64,000 nucleotides of DNA, from positions 68,606 to 132,605 of the forward strand of contig CAKZKT010000127.1 of NCBI GenBank assembly GCA_937124585.1, given 5' to 3'. Shown one piece after another: positions 1-64,000 of the stretch. Source of the DNA: an uncultured Anaerolineae bacterium. GTDB lineage: Bacteria; Chloroflexota; Anaerolineae; CG2-30-64-16. Every line of letters begins with the position of its first letter. Positions within the stretch are counted from its first letter, which is position 1. The notes under the pieces are model-generated. The model saw only the letters and a program-made list of their open reading frames with translations. It had not been told where the DNA came from and made no database searches. The position numbers and the translations under genes were made by a program.

Positions 1-125
1 CAGCTCTCGGCGACGATGCCGGGCGGCAGACGACGGCCGAACAGGGTCTCGAGGCGCCGGCCGCCCCACAGGTAATCGCGCAGGACCGGCATGAAAGTGA
101 GAGGGTAGAGCAGCGGATCGCGCAT
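1..125 (-). CDS. Mannose-6-phosphate isomerase, class I (N-terminal fragment; gene continues beyond the window start)
   Basis: Minus-strand translation from the ATG (complement of 123-125) gives MRDPLLYPLTFMPVLRDYLWGGRRLETLFGRRLPPGIVAESW. The Y-W-G-G pattern is typical of type I phosphomannose isomerase N-termini. Strong SD (AAAGGAG) sits 9 nt upstream on the minus strand. The ORF has no stop in the window, so it is absent from the ORF track. Confidence 0.5.
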   Translation of the reverse strand, partial: MRDPLLYPLTFMPVLRDYLWGGRRLETLFGRRLPPGIVAES

Positions 126-474
126 CTGGATCGAAGCTCCTTTTTGGCGTTCGGCCCGATTGGGTATACCGCAAAAGTGTCGGTCATTGCGAGGGGCGTC
201 ATTTGCCCTGAAGCAATCTCCTGCCGGTTTTGCGCCATACTCGGCCCGATTTGACAGACCAGACAATCTAGGGGATAATGTCCCTGCTCGCAAGAGCAGC
301 TTCCTTCGCCATCCTAATGCCGAGGAGGTGATGCGAATGGACCAACGTAGTACCAAACGCGGCGTCGTAGCATCACCTCGGTTGGATCGGTAGTGCTACG
401 GCGCCCAACAAGAGGGGGGACAGGCCACGGCCCGTCCCCCCTCTTGCCTTTTCAAGCCCGGTTTCTGCACGCGC

Positions 475-993
475 CTATGCCTCGGCACTCGAAAAAACAT
501 ATTTGCCCCAGGCATGGCGATCTTTCGCTTCGCTCAGGAGCAAGAAGGCCAGGTAATGCGGCCGGCCAGGCTTGCGGCGCAACACCATGCCGGCCTCCTC
601 GGGCGTGCGGTCGCCCTTACGCATGTTGCAGGCCCGACACGCGGTGACGACATTCTCCCAGGTCGTCTCGCCGCCCCGGCTACGCGGCAACAGATGATCG
701 AGCGTGAGGGCCGCGTGCGGGCCAGAGGCGCCGCAGTACTGGCAGGTGTGATTGTCGCGCAGAAGCACCGAGCGCCGGGTCGGCGCCATGGTGACCTGCC
801 GCGGAATGCGCACATAGTAGACCAGGCGGATCACCAGGGGCACGGGCAACGATGTGCGCGCGGCATGAAGCCGCTCCTCGGCGCATTCGATCAGCTCGGC
901 CTTCTCTTTGAGCAGAAGCACCAGCGCCCGCCTGACCGAGACGATGCTGAGCGGCTCATACGTGGCGTTTAGGACCAGGACACGCTGCACCAT
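475..993 (-). CDS. HNH endonuclease family protein
   Basis: Translation contains CQYCG...LTLDHLLPRSRGG...ACRACNMRKGD, an HNH nuclease motif with two Cys pairs. Start is either the ATG at 993 or the GTG at 1002. Confidence 0.8.
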   Translation of the reverse strand: MVQRVLVLNATYEPLSIVSVRRALVLLLKEKAELIECAEERLHAARTSLPVPLVIRLVYYVRIPRQVTMAPTRRSVLLRDNHTCQYCGASGPHAALTLDHLLPRSRGGETTWENVVTACRACNMRKGDRTPEEAGMVLRRKPGRPHYLAFLLLSEAKDRHAWGKYVFSSAEA

Positions 994-1072
994 CACCGAC
1001 ACTCAAAAAGACGTTAAAAAACAACGCCCGGCCTCAGACCGAACGGAAGCCGGGCACGCACAGTTGAAAAGG

Positions 1073-1146
1073 GGTGGCCAGTGGGGCTTGAACCCGCAAC
1101 CTTCTGGGCCACAACCAGATGCTCTGCCGATTGAGCTATGGCCACC
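1073..1146 (-). tRNA. tRNA-His (anticodon GTG), with the 5' G-1 typical of tRNA-His
   Basis: Reverse complement folds into a cloverleaf: acceptor GTGGCCA/TGGCCAC, anticodon loop TTGTGGC, T-loop TTCAAGC. No 3' A is encoded after the CC. Confidence 0.85.
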
Positions 1147-1214
1147 ATATTGATAGATGCGTTTAGGATGTCGCCCAAACAAATGACGTTCGGTCATCTG
1201 CGGCCCCGCATTCA

Positions 1215-1285
1215 CTCGGGGGCAGGGATTCGAACCCCGATAAGGAGCTCCAAAGGCTCCGGTCCTGCCGTTGAACGACCCCCGA
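1215..1285 (-). tRNA. tRNA-Gln (anticodon TTG)
   Basis: RC is TCGGGGG-TC-GTTC..GGAC-C-GGAGC-CTTTGGA-GCTCC-...-CGGGGTTCGAATCCCTG-CCCCCGA-G. Anticodon loop is CTTTGGA; T-loop is TTCGAAT. Confidence 0.75.
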
Positions 1286-1303
1286 ACGCCTCGCCAACAG
1301 GAG

Positions 1304-1376
1304 TGCCGAGGCCCAGACTTGAACTGGGGACACCGCAATTTTCAGTCGCGTGCTCTACCAACTGAGCTACCTCGGC
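1304..1376 (-). tRNA. tRNA-Phe (anticodon GAA)
   Basis: RC is GCCGAGGTAGCTCAGTTGGTAGAGCACGCGACTGAAAATTGCGGTGTCCCCAGTTCAAGTCTGGGCCTCGGCA. The 7-bp acceptor stem is perfect and the anticodon loop is CTGAAAA. Confidence 0.9.
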
Positions 1377-1441
1377 GCATAAACCAAAGCTGGAAGCCAT
1401 CAGCCAGCGCGACGCAGCCTCGGCTTCCAGCCCGGAGTCAG

Positions 1442-1513
<72 letters not shown>

Positions 1514-1596
1514 ACGGTCTATATTTGTCAAAGACGCTTTGCATTATACTCATTTTGCCGCGGCTGTCAAAAACCAGCCGCGGCGCTCAAAACAGG

Positions 1597-1669
1597 TGGA
1601 CCCGACCGGATTCGAACCGGTGATCTCCTCCGTGCAAGGGAGGCGCCTTCCCGCTCGGCTACGGGCCCG
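1597..1669 (-). tRNA. tRNA-Cys (anticodon GCA)
   Basis: RC is GGGCCCGTAGCCGAGCGGGAAGGCGCCTCCCTTGCACGGAGGAGATCACCGGTTCGAATCCGGTCGGGTCCA. Anticodon loop is CTTGCAC. Confidence 0.85.
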
Positions 1670-1707
1670 AACTAGAAGCCGGAAGCCAGGGACCGGCCTG
1701 TCTTCGA

Positions 1708-1788
1708 TGCCGACGGGGGGATTTGAACCCCCACGCCTTGCGGCAACAGATCCTAAGTCTGCAGCGTCTGCCATTCCGCCACGTCGGC
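1708..1788 (-). tRNA. tRNA-Leu (anticodon TAG), class II with long variable arm
   Basis: RC is GCCGACGTGGCGGAATGGCAGACGCTGCAGACTTAGGATCTGTTGCCGCAAGGCGTGGGGGTTCAAATCCCCCCGTCGGCA. Anticodon loop is CTTAGGA, with a 12-13 nt variable arm. Confidence 0.85.
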
Positions 1789-2442
1789 GCGATGCGTTCG
1801 ACGGGCTCCAGGTCGTGGCCGTGTGGCTCCCTGGCCCCTCTGCGACCGGTCGGCTACGCCGCGATCGCATCTGCTTGTCGGATCATACTCCCGATTCTGT
1901 GGCCCCAGGTTGGGGTTGCCGCCATCTGTCTCGTCCGCCGGTATATTCCATCTTCCAGGGTACGGCTAGATGAAATCACCGACAAACGGCCATGCCTGGC
2001 CTGGCGGGTGTAACCCGCCTTCACCGCCATGGCTGCGATGAGACCGAACATCCGTCTGCGCCATCGAGCATCGCCTCCGACGCTGACCGATGCCCGGCCC
2101 ACTCACCTTGCTCCCGGCCGCACGCTCGCCCAGCCGGCGACATTGCTGCCGCCGCTGGTGGGCTCTTACCCCACCGTTTCAGCCCTCACCCTGTTCGGGC
2201 AGGTTTGCTTTCTGTTGCGGTTGTAGTCGCCTGAGTCGCCCCAGGCGCCCTCACTTGTCGTTTCGTGAGGCAGCCTTCCTCGCCGCTGCGAGGTGGGAGT
2301 CGGGAAGTTCCTCTCCGCCCGGTATGACCTGACGGAGCGGCGGCTCACCAACAAGCATGAACATTCTAGCATGTGGGACGCGGCGTGTCAAAAATCGGGC
2401 GAATGTGACGAATGATCGGCGCGAGGCCCGCGACGGCGATTG

Positions 2443-2470
2443 TTGACTTGTTGCTGCCCTGGCGTATAAT
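2443..2470 (+). promoter_or_regulatory. Sigma70-like promoter upstream of gcvT (TTGACT-16nt-TATAAT)
   Basis: TTGACT at 2443-2448 and TATAAT at 2465-2470 lie about 63 nt upstream of the gcvT ATG, in an otherwise GC-rich sequence. Confidence 0.5.
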
Positions 2471-2533
2471 GCCAACCCGTGAGGTCGCGTTACACCTCCG
2501 CCGACAGCAGGATGTGACGGCCGGGGAGCTGCC

Positions 2534-3682
2534 ATGAAACGAACTCCTTTTTACCACCAATTCCTCGCTGCGGGTGCTACCATGCGCCCGGTCCAGGGCT
2601 GGGAAATGCCAGACGAGGTGGTCGGCGAGCAAGCCGAGCACCTGGCTGTGCGCCGTGCGGCCGGCTTGTTCGATTGGTCTTCCACCGGTGAGATCGAGAT
2701 CGCCGGCCCCGATGCGCTGGCGCTCGTGCAGAGAGTCATCGTGAACGATGCCGCAGCATTGCCGGTGGGCCGGGTGCTCTATTCCACGATGTGTCGGCCC
2801 GATGGCGCGATCTTCTCCGACATCACCGTCTATCGGCTGAGCGAACGGCGTTTCTGGATTATGACAGCGTGGGCCAGCAATGCCGCCGATGAGCGACCTG
2901 AATTCGACTGGCTGGTCCATCATGCCGAGGGGATGCAGGTCTGCGTCACCGATGTCTCGCCGGGCGTGGCGCTGCTGGCGGTGCAAGGACCTGCGGCGCG
3001 CGCCATCCTCGCAGCGCTGACCCCGACCGACCTGGGATTGCTGCGCCCCATGGACTTCGTCGAGAGCCGGCTGGCCGGCGCGCCGCGGGCCATCATCTCG
3101 CGCACGGGCTACACCGGCGAGTCGGGCTATGAGCTCTGCGTCTCGCCGGAGTATGCGGCAGATGTCTGGGATGCCCTGATGACCGCGGGCCAGCCGCATG
3201 GCTTGCAACCGGCCGGTCTGAAGGCGGCCTTCAGCCTGCGCATCGAGAAGGGCTATATCATGCGGTTCGACTTCATGGACAATGTCACCCCTTTCGAGGC
3301 CGGCCTGGGCTGGACGGTAAAACTCGCAAAAGGCGATTTCATCGGCCGGGATGCATTGGCCAGGCAAAAAGCCGAGGGCGTGCGGCGCAAGCTGGTCTGC
3401 CTGGCGCTGGCCGACGAAACGCTGCCGCCTCCCGGCAGCCCGGTCTGGCGCGGGGACAGCGTGATCGGCAAAGTGACCAGCAGCGCCGTCGGCCACACTG
3501 TGGGCGCTCCGCTGGCGCTGGCGCTCCTGGACGTGGCCCACACGCAGCCGGATGTCGTCGTGATGGTCGAAGTCGGTGCCGCGCACCATCCTGCCACAGT
3601 CGTGCCCCGGCCATATTACGACCCCACAGGGAGTCAGCTGAAACTCTCTCTGGCTGGCGCGGCCAGCCTTCCTACCGGATGA
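2534..3682 (+). CDS. gcvT: Glycine cleavage system T protein (aminomethyltransferase)
   Basis: The 382-aa translation (MKRTPFYHQF...GLFDWSS.GEIEIAGPDA...) has the GcvT-family layout and is immediately followed by gcvH. Confidence 0.85.
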   Translation: MKRTPFYHQFLAAGATMRPVQGWEMPDEVVGEQAEHLAVRRAAGLFDWSSTGEIEIAGPDALALVQRVIVNDAAALPVGRVLYSTMCRPDGAIFSDITVYRLSERRFWIMTAWASNAADERPEFDWLVHHAEGMQVCVTDVSPGVALLAVQGPAARAILAALTPTDLGLLRPMDFVESRLAGAPRAIISRTGYTGESGYELCVSPEYAADVWDALMTAGQPHGLQPAGLKAAFSLRIEKGYIMRFDFMDNVTPFEAGLGWTVKLAKGDFIGRDALARQKAEGVRRKLVCLALADETLPPPGSPVWRGDSVIGKVTSSAVGHTVGAPLALALLDVAHTQPDVVVMVEVGAAHHPATVVPRPYYDPTGSQLKLSLAGAASLPTG

Positions 3683-3724
3683 ACGCGCAAGGCGCACGTT
3701 CTTAGCAAGCTGCGTGAAACCGAG

Positions 3725-4159
3725 GTGAATCCAGTGCTCCATATCGGCGGTTACGACTTCGAGGAAGGGCTGTACTACGACGATCATCACCAGTATGCCC
3801 GCGTGGACGGCGATGTCGTCACGATCGGCCTGAGCCATTTCGCCCAGGCCATCGCCAAAGAGATCAATTATGTCGGCCTGCCGAGGCCGGGCCGCAAGGT
3901 GGAACAGGGCAAGCCGATCGGTTCCGTCGAATCGGGCAAGTGGGTCGGCCGGCTCTACGCGCCGGTCAGCGGCGAGGTGATCGCCGTGAATCAGGCCCTG
4001 GAGGCCGATCCCACCCTCATCAACCAGGATCCGTACGGCGAGGGTTGGATCGTACAACTGCGTGCGGCCGACCTGGGCCAGCTCGCCGCACTGCGCCGGT
4101 GCACCGATCCCGGCTTCGAGACGTGGTTCCTGGCCGAGGTCGCCAGGTACCCGCGATAG
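3725..4159 (+). CDS. gcvH: Glycine cleavage system H protein (lipoyl carrier)
   Basis: The 144-aa translation has a lipoyl-lysine context (VESGKWVG) and the ...SGEV...DPYGEGW GcvH hallmarks. Confidence 0.85.
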   Translation: MNPVLHIGGYDFEEGLYYDDHHQYARVDGDVVTIGLSHFAQAIAKEINYVGLPRPGRKVEQGKPIGSVESGKWVGRLYAPVSGEVIAVNQALEADPTLINQDPYGEGWIVQLRAADLGQLAALRRCTDPGFETWFLAEVARYPR

Positions 4160-4173
4160 CTCAGGCCGCTCCT

Positions 4174-5628
4174 ATGGCCAATCCTCTCTGCCATCCGCCG
4201 CTGGCCGAACTTCTCGGTGATCGCTACACGGAAAGCCCCTTCGAGCGTTCGTTCTACCAACGTGATCTGGCCGTCGTGCCGCATAGCCTGGCCAGACTGA
4301 TCGGCCAGACCCTGCCCGATGCCGTGGCGCGGCCGCGCACAGCCGAGGAGGTCGCGGCGATCATGCGCTATGCCGGCGAACGCAAGCTGGCCGTGACGCC
4401 GCGCGCGGCCGGCAGCACGACCTTTTGGAACGCCGTCCCCCTGCACGGCGGCCTGCTGCTCGACCTGAACGGCTTGGCCGGGCTGGCCGCGCTGGACACC
4501 GACCACCTGACGGCTGACGTATGGGCCGGCACGCGTTGGGCCGACCTCGAGCGGGCGCTGCGCCGCCGCGGCTTCGCCGTGCTCGCCTATCCGACCAGCG
4601 CGCCAGCGGCGACGGTGGCCGGTTGGTTCTGCATGGAGGGGCACGGAATCGGCAGCCTGAAGTATGGCGGGATGGCCGGCCACGTGGCTGGCCTGGAGGC
4701 CGTCCTGGCCGATGGCCACATCGCACAGATCGCGGCGGCGACACCGGACGCGCCGACGGTGGCCGAGCTCGCCGGCTCCGAAGGCACACTGGCCGTCATC
4801 ACGCGCATCCGGCTGCGGCTCCGGCCGGCGCCGGCAGCCGTGGGCCACCATCTCCTGCGCTTTCGCGACATGGCAACGCTCCAGGCGGCTGCGCTCGATC
4901 TGAGCACGGCGCGGCCCACCCCATACTACCTCCATTTCGCCGATGACGCCTGTGGCCGCCTGCTGACGCAGGCCGGATTCCCGCCGCCTGCCGACGGCGC
5001 CCTGCTGGCCATCACGTACGACGGTGCGGCGGCCGAAGTTGCAGCCGGCGCGGCGACCGTCGAACGGGCCGCCGCACAGACTGCCGGCGAGGAGTTGCCG
5101 GCCGCAGCCGCCGCGCGCGCGTGGGATGAGCGGTTTTTGGCCCTGCATCTGAAGCGCGCCGGGCCGAGCGTGTTGGGCACCGAGGCGTGGCTGTCGGTGT
5201 CGCAGCTGGCCGCCTATACGGCAAACGTGGCCAGGCTCGCCAGGCGGCAAAACCTGCCGATCGCCACCTACGGCATGGTCGTCGCACCGGGGATGGCGAC
5301 CGTCATGTCGCTTTTCGGCTGCGATGACGCGCGGCCTCTGGCGTATCTGTTGGCGCTCAGCCTGACCGGCCGGCTGTATGAGATCGCCTTCCGTCACGGT
5401 GGCCGGCCCTATGGCATCGGCGTCTGGAACACGCCATATCTGGGCCGCGCGTTTGCAGCAGAAGAACTGACGGCGCAACGGCGCCGCAAACAGGCGTTCG
5501 ACCCGGCCAATCTCCTCAATCCCGGCAAGCGCTATGCTCCGCCTGCGCTCCTCTGGCCACCGACGTTCAGGCTGGGGATGGCGGCGCTGGCCGGCATACG
5601 CCGGATCGGAAGGCGGTGGCTACGATGA
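4174..5628 (+). CDS. FAD-linked oxidase (FAD-binding PCMH type; GlcD/D-lactate dehydrogenase-like)
   Basis: Start is the internal ATG at 4174 (MANPLCHPP...), just after the gcvH stop. The upstream 78 codons of the 3940 ORF are Arg-rich and overlap gcvH in another frame. The FAD-binding domain motif pattern is present (...RAAGSTTFWNAVPLHGGLLLDLNGL...). Confidence 0.7.
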   Translation: MANPLCHPPLAELLGDRYTESPFERSFYQRDLAVVPHSLARLIGQTLPDAVARPRTAEEVAAIMRYAGERKLAVTPRAAGSTTFWNAVPLHGGLLLDLNGLAGLAALDTDHLTADVWAGTRWADLERALRRRGFAVLAYPTSAPAATVAGWFCMEGHGIGSLKYGGMAGHVAGLEAVLADGHIAQIAAATPDAPTVAELAGSEGTLAVITRIRLRLRPAPAAVGHHLLRFRDMATLQAAALDLSTARPTPYYLHFADDACGRLLTQAGFPPPADGALLAITYDGAAAEVAAGAATVERAAAQTAGEELPAAAAARAWDERFLALHLKRAGPSVLGTEAWLSVSQLAAYTANVARLARRQNLPIATYGMVVAPGMATVMSLFGCDDARPLAYLLALSLTGRLYEIAFRHGGRPYGIGVWNTPYLGRAFAAEELTAQRRRKQAFDPANLLNPGKRYAPPALLWPPTFRLGMAALAGIRRIGRRWLR

Positions 5629-6785
5629 CGACCCCGGCGCCCTTTGGCGGTCTCGCCCAGGAGACGCGCATCTGTGCGCACTGCGGCTATTGTCTGGCCG
5701 GTTGTCCCATCTACCAGGCCGTGGGCTGGGAATCGGCGAGCCCGCGCGGGCGGATGGCGATTGCCGCTGCGCTGGTGCACGGCAACGCGCTGTCCGCTGA
5801 AGCCGCGCAGCGCCTCTATGAGTGCACCCTCTGCGGCCATTGCCGGACAGTATGCCCGACGCGCATTGACACGCTGGCCACCTGGCTGGAAGCGCGGCAG
5901 CGGCTGGCCGATCAGTCGGCGTTGGATCGGCTGCCGCTCGGCCGGCTGCGCGACAATCTGTGCGCAGCCCACAACATCACCGGCGAGCCGGCGGAAAACC
6001 GCTTGCTCTGGCAGGAAGAGCTGAGCCTGGCCCCGGCACTCTTGAATGCCCGGCCCGGCGCGCAGGTCGTGTATTTCGTCGGCTGCGTCGCGGCGCTGTA
6101 CGGCCAGGGTCACGCCATCGCCCGGGCTGCTGTCGAGATCTTCCACCGCGCCGATCTGGACTTCACCACCCTCGGCAGCGCGGAGTGGTGCTGCGGCTTT
6201 CCGCTCCTCGGCCTGGGCCTGCCCGAAGAGGCTGCAGCGGTCGCCCGGCACAACCTGGCTGCCGTGCGAGCGCTCGCCGGCCAGGCGGTGGTGACGACCT
6301 GTCCCTCGTGTTTCCACATGTGGCGCGATGTTTATCCGGCTCTGCTGGGCGGCCCGATCGGCGTCGAGGTAATGCACGCCGGCGAGCTGCTGGCTCGACT
6401 GATCGCCGAGGGCCGCATCGCGTTCAGGCCGCTGCCGGGTCGCGTGACCTATCACGATCCATGCGATCTGGGCCGTAACAGCGGCGTCTACGATGCCCCG
6501 CGAGCGGTATTGCAGGCCATTCCGGGCCTGGAGCTGGTCGAGATGGCCGACCACCGCAAGCACGCGCGCTGTTGCGGCGGAGGCGGCAACCTGGAGGCGA
6601 TCAATCCGGATCTGGCCGGCGAGCTCGCTCGACAGCGCCTCGTGCAGGCCGTCGAGACCGGCGCGACGCTGCTGGTGACGCCGTGTCAGCAATGCAAACG
6701 CACGCTGGCGACAGCCGCCCGCCGGGAACGCGTCCGGCTGCGCGTGCTCGACCTGACCGAGACCGTCGTGCAGGCTTTGGCCTGA
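5616..6785 (+). CDS. (Fe-S)-binding oxidoreductase subunit (GlcF-like: 2x4Fe-4S ferredoxin motifs + CCG domains)
   Basis: CxxCxxCxxxCP motifs appear twice (CAHCGYCLAGCP, CTLCGHCRTVCP). The C-terminal half is Cys-rich with CCG-like motifs (CCGFPLL, CPSCF, CCGGGG). It overlaps the oxidase gene by 13 nt, suggesting a two-subunit enzyme. Confidence 0.75.
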   Translation: MATMTTPAPFGGLAQETRICAHCGYCLAGCPIYQAVGWESASPRGRMAIAAALVHGNALSAEAAQRLYECTLCGHCRTVCPTRIDTLATWLEARQRLADQSALDRLPLGRLRDNLCAAHNITGEPAENRLLWQEELSLAPALLNARPGAQVVYFVGCVAALYGQGHAIARAAVEIFHRADLDFTTLGSAEWCCGFPLLGLGLPEEAAAVARHNLAAVRALAGQAVVTTCPSCFHMWRDVYPALLGGPIGVEVMHAGELLARLIAEGRIAFRPLPGRVTYHDPCDLGRNSGVYDAPRAVLQAIPGLELVEMADHRKHARCCGGGGNLEAINPDLAGELARQRLVQAVETGATLLVTPCQQCKRTLATAARRERVRLRVLDLTETVVQALA

Positions 6786-6903
6786 AAACACGCCCGTTGT
6801 TAAGTGCTACTGAACAAATTTGACAAAGCAGCTGAACTCTGTTATACTTGTTTTATCCACGTGTAGCCAACAGCACCATGACCCGAAAGGGGCAAACCAT
6901 TCC

Positions 6904-7440
6904 ATGATCGGCGAGCAAATCCGTCGGCGGCGCAAAGAGCTCGGCTATACTCTCCGGCAGCTCGGCGCGCGCACCAACCTGACGGCGAGCTTTCTCAGTC
7001 AGATTGAGAACAATCAGTGTTCGTTGTCGCTCGATTCGCTCCAACGCATCGCCACCGCGTTAGAAGTGCCCATGTTCGCCTTCTTGAATGAGGCACACCA
7101 ACCGAATCCGATCATTCGGGCCAATGAACGGCCGAAACTGAACATCTGTGATGCCGAGATCTGTTACGAGCTGTTGTCGCGTGATCTGGGCGGCCAGATC
7201 ATGGCTGTACTCATCACCGTGCAGCCTGGCGGGCGGCGGATTGCCGAGCGGCTATCCAAACCGACCGACGAGTTGATGTACGTCTTGCGCGGACGGCTCT
7301 CCATCACCATCGAGGATCAGACCTATGTGCTGGGCCCAGGCGACAGCATTACTTACAACGGCCTGACTTTACGAGAGTTTTCGGCGTTGGACAATGAGGA
7401 ATTGCAGATGATCTGCTGCGTCACACCGCCGGTGCTTTAA
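6904..7440 (+). CDS. XRE-family HTH transcriptional regulator with C-terminal cupin domain
   Basis: N-terminal HTH (IGEQIRRRRKELGYTLRQLGARTNLTASFLSQIEN) and C-terminal cupin-like beta region. Start is the internal ATG at 6904, preceded by an AAAGGGG RBS. The upstream region is AT-rich and promoter-like. Confidence 0.75.
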   Translation: MIGEQIRRRRKELGYTLRQLGARTNLTASFLSQIENNQCSLSLDSLQRIATALEVPMFAFLNEAHQPNPIIRANERPKLNICDAEICYELLSRDLGGQIMAVLITVQPGGRRIAERLSKPTDELMYVLRGRLSITIEDQTYVLGPGDSITYNGLTLREFSALDNEELQMICCVTPPVL

Positions 7441-7556
7441 GATGGCGTCGTGAAGCGGCGAAAGGAGGTGATAGATCAGTCGAATCACCACAGGCCTGTC
7501 GAATCCCCACTGTTCTGTTCCGGTTTACTGCCAGCCAATCAGAAGGAGAATAACCT

Positions 7557-9023
7557 ATGAAACCTCGTTTCGCGTTGATTGCCCTGCTGGCCATCATCGT
7601 CCTGCTGCTCGGCGCATGCGCTCAACCGACGCCACAGGTGATTGAAAAGGTCGTGACGCAGGTCGTCACCCAAGAGAAAGTGGTTGAGAAAGTCGTCGAA
7701 AAGCCGGTCGAGAAGGTCGTGGAGAAGACCGTGGTGGTGCAGGCAGCCACCCCGGTGCCGGCCAAGAAGATCGTGTCTTGGTTCCAGTACGACCAGAACA
7801 ACGTAGACCCCAAAGCCGATGAACGCGTCGGAAACGAATACCTGCGCAAGACCATCCCCATCTTCAACAAAGAATTCGAAGGCAAGTACGTCTGGGAGAA
7901 CCAGTTCACGCCCTGGGATCGCCTGGCAGCCAAGCTGGTCGCCGCGGTGCAGGCCAAGGCCGAGGTGCCTGATCTGATCGAGGCCGGTGGCACCGAGGTC
8001 AATAATTTTTACAAGAACGGCGCGGTCCAGGATCTGACGGAGTGGGCCAAGGCGCAGAAATGGTATGCCGAAATGGATCCCAGCGCGCTAAAAATCTGCA
8101 CTACGCCCGATGGCAAGATCGTCTGCATCCCGATGGCAAACCGGCCCTCTCAGGTATTTGTCTGGAAGGACCTCTACCCCAACGGGTTCCCCAAGACCAC
8201 TGACGATTGGCTTAAGGAAGGTGAGCGGCTCAAGCAGGCAGGCAAATATGCCATGACCTTCTTCGGCTCAACGGCCTTCAACGGCGATGGTGCCAATCGC
8301 GCCGTGTTCCAGGCCATCGTCTCCTTCGGCGGCGGCTACGACGATGGCAACGGCAAGCTGAAGCTGAACACGCCGGAGAACGTGGCGGCAGTGGCCTGGC
8401 TGCGCGAGATGGTGCAGCGCGGCTATGTGACGGAGATTTCGTTCGCCGGCGGCTTCCAGGAAGAGGAGGCGTTCAAGGATGCTTCGGCGGGCGCCATCCC
8501 CACCGGTCTGTTCGGCTATCGCTACATCAATCCCCTGGTTGCGCCCAGCGGCAAGAAGTATGAAAAGAAGAACGAGCAGGATATGCTCGACGCCATTGCA
8601 GCGGGTGACGTGATCCTCCAGCCCTTCCCGGCTGCTCCGGGCAAGAAGCACGGCTGCGGCACCGGCGTTGCGGCCCTCTTCATTCCCACCGGCGCCAAGA
8701 ACCCCGAAGGCGCCAAGGAATTCATCAATTGGACGCTGTCGCCGGCACACAACCCGGCCTACGTGAAGGGGCCGGGCGGCGGTCTGCCGGTGCTCAAGTC
8801 CATCGCAGCGCTGCCGGACTTCCAGACGCCCTTCTATCAGCAAGCTTATCAGGTGGCCTCAGCCAGCGAGTGCAAGGTCGCATGGCCGACGGTCGTAAAT
8901 GTGACCGGCGCCAAGATGGCGGTCATGAACGCAGTCTACAAGCTGATCAAGACCGATCCAAAGGCTGACATCGCCACTGAGCTACAAAAGGCAGAGGACG
9001 AGTTCAACAAGACGGTCAAGTGA
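7557..9023 (+). CDS. ABC transporter substrate-binding lipoprotein (carbohydrate-type extracellular solute-binding protein)
   Basis: Strong RBS (AAGGAGA). Lipoprotein signal (LLLGAC) followed by an (EKVV)n linker. Family 1 SBP fold signatures are present. It sits immediately upstream of two permease genes. Confidence 0.85.
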   Translation: MKPRFALIALLAIIVLLLGACAQPTPQVIEKVVTQVVTQEKVVEKVVEKPVEKVVEKTVVVQAATPVPAKKIVSWFQYDQNNVDPKADERVGNEYLRKTIPIFNKEFEGKYVWENQFTPWDRLAAKLVAAVQAKAEVPDLIEAGGTEVNNFYKNGAVQDLTEWAKAQKWYAEMDPSALKICTTPDGKIVCIPMANRPSQVFVWKDLYPNGFPKTTDDWLKEGERLKQAGKYAMTFFGSTAFNGDGANRAVFQAIVSFGGGYDDGNGKLKLNTPENVAAVAWLREMVQRGYVTEISFAGGFQEEEAFKDASAGAIPTGLFGYRYINPLVAPSGKKYEKKNEQDMLDAIAAGDVILQPFPAAPGKKHGCGTGVAALFIPTGAKNPEGAKEFINWTLSPAHNPAYVKGPGGGLPVLKSIAALPDFQTPFYQQAYQVASASECKVAWPTVVNVTGAKMAVMNAVYKLIKTDPKADIATELQKAEDEFNKTVK

Positions 9024-9076
9024 GATCCATCGCCTGAGACGATGACCGTATCGGGGGGCGGACCGTGCCCTGGCGC

Positions 9077-9100
9077 GTGTGCTCGACCGGTCGAGCACAC
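9077..9100. repeat. Perfect 24-bp palindrome (GTGTGCTCGACC|GGTCGAGCACAC) inside a larger imperfect hairpin in the SBP-permease intergenic region
   Basis: Self-complementarity was checked directly. It is flanked by CCCTGGCG...CGCCAGG and followed by a short T-run (GCCCCCTTTT). Confidence 0.6.
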
Positions 9101-9258
9101 GGGGCAGGGACGCCAGGCCGCTTCGGGGAGACCTGGCACCGCCCCCTTTTGTTCTTGCCTCTCCCCCACCTTGTCGTCCCAGCCTGGTGTCTGGCGCTGC
9201 AAGGCCCGCTTGTCGGCCGACCAGGGCTGTTCTTCCGGAGATGGAGGCAGGCATTCCT

Positions 9259-10230
9259 ATGACTCAACTCGCGACCGCCCCTCCGTCTGGGGGGCGCCAT
9301 ACGAAAAGAACCAAACCGCACCGCCGCTTCGACCCGCTACCGTTCCTGTTGCTTCTGCCGACGATTTTGGTGCTGCTCGCCATCCAGGTCTATCCCATGT
9401 TCTACACCCTGGTGCTGAGCGTGCAGGAACGGGAGCCGAGCGGCTGGCAATTCGTCGGCCTCAAAAACTTCGAGATCCTGTTGGATTCGAGACAGCTGGG
9501 AGAGAGCGCCGGCCACACATTGATTTTCCTGATCGGCTACGCGACCCTCACGTTGACCCTCGGCTTCATTATCGCCCTGCTGCTCAACCGCAAGTCAAGC
9601 CTGTCGGGCGTCTACATCACCCTGCTTTTCATCCCCTGGATCCTCGCCGACATCATCGCCGGCGTGGTCTTCCGGTTGCTGGTGCTGCCCGACTACGGCC
9701 TCTTCTCCGGCGTATTGCAGAACCCGGCCCTCTTTCCACCCCGAGGGCTGTCCATTCTGACCGCAGATGCGCCACGGCCGTGGATCGGCGAATTCCCCTT
9801 TCCGCCCTCGCCGGCCATGGTCTACCTGATCCTGGCCGCGACCTGGCGCGCGCTGCCTTTCATCACGCTGCTGCTGTTGGCCGCGCTGCAGACGATCTCC
9901 AACGAGCTGATCGAAAGCAGCCGCATTGACGGCGCAAACCGATGGCAGATCGCCCGCCATATCATCATCCCGCTTATTCTGCCGACCATGGTGGTGGCGC
10001 TCTTCAGCCTGACCCTCGGCGGCATCAACGGCGTCGGCATGGTCTTCAGCCTGACCGGCGGCGGCCCGGGCACCTCGACGCACGTGCTCAGTTATCTGCT
10101 CTACTCGATCGGTTGGGTCTCGCTGGACTTCGGCCGCGCGGCAGCGCTGGCGCTCATCCTGGCCGCGATCAACCTGACCCTGATCGCGGGCACGCTGCGC
10201 ATCACTCGCGTGCAGCAAAGGAGCATCTGA
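9259..10230 (+). CDS. ABC transporter permease (MalF/UgpA-like inner-membrane component)
   Basis: Multiple TM segments and a permease signature region (...SRIDGANRWQIARHIIIPL...). Start chosen at the ATG at 9259 with a GGAGG RBS 8 nt upstream. The 9079 start adds an Arg-rich junk extension. Confidence 0.8.
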   Translation: MTQLATAPPSGGRHTKRTKPHRRFDPLPFLLLLPTILVLLAIQVYPMFYTLVLSVQEREPSGWQFVGLKNFEILLDSRQLGESAGHTLIFLIGYATLTLTLGFIIALLLNRKSSLSGVYITLLFIPWILADIIAGVVFRLLVLPDYGLFSGVLQNPALFPPRGLSILTADAPRPWIGEFPFPPSPAMVYLILAATWRALPFITLLLLAALQTISNELIESSRIDGANRWQIARHIIIPLILPTMVVALFSLTLGGINGVGMVFSLTGGGPGTSTHVLSYLLYSIGWVSLDFGRAAALALILAAINLTLIAGTLRITRVQQRSI

Positions 10231-10231
10231 C

Positions 10232-11206
10232 ATGCAAGTTGCCACCGAATCCCAGGCTCCTGCCGATTTGAGGGCGCTGTTGACCACGCGCGGCCAACGC
10301 GAGGGGCTGCTGGCCAACCTGGCCCTGCTGGTCATCACCCTCTTTGCCCTGTTGCCCATCGCCACAACCGTTCTGATCTCGTTCAAACGCGAGGAGGACG
10401 TGACGCGCAAGCCGCCGGTCGTCTTCCCGTGCGACACGCCCACGTCGAAATTCGACCTGACCGCCTGTCGCTGGTCCATCGAGGGCTATGAACGCGTGGT
10501 GCTGCCCATGCCGTCCCCCGGCTCGCTGCTCGGATTCGAGATCAAAGGCCGGATGCTGAACACCTACCTGCCCAACACGATACTCTACGCCATCAGCACG
10601 GCCCTGATCGTGATGGTGCTGGCCGGCATGTCGGGCTATGCTTTTTCGCGCTATCGTTTCCCCGGCCGCGACGCGATGATGATCGCCATCCTCGCCATCA
10701 CCGGCGTGCCGCTGCTGACGAACTTGCTGGCGCTCTACCAGATGGGCGCCTCGATCCGCCACCTGGCGGAAGGACTCTACAACGACCGGGTCTACATCAT
10801 CATCGTCTACACCGGCTTCTTCTTGCCGCTCAGCGTCTGGATCGCCAAAGGCTTCTTCGACGCCATCCCGCGCGAGCTGGAGGAGGCCGCGCTGATTGAC
10901 GGCTGCGGCCCGCTCGGCACGTTGACGCGCATCGTCATGCCCCTGGTGGTGCCCGGTCTGACGGCGATCTTCCTGCTCAGCTTCGTGAGCGTCTGGAACG
11001 AGTTCATCGCGGGCTACCTCCTGATCACGAAAAACGACCTGAAGCCGGCCATGTTCGGCATGTACGACTTTCTGGGCCAGAACATCATCAATGCCCAGGC
11101 CGTGGCTGCGGCGTGTATCGTCATCGCACTGCCGATGATCGTCGTCTTCCTGTTTGCGCGCCAGAGCTTCTTCCGGGCCATGGTCGAGGGCGCCATCAAG
11201 GGCTAG
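10232..11206 (+). CDS. ABC transporter permease (MalG/UgpE-like)
   Basis: Starts 2 nt after the previous stop, with an AAAGGAG RBS. Contains an EAA-like motif (ELEEAALIDGCGPLGTLTRIVMPL). Confidence 0.85.
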   Translation: MQVATESQAPADLRALLTTRGQREGLLANLALLVITLFALLPIATTVLISFKREEDVTRKPPVVFPCDTPTSKFDLTACRWSIEGYERVVLPMPSPGSLLGFEIKGRMLNTYLPNTILYAISTALIVMVLAGMSGYAFSRYRFPGRDAMMIAILAITGVPLLTNLLALYQMGASIRHLAEGLYNDRVYIIIVYTGFFLPLSVWIAKGFFDAIPRELEEAALIDGCGPLGTLTRIVMPLVVPGLTAIFLLSFVSVWNEFIAGYLLITKNDLKPAMFGMYDFLGQNIINAQAVAAACIVIALPMIVVFLFARQSFFRAMVEGAIKG

Positions 11207-11221
11207 AAAACACGAGGAACT

Positions 11222-11775
11222 GTGCTGACCGACAACGCCTTCCGGGACCTCACTGCGCACATCGCGGGCCAGAACACCGCCATGGCCGGCGCCGTCATCG
11301 CGGCTTCGGCCGCGCTGGCGTGCAGCCTGGGCGAAGCGTGCGTACGCCTCAACGCTTCTATCCTGGGCGAAGCCGCCATCGGGTCGCTCGCTGAACGGCT
11401 GGCGGCGATCCGCACACAACTGCTGACGCTCGCCGACGAAGACGGCGCCGCGATCATCGCATTCGCCGCGCTGCGCGCCGCCGGCAAGACGCTGGTCGGC
11501 CAAGAACAATTATGTCAAGCGCCGATAGAGATAGCGCGCCGCGCGCTCGAGGCGGCCGCGTCGCTCCAGGCATTCCGCCCATCCATCCAGCTGGCCCAGG
11601 ATGACCTGGAGATGGCGATCGTGTTGCTGGCAGGGGCCGTGCGCGCAGCGACCCTCCTGCTCGACTCCAACCTGCGCCTCTGGCCCGAGCCGCCCCTGCT
11701 GGCGCGCTTTGATCCGGAACTGGCCGTGCTGCGGGCTGAGGCCGGTCGCATCCATCCCGTGGAACGGATTCGCCC

Positions 11776-11779
<4 letters not shown>
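11222..11779 (+). CDS. Cyclodeaminase/cyclohydrolase family protein (formiminotransferase-cyclodeaminase C-terminal-domain-like)
   Basis: GTG start with a GAGGAA RBS. An all-alpha, Ala-rich sequence resembles the FTCD_C family (F.D.TA..AGQN.AMAGAVIAASAALACSL). The call rests on resemblance only. Confidence 0.45.
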
Positions 11780-12774
<995 letters not shown>

Positions 12775-12855
12775 GGCGCGAAACGTGAAGCGGCGAACAC
12801 CAGGTGTCGGACGTCAAGCGTCGGGCAACGGGCGTGACAGGACGGAGAAAAAGCG

Positions 12856-14601
12856 GTGTGCTCGCTGGGGGTCATGAGGTTGGTGCAAGGCAAGGCCAAC
12901 CCATACGGTGCGGCAGATGCGGCGGTCTATCTGTTGCACGGCGATGCCACGGCGGGGCCCATCACGCGGATCGTCCCGGCGGCAGGTGGGGCGTTGCCGG
13001 TCGGCACCAGACGCCCAAATCAGCCGGTGCGCATCAAGCTGTTGCATTTGAATGACCTGCACGGCCGCATTGCCGTCTTGTCGCGGCTGGCGGCCTGGCT
13101 GCAGGCCATGCGCAGGCGCCATGCAGCCGATCCCCATGTGATCGTGCTGGCGGTCACGACGGGCGACGAAAGCGGCGGGCACCTTTCCGATCTGTTGCTG
13201 GGCCACAGTCTCGCCGCCCATCAAACGCATCCCGGCTATCGCCTCCTCTCGCTGGCCGGCATAGACCTCGGCGTGCCCGGCAATCATGACCTGGATCTGG
13301 GCACCGCGACCCTGGCGCGCGCGTGCGACCAGGAGGCGAGCTTTCCTGTGCTGGCGGCGAACGTGACCGACGCGCCGGCCCTGGCCGAGCGCTGTCCGGC
13401 CGCCGTCATCGTCGTGGCCAGAGGAGTGCGCATCGGCTGCATCGGCCTGACCACGCCCGGCCAGGTACATCCGGAGCCGTACAGCCGCCGCCGCATCGCC
13501 GACCCGGTGACGACTGCGGCCCATCTGCTGCCCGCGCTCCGGCCGCTGTGCGACGTGCTGATCGTACTCAGCCATCTGGGCCTGAGCCTGAACCAGCGCA
13601 GCGCCGTGGTGTCCGCCGCAGGCGATGTGGAGCTGGCTCGCAGCCTGCCCCCCGGCGGCGTTCACCTGATCGTTGGCGGCCACACGCACAGCGCGCTGAA
13701 CGAAGCCGGCCTGAGCGCCGAGAACATCGTCAACGGCATCCCCATTGTGCAGGCCGGCAAATTCGGTCAGTTCGTCGGCGAGGTCGAGATCCATATCGGC
13801 GACACGGTCGAGGTCGTGGATGCCAGACTGCACCCCACGCTCGACCTGCCGAACGACGCGCTGTTCGAGCAAGCGCACGTACAGCCGCTGCTGGCGCAGA
13901 TCGAGGCGCAGCGGCAGCGTGTGCTCGGCAGCGTCGCCGCCGACGCCGATCTAAGCGCCGACGCCGTGCGCACTCATTTTGCGGCGGGCGAATCGGCGCT
14001 CGCCAATTTCATCGCGGATGCGCTGGTGTACGGCTGTCGGGCGGCCGGCCACAACGTTGATCTCGCCATCGTGGACGCCAGCAGTGTCCACGATGGCCTG
14101 CAGCCCGGCCAGGTCGTGACACTCGGCGACTGGTTCGGCGTCATGCCGTTTCCCGATGTCGTCTGCCTGCTGCGCCTGACCGGCCGTCAGCTCGAGGCGC
14201 TGGTGCGCGACAACGCGCTGCGTGTCGAGCGGCCCGGCGAGCCGCACACCGAGCGAGGCTTCCTCCACTTCAGCGCTGGCGTGCGCTACGCCATTCGGCT
14301 CGGTCCCACGCGCGAGATGGCCGACGCGGAAGGGATCACGGTAGATGGCCGGCCGATCGCCGCCTGGCATGCGCGCGATTTCGTCGTGGCCGCCGCCAGC
14401 TTTCTCCGGGGGCCAGCCGCAGTCTGGGAGGCGCATGTCGGTGGCCGGCTGCCCCGGCCGCTCTTCGATCTGATGAGCGTCCCGCGCGCGTACACCGGCC
14501 TGCGCGTGCGCGACCTCCTGCTCGATCACATTGCCGCGCAGGGAGGTATTCTGCCGGAGAGCGGCGCGCGCCGCGACGGCCGGGTACGCGTGTTGACATG
14601 A
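12856..14601 (+). CDS. Bifunctional metallophosphatase/5'-nucleotidase family protein
   Basis: Calcineurin-like metallophosphoesterase motifs (LHLNDLHGR, GNHDLDLG, GGHTHS) and a C-terminal 5'-nucleotidase domain. Start is uncertain between 12856 and 12874. Confidence 0.7.
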   Translation: MCSLGVMRLVQGKANPYGAADAAVYLLHGDATAGPITRIVPAAGGALPVGTRRPNQPVRIKLLHLNDLHGRIAVLSRLAAWLQAMRRRHAADPHVIVLAVTTGDESGGHLSDLLLGHSLAAHQTHPGYRLLSLAGIDLGVPGNHDLDLGTATLARACDQEASFPVLAANVTDAPALAERCPAAVIVVARGVRIGCIGLTTPGQVHPEPYSRRRIADPVTTAAHLLPALRPLCDVLIVLSHLGLSLNQRSAVVSAAGDVELARSLPPGGVHLIVGGHTHSALNEAGLSAENIVNGIPIVQAGKFGQFVGEVEIHIGDTVEVVDARLHPTLDLPNDALFEQAHVQPLLAQIEAQRQRVLGSVAADADLSADAVRTHFAAGESALANFIADALVYGCRAAGHNVDLAIVDASSVHDGLQPGQVVTLGDWFGVMPFPDVVCLLRLTGRQLEALVRDNALRVERPGEPHTERGFLHFSAGVRYAIRLGPTREMADAEGITVDGRPIAAWHARDFVVAAASFLRGPAAVWEAHVGGRLPRPLFDLMSVPRAYTGLRVRDLLLDHIAAQGGILPESGARRDGRVRVLT

Positions 14602-14618
14602 CGGGAGTCACGCAATCG

Positions 14619-15356
14619 TCAATGGCGGCCCAGGCGCTCGCCGCCGTCTACGGGCAACACCACGCCAGTGATGTACGGCGCCCGGGCCAGGAAGACAACC
14701 GCATCGGCGACATCGTCGGCCGTGCCCCAGTGACCCAGCAGGGTGCGGCGCGCGACGGCCCGAATCTTGGCCTCAGTGTAATCGGGTGGCGGAAGCACCG
14801 GGCCGGGCGCTATGGCGTTCACGCGCACGGCCGGCGCCAGCTCCATCGCCAGGGCGTAGGTCAGGTTCACCAGCCCGGCTTTGGCCGCCGAATGCGGCAT
14901 GTAATTGGGGAACGGCACGAACGCCGACAAGTCCACGATGTTGATGATGGCGCCGTCGCCATGCGCGGCCAGATGCGGCGCCGCAGCTTTGGCGCACAGG
15001 AACGGCCCTTTCAGCGCGATATCCACGAGCTGATCCCAGGCCGCTTCGTCCAGCTCGGCCCAGGGCGTTTTGCGCCACAGCGACGCGCTGTTGACCAGGA
15101 CATCCAGCCGGCCCAGACCGGCCACGGTCTGCTCGACGAGGCGATTTACCTGGTCGCCCTGGGCCACATCAGCCTGGATCGCCAGAGCCCGGCGGCCTGT
15201 GGCTTCGATTTCGCCGACCGTTGCGATAGCGGCAGCGGCCGAGGAGAAGTAGTTGATCGCCACGTCGGCACCGGCCCGCGCCAGCGCCAGGGCGATGGCC
15301 TTGCCCACGCGCACCGCGCCGCCGGTCACCAGGGCGGCTTTGCCGTTGAGATCCAT
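14619..15356 (-). CDS. SDR-family oxidoreductase, PTR1/FolM-like (atypical TGGxxRxG cofactor motif)
   Basis: Only the C-terminal 246 aa of the 606-aa ORF are gene-like, starting MDLNGKAALVTGGAVRVGKAIA. The start ATG has a GGAGGAG RBS 8 nt upstream. NSAS and SAAK motifs are present. It is divergent from the dehydrogenase at 15525. Confidence 0.75.
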   Translation of the reverse strand: MDLNGKAALVTGGAVRVGKAIALALARAGADVAINYFSSAAAAIATVGEIEATGRRALAIQADVAQGDQVNRLVEQTVAGLGRLDVLVNSASLWRKTPWAELDEAAWDQLVDIALKGPFLCAKAAAPHLAAHGDGAIINIVDLSAFVPFPNYMPHSAAKAGLVNLTYALAMELAPAVRVNAIAPGPVLPPPDYTEAKIRAVARRTLLGHWGTADDVADAVVFLARAPYITGVVLPVDGGERLGRH

Positions 15357-15524
15357 GGGTTTGACTCCTCCGTCATGAGATGGGGTCGGCCGGCGCGAGG
15401 GCACCGTCCTGGCCCACAGTATACCATCATCCGGGCCAAACGAGGCTGCGCGCCGGCCCGATGTGCCGGGCCGCGACGCGGGCGCCCGGCACGTCGGACA
15501 CGAAACAAAAGCGAGAGGAAAAAC

Positions 15525-16547
15525 GTGGCCTATCGCACACTCTTCTTGACCGAGCGCGGCCTGCGCCATCAGCGGGATGCGCTGGCCGCTGCGCCGCCGG
15601 AGCTGGACATCGTCATGCTGCGCCAGCCCGACGCGGCGACACTGCGGCCGCACCTGGCCGACGCGGTCTTCCTGATCAGCGAGCGCAGCGGCGTGATTGA
15701 TCGCGCGCTGATCGCGGCCGCGCCGCGGCTGAAGATGATCCTGCGGCTCGGCTCGCTGGCCCACGACATTGACCTGGACGCCGCACGCGCCGCGGGCATC
15801 GTCGTGGCCACCTGGCCGCAGCGCGGGGTCATCCTGGTGGCCGAACATCTGGTGATGCAGATGCTGGCGCTGGCCAAACGGCTGCGCGAGGTCGAAGCCA
15901 TTGCGCGCTATGCCGGCGACTGGGGCGCGTCGCGGCGCACCGACGAGGACACTTTCGCCTACAACTGGTCGGGGCGGCAGGGGCTGGGCGGGCTGTGGCA
16001 GCAGACGATCGGCATCCTCGGCTTCGGCGAGATCGGCGCGGAGCTGGCGCGGCGTCTGAGCGGCTGGGGTTGCCGCGTTCTCTACCAGCGCAGACGCCGG
16101 CTGCCCGCCTGGCAGGAGCAAAAGCTGGGCATCGTCTACGCGACGTCGGATGAATTGCTGGCCGAGAGCGATTTCCTGGTCAATCTGTTGCCCTATTTCC
16201 CGACCACCGATCTGGCGCTGCGCGGCGAACACTTCGCCGCCATGAAGCCGGGCGCGTTCCTGGTCAGTTGTGGCAGCGGCAGCGTACTGGACGAAGCCGC
16301 GCTCGCGCAGGCGGTCCGCAGCGGGCATCTCGCCGGCGTCGCGCTCGACACCTTCGAATGGGAACCGCTCCGGCCAGACAACCCGTTGCGCCGCCTGGCT
16401 GCCGAAAGCCCAGCCTGGAACGTCCTGATGACGCCGCACACGGCGGCCGGCGCGCCGGCCGCCGGCGTTGTCCCAACCCGCAGCGACGATTACACGCCTA
16501 TCCTGCGCTTCCTGGCCGGAGAGTCGGTGGCAAATCGGCTGGCGTGA
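15525..16547 (+). CDS. D-isomer-specific 2-hydroxyacid dehydrogenase family protein
   Basis: GTG start at 15525 with a GAGAGGA RBS; the upstream 309 codons of the 14598 ORF are junk. NAD-binding region (GILGFGEIGAELARRL) and an LVSCGSGSVLDE...TPHTAG catalytic region. Confidence 0.75.
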   Translation: MAYRTLFLTERGLRHQRDALAAAPPELDIVMLRQPDAATLRPHLADAVFLISERSGVIDRALIAAAPRLKMILRLGSLAHDIDLDAARAAGIVVATWPQRGVILVAEHLVMQMLALAKRLREVEAIARYAGDWGASRRTDEDTFAYNWSGRQGLGGLWQQTIGILGFGEIGAELARRLSGWGCRVLYQRRRRLPAWQEQKLGIVYATSDELLAESDFLVNLLPYFPTTDLALRGEHFAAMKPGAFLVSCGSGSVLDEAALAQAVRSGHLAGVALDTFEWEPLRPDNPLRRLAAESPAWNVLMTPHTAAGAPAAGVVPTRSDDYTPILRFLAGESVANRLA

Positions 16548-16642
16548 CCGCCCATGGCCCGGCCCGGCAGACAGGCAGGCAACGCGCCGGACAGTGTCGC
16601 AGGTGTCCGGCGCACGATGATCTTTTTCAAAGAGACGCGAGT

Positions 16643-18028
16643 ATGCAAATCATCATGCCCAAACTGGGTCTGACCATGACCCACGGCACCATCATCGAAT
16701 GGCTCAAGGCGCCTGGCGAGGCCGCGCAGGCCGAGGAGGCCCTGTGCACCTATGAGACTGAGAAGGTCACCCTGGAGCTGACCGCGCCCGAGGATGGCGT
16801 ACTGGTGCAGATCCTGGCGCCGGCCGGGACCACCGTGCCTGCCGGGACGCCCGTGTGCGAGTTTCGGGGCAAAAGCGAGCGACGCGAGCGGAGCGAGCAT
16901 CGCGATCTCGCGCGCACCACCGGCCAGGCCCAACCCCCATCCCCCAGCCCCCAGCCCCCGGCTTCCGGCTTGCTTCTCGCCACCCCGAAGGCGCGCAGCC
17001 TGGCCCGCCAGCTCGGCATAGATCTGACCAGGCTTTCCGGCACCGGTCCGGCCGGGCGGATCCAGGCTGCCGACGTGTTGGCAGCCGGAGCAAGCGCGCG
17101 ATCCGGGCCGACGCCGGCCGCCCCCGCCGAGATCAAAGCCACGCCGCTGGCCCGTCGCATCGCGGCGTCCGAGGGCGTTGACCTGAGCCGCCTCACCGGA
17201 ACCGGCCCCGATGGCGTCATCACGCGCGAAGATGTGGAACGGGCCATCAAAAGCCGAGAGCCCGGCATGGGCGCGGCGGCCCCCAGCCCTCAGCCCCCCG
17301 CCGGTCCCGGCACCCTCATCCCGCACGCCACGCTCCGCCGCACCATCGCCGAGCGGATGAGCCAGAGCGCGTTCACCGCACCGCATGTGACGCTGATGAC
17401 CGAGGCCGAGGCGACGAACCTGGTTTCGGCGCGCGATCAGCTCAACGAGGAAGTGATGCGCAACGCGGCGGCTGCCGAAACCACCGGAGCCCGGACGAAG
17501 ATATCCTACAACGCGCTCCTGGCCGCGCTGGTCGCTCGCGCGCTGCGCGAGCATCCCCACCTCAACGCGCGTTGGGAGCCGGAGGGCATCCGCCTGCTGG
17601 ATGAGATCAACATCGCCCTGGCCGTGGACACCGAGCGCGGCCTCGTGACGCCGGTGCTGCGTGGGGTGGACACGCTGTCCATCCTCGCGATCCAGCGCGG
17701 CTACGACGCGCTGATCGCCCGCGCGATGGCCGGCAAATCGTTGCCCGACGACTTCGCGGCCGGCACTTTCACCATCACCAACCTGGGCGCGTTGGACGTG
17801 GACGGCTTCACGCCGATCATCAACCCGCCACAGGCTGCCATCCTGGGCGCAGGCCGTATCATCGAGAAACCGGTGGCGCGCGACGGCGCCGTGGTCATCC
17901 GGCCCATGATCACCCTGAGCCTGAGCTTCGACCACCGGATTGTGGACGGCGCACCCGCAGCGCGTTTCTTGCAGCGCGTGAAGCAGCTGGTGGAACGGCC
18001 CATGGCGTTGTTAATCCGGGAAGTGTGA
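16643..18028 (+). CDS. Dihydrolipoamide acyltransferase (E2 of a 2-oxoacid dehydrogenase complex): lipoyl domain + two peripheral-subunit-binding domains + catalytic domain
   Basis: Begins MQIIMPKLGLTMTHGTIIEWLK with the lipoyl-Lys context (ETEKV). Two PSBD repeats are present (ATPKARSLARQLGIDLTRLSGTGPAGRI and ATPLARRIAASEGVDLSRLTGTGPDGVI). The catalytic motif is DHRIVDGA. Confidence 0.85.
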   Translation: MQIIMPKLGLTMTHGTIIEWLKAPGEAAQAEEALCTYETEKVTLELTAPEDGVLVQILAPAGTTVPAGTPVCEFRGKSERRERSEHRDLARTTGQAQPPSPSPQPPASGLLLATPKARSLARQLGIDLTRLSGTGPAGRIQAADVLAAGASARSGPTPAAPAEIKATPLARRIAASEGVDLSRLTGTGPDGVITREDVERAIKSREPGMGAAAPSPQPPAGPGTLIPHATLRRTIAERMSQSAFTAPHVTLMTEAEATNLVSARDQLNEEVMRNAAAAETTGARTKISYNALLAALVARALREHPHLNARWEPEGIRLLDEINIALAVDTERGLVTPVLRGVDTLSILAIQRGYDALIARAMAGKSLPDDFAAGTFTITNLGALDVDGFTPIINPPQAAILGAGRIIEKPVARDGAVVIRPMITLSLSFDHRIVDGAPAARFLQRVKQLVERPMALLIREV

Positions 18029-18075
18029 GGCGTCAAGCGGGCGTCAGAGAGGGAGCGAGGAGCGCGCAGAGCGTG

Positions 18076-19446
18076 ATGGCAGAACGAAACACGATAATGC
18101 TCATCGTCAACGGCACGTTGCTGACGAGCGCAGGCGGCCGACTGGCGACCTGGCCGGGATGGCTGGCAATCGAGGGCGACCGCATCGCTGCTGTGGGCAC
18201 CGGAGACGCGCCGGCCGAATGGCAGACGCGCGCGGAGCGCACGATTGACGCCCGCCACATGGCGGTGCTGCCCGGCCTGACGAACGCCCATACCCACCTG
18301 GAGCAGACCTTCATGCGCGGACTGGCCGACGACCGGCCGCTGCTGCGCTGGCTGAAAGAAGTCATATGGCCGCTCCAGGCGGCCATGACGCCGGAGGACA
18401 TGTACCTGGCCGCCAGGCTGGGGCTGGTGGAAAACCTCCGTTGCGGCGCCACGCGGGTGATTCAGCACCACAAATTGCCCGGCCGGGAGCACGTGGCCGC
18501 AACCTGTCGCGCCGCGGCCGAGGTCGGCCTCCGGATGACCCTGGCTCGCGGCTGGATTGACCTGGGACCCACGGGCGAACCGCTGGACACCATCCTGTCC
18601 GATCTGGATTGGCTCGACGGCCTGCTCCACTCTCCGGCCTGCAAGCCGCAAGCAAAAATCAGCCTCGCCTCTGGGCCGCTGGCGCCTTGGCGCTGCTCCG
18701 ACGACGCCATGCGCCAGGTCACAGCCTGGGCTCGCGATCGCGGCGTGCCCACCCACATCCATGTGGCCGAGGCGCAGGACGAAGTCGAGATGATGCTGGC
18801 GCGCTGCGGGAAACGGCACATCGAATGGCTGGCCGGCCTGGACTGCCTGGGGACGGACACCCAGCTCGTCCACGCCGTGCACGTCACCGACGCCGAGCTC
18901 GATCTGATCACGCAATCGGGGGCGCTCGTCGTGCACTGTCCCACCAGTAATATGTATCTGGCTTCGGGCGCTGCGCCGGTGCGGAAGATGCTCGACCGCG
19001 GCATTCCCGTGGCCCTGGGCACCGATGGCCCAGGCTCCAACAACTCGCAAGATCTGCTGGAGTGTGCCAAAATCGCCGCCCTGTTGGCCAAACAGGCGAC
19101 CGGCGACGCCCAGGCACTTTTGCCGGCCGACGTGATCCACATGATGGTGGGCTTCGCTCCGGGGGCATCGGACGCGCCGGCCGGCGTGTCCGGCGCGCTG
19201 ATGGCCGGCGCGCCGGCAGATATCACCATCGTCAATCTCAACAACGTGCGCTGCCAGCCGGTCTACAGCGCCGCCTCTGCGCTGGTCTACAACGCCTGCG
19301 GCACCGATGTCCACACGGTCATCGTGGCCGGCGAAATCCTGGTGGACGCGGGTCAGGTGACCGTGCTGGATGAGGCCGGGCTGATCGAACAGTGCCGGCT
19401 AGCAGCTGCCGCACTGATGAAACGGGCAGGGATCCAATGCGACTGA
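18076..19446 (+). CDS. Amidohydrolase, COG0402-type (MtaD/SsnA/guanine-deaminase-like metal-dependent deaminase)
   Basis: HxH metal motif (LTNAHTHLEQ) and later HVAE, plus C-terminal D residues typical of the amidohydrolase fold. Start is the ATG at 18076, preceded by GAGGAG. Confidence 0.75.
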   Translation: MAERNTIMLIVNGTLLTSAGGRLATWPGWLAIEGDRIAAVGTGDAPAEWQTRAERTIDARHMAVLPGLTNAHTHLEQTFMRGLADDRPLLRWLKEVIWPLQAAMTPEDMYLAARLGLVENLRCGATRVIQHHKLPGREHVAATCRAAAEVGLRMTLARGWIDLGPTGEPLDTILSDLDWLDGLLHSPACKPQAKISLASGPLAPWRCSDDAMRQVTAWARDRGVPTHIHVAEAQDEVEMMLARCGKRHIEWLAGLDCLGTDTQLVHAVHVTDAELDLITQSGALVVHCPTSNMYLASGAAPVRKMLDRGIPVALGTDGPGSNNSQDLLECAKIAALLAKQATGDAQALLPADVIHMMVGFAPGASDAPAGVSGALMAGAPADITIVNLNNVRCQPVYSAASALVYNACGTDVHTVIVAGEILVDAGQVTVLDEAGLIEQCRLAAAALMKRAGIQCD

Positions 19447-20510
19447 ACTTCACCGATGACGATTGGGCCCGCATCGAGCGGAATTGGACGGCCTGGTGGG
19501 CCGGCGAGCTGAATCGGCCGCTGGTAATGGTCGAACATCTCGATCCGCCGGCCGATCCCGGGCGGCCCTATCCCACCTCATTCATCCCGTACTACGGCCT
19601 GCACAGATCGGCCGATGCGCTGCTCGATCTGTACGAGACAAAGCTGGCCGCCATGCACTGGTTCGGCGATGCCTTTCCGAAATGGTGGCCGAATTACGGG
19701 CCGGGCATCGTGGCCGGCTTTCTGGGCGCGCGCGTCTCGGCGACCTGGGACACGGTCTGGTTCGATATGCCGGAACCCATCCCCATCGAGGCGCTTGCGT
19801 TGAACTACGCGGCCGACGACCCCTGGTGGGCGCAGGTCCGTGAAGTCACCCGGCAAGCCGTGGCGCGCTGGGGCGATCAGGCGACCATCGCCTACACCGA
19901 TCTGGGCGGCAACCTGGACATCCTCGCCTCGCTGCGCACCACGCAAAATCTGCTGACCGATCTGTACGATGCGGCGGAGGCAGTGCAGGCGGCCGTACAA
20001 AAGATCACCGCGCTCTGGTTGCGCTACTTCGCCGAGCTGGAAGCAATCATCGCGGCCAGCCCGCGCGGGCGGGCGTCCTGGGCGGCGCTCTGGGCACCGG
20101 GAACGTGCTACATGCTCCAGAGCGACTTCGCCTACATGATCTCCCCGCGCATGTTCGAGCGCCTCGTGTTGCCCGATTTGACGGCGTGCTGCGACGCCAT
20201 CGAGTATCCCTTCTATCACCTGGACGGCAAAGGCCAGATCGTACACCTGGACATGCTGCTGGCGCTGCCACGGCTGCGCGGCATCCAGTGGATCCCCGGT
20301 GACGGCGCGCCGCCGCCCGAGGCATGGCTGCCCCTGCTCCGACGCATCCGGGAGGCAGGCAAGCTGTGTCAGCTCTATGTGTCGGCCAAAGGCGCGCTGG
20401 AGATCGTGCGGGCGCTGGGCGGCAAGGGCTTCGCCTTGTTCATCACCGACGACATGGCCGAGGCCGAAGCTCACGATTTTCTGACCGAGATCTACAAAGA
20501 GGGCACATGA
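19437..20510 (+). CDS. Conserved hypothetical protein (about 357 aa; possibly TIM-barrel URO-D-like fold, function unknown)
   Basis: The ATG at 19437 overlaps the amidohydrolase stop (ATGCGACTGA), and the stop overlaps the next start (ATGA). No recognisable motifs; weak resemblance to the URO-D/methyltransferase superfamily only. Confidence 0.45.
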   Translation: MRLNFTDDDWARIERNWTAWWAGELNRPLVMVEHLDPPADPGRPYPTSFIPYYGLHRSADALLDLYETKLAAMHWFGDAFPKWWPNYGPGIVAGFLGARVSATWDTVWFDMPEPIPIEALALNYAADDPWWAQVREVTRQAVARWGDQATIAYTDLGGNLDILASLRTTQNLLTDLYDAAEAVQAAVQKITALWLRYFAELEAIIAASPRGRASWAALWAPGTCYMLQSDFAYMISPRMFERLVLPDLTACCDAIEYPFYHLDGKGQIVHLDMLLALPRLRGIQWIPGDGAPPPEAWLPLLRRIREAGKLCQLYVSAKGALEIVRALGGKGFALFITDDMAEAEAHDFLTEIYKEGT

Positions 20511-21289
20511 CGGAATCAGATTTGTATCCCCTGACCACTTCCCTGGCCGGCCAGGTGGCGCTGGTAACGGGCGGCGCAGTGCGGGTGGGTCGGGTCATTT
20601 GCCTGGCGCTGGCAAGCCGGGGGGCCAGCATCGCGTTCACCCACCTGCCGGGCGAGCCGGCCGAGGAGACGGCTGCGGCGATAGCAGCCGCATTGACACG
20701 CTCAGAGGCCGGCCAGGAGGCGCACGTCCTGGCGCTGCCGATGGACGTGCGCGAGCTCGGCGCGGCGCAACGCACGGTCGCACAGGTCATTGAGCGCTTC
20801 GGCCGGCTCGACATCCTGGTGAACAACGCGTCGGTCTGGCTGCGCGCGCCATTTCTGGAGATCACGCCCGACGCGTGGCAGACCGCGCTCGACATCAACC
20901 TGACCGGGCCGTTCCTGATGAGCCAGGCTGCCGCGCCGCACATGCTGCGGCAAGGCGCCGGCCTGATCATCAATATCACCGACCTGTCAGCCTATCAGAC
21001 GTGGCGGGAATACGCGCACCACTCGGTCACCAAAGCGGGCCTGGTCGCGCTCACCCGTGTCATGGCGGCCGAGCTGGCGCCGGCCGTGCGGGTGAATGCC
21101 ATCGCGCCCGGCACCGTATTGCTGCCCGAAGGCGCCACCGAAGCTAAGCGCCGATGGGCAGAAAACAATTCCCTCCTCAAGCGCGTCGGCCGGCCCGAAG
21201 ATGTCGCGCGCACGGTGCTTTTCCTGGCCGACAGCGATTTCGCCACCGGCGCGGTGTATTTCATTGACGGAGGGCGCGCGTTGGTATAG
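20507..21289 (+). CDS. SDR-family oxidoreductase, PTR1/FolM-like (paralog of 14619-15356)
   Basis: The motifs MTESDLYPL...LVTGGAVRVGRVIC, NNAS and LAPAVRVNAIAPG are shared with the other atypical SDR. ATGA overlap with the upstream gene. Confidence 0.8.
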   Translation: MTESDLYPLTTSLAGQVALVTGGAVRVGRVICLALASRGASIAFTHLPGEPAEETAAAIAAALTRSEAGQEAHVLALPMDVRELGAAQRTVAQVIERFGRLDILVNNASVWLRAPFLEITPDAWQTALDINLTGPFLMSQAAAPHMLRQGAGLIINITDLSAYQTWREYAHHSVTKAGLVALTRVMAAELAPAVRVNAIAPGTVLLPEGATEAKRRWAENNSLLKRVGRPEDVARTVLFLADSDFATGAVYFIDGGRALV

Positions 21290-21382
21290 AGAAGCGTCAA
21301 CGACAGACGTCAGGCAGCGAGCGTGCTGCGCGGCTGACGTCCGACGTTGCGCGTTTCACGTTTCACCATTCGAGGTCAATCC

Positions 21383-22375
21383 ATGGCTATCACCGATTAT
21401 CCTGACGAAAAGCTGCTTCATCTTTACCGCCAGATGTACCTGGTGCGCGAATTCGAGCTGCGCGCCATCAACGAGCGACGGGCCGGGCTGATCCCCGGCT
21501 TCATTCACAGCTGCGTCGGCCAGGAGGCGACCGCAGTGGGCGCGTGTGCCGCGCTGGAACCGACCGACGTGATCACCAGCACGCATCGCGGCCACGGCCA
21601 TTTGATCGCCAAAGGCGGCGAGCCGAAGTACATGATGGCCGAGCTGGCCGCGCGCACAACCGGCTATTGCGGCGGCAAGGGCGGTTCGCTGCACATGAGC
21701 GACTTCAACCTGGGCATCCTCGGCGCCAACGGCATCGTGGGCGGCGGCATTCCCATCGCGGTCGGCGCGGCATTGGCGTTCCAGCAGCGGAAGGAGCCGC
21801 GCGTGGCGCTCAGCTTCTTCGGCGACGGCGCGGCCAACGAGGGCGCGTTCCACGAGGCACTGAACCTGGCCGGTCTCTGGAAGCTGCCGGTGATCTTCTT
21901 CTGCGAGAACAACCTCTACGGCGAGGGCACACCGCAGGCCAAACAGGCGCCCGTGGCCGACCTGGCGATTCGGGCCGCCGGCTATGCCATGCCCGGCGTC
22001 ATCGTGGACGGCAACGACGTGCTCGCGGTCTACGAGGCGACGAAAGCAGCGGCCGACCGCGCGCGAGCCGGCGGCGGGCCGACCCTGATCGAGGGCAAAA
22101 CCTATCGTTACCGCGGCCACTACGAAGGCGATCCGATGGTCTACCGCTCGAAGGAAGAGATGGAAGCCTGGAAACTCCGCGATCCGGTGACCGGCTTCCG
22201 GGCGCGACTGCTGGCCGAGGCCGGCCTCGCCGAGGAAAAACTGCACGCCCTGGAGGCCGAGGTGCAGGCAATGCTGGATACGGCCGTTGCCTTCGCCGCT
22301 GCCAGCCCCAAACCCCAGCCCCAGACCGCGCTGGAAGGAGTGTACGGAGACACCGACGGCGGCCTGGTATTCTGA
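21383..22375 (+). CDS. 2-oxoacid (pyruvate/acetoin-type) dehydrogenase E1 component, alpha subunit (TPP-dependent)
   Basis: TPP-binding GDG...NN motif (FFGDGAANEGAFHEALNLAGLWKLPVIFFCENNLYG) and an HGH...G region. Start is the ATG at 21383 with a GAGGT RBS. Confidence 0.85.
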   Translation: MAITDYPDEKLLHLYRQMYLVREFELRAINERRAGLIPGFIHSCVGQEATAVGACAALEPTDVITSTHRGHGHLIAKGGEPKYMMAELAARTTGYCGGKGGSLHMSDFNLGILGANGIVGGGIPIAVGAALAFQQRKEPRVALSFFGDGAANEGAFHEALNLAGLWKLPVIFFCENNLYGEGTPQAKQAPVADLAIRAAGYAMPGVIVDGNDVLAVYEATKAAADRARAGGGPTLIEGKTYRYRGHYEGDPMVYRSKEEMEAWKLRDPVTGFRARLLAEAGLAEEKLHALEAEVQAMLDTAVAFAAASPKPQPQTALEGVYGDTDGGLVF

Positions 22376-22396
22376 CCGAACATCGCCGCCAGACGC

Positions 22397-22422
22397 GCCG
22401 GGCATCTCGCAGAGTGCCCGGC
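22397..22422. repeat. Degenerate copy of the palindromic repeat family (GCCGGGCA-N10-TGCCCGGC) in the E1alpha-E1beta intergenic spacer
   Basis: Its 8-bp arms and 10-nt loop (TCTCGCAGAG) closely match the GTGCCAGGCATCT(C/T)GCAGAGTGCCTGGCAC elements at 38.7 kb and 43.9 kb. Confidence 0.6.
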
Positions 22423-22480
22423 ACGGAGGTACTGGAGGTCAGGGACGGGAAGCCGGCAGCCAGAAGCTGGGAGGAAACAC

Positions 22481-23467
22481 ATGCGCACAATCACCTACAG
22501 TCAAGCCATTTACGAAACCATGCGCGAAGAGATGGCGCGCGATCCCAACGTCATCCTCATCGGCGAGGACGTGGGCACCTTCGGCGGCGTGTGGGGCGTC
22601 AGTAGCGACCTGATGAAGCTCTTCGGCGAAGATCGCGTGCGCGACACGCCCATCAGCGAGACCGCCATCATCGGCGCGGCGCTGGGCGCCGCCATGATGG
22701 GCCTGCGGCCCATCGCCGAGATCATGTTCGGCGACTTTCTGCCCGTGGCCGGCGATCAACTGGTGAATCAGCTCGCCAAAGCGCGCTACATGAGCGGCGG
22801 CAAGGCCAAAGTGCCGGTGACCGTGCGCGTGACCACCGGCGCGCCCGGCTCGGCCGCGGCACAGCACTCGCAGTCGCCCGAGGGCTGGTACATGAACGTG
22901 CCCGGCCTGAAGATCGCTGTGCCCGCCACGCCTGCCGATGCCAAAGGATTGCTCCGCACGGCCATCCGGGGCGAGGACCCGGTGCTCTTCTTCGAGCACA
23001 AAATGCTCTACGCCACGAAAGGCGAAGTGCCTGAGGACCCCGACTTTGCGGTGCCCTTCGGGCAGGCCGCGATCCGGCGAGAGGGCCACGACGTGACAAT
23101 CGTCGCCATCGGCGGGATGCTGCCCAAAGCGCTGGAGGCGGCGGATATGCTCGCCCGAGAAGGGATCGCGGCCGAAATCGTTGACCCTCGCACCCTGGTG
23201 CCGCTAGACAAGGCGACGATCATCGCCTCGGTGCACAAGACTGGCCGGGTCGTGATCGTCCACGAAGCGCACAAGCGCCTGGGGCCAGGGGCCGAGATCG
23301 CAGCCATGCTCGCCGAAGAGGCCATCGGCTATCTGGACGGCCCCATCGTGCGCGTGGCAGCCAAAAACGTGCCGCTGCCCTACAGTCCGGAGCTCGAGAA
23401 CTTCGTGCTGCCGCAGACCCAGGACATCGCAGAGGCAGCGCGTGGGCTGGCGACGCGCAAACTGTGA
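22481..23467 (+). CDS. 2-oxoacid dehydrogenase E1 component, beta subunit (transketolase-like)
   Basis: GGAGG RBS. Translation matches the E1-beta family (MRTITYSQAI...GEDVG.FGGV...). Confidence 0.85.
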   Translation: MRTITYSQAIYETMREEMARDPNVILIGEDVGTFGGVWGVSSDLMKLFGEDRVRDTPISETAIIGAALGAAMMGLRPIAEIMFGDFLPVAGDQLVNQLAKARYMSGGKAKVPVTVRVTTGAPGSAAAQHSQSPEGWYMNVPGLKIAVPATPADAKGLLRTAIRGEDPVLFFEHKMLYATKGEVPEDPDFAVPFGQAAIRREGHDVTIVAIGGMLPKALEAADMLAREGIAAEIVDPRTLVPLDKATIIASVHKTGRVVIVHEAHKRLGPGAEIAAMLAEEAIGYLDGPIVRVAAKNVPLPYSPELENFVLPQTQDIAEAARGLATRKL

Positions 23468-23608
23468 GGCCCCATCGTGCCCGGTCGGCCGATCTATGAT
23501 ATCGCGCAGCGCCAGGAACGGCACGTCCTGGTATGATGGGCCGTTGATGGCCGGCGTCCGCACAGACGGCCGGTCATCCAACGACCGGGATTTGCCGAGG
23601 AAACGACC

Positions 23609-24388
23609 ATGCCCGACTTTTCCATCTTCAGCCTGGCTGGGAAAACCGCCCTAGTGACCGGCGGCAACAGCGGCATCGGCCTGGGCATCGCGCGCGGTTT
23701 CGTCAAAGCAGGCGCGCGCGTGCTCATCAGCGGCCGGAATGAGGAAAAATCTGCCGCGGCGCTGGCCGCGCTGCGCGCCATCGGCGGTGCAAATGCCGCG
23801 CAGTGGCTGGCGACCGACCTGGCCGACACCGATTCCATCCCCGCTTTCTTCTCGGCCGCTGCGGCCGCGCTCGGCGGGGTGGACATCCTGGTGAACAGCG
23901 CCGGGATCACCTATCGCAGCCGCGCCGACCAGATGCCGCTGGCCGAATACGAGCGCGTGCTGCGCGTCAACCTGACCGCGCCCTACGTCCTCTCGCAATG
24001 CTTCGCGCGAGCGCGCATCGCCGCCGGGCTGCCCGGCAGCATCATCTTGATCGCCTCGCTGATGAGCGAAGCCTCGCGGCCCACCACATCGGCCTACACT
24101 GCCAGCAAAGGCGGCATCCGCCAGCTCGTGCGCGCGCTGGCCGTGGACTGGGCGCCGTTCGACATCCGCGTCAACGGCATCGGCCCCGGCTTCATCCGCA
24201 CGCCCATGAACCAGGTACTGATGGACAACCCCGAATTCGACGCCTGGGTGAAACGCCGCACGCCGCTCAGCCGCTGGGGCCTGCCTGAGGACTTCGAGGG
24301 GGTCGCGGTCTTCCTGGCCTCCGATGCCGCGCGCTTCGTGACCGGTCAGATCGTGTACGTAGACGGCGGGTGGCTGGCGACCTTCTGA
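23609..24388 (+). CDS. SDR-family oxidoreductase (classical; KduD/gluconate-5-dehydrogenase-like)
   Basis: TGGNSGIGLG cofactor motif, NSAG, and a YTASK catalytic tetrad. GAGGAA RBS. Confidence 0.8.
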   Translation: MPDFSIFSLAGKTALVTGGNSGIGLGIARGFVKAGARVLISGRNEEKSAAALAALRAIGGANAAQWLATDLADTDSIPAFFSAAAAALGGVDILVNSAGITYRSRADQMPLAEYERVLRVNLTAPYVLSQCFARARIAAGLPGSIILIASLMSEASRPTTSAYTASKGGIRQLVRALAVDWAPFDIRVNGIGPGFIRTPMNQVLMDNPEFDAWVKRRTPLSRWGLPEDFEGVAVFLASDAARFVTGQIVYVDGGWLATF

Positions 24389-24449
24389 CGGCTAGAGCGC
24401 CACAGCCGAACGTCGCCGCGCGGCGGGCACGTCTGCGGCGATTCTCGGC

Positions 24450-25157
24450 TCAGGCCGGCCGCACCCCGCGCACCCAGCCGACCATGCCGCCGGCCCTGGC
24501 CGCCATGCTGATCCCGGTCAGGCCGGCCGCGGCTGCCAGCTCAGCCCAAGCTGACAGGCTCAGCCGATGGTGCGCCTCGGCCAGTCGGGCATAATTGACG
24601 AAGCTGTAGCGGGCAAAGCCGATGATGCGGCGACCGTCCATGAAAGCCGCCGCGTTGGCCACGCTCATCGCGTCAGTGGGGTTCAAAAATGCGACGATCC
24701 CGGCCGGCCGCGCCACCCGACACATCTCGCACAGGCCCACGGCCGGATCGGGCAGGAGGAACAGCAGGTTCGTCGCCACCACGCCGTCGAACGTGGCCGA
24801 TCTGAACGGCAAGCAGCGCGCGTCGGCCATCAACCAGTGCAAAGCCGATGTCGGACCGGCGGCCTGCGCCAGTGCGGCCGCGCGCGCTGCCATCTCCCAC
24901 GACCTGTCGCAGCCGACGGCCAAACGGCTGTCGGCCGCGGCAAACAACCGCGGCAAAAGGCCCGGTCCGGCGCCCACGTCGCAAACGGATGCGCCGGCCG
25001 GCAACGCCACAAAACGGGCAAACGCGGCCAACATCTCGCCCCACGCGCCCGCCTGCGCCTGCGTGAAATATTCCACATCGTCCGGCGCGGCCACCGGTTG
25101 GTCAGAGTCAGCGGCCGAGGCGTCGGCCGCGCCGGGCTGCTGCGGGTAACTTTCCAT
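24450..25157 (-). CDS. Class I SAM-dependent methyltransferase
   Basis: Motif I (VCDVGAGPG). Start is the internal ATG at 25157 (MESYPQQ...) with a GAGGGGG RBS; the longer 25223 start is less supported. Confidence 0.65.
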   Translation of the reverse strand: MESYPQQPGAADASAADSDQPVAAPDDVEYFTQAQAGAWGEMLAAFARFVALPAGASVCDVGAGPGLLPRLFAAADSRLAVGCDRSWEMAARAAALAQAAGPTSALHWLMADARCLPFRSATFDGVVATNLLFLLPDPAVGLCEMCRVARPAGIVAFLNPTDAMSVANAAAFMDGRRIIGFARYSFVNYARLAEAHHRLSLSAWAELAAAAGLTGISMAARAGGMVGWVRGVRPA

Positions 25158-25267
25158 CTGGCCCCCTCGTATGGTTTCGCCTGCATTGTAGCAAGAAGAC
25201 CGCGGCAGGGCAATTGCATGCAAACGGCGTCGGTGCTATAATCGGCTACCGTTTCGAGGTAGAAGGC

Positions 25268-26281
25268 ATGACAGACACCCCATCTCTGCGACACGAAGCA
25301 TACATCGCAGCGCGCGCTGCGGCTGCCTGGGCCGACCTGAGCGATCACGGCTGGCTGCGCGTGACCGGCCGCGATCGGCTCGCCTTTTTGCAGCGGCTGA
25401 CGACCAATGACCTGCGCGGGCTGACGCCGGGCGCCGGCCTGCCTACCGTCCTCTGCTCGGCGACCGGCCGGGTCATCGCGCCGCTCCTGGTCAGCGCCGG
25501 GCCAGACGTGCTCTGGCTGCGCACACCGCTCGGCCGTGCCGACTTCCTGGCCGCGCATTTCAATCGCCTGATCTTCTGGAACGACGAAGTCGAGGTGACG
25601 GATGCGAGCGCGACGACTGCCCAATTCGGCCTCTTCGGCCCGGCTGCCGCGCGCCTGCTCGCCGGGCTGACCGACGCTGCGCTCGACGATCTGCCCGCCT
25701 GTGGCTGGCGCAGCGGCCATCTGGACGAGACGTCGGTCATGATCCTGCGCGGCGGCGCGCTGGAGCCGGCCGACTGGACGATCATCGTGGAAGCCGATCG
25801 GGCCGTCGCGGTGTCCGCGCGGCTGGCCGCGGTCGCGCCGCAACTAACGGCCGCTCAGGTAACGACCCTGCGCGTCGAAAAGGGCCTGCCGGCCTGGCCC
25901 AACGAGCTGAACGACCAGGTCACGCCGCTGGAGGTCGGCCTGCGCGGTGCGATCAGCGATAACAAAGGCTGCTACACCGGCCAGGAGGTCATCGCGCGGC
26001 AGCTCAACTACGACAAGGTGACGCGCCAGCTGGTCGGCCTGTGTCTGCCGGCCGACGCAGCCTGGGCCGATCTGACCGCGGCGGCAATTCGGACGGGCAG
26101 CGGCCGCAGCGGCTTCGTGGGCACGGTCGTCTGGTCGCCCGCGCTGGGCCGGCCCATCGCCCTGGCCATCGTCCCGCGTGATGTCGCCGCGACCGGCCAA
26201 ACCGTCATGATCGCCGGACCCGGGCAGCCGGTGACGGCTACCGTTGTCACGCTGCCGTTCACGGAAGGATGCCTGCCATGA
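25268..26281 (+). CDS. Folate-binding YgfZ/CAF17-type protein (GcvT-like aminomethyltransferase fold)
   Basis: GcvT_N-like domain with a C-terminal KGCYTGQE motif characteristic of YgfZ. Start is the ATG at 25268 with a GAGGTAGAAGG RBS. Confidence 0.7.
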   Translation: MTDTPSLRHEAYIAARAAAAWADLSDHGWLRVTGRDRLAFLQRLTTNDLRGLTPGAGLPTVLCSATGRVIAPLLVSAGPDVLWLRTPLGRADFLAAHFNRLIFWNDEVEVTDASATTAQFGLFGPAAARLLAGLTDAALDDLPACGWRSGHLDETSVMILRGGALEPADWTIIVEADRAVAVSARLAAVAPQLTAAQVTTLRVEKGLPAWPNELNDQVTPLEVGLRGAISDNKGCYTGQEVIARQLNYDKVTRQLVGLCLPADAAWADLTAAAIRTGSGRSGFVGTVVWSPALGRPIALAIVPRDVAATGQTVMIAGPGQPVTATVVTLPFTEGCLP

Positions 26282-27096
26282 ACATGACCTGGCGTCTGCT
26301 GGTGCAGCGTGCGCCGGCGCGCGGGGCCTGGAACATGGCCGTGGATGAGGCCATCGCGCGCGGGGTGGCCGACGGAACGTCGCCGCCGACGCTGCGTTTC
26401 TATGCCTGGGCACCGCCCTGCGTCTCGCTCGGCCGCAATCAGCCGCTGGCCGCACTGGATGTTGACCGCTGTCGGGCGCTGGGCTACGAGATCGTGCGTC
26501 GGCCGACCGGCGGTCGGGCCATCCTGCACACCGATGAGTTCACCTACAGCGTCGTCGCACCGCCCGATCTGCCGGTCATGCAGGGGCTGGTGCTCGACAG
26601 CTATCTGCGGCTCAGCCGGGGCCTGGTGGCCGGCCTGGCGCGGCTGGGGATCAGGGCCGAGCCGGCGCCGGGCAGCGCGCGCACCGGCCCCAATGCGTCG
26701 GCCGCCTGTTTCGAGGTCCCCTCGGCGTACGAGCTGATGGCAAATGGCAAAAAGTTGCTCGGCAGCGCGCAAAACCGTCGCGCCAGGGTAGTGCTCCAAC
26801 ATGGCTCGCTGCCGCTGTACGGCGACCTGACGCGACTGGTGGAATGTTTGGCGCTGGCCGACGAAGCGGAGCGCGCCAAACTGCGCCTGGCGTTGAACGG
26901 ACACGCCGCTACGGTCGAACAGCTGCTCGGCCGACGGGTATCGTTCGAACAGGTGGCAGCGGCCATGCAAGACGGCTTCGCCGAGGCGCTGGGCCTCAGA
27001 CTGGAACCGGCCGAGCTGACGCCGGTCGAGCTGACTCTGGCCGAACAGTTGCTGCGCCAACAATACGAAGACCCAGCCTGGACTGCACGGGTATGA
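26269..27096 (+). CDS. Lipoate/octanoate-protein ligase family protein (BPL/LPL catalytic domain)
   Basis: BPL_LPL-like core (...RRPTGGRAILH...KLLGSAQ...). Overlaps the ygfZ-like stop; exact start is uncertain (26269, 26278 or 26284). Confidence 0.65.
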   Translation: MPAMNMTWRLLVQRAPARGAWNMAVDEAIARGVADGTSPPTLRFYAWAPPCVSLGRNQPLAALDVDRCRALGYEIVRRPTGGRAILHTDEFTYSVVAPPDLPVMQGLVLDSYLRLSRGLVAGLARLGIRAEPAPGSARTGPNASAACFEVPSAYELMANGKKLLGSAQNRRARVVLQHGSLPLYGDLTRLVECLALADEAERAKLRLALNGHAATVEQLLGRRVSFEQVAAAMQDGFAEALGLRLEPAELTPVELTLAEQLLRQQYEDPAWTARV

Positions 27097-27629
27097 CTGC
27101 CGATCCTCTTTTCTCATCCATCACGATGCCTGATGTGTACGAATACACCGCGGCCGGCGGCGTCGTGCGAGACAGCGCCGGCCGCATCCTGCTGATCGAA
27201 CGCTGGGTGTGGCGCGATGGCCGGCTGACGCACGAGGTGCGGTTGCCCAAAGGCCACGTCGAACTGGATGAGACCGATGCACAGGCCGCTCTGCGCGAAG
27301 TGTGCGAGGAAACCGGCTACTGCAGCCTGCGCATCATCGCCGATCTGGGCGACGATCTCACCCATTTCGTGCGCAATGGCCGACCGGTGCGCCGACGAGA
27401 GCACTACTACCTGATGGAGCTGACCGATCCGCAGCGCGGGGAGCCATCCTTCGACAGCCCCACCGCCGAGGAAGCGCTCTTTCGGCCGCGCTGGGTGACC
27501 GATCTGGCCGAGGCGGAGGCACAAGTCACCTTCGAGTCGGAACGACGCTTCCTCCGCAAAGCGCGACAGGCGCTCGCCATGCACACGCCCGACGCGGCCG
27601 CGAATTCTACTGGCGCCGAAGGCGCCTGA
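27093..27629 (+). CDS. NUDIX hydrolase
   Basis: Nudix box (GHVELDETDAQAALREVCEETGY). ATGA overlap with the upstream gene. Confidence 0.75.
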   Translation: MTADPLFSSITMPDVYEYTAAGGVVRDSAGRILLIERWVWRDGRLTHEVRLPKGHVELDETDAQAALREVCEETGYCSLRIIADLGDDLTHFVRNGRPVRRREHYYLMELTDPQRGEPSFDSPTAEEALFRPRWVTDLAEAEAQVTFESERRFLRKARQALAMHTPDAAANSTGAEGA

Positions 27630-27639
27630 CGACAAAAAC

Positions 27640-27927
27640 ATGCCAGCTGTTGGACTGCTCACCCTGGAGATCTACATTCCGGGCATCACCTCGCTGAAAG
27701 AAAAGCGCGGGATCGTCAAGCCGCTGATCGCCCGCATCCGCAAGGAGTTCAACGTCTCGGTCGTCGAGGCGGAAGACCACGACCAGCTCGGCTATGCGGT
27801 GCTAGCGGTGGCAGCGGTGTCCGCCAGCCCCGACTATGTGACCGGTCAGCTCCAGCGCGTGGCCGAGGCGGTGGCCGCGTGGCGGCTCGACGCAGAGCTA
27901 GTGGACTACCAGATCGAACTGCTGTGA
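27640..27927 (+). CDS. DUF503-family protein
   Basis: The 95-aa translation has the conserved LEIYIPGITSLKEKRGIVKPL signature of DUF503. Confidence 0.65.
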   Translation: MPAVGLLTLEIYIPGITSLKEKRGIVKPLIARIRKEFNVSVVEAEDHDQLGYAVLAVAAVSASPDYVTGQLQRVAEAVAAWRLDAELVDYQIELL

Positions 27928-28007
27928 CGGATCCGGAGCCGGCGACCCGCGCGGTCTTTGAGGCTTTCAGGGCCTCACTCGATCCGGTTTGGGCCCGGCC
28001 GATGCCG

Positions 28008-29306
28008 TCATCGCATCTGGCGGATCTGCGGGAAACGCTGCGCCACAAGCGCGCCGTACACCAGGGAAATCGTCGCGCCCAGCCCGATTGCCAGCGGCGC
28101 GCCGACCCGGTCGGCCATCAGCCCGGCCTGCAGCCCGCCCAGGCGCATCGTGCTCTGCATGGTGAGGGAGTAGATGCTCATCACCCGGCCGCGCATCGAG
28201 TCGGGGGTCACCACCTGGATCAGGGTGTTCGCCAGCGTGTTCTGCGCGACGAAGCTGAAACCGACGACGAACAGGCAGGCCAGCGACAGCAGAAATGATC
28301 GTGAGGTCGCGAAAACGATCAGGGAGGCCGGGAAAACCAGGTTGCCGAGCGTCAGGATGCGCCCGCGGCGCGCCGAGTCGGGCAGCGAGGCGACCACCAG
28401 CGCACCGACCAGCGCGCCAACGCCCACCATCGTCAACAACATGCCCAACGGCAGCGCCTCCGGTGTCTGACAGCGCACGAACGCGATCGGGCCGTAACAC
28501 ACCGTGTGGATGACAACGCGGGCACTGTCTTGCAGCACATCATGGGCGAAAACCGGCATGAGGGTGCTATAGGGCATCGAGAGGAAAGCACTGACCGCCA
28601 CCAGGCTCATCAGCACCAACAGGACCCGCTGTCTGACGACGTAGCCCACCCCCTCGGCCATGTGACGGGCCAGGCCCACCGTTGCCGGCGCCGACGAGCG
28701 CGGCAGATTGCGCATCAGCAGCAGGCTGGTGATGACGGCGACGAATGTCAGCCCATTGATGAGGAATGCCAGCCCCTCGCCTGTGGCAGCCACCACTACG
28801 CCCGAGAGGGCCGGGCCCAATGCGCGCGCCAGGTTGAACAGCGCGGAGTTCAGGCCGATGGCATTGGTCAGGTCCTCTTTGCCCTCGACCATGTCCACCG
28901 TGAACGCCTGCCGCGCGGGCAGGTCCACGGCTTGCAGGGCGCCCATCAAAAACGCCAGCGCATAGACTTGCCACACCTGAATCGTGCCGGCCAGGGTGAG
29001 GCCGGCCAAAAGCAGTGCCTGAATGAGCATCCCGGTCTGGGTGCCCAGGATCACGGTGCGTTTGGGCATACGATCGGAGAGAGAGCCGCCCCACAGAGCG
29101 AGCGGCAGCAGCGGGATCAGGCCCATGAAGTTGATCATCCCCAGCGCGGCCGCCGATCCGGTCAGCCGGTAGACGAGCAATTGCTGGGCCATGGTCTGCA
29201 TCCAGGTGCCGATCAGCGAGATGCCCTGGCCGAAGAACCAGAGGCGGTAGTTGTGATGTCGCAGCGCGCGGAAAGTGCCGCGGCGGCCGGATGCTTGGGC
29301 AGCCAA
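28008..29306 (-). CDS. MFS transporter (EntS/YbdA-like 12-TM)
   Basis: 432 aa with multiple hydrophobic TM segments and an MFS D-R/K-x-G-R-like loop (SLSDRMPKRTVI). Confidence 0.8.
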   Translation of the reverse strand: MAAQASGRRGTFRALRHHNYRLWFFGQGISLIGTWMQTMAQQLLVYRLTGSAAALGMINFMGLIPLLPLALWGGSLSDRMPKRTVILGTQTGMLIQALLLAGLTLAGTIQVWQVYALAFLMGALQAVDLPARQAFTVDMVEGKEDLTNAIGLNSALFNLARALGPALSGVVVAATGEGLAFLINGLTFVAVITSLLLMRNLPRSSAPATVGLARHMAEGVGYVVRQRVLLVLMSLVAVSAFLSMPYSTLMPVFAHDVLQDSARVVIHTVCYGPIAFVRCQTPEALPLGMLLTMVGVGALVGALVVASLPDSARRGRILTLGNLVFPASLIVFATSRSFLLSLACLFVVGFSFVAQNTLANTLIQVVTPDSMRGRVMSIYSLTMQSTMRLGGLQAGLMADRVGAPLAIGLGATISLVYGALVAQRFPQIRQMR

Positions 29307-29428
29307 CGAGTGCGATCTCCTCTCAGTAGTTCAGGCCCCATGAAAATGGGCCGTCCACGTGCCAGGCGCCTGGCACATCGGTGGCAAGTGTGATATGATA
29401 GGTTTGTAATTAAAAATTTCTGTTTTCT

Positions 29429-30619
29429 GTGAGAGTGATGATGACAGCAACAAACCATCCCGATACCATCTTCATGCCCGCGAAACCCATGTCCACCGCG
29501 TTTGCGCCCGCCGAACGGGCACATTCCGAGCTGATCGCCGCACAGGCAGGGCGTTTTCTGGCCGTATCGCCGGAGATGCGCGCCATCCTCGATGCTGTGC
29601 CCAATCCCGTGGTCGTCCTGAACCGATATCGCCAGATCATCTTCGCCAATCGGAGCACGATGGCGCTGCTCGAGCGCAACAACGGCCAGCTGCTCGGATT
29701 GCGGCCTGGCGAAGCGTTGAACTGCGTCCACGCCTATGAGACCGAAGGGGGCTGCGGCACGACCGCCTTCTGCAGCACATGTGGCGCAGTGCGTGCTATC
29801 CTCACAAGCCAGCGCGGGCAGACCGATGTACAGGAATGCCGGATCATCGTGCGAGGATCGAGCGATGCGTTGGATCTGCGCGTGTGGGCGGTACCGTATC
29901 AGATGGACGGCGAGAATTTGACCATCTTCACGATCCATGACATCCGAGACGAAAAACGGCGCCGGGCACTGGAGCGCATCTTCTTCCACGATGTCCTGAA
30001 CACCGCCGGCGCGATCAGCGCCTCTACCGAGATCATCCTCGACTCCGGCGTCGAGAAACCGGCAGAAATACTCCAAATGCTCGGCGCGCTGGCCGAACGT
30101 CTGATCGAGGAAATCAAGTCGCAGCGCGATCTGCTCAGCGCCGAAAACAACGAACTGGCGATCAATCTGGCGGTCGTGGATGCGCATGACCTGCTGCCCT
30201 CAGTGGCCGATAACTACCGCCAGCGCCCGATCGCGGAGGGCCGAACGATTCAGATCGCGCCGATCGCAGAACCGCTCACGCTCGTGAGTGACCCGACGTT
30301 GTTGCGCCGCGTGCTGAGCAACATGGTGAAGAACGCGCTCGAGGCCACTGATCCCGGTGGCACAGTGACGCTCGGTTGCCGGGCAGACGGGGATCAGGTG
30401 GAGTTCTGGGTGCACAATCCGGCCATCATGCCGCGCGACGTCCGGCTTCAGATATTCCAGCGATCGTTCTCGACCAAAGGACCCGGCCGCGGGCTGGGAA
30501 CCTACAGTATGAAGCTGCTGAGCGAGCGCTATCTGCAGGGCAAAGTGACCTTCGAGAGCGCGCCGGGCGTCGGCACGATCTTCAGGGCGACCTATCCGCG
30601 CGAATTCCACGTCAGCTGA
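29429..30619 (+). CDS. Sensor histidine kinase (PAS/sensor domain + HisKA + HATPase_c), apparently orphan
   Basis: H-box (FFHDVLNTAG), N-box (MVKNALEAT) and G-boxes (GRGLGTYS). Start is uncertain (29429 to 29441). Confidence 0.75.
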   Translation: MRVMMTATNHPDTIFMPAKPMSTAFAPAERAHSELIAAQAGRFLAVSPEMRAILDAVPNPVVVLNRYRQIIFANRSTMALLERNNGQLLGLRPGEALNCVHAYETEGGCGTTAFCSTCGAVRAILTSQRGQTDVQECRIIVRGSSDALDLRVWAVPYQMDGENLTIFTIHDIRDEKRRRALERIFFHDVLNTAGAISASTEIILDSGVEKPAEILQMLGALAERLIEEIKSQRDLLSAENNELAINLAVVDAHDLLPSVADNYRQRPIAEGRTIQIAPIAEPLTLVSDPTLLRRVLSNMVKNALEATDPGGTVTLGCRADGDQVEFWVHNPAIMPRDVRLQIFQRSFSTKGPGRGLGTYSMKLLSERYLQGKVTFESAPGVGTIFRATYPREFHVS

Positions 30620-30674
30620 ACGGCCCGGTCCGCCTCATAGCGACACGAGGCGGACCGGGCCATTGCCCTTGCCC

Positions 30675-31421
30675 CTATCGGCGACCCAGCGCGGCCAGCG
30701 CCTGGCAGCTGCCCTCCAGCAACAGGCCAGTCTCCGCGCCAACCGTGACGAAGCGGAAGCCGGCCTCCAGCCAGCGTTGCGCCTCGCTGACACCGTAGGT
30801 GTGGATGCCCGCTACTTTGCCGGTTTGTCGGCAGGCAGCCGCCACGCGGAGGATCGCCTCGCTGTGCGCCTCGGAGCCACGTTGGACGCCCAAAGAAGCG
30901 GCCAGATCGGTGGGGCCCACCCAGCAGCCGTCTACCCCCGGCGTGGCCAGAATCTCCTCGGCGCGCGCCACCGCCTCGGCCGTCTCGATCTGCACGGCCA
31001 GATACACCTGCTCATCAATCCAGCTGCCATAGCCGCTGCCATGATACTCTGCCAGAACGAAACCATAGGAACGGCCGCCAACCGGCGGATAGTGCATGGC
31101 ATAAACGGCGGCCTGCGCCTCCTGGGCGGAATTCACAAACGGCACCACGATGCCGAATGCGCCCCGGTCGAGCATCCGGCCGATGGCATAGAAATCGTTT
31201 TTGCGGACGCGCGTAAAAGGCATACAGCCCTCCAGGGCGATCGCCTGAAAGGCGTGCAAGCTCGTCGTATCGTCCCAATTGCCGTGCTGATTGTCCACCA
31301 GCACGAAGTCGAAGCCGGCGCGGGCGAGGAATCCGGCCACGATCGGCGAGCCGAGGCTGGCGACGATGCCGATCGCCAGCTGGCCGGCGAGCAGACGCTG
31401 TTTGACGGTATTGACTTTCAT
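30675..31421 (-). CDS. HpcH/HpaI-family aldolase (2-keto-3-deoxy sugar acid / 2,4-dihydroxyhept-2-enedioate aldolase-like)
   Basis: Start at MKVNTVKQRLLAGQ with a GGAG RBS. The rest of the 287-aa ORF upstream is junk. The TIM-barrel aldolase pattern is present. Confidence 0.7.
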   Translation of the reverse strand: MKVNTVKQRLLAGQLAIGIVASLGSPIVAGFLARAGFDFVLVDNQHGNWDDTTSLHAFQAIALEGCMPFTRVRKNDFYAIGRMLDRGAFGIVVPFVNSAQEAQAAVYAMHYPPVGGRSYGFVLAEYHGSGYGSWIDEQVYLAVQIETAEAVARAEEILATPGVDGCWVGPTDLAASLGVQRGSEAHSEAILRVAAACRQTGKVAGIHTYGVSEAQRWLEAGFRFVTVGAETGLLLEGSCQALAALGRR

Positions 31422-31563
31422 GATTGCTCCGCTTGTGACGTCATTGACAGGGCTTATGCAGTAGAACGAACCACTGCCTTGACCACCGAAGCGAAATTGT
31501 AGCCCAGAACAGGATGCAATGCAAACAGCATCTACCAAATCGTGATTGGCCCGCGGCCGACCT

Positions 31564-32310
31564 TCATTTCGCTGCTTTCAACCGTTCTTTGCGCCATTCC
31601 TCATACTCGGCCCGTCCCTCCTCCGACAGCGGGTAATACGTGCGCAGGTGGCCACCCTGGCTCAGCCGCAGCTTGGTGAACTCCTCCCATTCCCGATGCT
31701 CGGTGGCGCGCTTGAGCAGTTCCGACGCCAGCTTGATCGGCACGACCACCGCGCCGTCGTCATCGGCCACGATGATGTCGCCGGGCATGACCAGGACGCC
31801 GCCGCACGCAATCGGGACGTTGACTGCAAAGGGGATGATGTTCGTCTGCGCGTGATAGTTGGGCGTCACCCCACGGATCCACAGCGGCAGGTCGAGGTGC
31901 TTCACGTGCGGATAGTCACGAATGCAACCGTCAATGACGACGCCCGCGCCGCCACGGCCCTTGAAAAAAGTAAGCATCATCTCGCCGAAGATGCCGCTCG
32001 ACATGTCGCCGCGCGCGTCCACTACCACGATATCCCCGGGCTGCGTGTGGTAGAGGACATGGCGGTGAAGCTGGGTCTCTGGGTCCACGTATTCGCCTTC
32101 AGGGTACAAATCCTCGCGCTTGGGCATGCATTGCAGCGTCAGCGCCGGACCGACGACCGATTTGCCCGGCGTCCAGGCCACCGGCCCGAGGATGTGGGCG
32201 CTGCGGATGCCGAGGCGGTGCAATTCGCCGCTGGCCGTCGCACTGCCGATGCGCGCCAATCCTTCGATCAATTCCTTGGGAGGACGGGCGATATCTGGAG
32301 TGGTAATCAT
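31564..32310 (-). CDS. RraA-family protein (HMG/CHA aldolase / oxaloacetate decarboxylase-like; 'RNase E inhibitor RraA/DMK methyltransferase' fold)
   Basis: 248 aa with a GAGGT RBS, adjacent to the HpcH aldolase. The swivelling beta/beta/alpha family pattern is present (...GDIVVVDARGD...). Confidence 0.65.
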   Translation of the reverse strand: MITTPDIARPPKELIEGLARIGSATASGELHRLGIRSAHILGPVAWTPGKSVVGPALTLQCMPKREDLYPEGEYVDPETQLHRHVLYHTQPGDIVVVDARGDMSSGIFGEMMLTFFKGRGGAGVVIDGCIRDYPHVKHLDLPLWIRGVTPNYHAQTNIIPFAVNVPIACGGVLVMPGDIIVADDDGAVVVPIKLASELLKRATEHREWEEFTKLRLSQGGHLRTYYPLSEEGRAEYEEWRKERLKAAK

Positions 32311-32477
32311 GGCGTAACCTCGCTTGCGAACATGAATGAGAATGTCGCTTATCCTACACTACTTGGGCCTCTTTGTCGAACTGCGACATCAACGCGTCCC
32401 ATGCTTTTGTCAGCCATCGCAAACGGTTGTAGAATGAACATGTTTTTTGAACGCACACCATCCGGCTTTCGAGATAT

Positions 32478-32897
32478 ATGGAGCCCCACTTCTTCAAGCG
32501 CGTCTATCGCATCGTCCGCCTGATCCCGCCGGGCAAAGTTGCCAGCTATGGCCAGATCGCCGCGCTGCTGGGCCATCCCCAGGCCGCGCGCACGGTTGGC
32601 TGGGCACTGAGCGCACTGCGCGGCCAGCAGATCGCCGATGTGCCGTGGCAGCGCGTCATCAACAGCGCAGGCCGCATCAGCATCTCACGCGCCGACCTGA
32701 GTGCCGATCTTCAGCGCGCGCTTCTGGAGGCAGAAGGGATCGAGTTCGACGCGCGCGGCGATGTGGACCTGCGACGGTTTGGGTGGGAAGGACTGACATG
32801 GGCCGAGGTCGAGGCGTTGGGGAGCGTGAACCGCGATGCGCCAGACGCCGAACGTCAAACGTCCGCTTCATCGGCGAGCCCAGCCCATGAGACGTGA
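32478..32897 (+). CDS. Alkyltransferase-like protein (MGMT DNA-binding domain lacking the acceptor Cys: PWQRV instead of PCHRV)
   Basis: The HTH region GKVASYGQIAALLGHPQAARTVGWAL and VPWQRVINSAGRIS match the ATL/YbaZ subgroup of the O6-alkylguanine alkyltransferase fold. Confidence 0.6.
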   Translation: MEPHFFKRVYRIVRLIPPGKVASYGQIAALLGHPQAARTVGWALSALRGQQIADVPWQRVINSAGRISISRADLSADLQRALLEAEGIEFDARGDVDLRRFGWEGLTWAEVEALGSVNRDAPDAERQTSASSASPAHET

Positions 32898-32973
32898 CGC
32901 ATGAGGCTCAACTTGTCAAATTCGAACATTTGATCTATTATTGCCCCGAACCCGAAACGCGAAGGAGTTGTCC

Positions 32974-33786
32974 ATGCGCGAGATCACCATTGCGCTGGCG
33001 CAAATGGCGCCGGTGCTCAATGACAACGAGGAAAACCTGCGCCGAATGGCGGCCACGATCCAGCGTATCTGCAGCGAGCAGCCGACTACCCTGATCGTCT
33101 TCCCTGAGCTGGCCCTATCCGGCTACGAGTGCGGCCTGAACTTCACCCGCCTGGCCGAACGCGTGCCGGGCCATGCCGTCTCCTATCTGGCCGGCAAGGC
33201 CGCCGAATTCAGTGTGCATGTGGCGTTCGGAATGCCGGTCAAAGAGAAGGTGGAGAGCATCCTCTTCAACGCGGCCGTATTGATCGGCCCGGACGGCGAG
33301 CTGATCGGCGAGTATCGCAAGCTCCACCTGCGCGGAGAAGAGAAGCTGGCCTTTCGCCCCGGCTATCGCCTGCCGGTCTTCGAGACCGAATTCGGCAATG
33401 TGGGCCTGCTGATCGGCTGGGACTTGGCGTTTCCCGAGGTGGCCCGCAGCCTCACCCTCGATGGGGCCGAGCTGATCGTGGCCTGCGCCGCCTGGGAAAC
33501 CGCCACCATCGAGGAATGGCGCGCCTACACCGTCGCGCGCGCGTGCGAAAACGCGATCTACCTCGCCGCGGCCAATCGCGTGGGCCAGGAGCCCAGCTAC
33601 ACCTTCGGCGGCGAGTCCACGCTGGTCGGGCCACGCGGCCAGGTGCAGAGCGCGCTCGACGAAGCGGTCGAGGGCTACGCAGTGGCCACCGTAGATCTGG
33701 ACGAAATCCGCCGCGTGCGCGAGGAACAGCAAATTCTGCAAGCGCGCCAACCGGCGGCGTATCGCGCGCTGGTCAGGAGATACTGA
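32974..33786 (+). CDS. Carbon-nitrogen hydrolase (nitrilase superfamily)
   Basis: ATG at 32974 with a GAAGGAG RBS 6 nt upstream. Catalytic E/K/C triad context (FPELALSGY...YRKLHL...GLLIGWDLAFPE, C in VACAAWE). Confidence 0.8.
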   Translation: MREITIALAQMAPVLNDNEENLRRMAATIQRICSEQPTTLIVFPELALSGYECGLNFTRLAERVPGHAVSYLAGKAAEFSVHVAFGMPVKEKVESILFNAAVLIGPDGELIGEYRKLHLRGEEKLAFRPGYRLPVFETEFGNVGLLIGWDLAFPEVARSLTLDGAELIVACAAWETATIEEWRAYTVARACENAIYLAAANRVGQEPSYTFGGESTLVGPRGQVQSALDEAVEGYAVATVDLDEIRRVREEQQILQARQPAAYRALVRRY

Positions 33787-33897
33787 GCGAGAATCGCCAC
33801 CGGACGGATCGGCCGCCCTCTCGTGCAGCCGATCCGTCTTCAACACGCCTGATGAAGCGATGGCGCGTCAGCACCTGATCGCTATGAAAGGAACTCT

Positions 33898-34935
33898 ATG
33901 ACCATCGTAGACCTGCGCAGTGACACGATCACCCATCCTACGCCTGCCATGCGCCGCGCCATGGCCGAGGCAGAAGTCGGCGATGATGTCTTCGGCGAAG
34001 ACCCGACCGTGCGCCGGCTGGAGGAGATGGCCGCCGAGCGCCTGGGCAAAGAGGCCGGTCTGTTCGTCGCTTCCGGCACCATGGGCAACCTGGTCAGCCT
34101 GCTCGCCCAGTGTGGTCGCGGCGACGAAGTGATTGTCGGCGATCAAGCGCACACTTACATGTACGAGCAGGGCGGCATGGCGGCCCTCGGTGGCATCCAC
34201 CCGCGCGTGCTCAAAAATCGGCCCGACGGCACGCTCGATCTGGACGAGATCGTGGCCGCCATTCGCGATCCGAACAACCCGCATTTTCCGCGCACCCGCC
34301 TCATCACCGTCGAGAACACGCACAATCGTTGTGGCGGCACTGCGCTCACCGTGGCCTACATGCAGGCGCTCGGCGCGCTGGCCAGAGAGCATGGCCTGCT
34401 GCTCCACGTGGACGGCGCGCGCATCTTCAACGCTGCGGTCGCGCTGGGCGTGACAGAGCGAGCATTGGTCGCCGATGCCGACTCGGTGACCTTCTGCTTG
34501 AGCAAGGGGTTGGCTGCGCCGGTCGGTTCGGTGGTGTGCGGCAGCCGGGCCTTCATCGCCGAGGCCAGGCGAGCGCGCAAGGTGGTCGGCGGCGGCATGC
34601 GCCAGGCCGGCGTGATCGCGGCCGCAGGCATCGTTGCGCTCGAACAGATGGTGGAGCGCCTGGCCGACGACCATGCCAACGCGCGCGCGTTGGCGGCCGG
34701 GCTGGCCGAACTGAAGGGCATCCAGGTCGAAGCGGTGCCGGTGCGCACGAATATCGTCTACTTCAATATCGTCCGCCCCGATATGAACGCCACACAGCTG
34801 ACCGCCCGCCTGGCCGAGCAGGGGGTCCGCATGTTGCCGGTAGGGCCGCGCCGCATTCGCGCCGTGACCAACTATCACGTGACGGCCGAACAGATCACCC
34901 GCGCCCTGGCCGTTTTGCGGGCCATCCTGGCGTAG
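33898..34935 (+). CDS. ltaE: Low-specificity L-threonine aldolase (PLP-dependent)
   Basis: The N-terminus MTIVDLRSDTITHPTPAMRRAMAEAEVGDDVFGEDPT is typical of LtaE, with a PLP-lysine context (FCLSKGLAAPVGS). Confidence 0.85.
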   Translation: MTIVDLRSDTITHPTPAMRRAMAEAEVGDDVFGEDPTVRRLEEMAAERLGKEAGLFVASGTMGNLVSLLAQCGRGDEVIVGDQAHTYMYEQGGMAALGGIHPRVLKNRPDGTLDLDEIVAAIRDPNNPHFPRTRLITVENTHNRCGGTALTVAYMQALGALAREHGLLLHVDGARIFNAAVALGVTERALVADADSVTFCLSKGLAAPVGSVVCGSRAFIAEARRARKVVGGGMRQAGVIAAAGIVALEQMVERLADDHANARALAAGLAELKGIQVEAVPVRTNIVYFNIVRPDMNATQLTARLAEQGVRMLPVGPRRIRAVTNYHVTAEQITRALAVLRAILA

Positions 34936-35012
34936 CCAAAGCAGACAGACGCGCCAGGACATCCGCGCGGGGACACGTGGACGCCGACCCCATTTTTATC
35001 AGGAGAAACGAT

Positions 35013-35213
35013 ATGGAACGACGACAAGGCTGTCTAGAGGGCTTGTTCGAGTTGCTCTTGCTCAACGTACTGTTCGACTGGCTGCAACGGCGCTTCGGGT
35101 TCGGCCGCGGCTGCTCGTGCACTGGATGCGGATGTGGTCTGGTACTGACCATCCTCTTCATCGTGCTCTTCGTGTCCACCTGCATGGGGACAGACTGGAC
35201 GCGGCTCTGGTGA
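35013..35213 (+). CDS. Small Cys-rich hydrophobic peptide (66 aa), hypothetical
   Basis: ATG has an AGGAG RBS 7 nt upstream. Sequence is MERRQGCLEGLFELLLLNVLFDWLQRRFGFGRGCSCTGCGCGLVLTILFIVLFVSTCMGTDWTRLW: a Cys cluster followed by a TM helix. Confidence 0.5.
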   Translation: MERRQGCLEGLFELLLLNVLFDWLQRRFGFGRGCSCTGCGCGLVLTILFIVLFVSTCMGTDWTRLW

Positions 35214-35321
35214 GCACGGCAACCCGAGCACAGCCGAACGGTGGATCTAGGACGGCCGGTCGAAAATCGTCGCCGTCAATCCGCGCGCCGACCTCCCGGA
35301 TACCGCGCCAGCCAGCGAACG

Positions 35322-35705
35322 CTATGTCGCCGATAACAGCCTTTCCATCAACCAGCGTTCTACCGTCTCCAGCAGCTCCGTGGAGCTGGCAGGCTTATTC
35401 AGAAAATCGTTGGCTCCTGCCGCGCGCGCGTCCTCCCGATCTTGATCTTGAGCGCTGGCAGTCAGCATGATGATCGGCAGATGCTGATAGCGCGGATCGG
35501 CGCGCAGTTGCCGCAACAGGCTCAGCCCATCCACTTCCGGCATAGCGAGATCGAGCAGCACCAGGTCCACAATACTCTCGGCCAAGCGCTGCAACGCTTC
35601 CTCGACGCTTTCAGCCGGGATCGGGGTGTGTTCGGCGCGGCGCAACATGACGCTGATCATTCGCCGAATCACGGCATTATCATCCACGACCAGTATCGTG
35701 GCCAT
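35322..35705 (-). CDS. Response regulator, single receiver (CheY-like) domain
   Basis: MATILVVDDNAVIRRMI...LLDLAMPEVDG...IIMLTA...K, with the phospho-acceptor Asp context. Confidence 0.85.
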   Translation of the reverse strand: MATILVVDDNAVIRRMISVMLRRAEHTPIPAESVEEALQRLAESIVDLVLLDLAMPEVDGLSLLRQLRADPRYQHLPIIMLTASAQDQDREDARAAGANDFLNKPASSTELLETVERWLMERLLSAT

Positions 35706-35884
35706 ATGTACTGTCCCCAGAGTGGCGTTGAAGTGCTGTCCCGCTCGGCTTCACACAAAACCCCATCTACATCGGTTGCATGGCCGGAGCACTGCCCCAG
35801 CTTACCACAGCTTGCTCCTGCGTCCAAGATGGTAACAATCGTGCATCTGGCCGTGCTGCGACCGGCCTGCATGTTCCCGCAGGC

Positions 35885-37474
35885 TCAGCGCGCCTCTGCG
35901 ACCTCGGCTGCGGGCAATGTGAAGCTGAAGGTGCTGCCGCTGCCGGGCCGGCTCTCCACAGCAGTGACACCCCCCAACCTGGTGACGATCCGGCGGACGA
36001 TGGACAGACCCAGCCCATGTCCTTTGAGATGCTTTCCCACCTGCGTGAACGGCTTGAAAAGCCGGGCCTGCTCATCAGGGGGCAATCCCTCGCCATTGTC
36101 TCGCACCCAAAACCGCACCATGCCATCGTCTTGAACTGTCGCCCCCAGTTCTACCTGCGGCGGCGTACCACCATACTTGATCGCGTTGCTGATGTAGTTG
36201 ACCCATATCTGCTCCACCCATGGTCCGTAGCCCCGGGCAGAGGGCCATGCCGACGGGGTGATGATTTCGGCGTCGTTGGCCCGGATCATTTCCTGCAGTT
36301 GTTGGAGTGCGCCGCCGACGACCACAGACATGTCGAGAGGAGTCGTGGCCACCTCTTGCTTGCGCGTTTGCGCCAACAACAACAGGGCGCCGACCAAATC
36401 CCGCAGCTTCTGGGCATGGCGGAGAATGGCGTTCAGATGATCCCTGATGTCAGGAGAAAACGTTTCGCCCGCCACCCTGTTGATGATCTGAGCTGTACCG
36501 AGAATGATGGTCAGGGAATTCTTCATGTCATGCGCCACCGTGTGGGCAAAGGCGTCGAGCTCCTCATTCTGCACCTGAAGTTCCGCCGTTTGCTGGCGCA
36601 GCCTCTCTGTGAGCACCTCCAATTCCAGGGCATGCTGCTGCAAGGCCCGATGCAGCCTGACCTCTTGGGTGATGTCGCGATCCAACCCCACCGTGCATGG
36701 CCGCCCATCAATTTCCACCGGTGTCGCCGCATACTCTATGATGTTTTCTTTGCCGTCAGGCCGGGTCCAGGAGATCAGCCCGCGGTAGGGGATATGACGA
36801 CGGCGCAGGCTCAAGTCGTCCAGCGCCGGAGTGATCGGTCCCACTTTTCTTTGTAACGTGCTCGTGTTCCCTATCCGAAGAAGCTCTTCCTTGGTGCGTC
36901 CTGTCATCTCGACATAGCGCTGATTGCAATCAATCAACCGCCGAGTATCATGCTCCAAATCCTCTTCATAGATGTTGATGCCCTCCGACACGTTGTCGAA
37001 AATAATGCGGAGCATCCGTTCCGTCGTCCGCAACTCTCGCTCGAGCCTTTTGCGATCGCTGATATCGCGGAAAACCGACACCGTGCCCACAATCGTCCCG
37101 GATGGATCACGCACAGGCGCAACGTTGCCGTTGATAGGAATTCGTGTCCCGTCGGGCCGAAGCAGCCAGTGGCGACTCTCGAAAGAAAATACAGTATCAG
37201 CCTCCATCACTTGTGCGGCCAGCCCCGACACCGAAACACTGCTCTCCTCTGCGCAGACATGGAGCACCTCGGTGAGCTCCCGTCCCTCCGCCGCTGCACA
37301 TTCCCAGCCAGTCAGGGCTTCAGCCTGCGCATTCATCCACAAGATGCGCCCCATGCTGTCGGTCAAAATCACCGAATCGTCCAGACTGGCCAGGGCCTGG
37401 GCCCAAAACGATTCCTGTCCGGCAAGCAGAATCTGGACATCGTCCGACATCGCCATCCTCCGTTGCCACATCAC
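35885..37474 (-). CDS. Sensor histidine kinase with two PAS domains
   Basis: Two PAS-like regions, an H-box (FAHTVAHDMKNSL), an N-box (NYISNAIKY) and G-boxes (GHGLGLSIV). Upstream of and co-oriented with the response regulator. Confidence 0.8.
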   Translation of the reverse strand: MMWQRRMAMSDDVQILLAGQESFWAQALASLDDSVILTDSMGRILWMNAQAEALTGWECAAAEGRELTEVLHVCAEESSVSVSGLAAQVMEADTVFSFESRHWLLRPDGTRIPINGNVAPVRDPSGTIVGTVSVFRDISDRKRLERELRTTERMLRIIFDNVSEGINIYEEDLEHDTRRLIDCNQRYVEMTGRTKEELLRIGNTSTLQRKVGPITPALDDLSLRRRHIPYRGLISWTRPDGKENIIEYAATPVEIDGRPCTVGLDRDITQEVRLHRALQQHALELEVLTERLRQQTAELQVQNEELDAFAHTVAHDMKNSLTIILGTAQIINRVAGETFSPDIRDHLNAILRHAQKLRDLVGALLLLAQTRKQEVATTPLDMSVVVGGALQQLQEMIRANDAEIITPSAWPSARGYGPWVEQIWVNYISNAIKYGGTPPQVELGATVQDDGMVRFWVRDNGEGLPPDEQARLFKPFTQVGKHLKGHGLGLSIVRRIVTRLGGVTAVESRPGSGSTFSFTLPAAEVAEAR

Positions 37475-37644
37475 TCCAACAGATGTCTTGCGGATTCACC
37501 ACAGGGCAATGCCTCTCTCCATCGCCTGCGGTTACATATATTATAAAGACTGCGTCACAGGCAACGGGTTACGGCCACGGACAAATGACATCGGCGCGCG
37601 AACAGAGCGGTGTTCCACATGGGCATCTGTCCTGGAATAGCACG

Positions 37645-38712
37645 CTATACATCGTCCGGCCGCACCTCCCGCCCCTCCCGCGCGGAGATGTGGGCGGCCA
37701 GGCTGAACGCCAACACCTTGCGGCCGGTCAGGCCGTCCAGCACCGGCCGGCCGCCGCGCGTCAGCACCTCGATCAGGTGGCGGGTGCAATCAATGAAGCT
37801 GTCGTGCCACTCGCCCCGCTCCACCGGCACGGATTTCGTGGTCCCATCCCGGAACAGCATCAACGGCGGCAGGTCCACGGTGCGCGCGGTGCAGCGGTTG
37901 ACGAAGAGGATCCCCCGGTCGCCGATCACCTCCACGCGGTCGTCGTCCGCGTAGTAGATCGAGTCCATGACCAGGTTGGGCGTGTGCGCGAAATCGAGCA
38001 CGCCGTAGCGACGCGGGGCCTTGAACTGGAACATGATCGTCGCCGGCGCGTCCACGTAGACCCCGGGGTAGACGCGGCTGCGATCGAGCCAGGCGTAGAC
38101 CCGGGCCACGTCGCCCATCAGGTAGTGCGCCAAGGAGAAGAGGTGGTAGCCGTGGTCGAACACCAGCGGCCCGCCGCCCGATTGCTTGGGCCGAAAGCGC
38201 CATAGCCAGGCGCGCAGCGGCACCTTCCAGGCGGTCTTGCTCTTGCCCGTGCTCACGTGCAGGCGGATCATCTGTGGCTCGCCGATCTCGCCCGCGTCGA
38301 GCATCTGCTTCGCCAGCACATGGGGCGGGTAGAAGACGAAGTTTTCGTAGACGCGCAGGGTAACCCCGGCCTCTTTCGCGGCCGCGATCATGCGATCGGC
38401 CTCTGCCACGGTCAGCGCCATGGGCTTTTGCACCGAGACGTGCTTGCCCGCTCGACAGGCCGCGATGGTCATCTCGGCGTGCAGGTGATGCGGCACCAGC
38501 AGCTCGACCAGGTCAACCTCGTTGTCCTCCAGCACCTGGCGATAATCCGTGTAGACCTTCGCCACGCCCCATGCCCTGGCCCGGGCTTCGGCTAGCTTCC
38601 GCTCCCGGTCGCAGGTCGCGACGATGCGGGCGTCCTCGCGGCCGCGATAGCCCAGCTCGTGCAGGTCGGCAATCCGACCGCAGCCGACGATAGCAACGCG
38701 AATAGGGGGCAT
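37645..38712 (-). CDS. Gfo/Idh/MocA-family NAD(P)-dependent oxidoreductase
   Basis: Starts MPPIRVAIVGCGRIADLHELGY with an AGAGGA RBS 5 nt upstream. The 32 upstream codons of the ORF-track entry are translation of the palindromic repeat (MPGTLQDAWHV...). Confidence 0.8.
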   Translation of the reverse strand: MPPIRVAIVGCGRIADLHELGYRGREDARIVATCDRERKLAEARARAWGVAKVYTDYRQVLEDNEVDLVELLVPHHLHAEMTIAACRAGKHVSVQKPMALTVAEADRMIAAAKEAGVTLRVYENFVFYPPHVLAKQMLDAGEIGEPQMIRLHVSTGKSKTAWKVPLRAWLWRFRPKQSGGGPLVFDHGYHLFSLAHYLMGDVARVYAWLDRSRVYPGVYVDAPATIMFQFKAPRRYGVLDFAHTPNLVMDSIYYADDDRVEVIGDRGILFVNRCTARTVDLPPLMLFRDGTTKSVPVERGEWHDSFIDCTRHLIEVLTRGGRPVLDGLTGRKVLAFSLAAHISAREGREVRPDDV

Positions 38713-38729
38713 AACGATCCTCTTTTTAT

Positions 38730-38865
38730 ACGTGCCAGGCATCTTGCAGAGTGCCTGGCACGTGTGAGCCGGTTCGACGTGCCAGGCATCTTGCAGAGTG
38801 CCTGGCACGTGTGAGCCGGTTCGACGTGCCAGGCATCTTGCAGAATGCCTGGCACGTGAGCACTC
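38730..38865. repeat. Tandem array (about 2.9 x 47 bp) of palindromic repeat ACGTGCCAGGCA-TCTTGCAGAG-TGCCTGGCACGT plus 13-nt spacer GTGAGCCGGTTCG
   Basis: Read directly. Units start at 38731, 38778 and 38825. The arms are perfect 12-bp inverted repeats. The array lies between the GPH transporter stop and the Gfo/Idh/MocA start. Confidence 0.85.
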
Positions 38866-38866
38866 G

Positions 38867-40216
38867 CTACCGCATCCCGATCTTCTCCATCACCGCCCGA
38901 TGGCTGGCGCGGGTGATCGGATACCGGATCAACAAGGGCAAGCAGGCCAGGATGAGCAGCGCAGGCGCCGGCCCGAAGAAGAGCCGGATGCCCAGCAAGG
39001 TCGGGGTGGTCTGGGCCACGTTGGGCACGTACCTGAACGCGGCCAGGATCCAGCCGCTGGCTGCGATGGCCAACGCCTCCGCGATCTTGGTGGCCAGCCC
39101 CCACACCCCGAAGTACATCCCGCTGCGATACTCGCCGGTGCTCAGCCGGTCGTAGTCCACGACATCGGGCACCATGGCCCACGGGAAGACCCACTGCGCG
39201 GAGAAGCCGATCCCCGCCAGGGCCGCGATGACGTAGACCCACGGCGTCGGCCCGGCCGGCAAGAGAAAAGTAGCCGCCACCGCCAGCCCGCCGATGGCCA
39301 TGCCCAGCGCGTAGGCCGGGCCCTTGTCCCAGCGCTGCGCCAGCCAGCGCCACGGGAAGAGCGCCAGCACGACGAAGACCAGCATCAGGCCCATCACCAC
39401 GGGCACCTGCGCCTCCATGCCGAGCTGGTAGGTGAGGAAATAGGCCATGAGGGTTTTGATGAGGGCGAAGGCGGCGGTGAGGACGAAATAGGCGGCGATC
39501 AGCCGGACGAAGGGCCGGTTGGTGAAGGTGGCCCGGATCGCCTGCCAAGGCGGCAGCTCGGCCTTGCTGGCGGCCACCGCCGGCCGCTCGCGCAGTCCTG
39601 CGGCCGAGATCAGCAGCGCGGCCACGGCCAGCGCGCCGTAGATCACTCCCACCGCGGCGTAGCCTGCTGCTTTGGTCGCGAACATGGCGACCAACGCCGG
39701 GGTCAGCGCCGCGCCCAGCAAGTACGCCGGCACTGCCAGCGTCATGCGGGCCGCGGTCAGGCCGGCGCGCTCGTCGTAGTCGTCGGTCAGCTCGCCGGTC
39801 AGCGCGTAGTAGGGCACGTTGGTGAAGGTCCACAGGGTGTCGAACAGGATGAAAGTCAACGCCACCCAGGCGAAGACCGCAGCCGCCGACAGCCCGGCCG
39901 GGACGCGCCACAGCAGCGCGATGGCAATCCCCAGCGGCAGCGCGCCGGCGATCATGAAGGTACGGCGCTTGCCCAGGCGGGTGGCCGGCGCGCGGTCGGC
40001 CAGCCAGCCGGCCACCGGGTCGTTGACCGCATCCCACAGCTTGCCGATCAGGAGCGCGCTGCCCACCAGGGCCGGGGCCAGCAACGCCGCGTCGGTGTAG
40101 AAGATCATCAGGAAGAACTGCACCGCCGAGTTCACGGTCGCGTTGCCCACGTCGCCGATGCCGTAGAAGAGGCGGGTCTTGAGGGACAGTCTGGTCATCT
40201 GTGGGTGGGTTGACAT
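38867..40216 (-). CDS. MFS transporter, glycoside-pentoside-hexuronide (GPH):cation symporter family
   Basis: 449 aa with 12 predicted TM segments. The N-terminus (KTRLFYGIGDVGNA...) is typical of MelB/GPH. Confidence 0.75.
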   Translation of the reverse strand: MSTHPQMTRLSLKTRLFYGIGDVGNATVNSAVQFFLMIFYTDAALLAPALVGSALLIGKLWDAVNDPVAGWLADRAPATRLGKRRTFMIAGALPLGIAIALLWRVPAGLSAAAVFAWVALTFILFDTLWTFTNVPYYALTGELTDDYDERAGLTAARMTLAVPAYLLGAALTPALVAMFATKAAGYAAVGVIYGALAVAALLISAAGLRERPAVAASKAELPPWQAIRATFTNRPFVRLIAAYFVLTAAFALIKTLMAYFLTYQLGMEAQVPVVMGLMLVFVVLALFPWRWLAQRWDKGPAYALGMAIGGLAVAATFLLPAGPTPWVYVIAALAGIGFSAQWVFPWAMVPDVVDYDRLSTGEYRSGMYFGVWGLATKIAEALAIAASGWILAAFRYVPNVAQTTPTLLGIRLFFGPAPALLILACLPLLIRYPITRASHRAVMEKIGMR

Positions 40217-41895
40217 GGCAGAATTATACTTCCTTCGTTGGCCTGAGTCACAATCCGCCGATAGATATCCAGAAAGCCCCCGGCAACCCGCGGCGGCCGT
40301 GGCTGCCAGGCGGCCAGGCGCCGGCCGAGCTCCTCGTCGGAGATCAGCAGCTGCAGGCGCCGGGCCGGGATGTCAATCTCGATCAGATCGCCGTCGCGCA
40401 CTGCGGCGATGGGGCCGCCGACAAACGCTTCCGGCGCCACATGGCCGACGCAAGGCCCCCGCGTCGCGCCGGAGAAACGGCCATCGGTGATCATGGCCAC
40501 CGATTCGGCCAGCCCCATGCCGACCAGCATTGCCGCCGGGATCGAAAGCTCGCGCATCCCCGGGCCGCCGGCCGGGCCCTCATTGCGGATCACCAGCACG
40601 TCGCCCGGCCGGATCGCGGCGGCGTGCAGGGAGTCGCGCACGGCTTCCTCGCACTCGAAGACGCGCGCCGGGCCGACATGGCGCAGCATGGCCGGCGCCA
40701 CGCCGCTCTGCTTGACCACCGCGCCGGCCGGGGCCAAATTGCCCCGCAGGACGACGATCCCGCCCTCGGCCGCCAGGGGATCGTGCAGGGGGCGCAACAC
40801 TTCGGGGCGCTGCACACGGCCGGCAGCCGCCCGGGCCGCGATCGTCTCGCCCGTGACCGTCGGCGCGTCGGCATGAAGCAGGGGCAGCAGCACGTTCAGC
40901 ACGGCCGGGATGCCGCCGGCAGCGTGCAGGTCCACCACGGTGAAGGCCGCGGCGGGGCGAAACTTGCCGATCAGCGGCGTGGTGCGGCCCAGCGCGTCGA
41001 AATCATCCAGCGACACGGCCACGTCGGCCGCCCGGGCAATGGCCGGGATGTGCAGCGCGGCGTTGGTGGAGCCTCCGATTGCCTGCACGACGCGGATGGC
41101 GTTCTCGAAGCTGGGCCGGGACAGGAAGGCGCGCGCCGTCAACGGGCCAGGCACGCCGCCAGTGGCTGATGCATGGCGAGCGACCATTTCGACGATGCGC
41201 CGGCCGCTGGCTTCGCACAGCGCCCGACGCTCCGGCGCCTCCGCGGGCAGGGTGGCACAGCCGGGCAGCGTCAGCCCCAGCGCCTCGGTCACACAGGCCA
41301 TGGTATTGGCGGTGCCCATGAAGCTGCATGCGCCGGGGCCGGGACACGCAGCCGCCTCGAGCTCGCGCAACTCCGCCTCGGTCATGCGGCCCGCCTCCAC
41401 GCGGCCCATCCCCTCCTTCACGTCGCTGAGGATCACCTCCCGGTCGCCGAGGCGACCCGGCCGCATCGGCCCGCCGGTGACGAAGAGGGTCGGCAGGTCA
41501 AGCCACGCGGCCGCGATCAACATGCCCGGGATGATCTTGTCGCAGCTGGCCAGCATCACCAGGCCGTCAAAGCGATGGCCGCGCGCCATCAGCTCCACCG
41601 AGGCCGCGATGACATCGCGCAGGGGCAGGATCGCGTGCATGCCCGGCCCCTGGGCGATCCCGTCGCACGGCGCGACCGTGTTGAACTCGGCCGGCATGCC
41701 GCCTGCGGCCCGCACGCCGGCCTTGGCCCACCCCGCCAGCTCCCGCAGGTGCAGGTGGCCGGGACAGGTCTCGCTCCACGAGTTGGCGATGCCGATCAGC
41801 GGCTTGCCGAAGTCATCGTCGCCGAAGCCCATGGGCCGAAAAAGGGCGCGCGGGTAGGCACCGTGAAGGCCCTCGAAGAGAGTATTGGTTACCAT
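40195..41895 (-). CDS. IlvD/EDD-family dehydratase (dihydroxy-acid or sugar-acid dehydratase)
   Basis: [2Fe-2S]/Mg motifs (CDGIAQG, ASCDKIIPG, CPGPGACSFMGTANTMA). Start is probably MVTNTLFEG at 41895, 2 nt after the upstream stop; the alternative start at 41940 overlaps. Confidence 0.8.
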   Translation of the reverse strand: MVTNTLFEGLHGAYPRALFRPMGFGDDDFGKPLIGIANSWSETCPGHLHLRELAGWAKAGVRAAGGMPAEFNTVAPCDGIAQGPGMHAILPLRDVIAASVELMARGHRFDGLVMLASCDKIIPGMLIAAAWLDLPTLFVTGGPMRPGRLGDREVILSDVKEGMGRVEAGRMTEAELRELEAAACPGPGACSFMGTANTMACVTEALGLTLPGCATLPAEAPERRALCEASGRRIVEMVARHASATGGVPGPLTARAFLSRPSFENAIRVVQAIGGSTNAALHIPAIARAADVAVSLDDFDALGRTTPLIGKFRPAAAFTVVDLHAAGGIPAVLNVLLPLLHADAPTVTGETIAARAAAGRVQRPEVLRPLHDPLAAEGGIVVLRGNLAPAGAVVKQSGVAPAMLRHVGPARVFECEEAVRDSLHAAAIRPGDVLVIRNEGPAGGPGMRELSIPAAMLVGMGLAESVAMITDGRFSGATRGPCVGHVAPEAFVGGPIAAVRDGDLIEIDIPARRLQLLISDEELGRRLAAWQPRPPRVAGGFLDIYRRIVTQANEGSIILPCQPTHR

Positions 41896-41897
41896 GG

Positions 41898-43811
41898 CTA
41901 CAATCCGATCCGGTGTCGCAGTGCCTGTACGTCTTCGCACCAGTTGCCCACGTTCCAGCGGCCGAAGACGCCCATCCCGCCCAGCGGATCGGGGCCGAAG
42001 TAGACCGGGACGTGGATCAGGCTCAAGCCGGGGTAGGCATAGGCCCGGTCGAGCGCTGCCAGGAGCGACGGGATGGCATCGCCTCCCGGCAGGGCCTGCA
42101 CCCCGGCCACCGCCTGGGCCCAGGCCACGTAGTCCACCGCGACGCGATCCGCGGTGGCGAACTCGTGGCCGTACTGCGCCTCTTGCAGGCCGGTAATCGC
42201 GGCCATCCGCCGGTTGTCCAGCAGCAGAATGCAGCCGCGAGCACCATGCTGCACCCCGTCAATCAAGATCTGCGGGTTCATGGTAAACGAGCCGTCCCCG
42301 CTGATCGCCAGTCCGTAGAACGGCGGCTCGGCCGCGGCCGTCGCCAGCAGCGCGGAGACCGCGAAGCCCATGTAGCTGGCCCCCGTCTCGGTGATCGTAC
42401 GGCCGGGGCGGTCGTCCTCGACGACCTGAAAGCCGTTGGCCTGCACATCGCCCGCATCGAAGAAGGTCACGACATCGTGGGCGCGTGCCCAATCGGTCGC
42501 CGCCTTGATCGCTGCGGGCTGCGTGAGCACATCCCGGCCCCAACCGGCGTCCCACAGGGTCGGACGGTCGTAGTGCTCGGCCTTAAACGCCTCCCAGGCG
42601 CGCTTCTGAGCCGCGCACTCGGCCAGCCAGGGAGATGGCCCGCCAGCGGCCTTGGGGACGCGCAGCCGCAGCCCGTCGTTCAACCGCCGCAGCGTGGCCT
42701 TTGCATCCCCGATCAGCGCCAGCGTCTTGCCGTAGTGCAGCGCCGCGTCGGGATCGGGATTGATGTTGATCACGTGCTTGACCCGCGGATAGCCCGTGCG
42801 CGAGCTGTCGGATTGACAGACCGCGCGCGTCCCGATGGCCACCAGCAGGTCGGCGTGCTCCATGGCATAGTTGCCGCAGAGCGAGCCTTTCGATCCGCCG
42901 ACCGTCATGTTGCGGGGGTGGGTGTAGGGCACGACGCCGGTAGCAATGGGGGTGTGCACCAGCACGGCATCGGTCAGCTCCAGGAACTCCGCCAGCTCAG
43001 GGCCGGCATCCCTCGCGCCGCCGCCGATCTTGACGACAACCCGCTCGGCTGCCAGCAGCAGTTCGGCAGCACGGGCATAGGCGTCGTCGTCCGCGACCGC
43101 GCCAACGTGCGGTACCGGCCCCTCGGGCAGCTCGTTCAGGTTGAAGCCGGGCATGGCTGCGGCCTGGGTGTTCATGGGCAGGAGGAGAAAGAAAGGCCCG
43201 GCGCGATACGGATGATCCACCGTGACCAACCCGCGACGGAGCGCAGTGGCAAGAGCCATTGGCGTATGCAGGCTGTAGCCCCGACCGGCCGTCTCACACA
43301 GCCGGAGGAACAGTGCCTGCTCATGCTTGGGGATCTGCTGCATGTTCGGCCCCTCGTCCTCGGTGGTCTCATCCCCGAACAGGTACCAGACACCGATCCC
43401 GTCAGAGGCGGGCGCCAGCGACGCAGCCAGCGCCTGCAGCGCGCCCGGGCCGATGGATGTGACCACGGCACTCTGCTGGCCCGTCACCCAGCGCAGGGCG
43501 GTCGCAGCGTGAGACGCTTCGATCTCGTTGCGGACGTTCAGCACGCGCAGCAGCCCTGCCTCGGCGTAGATGCGCAGCACCTCGCCGATCTCGGTGGAGC
43601 CGTGGCCGAAAACGGCAAAAAAGATGCGCACGCCCTGGCGCAGCAGACCTAACACCAACGCCTCGGACAGAGTCGTGTCAATGCTGGGAGGCAGCGCGCC
43701 AGCCGCCAACGCGACGTCCAGCCCACCCGCGGCCGCGATGGCTCTGGCGCGGGCCGCGCGCGCTGCTGCGAGGAGATCCTGGCTGGCAACGAAGCGATTC
43801 ACGGATACCAC
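41898..43811 (-). CDS. Thiamine-pyrophosphate enzyme, IolD-like (3D-(3,5/4)-trihydroxycyclohexane-1,2-dione acylhydrolase family; acetolactate-synthase superfamily)
   Basis: 637 aa. TPP-binding GDGSF...N region (ISGDGSFTMNPQILIDGVQHGARGCILLLDNRRMAAITGLQ) and an N-terminal FGHG...SIGPGA region laid out like IolD. Confidence 0.65.
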   Translation of the reverse strand: MVSVNRFVASQDLLAAARAARARAIAAAGGLDVALAAGALPPSIDTTLSEALVLGLLRQGVRIFFAVFGHGSTEIGEVLRIYAEAGLLRVLNVRNEIEASHAATALRWVTGQQSAVVTSIGPGALQALAASLAPASDGIGVWYLFGDETTEDEGPNMQQIPKHEQALFLRLCETAGRGYSLHTPMALATALRRGLVTVDHPYRAGPFFLLLPMNTQAAAMPGFNLNELPEGPVPHVGAVADDDAYARAAELLLAAERVVVKIGGGARDAGPELAEFLELTDAVLVHTPIATGVVPYTHPRNMTVGGSKGSLCGNYAMEHADLLVAIGTRAVCQSDSSRTGYPRVKHVININPDPDAALHYGKTLALIGDAKATLRRLNDGLRLRVPKAAGGPSPWLAECAAQKRAWEAFKAEHYDRPTLWDAGWGRDVLTQPAAIKAATDWARAHDVVTFFDAGDVQANGFQVVEDDRPGRTITETGASYMGFAVSALLATAAAEPPFYGLAISGDGSFTMNPQILIDGVQHGARGCILLLDNRRMAAITGLQEAQYGHEFATADRVAVDYVAWAQAVAGVQALPGGDAIPSLLAALDRAYAYPGLSLIHVPVYFGPDPLGGMGVFGRWNVGNWCEDVQALRHRIGL

Positions 43812-43834
43812 CTTTCACCTTTCACGTTGCAAAG

Positions 43835-43898
43835 TGTCTGGCACGTGCGAAATGAGCCGGATTCACGTGCCAGGCATCTCGCAGAGTGCCTGGCACGT
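43835..43898. repeat. About 1.5 copies of the palindromic repeat (ACGTGCCAGGCA-TCTCGCAGAG-TGCCTGGCACGT) in the divergent IolD-like/tetR intergenic region
   Basis: Full copy at 43865-43898 with perfect 12-bp arms. A half-site (TGTCTGGCACGTG) lies upstream with spacer CGAAATGAGCCGGATTCA. Confidence 0.8.
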
Positions 43899-44030
43899 GT
43901 GGCAGATTTCGCGATTCATCGAGAAGATACAACCAGTTTGATGCCTTGTCAAATGCGATTTGACAAACGCGCCGATCGGTGAGACAATCAGAAAAACCGA
44001 CCGGTCGGTATAATTCCACATGGAGGCACC

Positions 44031-44684
44031 ATGAGCCATCAGGCGCGGGGAGACGAGACTCAAGCACGCATCCTGGCCGCAGCGGCCGAATGTTTCACCC
44101 GCGCCGGCTACGACGCCACCGGTGTGGCTGAGATCTGTGCCCGGGCTGGGGTAAGCAAAGGCGCGTTCTATCACCACTTCCCGACCAAGCAGGCCCTGTT
44201 CCTGGCCCTGCTCGACCGGTGGCTGGCCGGATTGGACAGTTCGTTGCAGGCCACGCGGCGGGCCGGGATGACCATGCCGCAACGCCTGGAGGAGCTGGCA
44301 GAAACGGTGGAACAGGTGCTGGAAGCGGCCAGGGGCCAGGTGCCCATGTTCCTGGAGTTCTGGCGTCAAGCCGCCAAAGAGCCCCAGGTGTGGCAGGCCT
44401 CCATCGAGCCCTACCAGCGTTTTCGCTCCGCATTCGTGGCGATGGTGCAAGAGGGCATCGCCGAAGGCTCGCTGCGCGCGGTGGATGCGAGGCTGGCAGC
44501 CCTGGTGCTGGTCTCGCTGGGAGTGGGATTGGTGCTGCAAGGCGTGCTCGATCCGGCCGCAGCAGCATGGCCCGGCGCGGCCGGCCAGGCCGTTCGTTTG
44601 CTCCTGGATGGCCTGGCAGCCCCGGATCGTTTATCCCCGTGCCAGGCACCCTCTCAGGGGCCTGGCACGTACACACACGATTGA
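44031..44684 (+). CDS. TetR/AcrR-family transcriptional regulator
   Basis: GGAGG RBS. N-terminal HTH (ILAAAAECFTRAGYDATGVAEICARAGVSKGAFYHHFPTKQALF). The last ~15 codons read into the repeat. Confidence 0.85.
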   Translation: MSHQARGDETQARILAAAAECFTRAGYDATGVAEICARAGVSKGAFYHHFPTKQALFLALLDRWLAGLDSSLQATRRAGMTMPQRLEELAETVEQVLEAARGQVPMFLEFWRQAAKEPQVWQASIEPYQRFRSAFVAMVQEGIAEGSLRAVDARLAALVLVSLGVGLVLQGVLDPAAAAWPGAAGQAVRLLLDGLAAPDRLSPCQAPSQGPGTYTHD

Positions 44685-44740
44685 TCCACGTGCCAGGCAC
44701 CCTCTCAGGTGCCTGGCACGTAAATGATGCCTGGCACGTT
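44638..44740. repeat. About 2.5 tandem copies of a variant palindromic repeat (CGTGCCAGGC-ACCCTCTCAGGN-GCCTGGCACGT), period about 51 bp, at the tetR 3' end / upstream of 44800 gene
   Basis: Copies at 44638-44671 and 44689-44721, plus a partial copy (ATGCCTGGCACGTT) at 44722-44740. Arms are the same as at the other loci but the loop sequence differs. Confidence 0.8.
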
Positions 44741-44799
44741 TGGCCGCGACATTCTGCGACGCCCAGGTCTTATCCATCTTTGGTTTTGAGAGGTTCACC

Positions 44800-46590
44800 A
44801 TGAAAGTATTGCTCACGGGCGCGTTCGGGAATGTCGGCATCAGCACCCTCGACGAATTGCTGCGGCAGGGCCATACTGTACGCTGCTTTGATCTGCGCAC
44901 CGCGGTCAACGAGCGGACAGCCCGCCGCTATGCGGGCCGCATCGAGGTCGTATGGGGCGACCTGCGGAATCCGGCCGATGTGGCCGCGGCCGTAGCAGGG
45001 GTCGAGGTCGTCCTCCACGTCGCGTTCATCATCCCCAAGATGTCGCATACCGGCATCGAATCGGAGCTGCGGCCCGACTGGGCCGCGGCGGTCAATGTCG
45101 GCGGCACGCGCCACCTGATCCAGGCCATGCAGGCGCAGCCGATCCCGCCGAAGCTGATCTTCACCTCCTCCCTGCATGTCTACGGTCGCACCCAGCATCT
45201 GCCACCTCCGCGCACCGCCGACGAACCGGTGCATCCCATCGAACATTATGCGCGGCACAAACTACAATGCGAGGAGATGATCCGCACGTCGGGCCTGACA
45301 TGGGCCATCTTGCGGCTAGCGGCCACGCTTCCCATCGCGCTCAAGCTTGACCCCGGCATGTTCGATGTGCCACTAAACAACCGCATGGAATATGTCCACA
45401 CGAAAGACGTGGGCCTGGCGCTGGCCAACGCGGTCAGCAGTGATGCGATATGGGGCAAGACGCTGCTGATCGGCGGCGGCCCGCGCTGTCAGTACACCTA
45501 CGGCGAAATCATGGCGCGCATCATGGCTGCGCTGGGGCTGGACATGCTGCCGGCCGAAGCCTTCGCCACGACGCCCTTCGCCACCGACTGGCTGGACACG
45601 GCGGAGAGCCAGCGCCTGCTCCGCTACCAGACGCGCACCCTCGACGACTATCTGGCCGACATGACGCGGCTGATGGGCCTGCGCCTGCCGTTCATGCGGC
45701 TGTTCAAGCCGCTGATCCGGCGGTCGCTGCTGGCGCATTCACCGCATTGGACACGACACACCGCCCGACAACGCAAAGAGGGGTGGGAAAACCAGACCGC
45801 CCTGGTGACCGGCGCATCCAGCGGGATCGGCGCGGCCGCAGCCCGACAGCTGGCGCGGCTGGGCGTCCGCGTGCTCCTGGTGGCCCGTCGCGGCGAGCGG
45901 CTGGAACTGCTGGCAGACGAGATCCGGCGAGACGGCGGCAGCGCGCACGCCATCACTGCCGACCTGGCCAACGAGGCCGAACGCGCCCGGGTCCTGGAGC
46001 AGGCCCATGCGCTGGCCGGCGGCGTGGACATCCTGGTGAACAGCGCCGGATTCGGCTGGTATGGCTACGGCAGCGAGATGCCGTGGGAAGTCGCGCGTGC
46101 CATGATCCAGACGAACATGACCGCGCTGGCCCACATGACGCTGCTGGTGCTGCGCGATATGAAGGCCCGCGGCCGGGGGCACATCGTCAACATCAGCTCC
46201 ATCGCCGGCAGCCTGCCCGAACAGGGGACCGCGTTGTACAGCGCCACCAAGGCATTCGTGGACAACTTCACCACCGCCCTGCATCGTGAACTGCGCGGGA
46301 CGGCGATTCACGTCAGCCTGATCCGGCCCGGGCCGGTGCAGACGGAGTTCTTCAGCCGGGCGGCCGACCAGCCGGGCGGTTTCCGCGTGCCCGGAGAGCG
46401 GTTCGCGATCACGCCGGAGCGGGTCGCGGCGCGCGTGGTCGCCGTCCTGCGTCGGCCACGACGCGTGGTGCACATCCCGGGCTGGTGGCGCATCGCGCCG
46501 TGGATCGAGCCCGCGCTGGGCTGGCTGATCGATCGCCTGGGACCGGCGTTGCTGCGTCGCCAGAGGCGGGGCGAAACACTCGCCTCGTAG
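44800..46590 (+). CDS. Fusion protein: NAD-dependent epimerase/dehydratase (extended SDR) domain + classical SDR domain
   Basis: Start MKVLLTGAFGNVGISTL with a GAGAGG RBS (Rossmann GxxGxxG). A second Rossmann at about residue 330 (ALVTGASSGIGAAAA) carries NSAG and YSATK motifs. The AT-rich promoter-like region lies just after the repeats. Confidence 0.75.
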   Translation: MKVLLTGAFGNVGISTLDELLRQGHTVRCFDLRTAVNERTARRYAGRIEVVWGDLRNPADVAAAVAGVEVVLHVAFIIPKMSHTGIESELRPDWAAAVNVGGTRHLIQAMQAQPIPPKLIFTSSLHVYGRTQHLPPPRTADEPVHPIEHYARHKLQCEEMIRTSGLTWAILRLAATLPIALKLDPGMFDVPLNNRMEYVHTKDVGLALANAVSSDAIWGKTLLIGGGPRCQYTYGEIMARIMAALGLDMLPAEAFATTPFATDWLDTAESQRLLRYQTRTLDDYLADMTRLMGLRLPFMRLFKPLIRRSLLAHSPHWTRHTARQRKEGWENQTALVTGASSGIGAAAARQLARLGVRVLLVARRGERLELLADEIRRDGGSAHAITADLANEAERARVLEQAHALAGGVDILVNSAGFGWYGYGSEMPWEVARAMIQTNMTALAHMTLLVLRDMKARGRGHIVNISSIAGSLPEQGTALYSATKAFVDNFTTALHRELRGTAIHVSLIRPGPVQTEFFSRAADQPGGFRVPGERFAITPERVAARVVAVLRRPRRVVHIPGWWRIAPWIEPALGWLIDRLGPALLRRQRRGETLAS

Positions 46591-46614
46591 ACGGACGCAG
46601 CCAAACGCCGATGC

Positions 46615-47580
46615 TCAGGCGCACACCGGCGCGGTCGCCGTCCAACGATTGAAAACCGGATCGCGGTGTTGCATCATCGCCTGGCGGGCTTCCTCCCACA
46701 TGGTCGCCCAGTCACGCCAGTCGGTCACGACCTGTTCGGGATGCGCCCGGCTGCGGGCCAGGAAGGCCGGGAAGGCGGGCCGGCCCGTGGGCTGACCGGC
46801 CGGCTGATAGCGCAGATCGAAGCTCCAGCGAATCCCCTGGCTGACATTGGTCAGCGAGGCGTGCTGCGTAAGCCTGTGCAGCAGCAGGATGCTGCCCGGC
46901 CGCATCGGCACTGGCACGCCCGGCCCGGCCAGCAGCCGCTCGGGAATCTGCACCCCGCCCACGCCCGGACAGTGGGTGATCAGCGCGCCGCGGTGGCTGC
47001 CTGGGATCACGCTCAGGCAGCCGTTTTCGACCGTGGCCGCAGTGATCGGCAGCCAGATCGTCAGGATATCGCTGTTGTCCGCTTCCGGCAACGCCACGCC
47101 CTGATCCTGGTGCCACGGCGTGCGCGCGGTCAGGCCGCCGCGCATCCCGACCGGCACCTGATCTTCGGGCGGCTTCAGGCGCACATGGTGGATCGGGTTC
47201 ACGACGATCTCCGGGCCAAGCAGCTGTTCGGCCACATCGAGGAGCTTCGGGTGGATCAACAGGTTGAAGACCGCTTTGCTGTGATGGATGGGGGTGTCGG
47301 CGGTCACGCCGCCCTGGGGCAGGGAAAAATCGAAATGCTGAATCCAGTTGATGCCGGCCCGTCCGGCCTCCAGCGCCACAGCCGCAAAACGCTGTTCGAA
47401 CGGCAAGCCACGATAGGCCGATGAGATCAGCCCCTGACCGAACCAGCGTTCGGCCAGCGTATCGAGCAACTCCTCATAATCTCGAATGATCGGCGCGAGA
47501 TCCTCTTCGGGATCGAGCACATCCTCCAACAAAACATATCCGTACTCAGCGAACTGACTCACAACATCCATGCGGTTCAT
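46615..47580 (-). CDS. Phytanoyl-CoA dioxygenase (PhyH) family protein (Fe(II)/2OG oxygenase)
   Basis: Gene-like part begins MNRMDVVSQFAEYGYVLLEDVL with a GAGGGA RBS. HxD...H context (PWHQDQG...IPGSH). The upstream 275 codons of the ORF are Arg/Gly junk. Confidence 0.7.
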   Translation of the reverse strand: MNRMDVVSQFAEYGYVLLEDVLDPEEDLAPIIRDYEELLDTLAERWFGQGLISSAYRGLPFEQRFAAVALEAGRAGINWIQHFDFSLPQGGVTADTPIHHSKAVFNLLIHPKLLDVAEQLLGPEIVVNPIHHVRLKPPEDQVPVGMRGGLTARTPWHQDQGVALPEADNSDILTIWLPITAATVENGCLSVIPGSHRGALITHCPGVGGVQIPERLLAGPGVPVPMRPGSILLLHRLTQHASLTNVSQGIRWSFDLRYQPAGQPTGRPAFPAFLARSRAHPEQVVTDWRDWATMWEEARQAMMQHRDPVFNRWTATAPVCA

Positions 47581-47678
47581 GACGACTCCCTCGACGGAAA
47601 AATAACGGCCTGCGGCTGGCTGGCGCTTCCTAACCGCCATTATCATCGTCAAAGGAGATCGTCCGACAGTAATCGCGC

Positions 47679-49220
47679 TTACCACCCCCCGAAGAAGAAC
47701 GCCAGCTCGCGGACCTTCAGCAGCCGACATGCGCCGAGATATACGATGCCGCCGAACGCGCCGGCGACTGCGAGCGCGGCAAACTCGCCCCAGCCGCTCC
47801 GGCCGGCGAAGGAGACCAACAAAGCCATGGCGCCGGCCATGAGCGCCGATGCGATCAGCACGCGCAGCAGCAGACGGAGCATCTCCCGGGCGCCGATGCT
47901 GTGCAGTCGGCCGCGCAGGATGCCGAGCAGCACCAGCACCTCGGCCGTCACCGCCAGCGAATTGGCCAGTGCCAGGCCGCCGTGGCCCAACGGCCCCATG
48001 AGCAGCACGGCCAGGAGGATATTGACGCCGGCCGAGGCCGCGGCCAACAGCAGCGGCGTGACCGTGTCCTGCTGGGCGAAAAAGGCGCGCGTGACCAGCT
48101 CCAGGCAGACATGGCCGACCAGACCGAGCGCATAGAAACGAAGCGCCGCATACACCGCCTCGGTGGCCGCCGCATCGAACGCGCCGCGCTGATAAAGTAC
48201 CGCCAGCAGCGGCCGGCCCAGCACGATCAGCGCCACGGCCGCGGGCACAGCCAGCGCCATCACCGTCCGCAGCGATTCGCTCAGCGTGGCACGCAGGCCG
48301 GCGCGATCGCCGCGCGCGGCCAGCTCTGCGAACGTGGGGAAGGCCACCAGCCCGAACGCGGTGCCGATGACCGTTTCGGGGAACTGCATGGCATCCCAGC
48401 CCCACTCCAATGCGGCGACACTGCCTGCGCCGAGCCGCGAGGCCAGATTGGTCGTCGCCAGCAGCGTCAGATGGAACACCCCCAGGTCGAGCACGCGCGG
48501 GCCCAGCAACACCGCGACCCGACGCACCGCGTCATCCCCCGTGTCCAGGATCGGCCACCAGCGGAAGCCAAAGCGGATCAGGCCGGGGACCTTGATCGCC
48601 AGATGCAACGCGGCGCCGATCACCGCGCCGACGGCCAGGCCCTCCACACCCCAGCGCGGAGCCAGCCATAGCGCGCCGACGATGATCCCCAGCGGATAGA
48701 CGACCGACGCCAGGGCCGGCAGCAGGAAATGCTTGAAGCCGTGGAGGATGCTGCCCTGCAGCGCGCTGACGCTGAAGATCAGCGTGGAGATCAGCACGAT
48801 GCGCATGATACGGGCGGTTTCGGCGGCGCGCGCAGGATCGAAGCCGGGCGCGATGACCGTGCGCGCGAGCCAGGGCGCCGCCACAGCGACGACAGCCGCC
48901 AGGCCAAGCGTGATCAGCGCCGCCCAGTTCGTGATCGCGCTCGCCAGCCGCCACGCGGCCGTTCGATCGTCGGCGGCCAGGAAGCCGGCGAACACCGGGA
49001 TGAACGAGGTCGCCAGCGCGCCGCCCGCCACGACCGTGAAGAGCAAATCGGGCAGCTTGAAGGCAGCATAGTATGCGTCGAGGTCGGCGCCGATGCCGAA
49101 CTGCCGTGCGATCACCATATTGCGCGCCATCCCGGCGACCGCGGCCAGCACGAACGCAGCCCCGACAAGCAGGACGTTGCGGGCGAGATGGCGACGGCGG
49201 GCGGCGGTGATATGGATCAT
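47679..49220 (-). CDS. murJ: Lipid II flippase MurJ (MOP-family integral membrane protein)
   Basis: 513 aa with about 14 TM segments and an N-terminus typical of MviN/MurJ (NMVIARQFGIGADLDAYYAAFKLPD). Confidence 0.8.
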   Translation of the reverse strand: MIHITAARRRHLARNVLLVGAAFVLAAVAGMARNMVIARQFGIGADLDAYYAAFKLPDLLFTVVAGGALATSFIPVFAGFLAADDRTAAWRLASAITNWAALITLGLAAVVAVAAPWLARTVIAPGFDPARAAETARIMRIVLISTLIFSVSALQGSILHGFKHFLLPALASVVYPLGIIVGALWLAPRWGVEGLAVGAVIGAALHLAIKVPGLIRFGFRWWPILDTGDDAVRRVAVLLGPRVLDLGVFHLTLLATTNLASRLGAGSVAALEWGWDAMQFPETVIGTAFGLVAFPTFAELAARGDRAGLRATLSESLRTVMALAVPAAVALIVLGRPLLAVLYQRGAFDAAATEAVYAALRFYALGLVGHVCLELVTRAFFAQQDTVTPLLLAAASAGVNILLAVLLMGPLGHGGLALANSLAVTAEVLVLLGILRGRLHSIGAREMLRLLLRVLIASALMAGAMALLVSFAGRSGWGEFAALAVAGAFGGIVYLGACRLLKVRELAFFFGGW

Positions 49221-49254
49221 CGTGCGGCCTGTTCGGCAGAGAGCAACAGCAGCG

Positions 49255-50619
49255 CTAGTGGCCGTCCAGCTGGGCCAGCGCGGTCACCGCAGGCTTGTAA
49301 TGCGGATTCAGCTCGACGGCACGCTGCCAGGAAGCACGCGCGCCGACGAGGTCACCCCTGGCGCGCTGCGCCATGCCCCGCCAGTAGAACCCCTCCTCGG
49401 TCTGGCGGGCCGTAGCGATCGTATGCTCCGCCAGCGCGATCACATCGTCGTAGCGGCCGATCTCATAGTACGCCTGAAACGGCCCGAACTGATACCAGAG
49501 CATCCGCCACGGCAGGCCGATCCGTCGCGCGCGATCGTAGGCCTGCACTGCTTCCCGGAACCGTCCCAGTGCAACCAGGTTGCTGCCCAGGTTGAACCAG
49601 GCGAACGGGTCATCGGGCCGGAGCTGCACCTCGGCCTGGCTGCGGGCGAGCGCGCGCGACCACATGACTGCCTCGTCGGCATCCTCGCTCAGAATCAGAA
49701 GCACGGCCGGCGCATGCGCTGCATCGTAGAGGACGAGATAAAGCCGATTGAAGACGGCCCACAGCCGCTCTGTCTCATCGTAGGGCAGGCGGATGCCCGT
49801 GTAGGGCTCACCCTTGACGAGACCGCGCGCATCGAACGAGTCGTAGGCGATCCAGTGGCCGGCATCATCGTCATAGCCGGTCAGCAGACGATAGTGGCCC
49901 ATGCCGTCGTTGGGGCGCTCCTCATGCCAGGTCTCGATCAGCACCGGTACGCCGGCTGCGATCAGGCGCTGCAGCCGACGCGCGTCGCCGTTTACCCGCA
50001 CGACGGCCGACAGCCCGCGATTGCGGGCATAGGCAGCCATCTCCTCCAGGCTGACATTCTTGTCGTCCGGATCAGGCCGCAACGCCGCGCCGATCTCGTC
50101 CTGTTTCACGCGCTGCCCGAAATAGCTGAGGTACATGGCCAGGGTGGCCGGACCGCAATTGTTCCAGGTCTGCCACATGTGCGTCACACCGGCGAGCTGC
50201 ACGGCAAACGGCGGCTCACCGGCCGGCCGCGTCGGCCGGCGCGTGGGCGCCGGCGTGATGGTCGGGACGATCGGCCGTTGCGGGAGCAAAGTTGCGATGG
50301 GCGTGAGCGCCGGCGCGGCGGTCGGTGTCGCCACGCCATCGGGTTGCACGGTCGGCGCCGAATCCAGGTCGGGCAAAACCGGCACAAGGGCCGGCAACGT
50401 CGCCGTCAGCGCTTCGGCAAGCGCCGTTTGAGGCGCCAGATCAACGTACGGCAACGGCGTCGGCACGAACTCGGGGTGTGGCCAGAATGCCTTGACCTCC
50501 ACATCGACGCGCCGGCGCAGAGTGGCGACCTCGCTGCATCCGGCACTGCTCAGCACGAGGCCGAGAATTGCCGCAGCCAGGGCCAGCGGCGTCAGGAGAC
50601 GCAGGCGGATGACTCGCAT
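49255..50619 (-). CDS. Lipoprotein with peptidase-C39-like domain and C-terminal TPR repeats
   Basis: Signal peptide plus lipobox (LSSAGC). Pro/Thr-rich linker. Papain-like C39 core (WNNCGPATLAMYLSYFG), then TPR-like repeats. Confidence 0.65.
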   Translation of the reverse strand: MRVIRLRLLTPLALAAAILGLVLSSAGCSEVATLRRRVDVEVKAFWPHPEFVPTPLPYVDLAPQTALAEALTATLPALVPVLPDLDSAPTVQPDGVATPTAAPALTPIATLLPQRPIVPTITPAPTRRPTRPAGEPPFAVQLAGVTHMWQTWNNCGPATLAMYLSYFGQRVKQDEIGAALRPDPDDKNVSLEEMAAYARNRGLSAVVRVNGDARRLQRLIAAGVPVLIETWHEERPNDGMGHYRLLTGYDDDAGHWIAYDSFDARGLVKGEPYTGIRLPYDETERLWAVFNRLYLVLYDAAHAPAVLLILSEDADEAVMWSRALARSQAEVQLRPDDPFAWFNLGSNLVALGRFREAVQAYDRARRIGLPWRMLWYQFGPFQAYYEIGRYDDVIALAEHTIATARQTEEGFYWRGMAQRARGDLVGARASWQRAVELNPHYKPAVTALAQLDGH

Positions 50620-50845
50620 GGTACACGCTCTCGGGCGCACGACCGGCACGGCCGGTCCGAGGCGCTGGCACGAAAAGCCTCATCATCGCCCTACTCGAAT
50701 TCCCATTCGTTGGGATGCAGGGCCCATTTGAAATTGACTCGCGCGCCGGCCGGCTTCGGGACATAGCCCGCCAGCAGCGGATCGATGGCATGGCCGTAAG
50801 GTTGGATGAAACGCCCCATGTCGTGGGTGTGGATGTAGAGAATGT

Positions 50846-52792
50846 TCATGGTCGCTCCCGGCGGATCTCGACCGGGCCGCACGTGATCTGCCCTGTCGCG
50901 CCCGGCGCTTCGAGGATGAGCCGATAGGTGCCCGGCGGCGTGATCGGGTTCATATTGATGTCGTGGTCGCCGCGCACGATCTCGTCGGCTGCCCAGCGCG
51001 TGGTCGGCCACAGGCCGAACGCATCGTTCGCGCGCGCCAGGCTTTCACCCCACACCTGGCCCATCGCGTCTACCACACGGAAACGTGGCCGGAGGTCGCC
51101 GGCCGGCGGGCCGGCGAGCCGCCAGTAGCTCGTCACATGGATCCATGCGCTGGGCGGATGAAACAGATCGTCGCGCGGGCTGAGCGCGGCCGGCCGATAC
51201 AGACATGCCAGCGGCTGGAGGCTGCCCAACGCCGGCCAATCACGGCCGGGCAGCGCGTCTGGCGGCAGCGCGGCCAGGCGATAGCGCTGATTGTAGGCGT
51301 GAATGGCGATGCCAGGCGGGAAAACTTCGGTGATCAACGGATAGCGGGCCGCGAACCAGCCCAGCACCAGGTTGTCGGGGTCGAGATCCTGGTGATGCGA
51401 CTGCACGACCCACACCGCGTCGAATTCGGCCAGCCCGGCCAGCGGCCCGTCCACCTGCTGCACGTCACTGAGCCGATCGGTGAACGGGAAGAAAAGGCCC
51501 TGAGGGCCCCGGAAATAGCGCATGAAAGCCACCCGGACGTAGTCCGCCTGGATCAGGACGGCGTCATTGGGGCCGGCGTGTTCGGCCACGTATGCCGCAG
51601 CCTCGCGCCATGCCTCGCGGCGATTCTGCGGCGTCCAGTCATAGGCCAACGCTGCAGCGGTCACCGCCAGCAGCGCGGCGCTGCCGATCAGCCCGGCCGG
51701 ACGGCGCCACGCAGTCAGCCAGGCCAGCGCCCGGCCCACGGCCAGGCACAGGGCCGGTGCCAGGATGATCTGGTAGCGCGATTCGCCGAAGATGCGCGCG
51801 TTGCGGCCCATGAGCGCGCCGCCGATCAAGATCACCACGGCCAGCCAGAGCACGAGATAGAGGCCGCGACGTTGGCCCCCTCGCCTCGGTGTCGGGACGA
51901 TGCTGCCGAACAATGCCAGGGCGCCGACGCCGATGGTCAACGCGGTCAGCCAGGCCGCGCCCCAGGCCGGCCAGCCGAGGGTGTAGATCCGCAGCATGGA
52001 CGCCAGCACCGGCAGCAGCCCGGCAAAAGGCTGGCCTGGCGGCGATTCGAGGCCGCTCACGCGCCAGGCCGACCAGGCCAGCGGCAGGAAAAGTATGGCG
52101 GCGATGGCCAGACCGAGGACGCTCAACACAAAATCGCGCCGGGCAGTCGGCTGATGGCGCCGCAGCGAGACTGCGATCAGCAGCCAGAGCGCGGCCACGG
52201 GCAGCAGGAAGGCGCTGTACAGATAGCTGTAGAGCGCGGCCGTGAAGCCGAGGCTGAGCTGGAGCAACGGCCCCAGGCCGGACAGTCGGGCTGCGACGCC
52301 GCAGCGCTTGCTCCGCTCGCCATGCTCGCCATGCTCGCCGTGCGCCAGCCGGCCGAGGCCATCAAGGCCGATCAGCGCAAACGCCGTCGCCGGCATGAAC
52401 ATGCGCGCCTCCTGGCTGTACCAGACCAGGAACGGGTTCACCGCCAGCAGGAGCGCAGCGAATGCGCCGGCCCGCCGGCCGCCCAGCCGTCGGCCGATGG
52501 CGTAAGCCGGCAGCACGGCCAGCGCGCCGATGAGAACGCCCAGCGAGCGCACGCCCCAATCATCTCCGCCGACCAGCCGCGTCCAGAGGTGCAGCAGGAG
52601 ATAGTAGAGCGGCGGATGTTTGTCCTGGACAAGCGCCATGCCGACGCGCCAGATCTCATCGGTCGGCTGCGCGGCCCAGAAGGTGCTCACCGCCTCATCG
52701 AACCACAGGCTATGATACGTCAGCCCGAAAAAACGCACGCCGAGCGCCAGGAGCAGAATCCAGCCCAGCGGATGGCGAAGGATTCGCCTCAT
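50846..52792 (-). CDS. Glycosyltransferase family 39 (ArnT/PMT-like membrane glycosyltransferase)
   Basis: Start MRRILRHPLGWILLL with a GAGGTG RBS. N-terminal GT-C motif region (FDE...HPPLYYLL), polytopic. Contains an (HGE)n Gly/His/Glu-rich loop. Confidence 0.7.
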   Translation of the reverse strand: MRRILRHPLGWILLLALGVRFFGLTYHSLWFDEAVSTFWAAQPTDEIWRVGMALVQDKHPPLYYLLLHLWTRLVGGDDWGVRSLGVLIGALAVLPAYAIGRRLGGRRAGAFAALLLAVNPFLVWYSQEARMFMPATAFALIGLDGLGRLAHGEHGEHGERSKRCGVAARLSGLGPLLQLSLGFTAALYSYLYSAFLLPVAALWLLIAVSLRRHQPTARRDFVLSVLGLAIAAILFLPLAWSAWRVSGLESPPGQPFAGLLPVLASMLRIYTLGWPAWGAAWLTALTIGVGALALFGSIVPTPRRGGQRRGLYLVLWLAVVILIGGALMGRNARIFGESRYQIILAPALCLAVGRALAWLTAWRRPAGLIGSAALLAVTAAALAYDWTPQNRREAWREAAAYVAEHAGPNDAVLIQADYVRVAFMRYFRGPQGLFFPFTDRLSDVQQVDGPLAGLAEFDAVWVVQSHHQDLDPDNLVLGWFAARYPLITEVFPPGIAIHAYNQRYRLAALPPDALPGRDWPALGSLQPLACLYRPAALSPRDDLFHPPSAWIHVTSYWRLAGPPAGDLRPRFRVVDAMGQVWGESLARANDAFGLWPTTRWAADEIVRGDHDINMNPITPPGTYRLILEAPGATGQITCGPVEIRRERP

Positions 52793-52799
52793 CGCACGC

Positions 52800-54764
52800 T
52801 CACCTCGTCTGAAGCAGCGCCATTTCCCAGGAAACGGTGGGGAATTCCGTGATGCGCAGATTGGTGCACCCATACGGGATCAGCCGCAGCTTCTCCAGCG
52901 GGCCGGTCAACGGGAGCGGGCCGGCCGGCGGGTCGGCCGCTGAGCCCTCCTCCATGCCCCATTCCGGCACGCGGCAGCCCCACACGGTGGCCGAGACAGG
53001 CGCGCCGTCCGGCGAGAAGGGACAATCGCGCAGCGGATGTTCGGTGAAGATGATGTCGCGTTCCACGGTGGCTGGTGAAACCGCCAGCGCCATGTTCCAC
53101 GGCGTCGTCGGGTAGACTTCCCAATCGGCGTGCGGCAGCTCGCGATGCGGCAGGTCCTCGTTCACCCGGCGCCACTCCTCGCCGATGGCCAGCGCATAGA
53201 CCAGGGGGCCGCGCGCCACGGCCACCGCGTTGTTGTAACCCGCCAGCAAGACGGGCCGCGCGGGCAGGGTCAGAATGAGCCCGGTCGTCCCGGCCCAAAT
53301 GCGCTCAATGCGCTGGAACGTGCCCGGCCGGACCTGCATCGCGGGCTCGTCGGCGACCTGGAGGTGCGCGTCGGCCGCCCACGCCGGGATGCGCAGGAGG
53401 AGCGGGAAGCGCACGGGGCGCTCTGTCGTCACCGTGAAATGCAGGAGCTGACGGAACGGGTATTCGGTCTCTAACACGACGCGGACGGGGACGCCGTCCA
53501 GCTCCACCGCGACAGCGCTCGGCGCGTAGGCGACGGCAGCCAGCCCACCGTCTGCGGTGCGCATCCAGAGGTGTGCGGCGAACTTGGGCCAGCCCTGGCT
53601 CAGATTGGCCGTGCAACAGCCGTAGTTGGGCTCCAGCCCGAAGATGTTGGACTCCGGGCCGTTGCTGTTCCACGGTCGGCCGGGCCGGATGCTGCATTCG
53701 ACCTGGTTCACCTGCTGGTCGTACTGGTGCGCCCACATGTCGGGCGAGAAGGTGGCCGGCAACGCGTTGAAGGCCACTTTTTCCAGCCGGTCGCCGAAAG
53801 CCGGGTCGCCGAGGACGCTCAGCAGGATTTCGAGCGCATACATGAATTCGACCACCGCGCACAGTTCGGTGCCTTGGGTCGGCCGTTTGCCGGCCAGGCA
53901 CTCGTCGCCGGTGAACATGCCGGTCACCATGCCGTGATTGCGATCGAGTTTGGCGATCATGTCGGTCGCCGCTGCCCGATCTGCTGCTTCGCCGGTCAGC
54001 CGCCACCAGAGCGCCGGCGCCTTGACCGCCATCGCGTTGTTGACCACATGGCCCATATACGTCCAGCGGCCTCGCGGCGTCGGCGCGGCGAGTGGCCACC
54101 GACGGAAAAACTCGCTCCAGTGAAAGCCCTGGGCATGGAGCTTGATGGCAAGGTCCCTCAGCCACGCCGTGTTGCCCTCTGCCTCCTGATCCCCGATCCT
54201 CGCTTCCCGCTCCCACAGCCAGTAGATGCTGATCAATGCCTCGAACCAGCGAAACTGCGCCCAGTTGAACAGCGGCGCGCGCTCGATATGCCGCTCGATG
54301 CGTCGCAGGCAGCGCTCGATGGCCGGCGCTACGCGCGGGTCATCGGTGGCGTCGCCGTATTGCGTCAACGCCTTCAGGATCAGGAAAAGCGCCCACAGGT
54401 CGTAGTGCTGCAGCGGCGTCGGGCTCTGGCCGGCCGTCCAGACCATCTGGATGGGGCCGAGCCAGCCATCCTCGGCCTGGTGAGAGAGGATGTAGTCCAC
54501 ATAGCGGTGGACTTTGGCCTTCAGGCCGGGGTCATCCAGCAGGAAAGCCAGTGGGATGACGCCGTCCAGCCAGTAGGGAGCGCGCTCCCAGCCCTCGGCC
54601 TGGCCGCCGAACCAGCGACTGTCCCGGATATCGGGCCAGAATTCGTCGAGGTGGCCGCTCAGGCCGTCGGCCTGGATGCGCAGCTGGCGGGCCAGCCAGC
54701 CCAGCGGCTTGATGCTGCCCAGAGGTAACAGCCGGAAAGCAGGTTGATGTAGAATTTGATTCAT
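52800..54764 (-). CDS. Glycoside hydrolase family 127 (DUF1680; beta-L-arabinofuranosidase-like)
   Basis: 654 aa. The GH127 Cys-Cys zinc/catalytic signature (NYGCCTANLSQGW) and the family-typical N-terminal region are present. Confidence 0.75.
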   Translation of the reverse strand: MNQILHQPAFRLLPLGSIKPLGWLARQLRIQADGLSGHLDEFWPDIRDSRWFGGQAEGWERAPYWLDGVIPLAFLLDDPGLKAKVHRYVDYILSHQAEDGWLGPIQMVWTAGQSPTPLQHYDLWALFLILKALTQYGDATDDPRVAPAIERCLRRIERHIERAPLFNWAQFRWFEALISIYWLWEREARIGDQEAEGNTAWLRDLAIKLHAQGFHWSEFFRRWPLAAPTPRGRWTYMGHVVNNAMAVKAPALWWRLTGEAADRAAATDMIAKLDRNHGMVTGMFTGDECLAGKRPTQGTELCAVVEFMYALEILLSVLGDPAFGDRLEKVAFNALPATFSPDMWAHQYDQQVNQVECSIRPGRPWNSNGPESNIFGLEPNYGCCTANLSQGWPKFAAHLWMRTADGGLAAVAYAPSAVAVELDGVPVRVVLETEYPFRQLLHFTVTTERPVRFPLLLRIPAWAADAHLQVADEPAMQVRPGTFQRIERIWAGTTGLILTLPARPVLLAGYNNAVAVARGPLVYALAIGEEWRRVNEDLPHRELPHADWEVYPTTPWNMALAVSPATVERDIIFTEHPLRDCPFSPDGAPVSATVWGCRVPEWGMEEGSAADPPAGPLPLTGPLEKLRLIPYGCTNLRITEFPTVSWEMALLQTR

Positions 54765-55555
54765 CTGCCCAGTTGCCGCAATACACTCAAAGCAGCCGCC
54801 GCATCTTCCCGGAAGTTATCGGTCTGCGCCTCGATGCTCATGCGGCCCTGGTAGCCGATGGCCTTGAGGTTGGCAAAGAAGGGCAGGAAGCCCGGCTCGA
54901 TGCGAACGGGGTAGGTGCGCGCCGGCACGGTCGAGATATGGGTGTGGCGAATGGCATCACCTGCTTCGAGCACGATGTCGGCCGATTCGCCTTCGAGCGC
55001 CATGTGGTAGTAATCAATCAGCAGTTGCACGCTCGGCCGATTGATCGCGCGCATCAGTTTCAGGCCCTCGGCGCCGGTCAACACGATGTTGGCCTCTTTC
55101 CGGTTTAACGGCTCGATGACGATGGTGATGCCGTGCTCGGCTGCGATGGGCGCCGCGATGTGCATGGCGTGCACGATCTGCGCCCATGCCTGGTCATAGG
55201 GGAAGCCCTCCGGCACGTTTTTGGCGCCCGCGCTGCCGAAGACGATGACCTGCGCGCCCAGGCGCGCCGCGCGGCCGATGGCCAGGCGATCGTAGGCCTC
55301 CACCTGCGCCCAATCCACATCCGGCCCGGTGAGCCGCACGGTGCGCGGGTAGAAAATGCAACAGGCCTCGCAGGGGATGCCGGCGCGGCGCAGGCGCTCC
55401 ACCACGGCCTCGAATTCGGCTTCGGACAGGGCGGTCAGGGGAGCCAGGGACAATTCCACGTAATCGTAGCCCAGCTCGGCGAGCAGCTCGATGTTCGGAA
55501 CCGGCGCGCCATCGGGCGTGCGCGCCAATGCATCTACCCAACAGCCGTATCTCAT
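54761..55555 (-). CDS. Sugar phosphate isomerase/epimerase (xylose-isomerase-like TIM barrel)
   Basis: Start MRYGCWVDALA with a GAGAGGA RBS; the 48 upstream codons are junk. AP_endonuc_2-like fold pattern. ATGA-type overlap with GH127. Confidence 0.7.
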   Translation of the reverse strand: MRYGCWVDALARTPDGAPVPNIELLAELGYDYVELSLAPLTALSEAEFEAVVERLRRAGIPCEACCIFYPRTVRLTGPDVDWAQVEAYDRLAIGRAARLGAQVIVFGSAGAKNVPEGFPYDQAWAQIVHAMHIAAPIAAEHGITIVIEPLNRKEANIVLTGAEGLKLMRAINRPSVQLLIDYYHMALEGESADIVLEAGDAIRHTHISTVPARTYPVRIEPGFLPFFANLKAIGYQGRMSIEAQTDNFREDAAAALSVLRQLGR

Positions 55556-55574
55556 GACAGGTATCCTCTCGATA

Positions 55575-56489
55575 TCATGCGCGCTGCTCGCCGGAAGCCG
55601 CTCGGGCCTCCACGCCGGCCAATGTCTCCAACACCGTGATGACTGCCGTATGATCCAGTTCGCCTTTGCCGGCAACCAGGAGCGCGGCGAACAGCTCATG
55701 CACCAGGCTCGTCACCGGCAGAGGCACGCCGTAGTCGTTGCCGGTTTTCAAGATGATGTTCAGGTCTTTGAAATGGAAGCGTGCCTTAAAGCCGGGCTTG
55801 AAGTCGCCCTGGATCACCTTCGGGCCGCGCACGTCGGCCACGCGCGACTGGGCATAGCCGCCGCTCAGCACCTTGTGGATGATGGCCGGATCCACGCCGG
55901 CTTTGGCGCCGAGCACCAGCGCCTCGGCCATGCCGACGATGTTGAGCGCCACCTGGATCTGATTACAGGCTTTGACGATCTGGCCGGCGCCATTCGCCCC
56001 GCACAGGGTGATTGTCTTGCCCAGCTTCTCGAAGATCGGCAGCATGGCCTCGAAGTCGGCCTGGCTGCCGCCGACCATGATCGAGAGGGTCGCGTTGATG
56101 GCGCCGACTTCACCGCCACTGACAGGCGCATCCAGGCAGCGCACCCCTTTTTCGGCCAGCGTGCGCGCGACTTTCACCGCCACGGTGGGCGCGATGGTGC
56201 TCATGTCGGCATAGAGCGTTCCGGGCCGCACGCCTTCGATCAGCCCGGCCGGGCCCAGTGCCACCGCCTCCACATCGGGCGAGTCGGGCAGCATCGTGAT
56301 GATCACGTCGCTGGCCGCGGCCACCTCCTGCGGCGAAAACGCTTCCCGGCCGCCTGCGGCCGCGACGGCCGCGACCGTCTGCCGGTTCACATCGTGCACG
56401 ATGAGCGGATAGCCGGCCCGCAACAGATGGCCGGCCATGGGCCGCCCCATGATCCCCAGGCCAATGAATCCGATCACAGGTTGCGTCAT
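55575..56489 (-). CDS. NAD(P)-dependent 3-hydroxyacid dehydrogenase (GarR/MmsB/2-hydroxy-3-oxopropionate reductase family)
   Basis: Start MTQPVIGFIGLGIMG with an AGGAG RBS. NAD_binding_2 domain plus the C-terminal 6PGDH-like domain. Confidence 0.8.
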   Translation of the reverse strand: MTQPVIGFIGLGIMGRPMAGHLLRAGYPLIVHDVNRQTVAAVAAAGGREAFSPQEVAAASDVIITMLPDSPDVEAVALGPAGLIEGVRPGTLYADMSTIAPTVAVKVARTLAEKGVRCLDAPVSGGEVGAINATLSIMVGGSQADFEAMLPIFEKLGKTITLCGANGAGQIVKACNQIQVALNIVGMAEALVLGAKAGVDPAIIHKVLSGGYAQSRVADVRGPKVIQGDFKPGFKARFHFKDLNIILKTGNDYGVPLPVTSLVHELFAALLVAGKGELDHTAVITVLETLAGVEARAASGEQRA

Positions 56490-56668
56490 GGTGATCTCCT
56501 GTCCTCGTGGAGTGGTGTTCAGTGGGTTATGCTGTCCGGCCGCGCCGCGGCCAGGCACGGCCGTAAGTTTAGCACAGATGGGTGTTTTGGGGAAATGGCT
56601 TCTCAGGGCCGGCGGCGATTCGGGTTGAGACCCTTCGGGTTGGCCACGAACCCGCGTCGGCATGACCG

Positions 56669-57829
56669 TCAGTCTTCCGCTGGCGATGTCGGCATTTCGC
56701 CCGGCCGGCGATCAAACAACGCATCTTCTCCGCGCCAGAGCGCCAGACGGCCCGCGCCCGTGTAAAGCAAAGGGATCGTCGAGATAAGCAACACGCTGTG
56801 CCAGGCCACAAAACCGCTCCAGACGACCGCCACACAAACAGCGATTAACAGGCCGATGGCGCCCAGGCGGACGCCTGCGCCGACCAGCAGGCCGAGCGCG
56901 GCCATCGCTGCCAGGACGCCGGTCAGCCAGACGACGGCGCCGGGCGTGGCTGTGTGCCACAGGCCCGGCGCCAACACGGAGAGCGCCACACCGCCGCCCA
57001 TCAAGCGCAAGAACGGCGGGAGCCACATCCAGGCGCGCTGACGCAGGCGGCGATATTGCCGATAGCGTGGCGTATCGTGACGCAAGACGCCGCTGACCGC
57101 GAGCCAGTCTCGGCCGAAACCGACCAGGATCGGCGCGGCGAAGAGGGCGCCCGCCAATGCGGTGAGCGGCGGGCCGAAGATCGGCCAGAGCGCCACGCAA
57201 AAGAAGGCCATCTGGAAGCCGGCTGCCAGCCGCCGGGTATTGCTGGCCGGCAGATCATAGACCGGCAGACCGCGACGCTGTCGCCACATGATGCCGGCCA
57301 CGAACAGATAGCGCGCCAGGCCCAGGCCGATGAGCCACCAGGGAACCTTGCCCAGCCGCACGGCCAGCGCGCTGACGGCCAGCATCGCCAGCGAATCGTA
57401 CTCCATGTCCAGGATGCTGCCCAGCACGGTAACGCGGCCCGTGGCACGCGCCAGCGCGCCGTCGAGGAAATCGGGCAGCACGCCCAATGCGTAGAGGAGG
57501 GCCGGCGCCCAGGCCAGGTGCGCGTCCAGCGGCAACGGCGCGGCCAGAAAGCCGGCGAACGCGGCAATGCCCAACCCGCGGCCCAGGGTGATCAGATTGC
57601 CCGGCCCCAGATCGGCCAGCAGCGGCCGTCCAGCCTCAGCGGGCCGATAATTGGCCCCGAGATGGCGCCGAAAGAGGCTCAACTGCACGGCCAGCGCGAC
57701 GACCGTCAGCCCGACCCAGCCGAACACCGCCCGAACCGGCCAGATGCGGCTCAACGCGTAGCCTCCGCCGACGACGAGCATAAACGAGAGTGCAGTAAGC
57801 ACCCACCAGCGGCGTTGAAGTCCGGCCAC
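56669..57829 (-). CDS. CDP-alcohol phosphatidyltransferase family membrane protein
   Basis: D(x)2DG(x)2AR...G(x)3D motif (PDFLDGALARATGRVTVLGSILDMEYD). Polytopic. Confidence 0.75.
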   Translation of the reverse strand: MAGLQRRWWVLTALSFMLVVGGGYALSRIWPVRAVFGWVGLTVVALAVQLSLFRRHLGANYRPAEAGRPLLADLGPGNLITLGRGLGIAAFAGFLAAPLPLDAHLAWAPALLYALGVLPDFLDGALARATGRVTVLGSILDMEYDSLAMLAVSALAVRLGKVPWWLIGLGLARYLFVAGIMWRQRRGLPVYDLPASNTRRLAAGFQMAFFCVALWPIFGPPLTALAGALFAAPILVGFGRDWLAVSGVLRHDTPRYRQYRRLRQRAWMWLPPFLRLMGGGVALSVLAPGLWHTATPGAVVWLTGVLAAMAALGLLVGAGVRLGAIGLLIAVCVAVVWSGFVAWHSVLLISTIPLLYTGAGRLALWRGEDALFDRRPGEMPTSPAED

Positions 57830-57866
57830 GCGGGCTCCTCTATGTCATGCTCTGAGAATTGCCGGG

Positions 57867-58598
57867 TTATCGCGAGCTGCCCGGCGCCGCCAGGCGCGCC
57901 AACGCGACGTTGAAATCGGCCGGACAGGGTGCCTCCAACGTCAACGGGGCACTGCTGGCCGGGTGAACGATGGTGAGCGCACGCGCGTGCAGCCCCAATC
58001 GAGCCAGGGGAGCGTCATCGGTCAACAGGCGGCGTAGCACGGCGCCGGCCTCGCCCTGCAGACGGCCTCCCTGGCCGGCATACAGCAGGTCGCCGACGAT
58101 CGGCAGCCCTTCTGCAGCCAGATGCGCCCGAATCTGATGAGGCCGGCCGGTCAGAGGTCGGGCCTCCACCAGCGAGTACGCGGCGAAGCGCATCAGCACA
58201 CGGCAGCGGGTGACCGATGGTTTGCCGCGCGCCACATCCACCACTGTGCGGTGACGGCGGTCGCCATCGGGCCGCAGGGGCAGGTCAATCGTGTGCTCAT
58301 CCCATGTCGGCCGGCCAACGACCAACGCATGGTAGATTTTGGCCGTCTGGTGTGCAGCGAATTGCGCGTTGAGCGTCCGATGCGCCTCGGCCGTGCGCGC
58401 GAAAAGAAGCACCCCACTGGTTTCCTTGTCCAGCCGATGCACGACCCACAACCGGCCGAACACCTGTTGCAGCAGGGCGATCAGACTGGGCGCGTCGCCG
58501 CGGTAGCCGTCGGGCAGAGTAGGCAGGCCGGCAGGCTTGTTGACGGCCAGCAGCAGCTCATCGCAGTGCAACACCCAATCGCGCGGATCACCAGCCAT
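57867..58598 (-). CDS. RluA-family pseudouridine synthase
   Basis: Catalytic HRLDKETSG motif. Confidence 0.85.
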   Translation of the reverse strand: MAGDPRDWVLHCDELLLAVNKPAGLPTLPDGYRGDAPSLIALLQQVFGRLWVVHRLDKETSGVLLFARTAEAHRTLNAQFAAHQTAKIYHALVVGRPTWDEHTIDLPLRPDGDRRHRTVVDVARGKPSVTRCRVLMRFAAYSLVEARPLTGRPHQIRAHLAAEGLPIVGDLLYAGQGGRLQGEAGAVLRRLLTDDAPLARLGLHARALTIVHPASSAPLTLEAPCPADFNVALARLAAPGSSR

Positions 58599-58610
58599 GC
58601 GCGGCCTGGT

Positions 58611-58934
58611 TCAGGCTTCGTCTTTCGACAGCTTGATCGTCACATCGGCGGGCAAGGCCAGCCCGGCCTCGATCTCGATCGCCTTGATCACACCTGACGG
58701 CACGGGGCAGGCCGGATGGGTCAGGCATTGCGGCGCCACCTGCAGCGTGATGGGGCCGCCGCGGCGCCAGGTGAACTCGCGCAGGGGGTCCACCTCTTTG
58801 AGCTGCTCGGCAAACTTCATCACGCCTTTGCATTCGCTTTGGATGTCCAGGTGAACGGTGCCGTCTTCGTTTTTGCGCGCAATGACCGTCGTCGTGAAAC
58901 CGCAAATGCCTGCGTGGATTTCAGCTTTGGCCAT
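58611..58934 (-). CDS. Hypothetical small protein (107 aa, four Cys)
   Basis: GAGGGAC RBS 6 nt upstream of the ATG. Immediately upstream of rluA. No recognisable family. Confidence 0.45.
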   Translation of the reverse strand: MAKAEIHAGICGFTTTVIARKNEDGTVHLDIQSECKGVMKFAEQLKEVDPLREFTWRRGGPITLQVAPQCLTHPACPVPSGVIKAIEIEAGLALPADVTIKLSKDEA

Positions 58935-59081
58935 GAATTGTCCCTCGGGAAGAAAGTCGCCGACAGATGAGGCGCGTGACGCGCTGGAGCGATCCTGTCA
59001 TGAGTCAGAAGTTTGGCGGTAAACACGAAACCCCACAGAGCATGTTCTGTGGGGTTCCAAACTCATTTGAACATCGGCAGT

Positions 59082-59157
<76 letters not shown>

Positions 59158-59376
59158 TAGCGATTATTTATTATAGTGTAATCTCTGCGAAACGCAAAAT
59201 CCAAGGCATACGATCGTCATCCGTCGTTCGTTGCTGTCTGCATCCTGGCCGATAAGTTGTTTGCGGCGCCAGAGCAGCCCGTCGGACGCCGGGATGTGAT
59301 CGCACCAAAAAAACAGGCACCGATGTCGCCGTTGACATCGGCGCCCGCCGCAAAAGTCGGCCGCCGTCCGACTCGT

Positions 59377-59973
59377 TTAGGGCTTCCAGACTTCCCAGAC
59401 CCGACCGACCAGCGCCGGGCCGGGCTTGAGGGTCACCTGTCCTGGCTCCCAACCCGAAGGCGTCACCTCACCCGTCGCGCGCACGTGCTGGAATGCCTTG
59501 ATCTGGCGCACCAGCTCAGCGGGGTTCCGCCCAACCTCCGGGGTCAGAACCTCCATGGCGCGAATCACGAAATCGGGGTCAATGATGAAGCGACCGCGGA
59601 TGTCCACGCCCGCCGCGTCATCATATACGCCGTAGATCGTCCCCACCTTGCCCCCGGCATCGGACAGCATCGGGAAGGGCACCCCGCCCTCTACCATCTT
59701 GGAGAGTTCCTGTTCCTGCCAGATCTTGTGTACGAAACGGCTGTCGGTGCTCATGGCCAGCACAACAACGTCCATGGCCTTCAGCTCGTCGTAGATGGCG
59801 GCGACCGCCGCCAGCTCGGTGGGTCAAACAAAGGTGAAGTCACCGGGGTAGAAGCAGAGGACGATCCACTTGCCCTTATAGTCCGAGAGCTTGACGGGCT
59901 GGAAGCCCACGCCCTCGATGAACGCCGTAGCCTCGAAATCAATAGCCTCCTTGCCGACCTTCGCAAGCATCAT
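59377..59973 (-). CDS. Peroxiredoxin (AhpC/TSA, 1-Cys type) with in-frame TGA at the peroxidatic-Cys codon: candidate selenocysteine-containing peroxiredoxin
   Basis: The ORFs 59824-60078 and 59377-59775 are in one frame (597 nt). The TGA at 59824-59826 replaces the Cys of the FYPGDFTFV[C]PTE motif. AGGAGGTG RBS sits 4 nt before the ATGATG. A SECIS-like hairpin lies just downstream (see next feature). Confidence 0.6.
59796..59813 (-). promoter_or_regulatory. Putative bacterial SECIS element (hairpin UGGCGGC-GGUC-GCCGCCA) 10 nt 3' of the in-frame UGA
   Basis: A 7-bp GC stem with a GGUC apical loop. The G/U loop context resembles the E. coli fdhF SECIS apical loop. Confidence 0.5.
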
Positions 59974-60179
59974 TGGCACCTCCTGTGATGATGGGATTGC
60001 CCCTGAAACCGGGGGCGGCGGCGCGGGCAGGATCGGCCCGCGGGCGGGTTTGACGCAACCCTCTTTTAGCTCTGGCATGTTTGCCTCCTCTGTGAAAACG
60101 TTCCTGTGCGACGGACGGCGGCCGTTTGCACGAACATTATATCACAATTCTGCGGGTGCAATACCGGCCGAATTGACTC

Positions 60180-61590
60180 ACGCTAAATCTTACTTTGGGG
60201 AAGTCGTTGCCTCATGGGATAATCTTACCCAGCGCTTGCCGCTTGGCAGGTGCTGGGAGAGAGTGAGGCATGATGAGTCAGACCAGCAAACGTGAACTAC
60301 TGGCTGCGGTGCGGCCCCGCTACACGCTGGGCAATCGCACCGCCAAGCAGCGGGTATTGGATGAACTGGTCGCCACCACCGGTTATCACCGCAAGTATGC
60401 GATTCAGTTGCTGAATCACCCGCCAAAGCAACGGCCCCCCAAACGCCGGAACCGATCCCCCAAGTATACGGGGCCGGTGATCGCCGCCCTGGTCAAGGTG
60501 TGGCAGGCGGCCAACTGTATCTGTAGCAAGCGGCTGGTGCCCGCCCTGCCGATGTTTGTAGACGCCTTGGAGCGGCACGGCGAGCTGAAACTGGACCCCC
60601 AGACCCGTGGGTTGCTCCTGGCGCTCAGTCCGGCCACGGCGGATCGGCTGCTCAAGCGGGCCCCGGGGGGGGGACCAAGCCGCACGGCCTCACGACCACC
60701 AAGCCCGGCACGCTGCTAAAACGCGCCATCCCGGTGCGCACGTTTGCGCAGTGGGATGACGCCCAGCCAGGCTTTATGGAGGTGGACCTGGTGGCCCACT
60801 GTGGTGACTCGACGCGCGGGGAGTACCTGAACAGCCTGGACATGGTGGACGTCAAGACGCGCTGGGTGGAGCTAGCCGGGCTGCGCAACCGCAGCCAGGC
60901 GACGGTCAGTGCGGCCATTGCCGAGTGTCGCAGCCGGTTACCTTACCCCCTGCTGGGGTTGGACTCGGACAACGGCAGCGAGTTCATCAACGACAATTTG
61001 AAGCGCTACTGCGAGAAAGCGGGCATCACCTTTACCCGTTGCCGACCCTACAAGAAAAACGATCCGGCCTACGTCGAGCAGAAAAACTGGACGGCCGTGC
61101 GCCAAAACGTCGGCTATGACCGGTATGAGGGCCAGGCAGCTTATGAGGCCCTGAATGCCCTCTATGTGTCGTTGCGGCTGTATATCAACTTCTTCCAGCC
61201 CGTCATGGTGTTGGTCGAAAAGACCCGCGACGGCACCAAAGTCAAAAAGCGCTACGACAAGGCCCAGACGCCGTATCAACGCATCCTGGACTCACCCGAC
61301 ATGGCCGAAGACGTCAAGACCCAATTGCGTCAGCAATACGCGACGCTCAATCCGCTGGTCTTATTGCGCCAGATTCATGCCCGCCAGGAGGCGCTCTGGA
61401 AACTTGCCATCCCACCCGCCGGTGAGTTATCATGAGCCGGCGCGTATGAACCGCCAGCGGCGGGGAACCCAGGTTCCCCGCATCCTTCCTGTTGGTTGCC
61501 GGGGAACCTTAACGACTTGACGCGATGCAGCAGGCGTCAAGTAATATCCGCCTGTGAGGCAACGATACCTCTATGGTAAGATTTTTACGT
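60180..61590 (+). mobile_element. IS element (about 1.4 kb) encoding an rve/DDE-type transposase, imperfect ~40-bp terminal inverted repeats
   Basis: Left end (ACGCTAAATCTTAC...TCGTTGCCTCATGGG) and right end (CCTGTGAGGCAACGA...GTAAGATTTTTACGT) share the AAATCTTAC and TCGTTGCCTCA blocks in inverted orientation. AT-rich ends sit in GC-rich surroundings. Confidence 0.6.
60270..61435 (+). pseudogene. DDE transposase (N-terminal HTH + rve integrase core) split by a -1 frameshift at a G9 homopolymer (60666-60674)
   Basis: ORFs 60270-60719 and 60734-61435 are contiguous in frames 0/-1, and the second frame is open back through the G-run. The D,D,E triad is present (MEVDLVAHCGDS ... LDSDNGSEF ... 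VEQKNW). Confidence 0.6.
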
Positions 61591-61755
61591 GAGGCAATAC
61601 GCATTACGATTTTCGACGGCGGCCACGAGATCATCTACGAGGCCGCACTGAACTGGATGGCAAAACACGCGCAACGCGATGCATGACGCGTCAGGCGTCG
61701 GATTCTCACGTTTGACGCCTGACATTCTACGTTCTACCCAACCCCGGAGGATACG

Positions 61756-62673
61756 ATGAAACACCTCATTACCACTCTCGGCCCCAAACGCAGCGATGAG
61801 CTCGGCATGATCCTGCCCCACGAACATGTCTTCGTAGACCTGCGCACGCCGGACAAGCCCGGCTATGCCCAGGGCAACGCCGCAGATGTGATCGGCCTGA
61901 TGGGGCCGGAGATCGCACGGGCGAAGGCGGCCGGCGTCACCGCGCTCGTCGAGTGCAGCGCGGTCGGCGTCGGCCGCCGCGCGGACATCCTGAAGGCCGT
62001 CTCCGAGGCGACCGGCTTCCCGATCGTCGCGCCGACCGGCATCTATCGCGAGCCGTGGGTGCCGGCCTGGGCGCATGTCGCCAGCGAGGAGGTGCTAGCG
62101 CGCTGGATGGAGGACGAGCTCACCGGCGAGATCGCGCGGACGGGCGTGCGCGCCGGCTGGATCAAGCTCAGCGCGGGCGATGACGGCATCACACCGATCG
62201 AGGCGAAGATCCTGCGCGCGGCCGCGCGCGCGGCACTGGCCACCGGCGCGGTCATAGGCAGCCACACGATTCGCGGCCGCGTCGTGGCCGATCAGCTCGA
62301 CATCATCGAGCGCGTAGGCCAGTCGCCGCGACGCTTCATCTGGATCCATGCGCAGAACGAGGAGGATTTCGAGATCAACCTGGCGCTGGCCCGGCGGGGC
62401 GCCTGGATCGAATATGACGGGATCGGCGGCGGACAGAGCGACGAATTCTACGTCGAACGCGTGCTCCGGATGCTCGACGCGGGTTTCAGCGATCAGGTGC
62501 TGCTCAGCATGGATCGCGGCTGGTATGACCCGGCCCAGCCCGGCGGCGGCACGCCGCGGCCTTTCACCTACCTGAGCGAGGTCTTCCTGCCGAAACTGGC
62601 CGCGGCCGGTGTGAACGAGGCCACCATCCGCAAGCTGACCTGCGACAACCCGTTCCGGGCGTTCGCGCGCTGA
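61756..62673 (+). CDS. Phosphotriesterase-family protein (PTE/Php-like amidohydrolase-fold)
   Basis: CGGAGGA RBS. N-terminal HEH metal motif ([10 protein letters not shown]) and the family layout over 305 aa. Confidence 0.75.
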
Positions 62674-62824
62674 CGCAAGTCGTGATCGTCATGCTCCTCA
62701 CGACCAGGACGATGCTGCTGAATATCGCCAGCATGCCCAAGACGCTGCCGGGACTGTCCAACTTCACCGTGTGCGGACAATGGGTGGAGCCAGATTTGTT
62801 CATTTGCTGATTTGCTGATTTTTC

Positions 62825-64000
62825 ATGCTCCTGCTCGGTCTCGATATCGGCACCACCACCATCAAAGCCGCCGCGTACGACCCCGATGCCGGGCGCGTCA
62901 TCGCACTCGCGGCGCGGCCCACGCCTACCGACCACCCCGCGCCTGGCCGCAGCGAACACGATCCAGAGGCGCTGTGGCAGGCGGTGTGCGCGTGCCTGCG
63001 CGAGGTCGCAGGACTGGCCTGGTCGGAGACCGGTCGGAGCAGGGCGGGAGCGGTCGCCGGCCTGGCGATCGCCAGCCTGGCCGAGGCCGGCGTGCTGCTG
63101 GATGCCGTCGGCCGGCCCCTCTGCCCGATCATTGCCTGGTATGACCGCCGGTCGGAGCCGCAGGCCGAGTGGCTGGAGCGCCAGATTTCGGAAATCGAGC
63201 TGCACGCCATCACCGGACAGCGCGCCGGCGCCTCATTTGGGGTCTCCAAATGGCTTTGGATTCGGGAGCACTGGCCCGAGGCAGCCTCCCGCATGGCGAC
63301 CTGGCTGCCTGTGCCCAACTACATCCTCTGGCGGCTGACCGGCGAGCGGAGCATTGACTTGAGCCAGGCGTCGCGAATGCTGGCGCTGGATCAGCAGCGT
63401 CGCGACTGGTCGGATCGCATCCTCGACGTGGTCGGACTGCGCCGCGATCAGCTCCCGCAGCCGAAGCCCGGCGGCACGGTCATCGGCGCGGTGATCGCCG
63501 CGGCCGCGGCCGAGAGCGGATTGCCGGTCGGGACGCCCTGCGTGCTCGGCGGACACGATCACCTGTGCGCCGCGTACGCGGCCGGCGCCTATCGGCCGGG
63601 CGTCGTGGCCGACTCCTCGGGCACCGCGCAGGCGGTTCTGACCGTGGTGCCCGGCTTCGCCTCCACGCCCAAAATGGCCGCGGCCGGCTATGCCTGCTAT
63701 GCTCATGTCCTGGCCGACCAGTACATCCTCAAAGCCGGCCTGAAAGCTGCGGGCGGCGCGGTCGAATGGCTGGCCCGGCAGCTGGCCGGCCCGGCCGCCG
63801 ATCACCTGCCGTATGACACGCTCCTGGCCCGAGCCGCCGAGGGCGTGGGTCGCCGCGCCGGTCCCCTGTGGCTGCCGCACCTCCTGGATTCCGGCACCCC
63901 TGAAGGCGATCGCCAGAGCCGGGCCGCGCTGGTCGGCATGCGGCTGGAGCACGATGCGGGCGACATCTTCCGCGGGCTGCTGGAATCGCTGGCCTTCTGG
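62825..64000 (+). CDS. FGGY-family carbohydrate kinase (5' partial; continues past window end)
   Basis: Manual translation from the ATG at 62825 gives MLLLGLDIGTTTIKAAAYD... (FGGY_N actin-like ATPase motif). The frame is open to the window end, so it is absent from the ORF track. Confidence 0.7.
   Translation, partial: MLLLGLDIGTTTIKAAAYDPDAGRVIALAARPTPTDHPAPGRSEHDPEALWQAVCACLREVAGLAWSETGRSRAGAVAGLAIASLAEAGVLLDAVGRPLCPIIAWYDRRSEPQAEWLERQISEIELHAITGQRAGASFGVSKWLWIREHWPEAASRMATWLPVPNYILWRLTGERSIDLSQASRMLALDQQRRDWSDRILDVVGLRRDQLPQPKPGGTVIGAVIAAAAAESGLPVGTPCVLGGHDHLCAAYAAGAYRPGVVADSSGTAQAVLTVVPGFASTPKMAAAGYACYAHVLADQYILKAGLKAAGGAVEWLARQLAGPAADHLPYDTLLARAAEGVGRRAGPLWLPHLLDSGTPEGDRQSRAALVGMRLEHDAGDIFRGLLESLAFW

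Follow-up and report, generated by a model that had tools for sequence, protein, structure and literature searches.

The locus described here raises the question of whether a TGA codon lying within a peroxiredoxin reading frame is decoded as selenocysteine (Sec) or marks a broken gene. The window, i.e., the whole 64,000-nucleotide stretch of DNA that was analyzed, carries this frame on its minus strand. Translation of positions 59973 to 59377, from MMLAKVGKE at the N terminus to VWKP at the C terminus, revealed only one internal stop, the TGA at 59826-59824, before the frame closed with a TAA at 59379-59377. A preliminary description of this DNA had proposed a probable selenoprotein with a Sec codon in place of that for the catalytic cysteine and an adjacent hairpin. 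These proposals are examined below, together with the extent of the gene, the conservation of its features and the likely route of catalysis.

Extent of the prxU gene

The reading frame remained open 5′ of 59973 as far as an ATG at 60078, which has its own Shine-Dalgarno (SD) sequence, AGGAGG, 5 nt upstream (60084..60089, minus strand). The preliminary description had placed the gene at 59377-59973, with a product of ∼198 amino acids; this extent needed revision, as the gene is 35 codons longer. The full prxU coding sequence (59377..60078, minus strand) contains 233 codons, with Sec as codon 85, followed by the TAA stop, an extent consistent with the family-model match given below. Related loci were obtained from a scan of a genome collection, in which the best match had 97% identity; the scan did not return the window's own genome. 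These loci came from metagenome-assembled genomes (MAGs) labeled as Anaerolineae, Dehalococcoidia, Deltaproteobacteria, Nitrospirae, Planctomycetia, Acidobacteriota and others. The in-frame upstream extension was kept in 78 of 80 loci, and of the 75 upstream starts identified, 55 were preceded by an SD-like motif, an exact AGGAGG in 44 cases.

Downstream, an intrinsic terminator with a 16-bp stem and a T run (59303..59349, minus strand) begins 28 nt after the stop codon, and homology to two of the related loci (L002 and L004) runs through this terminator to 59312-59316. Upstream, a possible extended −10 element, TGATATAAT, was read from the sequence at 60136..60144 (minus strand); it went unreported by a consensus promoter scan, the closest −35-like hexamer being only 14 nt distant. 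The region is a single monocistronic gene, occupying 59377-60078 of the minus strand. At least four independent public contigs carry the gene with an identical or almost identical sequence, and the recovered copies, from several independent samples and two MAGs, either matched exactly or had at most 4 differences in 702 nt.

Assignment to the PrxU family

The joined protein scored 367.1 bits against the NCBIfam equivalog model NF040737 (peroxi_PrxU; cutoff, 270), with residues 5-232 of 233 aligned to model positions 1-230 of 233 and the N-terminal extension included in the match. The runner-up, the AhpC model TIGR03137, gave 177 bits, which is under its cutoff of 272, so that the PrxU model was the only one above its cutoff. 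Pfam detected AhpC-TSA (2.6e-35) and 1-cysPrx_C, and solved 2-Cys peroxiredoxins aligned with the protein at an E value of ∼1e-43. In these alignments the TGA (59824..59826, minus strand) fell on the peroxidatic Cys of DFTFVCPTE. A single exchange of a Cys codon for TGA at the active site, as initially proposed, was borne out, the TGA being all that interrupts the frame. The active site reads P78-G-D-F-T82-F-V-U85, which fits the PxxxTxx(C/U) motif defined for peroxiredoxins (PMC13188914), and the catalytic Arg is retained, with RGRFIID aligned to RGLFIID of 4fh8.

Sec-containing Prx (TxxU) is an established family of bacterial selenoproteins (PMC13188914; PMC1794560; PMC1088965; PMC5029168), for which the experimental precedent, as reported through the citation of Sohling et al. 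(2001) in PMC13188914, is the Sec-containing peroxiredoxin of Eubacterium acidaminophilum. On these alignments and the comparative data below, we consider it very likely that the gene encodes a thioredoxin-dependent peroxiredoxin of the AhpC/Prx1 structural class whose peroxidatic residue is Sec, the UGA being recoded via a SECIS element. PrxU is a well-known, curated and widespread family and the gene is not new, so that the present result is an annotation correction rather than a discovery. As had been predicted of gene callers, public copies of this locus have been called as separate open reading frames (ORFs) of 84 (or 49) and 132 amino acids, while many relatives have been deposited as truncated versions of 145 amino acids or carry an erroneous Trp at this position. 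With the gene split, truncated or misread in these ways in dozens of related MAGs, automated pipelines under-count PrxU, a widespread antioxidant selenoenzyme of Anaerolineae and other anaerobes, and overlook a marker of selenium use by the organism. For the selenoprotein field the Sec-peroxiredoxin itself is textbook matter, and the practical value lies in the annotation fix.

Conservation of the TGA codon and of the downstream frame

Of 80 related loci, each from a different species, 79 had a TGA at the same codon, whereas four Cys-type relatives (L081, L089, L090 and L091) had TGT or TGC at this position; the Aggregatilinea lenta protein is one example of a natural Cys form. Beyond the TGA, 74 of 80 sequences (the 79 TGA loci and the window) had 148 open codons and the remainder 149 to 158. 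Comparison of the window with seven relatives gave dN/dS values of 0.03 to 0.06 (∼0.05) over the 148 codons after the TGA and of 0 to 0.06 before it. The 148 codons 3′ of the TGA are under purifying selection.

A candidate SECIS hairpin

The preliminary description had noted, 10 nt after the TGA, a 7-bp GC hairpin with GGUC as its loop. This structure was found at 59813-59796 (59796..59813, minus strand), where UGGCGGC and GCCGCCA pair around an apical loop at 59806-59803. Published criteria for bacterial SECIS elements (PMC13188914, Fig. 2) specify a loop of 3 to 9 nt on a stem of 4 to 16 bp, G at the first two loop positions, a UGA-loop spacing of 16 to 37 nt and a minimum free energy of −7.5 kcal/mol or lower. 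The candidate lies within all four, having a 4-nt GGUC loop, 6 to 7 bp, a spacing of 17 nt and −13.3 kcal/mol, so that the likeness to bacterial SECIS elements in position and loop that had been pointed out at the outset was confirmed.

Folding of the single sequence gave mixed results. The hairpin folded alone (−13.3 kcal/mol) had a z score of −3.6, and none of 200 shuffled sequences was equally stable. The 40 nt from the UGA folded at −17.2 kcal/mol (z score, −2.4), with 7 of 200 shuffles as stable. A 61-nt segment around the hairpin was no stabler than its shuffles (z score, 0.17) and hence ordinary for this sequence of 66% GC; the single-sequence fold alone is therefore unconvincing. An Rfam search of 59740-59860 with E values up to 10 returned no SECIS family and only two chance microRNA matches, which, as no library family reached the threshold, says little about function. 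Furthermore, the encoded peptide Ala-Ala-Val-Ala-Ala (AAVAA), through codon positions 1 and 2, forces four of the six conserved stem pairs. As most of the stem is dictated by these codons, the stem by itself is no proof of a SECIS element, and the case for one depends on the loop, on the pairs left free and on the constraint at synonymous positions. The hairpin was thus weaker evidence on its own than had been assumed initially, the support that it does provide being comparative.

Comparative data gave what we consider decisive support for the predicted hairpin. RNAalifold independently recovered a 6-bp stem and tetraloop from the related loci, and three pairs of this consensus stem covaried to an extent attained by none of 500 shuffles. 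Pair 30-39 was G-C in 57 distinct sequences, A-U in 18 and unpaired in 1. Double changes in the stem occupied 24 cells of the covariation test against 5.1 expected (0 of 500 shuffles), and in two loci pairing was preserved by coupled residue changes, Ala to Thr together with Ala to Val. Synonymous codon entropy over codons +5 to +9 was 0.29 to 0.88 bits, whereas these amino acids had values of 1.4 to 1.9 bits in the rest of the gene. The GGUC loop was present in 72 of the 79 TGA loci. Among the Cys-type relatives, three that also encode AAVAA could form only a weaker hairpin (−8.3 to −10.0 kcal/mol), none with a GGUC loop, while the fourth retained the letters GGUC and had lost the stem.

Taken with the TGA in 79 of 80 loci, the dN/dS of ∼0.05 and the position of the candidate within the published SECIS bounds, the covarying stem upheld the initial proposal of a probable selenoprotein. 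The reading of the TGA as Sec is strongly supported by these sequence comparisons.

Alternative readings of the TGA

Of the competing explanations, the one that survives best is that a gene of a Sec family was recently acquired by an organism without Sec machinery and is currently a non-functional passenger. Homology to the nearest relatives stops at the prxU borders, the flanks being unrelated, and an insertion sequence, whose inverted repeats are 23 nt long, is located 129 nt upstream of the prxU ATG. Identity within the family exceeds 82% across many phyla without conserved neighbors, which fits horizontal transfer. In addition, no selA, selB, selD or tRNA-Sec was detected in the 64-kb window, which was scanned with ARAGORN and Rfam and, for 50 ORFs, with Pfam, nor was Sec machinery found in ∼17 kb of extra flank from public contig copies (∼81 kb examined in all), and no tRNA-Sec or sel genes were found around 60 of the 80 related loci. 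Sec machinery genes are, however, normally unlinked to selenoprotein genes, so that their absence from 81 kb says little. Against a non-functional passenger stand the intact state of the gene, TGA, SECIS hairpin, SD sequences and terminator and the near identity of copies recovered from independent samples and MAGs. We consider this explanation improbable, and Sec is probably inserted in the source organism.

A second explanation is that the gene is a pseudogene with a nonsense mutation at the catalytic codon, the hairpin being a by-product of GC-rich Ala codons. The unremarkable 61-nt fold, the stem pairs given by the AAVAA codons alone and the lack of visible Sec machinery in the window are all in keeping with such decay. 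However, the same TGA recurs in 79 of 80 species-level genomes, and at the level of the family the explanation is effectively refuted. Relatives had been expected under decay to show divergent downstream codons and no conserved hairpin, and the reverse was observed: the TGA occupies the same codon, the frame is open, under purifying selection and without further stops or frameshifts, the hairpin is kept through compensatory changes and synonymous variation is suppressed precisely at the hairpin. The SD sequence and terminator are also intact. Decay of the window copy is thus very improbable, and a sequencing error as the source of the TGA was rejected on the same grounds as the other alternatives.

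Read-through of the UGA without Sec, by a near-cognate Cys or Trp tRNA and with the hairpin merely slowing the ribosome or blocking RF2, has in its favor that downstream hairpins can promote passage of stops and that UGA followed by C, as here, is a leaky context in Escherichia coli. Against such a role speaks a loop that is GGUC in 72 of 79 loci, is the same as that of E. coli fdhF and differs from it by one nt in spacing, and relatives of the Cys type simply carry TGT or TGC. A Sec-containing peroxiredoxin has, furthermore, been shown by experiment, according to the citation of Sohling (2001) in PMC13188914. The chance that this explanation is correct is negligible.

The explanation that the organism decodes TGA as Trp or Gly throughout its genome (code 4 or 25) may be dismissed with equal assurance: although 42 of the best 120 database matches are stored with Trp at the site, these forms come overwhelmingly from metagenome contigs of ∼1 kb, for which the choice of code is a gene-caller artifact, catalysis would be lost with Trp as the peroxidatic residue, and TGA terminates 30 of the 45 other confidently identified genes of the window, so that the code is not reassigned.

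The window was also searched for other split-ORF selenoproteins. The same-frame pairs proved to be separate genes, namely GcvT/GcvH, E1 alpha/E1 beta and an ABC permease followed by an FTCD_C protein. A GlcF/GlpC-like Fe-S protein with CCG domains, of a family that contains Sec in some bacteria, had no in-frame TGA.

Invariant cysteines and the N-terminal arm

Alignment to 4fh8 and 1we0 placed Thr206 (codon 59461..59463, minus strand) at the position of the C-terminal resolving Cys, GEVTPSGW replacing GEVCPAxW. A Cys at this position was absent from every family member in which the motif could be located, Thr being the usual residue and Ala, Met or Leu occurring in a few; members outside the motif pattern had GEMTP, GELMP or GKATP. 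The protein has a peroxiredoxin fold, as judged from these alignments, and is not a typical 2-Cys member. As the usual resolving Cys is Thr, the oxidized Sec is probably resolved by another invariant Cys, for which there are two candidates.

The first, Cys8 (codon 60057-60055), belongs to an N-terminal motif (60028..60078, minus strand), MxELK(D/E)GCVxPARGP, that also occurs in Cys-type relatives. Cys8, Val9 and Gly14 were invariant in 78 of 78 loci while their codons varied synonymously, indicating selection at the protein level. This motif is joined to the core by a Pro/Ala/Ser-rich linker (residues 18-35; 59974..60027, minus strand) that differs among loci in both length and sequence; in 73 of 80 compared sequences, Cys and Sec were 73 to 79 codons apart. 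An AlphaFold monomer of a Cys orthologue (P0004), built from a 29-sequence alignment, had a mean pLDDT of 77.8 in the core, ∼60 in the arm and <50 in the linker. The second candidate, Cys75 (codon 59854..59856, minus strand), is situated in VLCFYPGDF, 10 residues before Sec, and was Cys in 80 of 80 loci; the position is occupied by Phe in the aligned solved 2-Cys peroxiredoxin. The resolving residue is probably Cys8 or, with lower likelihood, Cys75. The tethered N-terminal Cys, which apparently takes the place of the missing resolving Cys, may merit a small experimental study.

The reductant would presumably be of the thioredoxin type. No conserved gene neighbors hinting at a reductant were found among the 80 loci, the other recurrent ORFs being shadows of prxU. 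A Fur/PerR-like gene was located near prxU in 6 of the 80 loci and in L081.

A probable internal start site

A second AGGAGG (59979..59984, minus strand) lies within the gene, 5 nt before the ATG of Met36 (59973-59971) and 8 nt before that of Met37 (59970-59968). An SD sequence 5 to 8 nt ahead of an internal in-frame start was present in 76 of 80 loci, with a perfect AGGAGG in 64. It persists within the hypervariable linker although the residues encoded there differ and two spacings occur, and is missing in planctomycete relatives with a signal peptide. This pattern points to the internal SD and ATG as a probable second initiation site for a form of 197 to 198 amino acids, and suggests that both starts are used and two isoforms made. 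The conserved ribosome-binding site inside prxU may also merit a small experimental study.

Proposed mechanism

By analogy with the known bacterial pathway, the UGA at codon 85 would not be taken as a stop during translation. The hairpin 10 nt downstream, with its stem of 6 to 7 bp and GGUC loop, would serve as the SECIS element and bring SelB-GTP with Sec-tRNA(Sec) to the ribosome, resulting in insertion of Sec and translation of the remaining 148 codons. The Sec85 selenolate within PxxxTxxU, aided by the conserved Arg, would attack peroxide and be converted to a selenenic acid. The oxidized Sec could then be resolved by Cys8 on the flexibly tethered N-terminal arm, or else by Cys75, and a thioredoxin-type reductant would restore the enzyme. 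Initiation at the internal SD and start codon would yield an additional short form without the arm, while the long form would bear its own resolving arm, and the ratio of the two could tune recycling of the selenenic acid. The combined proposal for the PrxU clade, in which arm Cys8 has replaced the C-terminal resolving Cys and each mRNA gives two proteins whose ratio tunes this recycling, is put forward tentatively, and we regard it as rather doubtful as a whole. No published description of the replacement by Cys8 or of the two-form scheme was found in the literature searched; the NCBIfam model includes the arm.

Comparison with known systems

The closest known system is PrxU itself (NF040737; “Prx, TxxU”), with which the window protein shares Sec in PxxxTxxU, a SECIS hairpin directly downstream and the lack of a C-terminal resolving Cys. 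The prototype, from E. acidaminophilum, is reportedly about 200 amino acids long. No feature was found that separates the window copy from the family, save that public records do not call it as one gene. The Prx-like thiol:disulfide oxidoreductases (UxxC) and the thiol peroxidase Prx-SUH are thioredoxin-fold selenoproteins of the same superfamily (PMC13188914, PMC1088965), but have UxxC or CxxU as the redox motif, whereas the window protein is a genuine peroxiredoxin with TxxU. The typical 2-Cys Prx1/AhpC enzymes (4fh8, 1we0 and human Prx2, 1qmv) have in common with it the fold, DFTFV(C/U)PTE, the conserved Arg and the 1-cysPrx_C C-terminal domain. It differs from these enzymes in having Sec for the peroxidatic Cys, Thr for the resolving Cys and Cys75 in place of Phe, and in the addition of an N-terminal arm with an invariant Cys.

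For the recoding signal, the appropriate comparison is with the SECIS element of E. coli fdhF, which is likewise a hairpin within the coding sequence right after the UGA, with GGUC as the apical loop; this we take to be the loop that contacts SelB. Counting the U of the UGA as 1, the first loop G is nt 21 in prxU and nt 22 in fdhF, and both UGA codons precede a C. The two stems are unrelated in sequence, fdhF having a longer interrupted helix and prxU a short perfect GC stem, most of which is also constrained by the peptide AAVAA.

Reading frame and extent of prxU

Translation of the minus strand from 59973 to 59377 yielded a 198-residue peroxiredoxin of the AhpC/TSA type with a single internal stop, a TGA codon (59826-59824) located within a 16-residue stretch of the protein. 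With a cysteine in place of this stop, Pfam detected an AhpC-TSA domain (2.6e-35) and a 1-Cys Prx C-terminal domain, while in alignments (~1e-43) the peroxidatic Cys of the solved peroxiredoxins 4fh8 and 1we0 and of human Prx2 fell exactly on the TGA. The preliminary description of this gene as a peroxiredoxin with TGA at the catalytic Cys was, therefore, in agreement with translation, domain content and structural alignment. The proposed frame was also correct, but the start was not: the ORF extends in frame to an upstream ATG at 60078, giving 233 residues rather than 198, with Sec at position 85. A Shine-Dalgarno sequence, AGGAGG, can be read on the minus strand 5 nt before this ATG, and past the stop codon, on the same strand, lies a strong intrinsic terminator (59349-59303). 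Homology to the closest prxU relatives is confined to 60131-59312, the borders of the gene, and prxU is monocistronic.

Directly downstream of prxU, the minus strand carries a tRNA-Pro(CGG) gene (59082-59157) and a gene for a Cys-rich DUF6951 protein of 107 aa (58611-58934); no linkage of either to prxU was found among 80 related loci. On the upstream side, 129 nt from the start codon, lies an insertion sequence of ~1.39 kb (60207-61597) bounded by terminal inverted repeats of 23 nt (60207-60229 and 61575-61597; 83% complementary) and plus-strand ORFs at 60270-60719 and 60734-61435, the latter encoding an rve integrase domain. The public MAG contig DAOUCE010000149.1 terminates exactly at this element.

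In public copies of the locus, gene calls split prxU into ORFs of 84 (or 49) and 132 aa, as had been anticipated. Among the best 120 database relatives, ~40 were 145-aa fragments starting just past the TGA and 42 were full-length proteins with a spurious Trp at the Sec position, the latter due to code-4-type gene calling on short contigs. Both forms are systematic gene-calling artefacts for PrxU in metagenome catalogues.

Comparative evidence for recoding of the TGA

A one-genome-per-species scan for relatives produced 80 loci encoding proteins 82 to 97% identical to PrxU of the window, in MAGs labelled as Anaerolineae, Dehalococcoidia, Deltaproteobacteria, Nitrospirae, Planctomycetia, Acidobacteriota, Gemmatimonadota and others. 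A TGA was present at the same codon in 79 of these loci; the motif was not located by pattern in the remaining one. Of 80 sequences compared (the window and 79 loci), 74 had an open frame of 148 codons past the TGA; in the rest it ran for 149 to 158 codons. Comparisons of the window gene with seven relatives (dS of 0.4 to >1) gave dN/dS values of 0.03 to 0.06 over the 148 codons downstream of the TGA and of 0 to 0.06 over the 47 codons upstream. The open frame and these ratios indicated that the part following the TGA is translated and subject to purifying selection, as is the part preceding it. Decay into a pseudogene, which the preliminary description had named as one outcome that would overturn its reading, hence found no support, with the TGA, the downstream selection and the hairpin all being conserved. 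Genome-wide reassignment of TGA was ruled out, as this codon terminates 30 of the 45 confidently identified genes in the window. A sequencing error was excluded by the presence of identical or nearly identical prxU genes in public contigs that came independently from several samples and from two MAGs. The conserved UGA, the selected downstream ORF and a constrained hairpin of the bacterial SECIS type supported the original interpretation of prxU as a selenoprotein gene.

Public data matching the window genome comprised the NCBI MAGs GCA_034432295.1 and GCA_036742915.1 and JGI samples 3300025104 and 3300010288. No selA, selB, selD or tRNA-Sec gene was detected in the 64-kb window, in an additional 17 kb from public copies of the contig or in 60 of the 80 related loci. 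As sel genes are seldom linked to those of selenoproteins, this absence carries little weight.

A constrained hairpin downstream of the TGA

The minus-strand sequence UGGCGGC-GGUC-GCCGCCA (59813-59796), starting 10 nt past the TGA, folds into a hairpin of -13.3 kcal/mol (z of -3.6; none of 200 shuffles was equally stable). The 40 nt starting at the UGA gave -17.2 kcal/mol (z of -2.4), and a wider 61-nt window was no more stable than shuffles (z of 0.17) in this 66% GC DNA; a single-sequence fold would not suffice by itself. RNAalifold analysis of 80 sequences returned a 6-bp stem (alignment columns 27 to 32 with 37 to 42) closed by a tetraloop. Pair counts indicated that three stem pairs were invariant and three exhibited compensatory changes. 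For one pair, between the third positions of two Ala codons, distinct sequences numbered 57 with G-C, 18 with A-U and 1 with G-U, and there was a single exception. Double-change cells numbered 24 against 5.1 expected, and none of 500 shuffles scored as high. When the partner was shifted by 3 nt, covariation vanished but pairing persisted, due to the sequence being a GCN repeat. In two loci a pair was preserved by coupled amino acid changes, Ala to Thr and Ala to Val. Synonymous codon entropy was 0.29 to 0.88 bits at codons +5 to +9, compared to 1.4 to 1.9 bits where these amino acids occur in other parts of the gene.

The position, stem and GGUC loop noted in the preliminary description were all confirmed; the stem, however, carries less weight in itself than had been supposed, as the Ala-Ala-Val-Ala-Ala peptide (GCN GCN GUN GCN GCN) dictates four of its six pairs. 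The RNA-level evidence consequently resides in the loop, in the two pairs that are free to vary and in the suppression of synonymous variation. The GGUC loop was present in 72 of 79 TGA forms, whereas three Cys-type relatives with the same peptide had weaker hairpins (-8.3 to -10.0 kcal/mol versus a TGA-form median of -12.5) with UGUC, AGUG or UGUG loops. These relatives, L081 (10001-10687, encoding P0004), L089 and L090, have TGT or TGC at the Sec codon and preserve AAVAA with a weakened hairpin whose first loop base is no longer G; that of L090 shows compensatory changes (GGCCGC/GCGGCU). The weakened hairpins are possible relics of Sec-to-Cys conversion.

A published bSECIS model specifies a loop of 3 to 9 nt with G at the first two positions, a stem of 4 to 16 bp, a UGA spacing of 16 to 37 nt and a minimum free energy of -7.5 kcal/mol or lower (PMC13188914). 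The prxU hairpin has a GGUC loop, a 6- to 7-bp stem, a spacing of 17 nt and an energy of -13.3 kcal/mol, all within these limits. No Rfam family matched the hairpin. Folding of the E. coli fdhF SECIS, a sequence confirmed in 5,419 genomes, gave the same GGUC loop, located one nt further from the UGA.

N-terminal arm, probable internal start and proposed mechanism

The upstream extension encodes an arm with the consensus M-x-E-L-K-(D/E)-G-C-V-x-P-A-R-G-P-(I/L), found in 78 of 80 loci. Its Cys, Val and one Gly were invariant in all 78 with freely variable codons, indicating translation of the arm and selection on its protein sequence. A hypervariable linker of ~20 to 25 residues, rich in Pro, Ala and Ser, follows. 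In an AlphaFold model of the Cys orthologue, the core was confident and the arm reached a pLDDT of only ~60, which speaks neither for nor against docking. By alignment, the canonical resolving Cys of GEVCPAxW is replaced by Thr206, and no family member examined had a Cys at this C-terminal position; Cys75, ten residues ahead of Sec, was invariant in 80 of 80 loci. Planctomycete Cys-type homologues (P0041, P0044-P0046, P0048 and P0054) have a signal peptide preceding the CxxPARGP motif, suggestive, from sequence, of an exported version of the enzyme. The gene following them encodes a metallo-beta-lactamase/rhodanese protein or, in one case, a VKOR/thioredoxin-like protein.

A second minus-strand AGGAGG (59984-59979) lies inside the ORF, just before the start codon originally proposed and 48 to 49 codons ahead of Sec. 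An internal Shine-Dalgarno sequence 5 to 8 nt before an in-frame ATG or GTG was present in 76 of 80 loci (perfect AGGAGG in 64), with two spacings among loci; it persists under differing encoded residues (QEV, KEV, QEA, MEE, VEG and PEG) and, in a single case, in a different frame that reads SGGV. It also occurs in the cytoplasmic Cys-type relatives L081 and L091 and is missing from planctomycete L089 and L090, where the arm comes after a signal peptide. This pattern suggests dual initiation, with forms of 233 and 197 to 198 aa from one mRNA, and gives no indication of involvement in Sec decoding. What novelty prxU may retain concerns its apparent dual start and the cysteine tethered at the N-terminus, for neither of which a description was found in the literature searched.

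By analogy with the established pathway of bacteria, the GGUC hairpin would be bound by SelB with its Sec-tRNA(Sec) and Sec would be inserted at UGA85; the selenolate of Sec85 would then reduce peroxide and be oxidized to a selenenic acid. A selenenylsulfide may next be formed by Cys8, located on the flexible arm, or else by Cys75, and a thioredoxin-type reductant would reduce it.

Distribution and other features of the window

Comparison of the window gene (59312-60131) with the 80 loci placed prxU in MAGs of at least eight phyla, with no conserved neighbour. For the closest relatives, at 90% nucleotide identity, homology stops at the borders of the gene and terminator, and in L085 a copy identical at 698 of 702 nt occurs in a different context. 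Such a spread resembles that expected of a single-gene cassette transferred horizontally and often, or may partly reflect binning contamination of MAGs.

Elsewhere in the window, a minus-strand cluster of six tRNA genes (His, Gln, Phe, Gly, Ala and Leu; 1071-1788) adjoins a free-standing gene for an HNH endonuclease (475-1002), also on the minus strand. In the region 2534-6785, a GcvT-GcvH pair is followed by an ORF (~4174-5628), for which gene calls on public copies of the contig give a FAD-linked oxidase of 484 aa, and by a gene for a GlcF/GlpC-like Fe-S protein with CCG domains; a second GcvT-like gene is present at 25214-26281. Some bacteria have GlpC-like Fe-S oxidoreductases that are selenoproteins; no in-frame TGA was found in the GlcF/GlpC-like gene of the window.

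Relationship to known selenoproteins

PrxU scored 367.1 bits (cutoff, 270) over residues 5 to 232 against NF040737 (peroxi_PrxU), an NCBIfam equivalog for thioredoxin-dependent peroxiredoxins, and this coverage indicates that the curated model already contains the N-terminal arm. Scores for AhpC and all other peroxiredoxin models were below their cutoffs. One relative has the database name 'Selenocysteine-containing peroxiredoxin PrxU'. Peroxiredoxins with a TxxU motif are listed as known prokaryotic selenoproteins, and the reference given is the enzyme of E. acidaminophilum (Sohling et al. 2001, as cited in PMC13188914). A 2006 census contained 12 Prx (TxxU) genes and recorded selenoproteins in Chloroflexi too (PMC1794560), and by 2016 there were 91 such genes in 78 organisms (PMC5029168). 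The window gene is an ordinary member of this already-known PrxU selenoprotein family.
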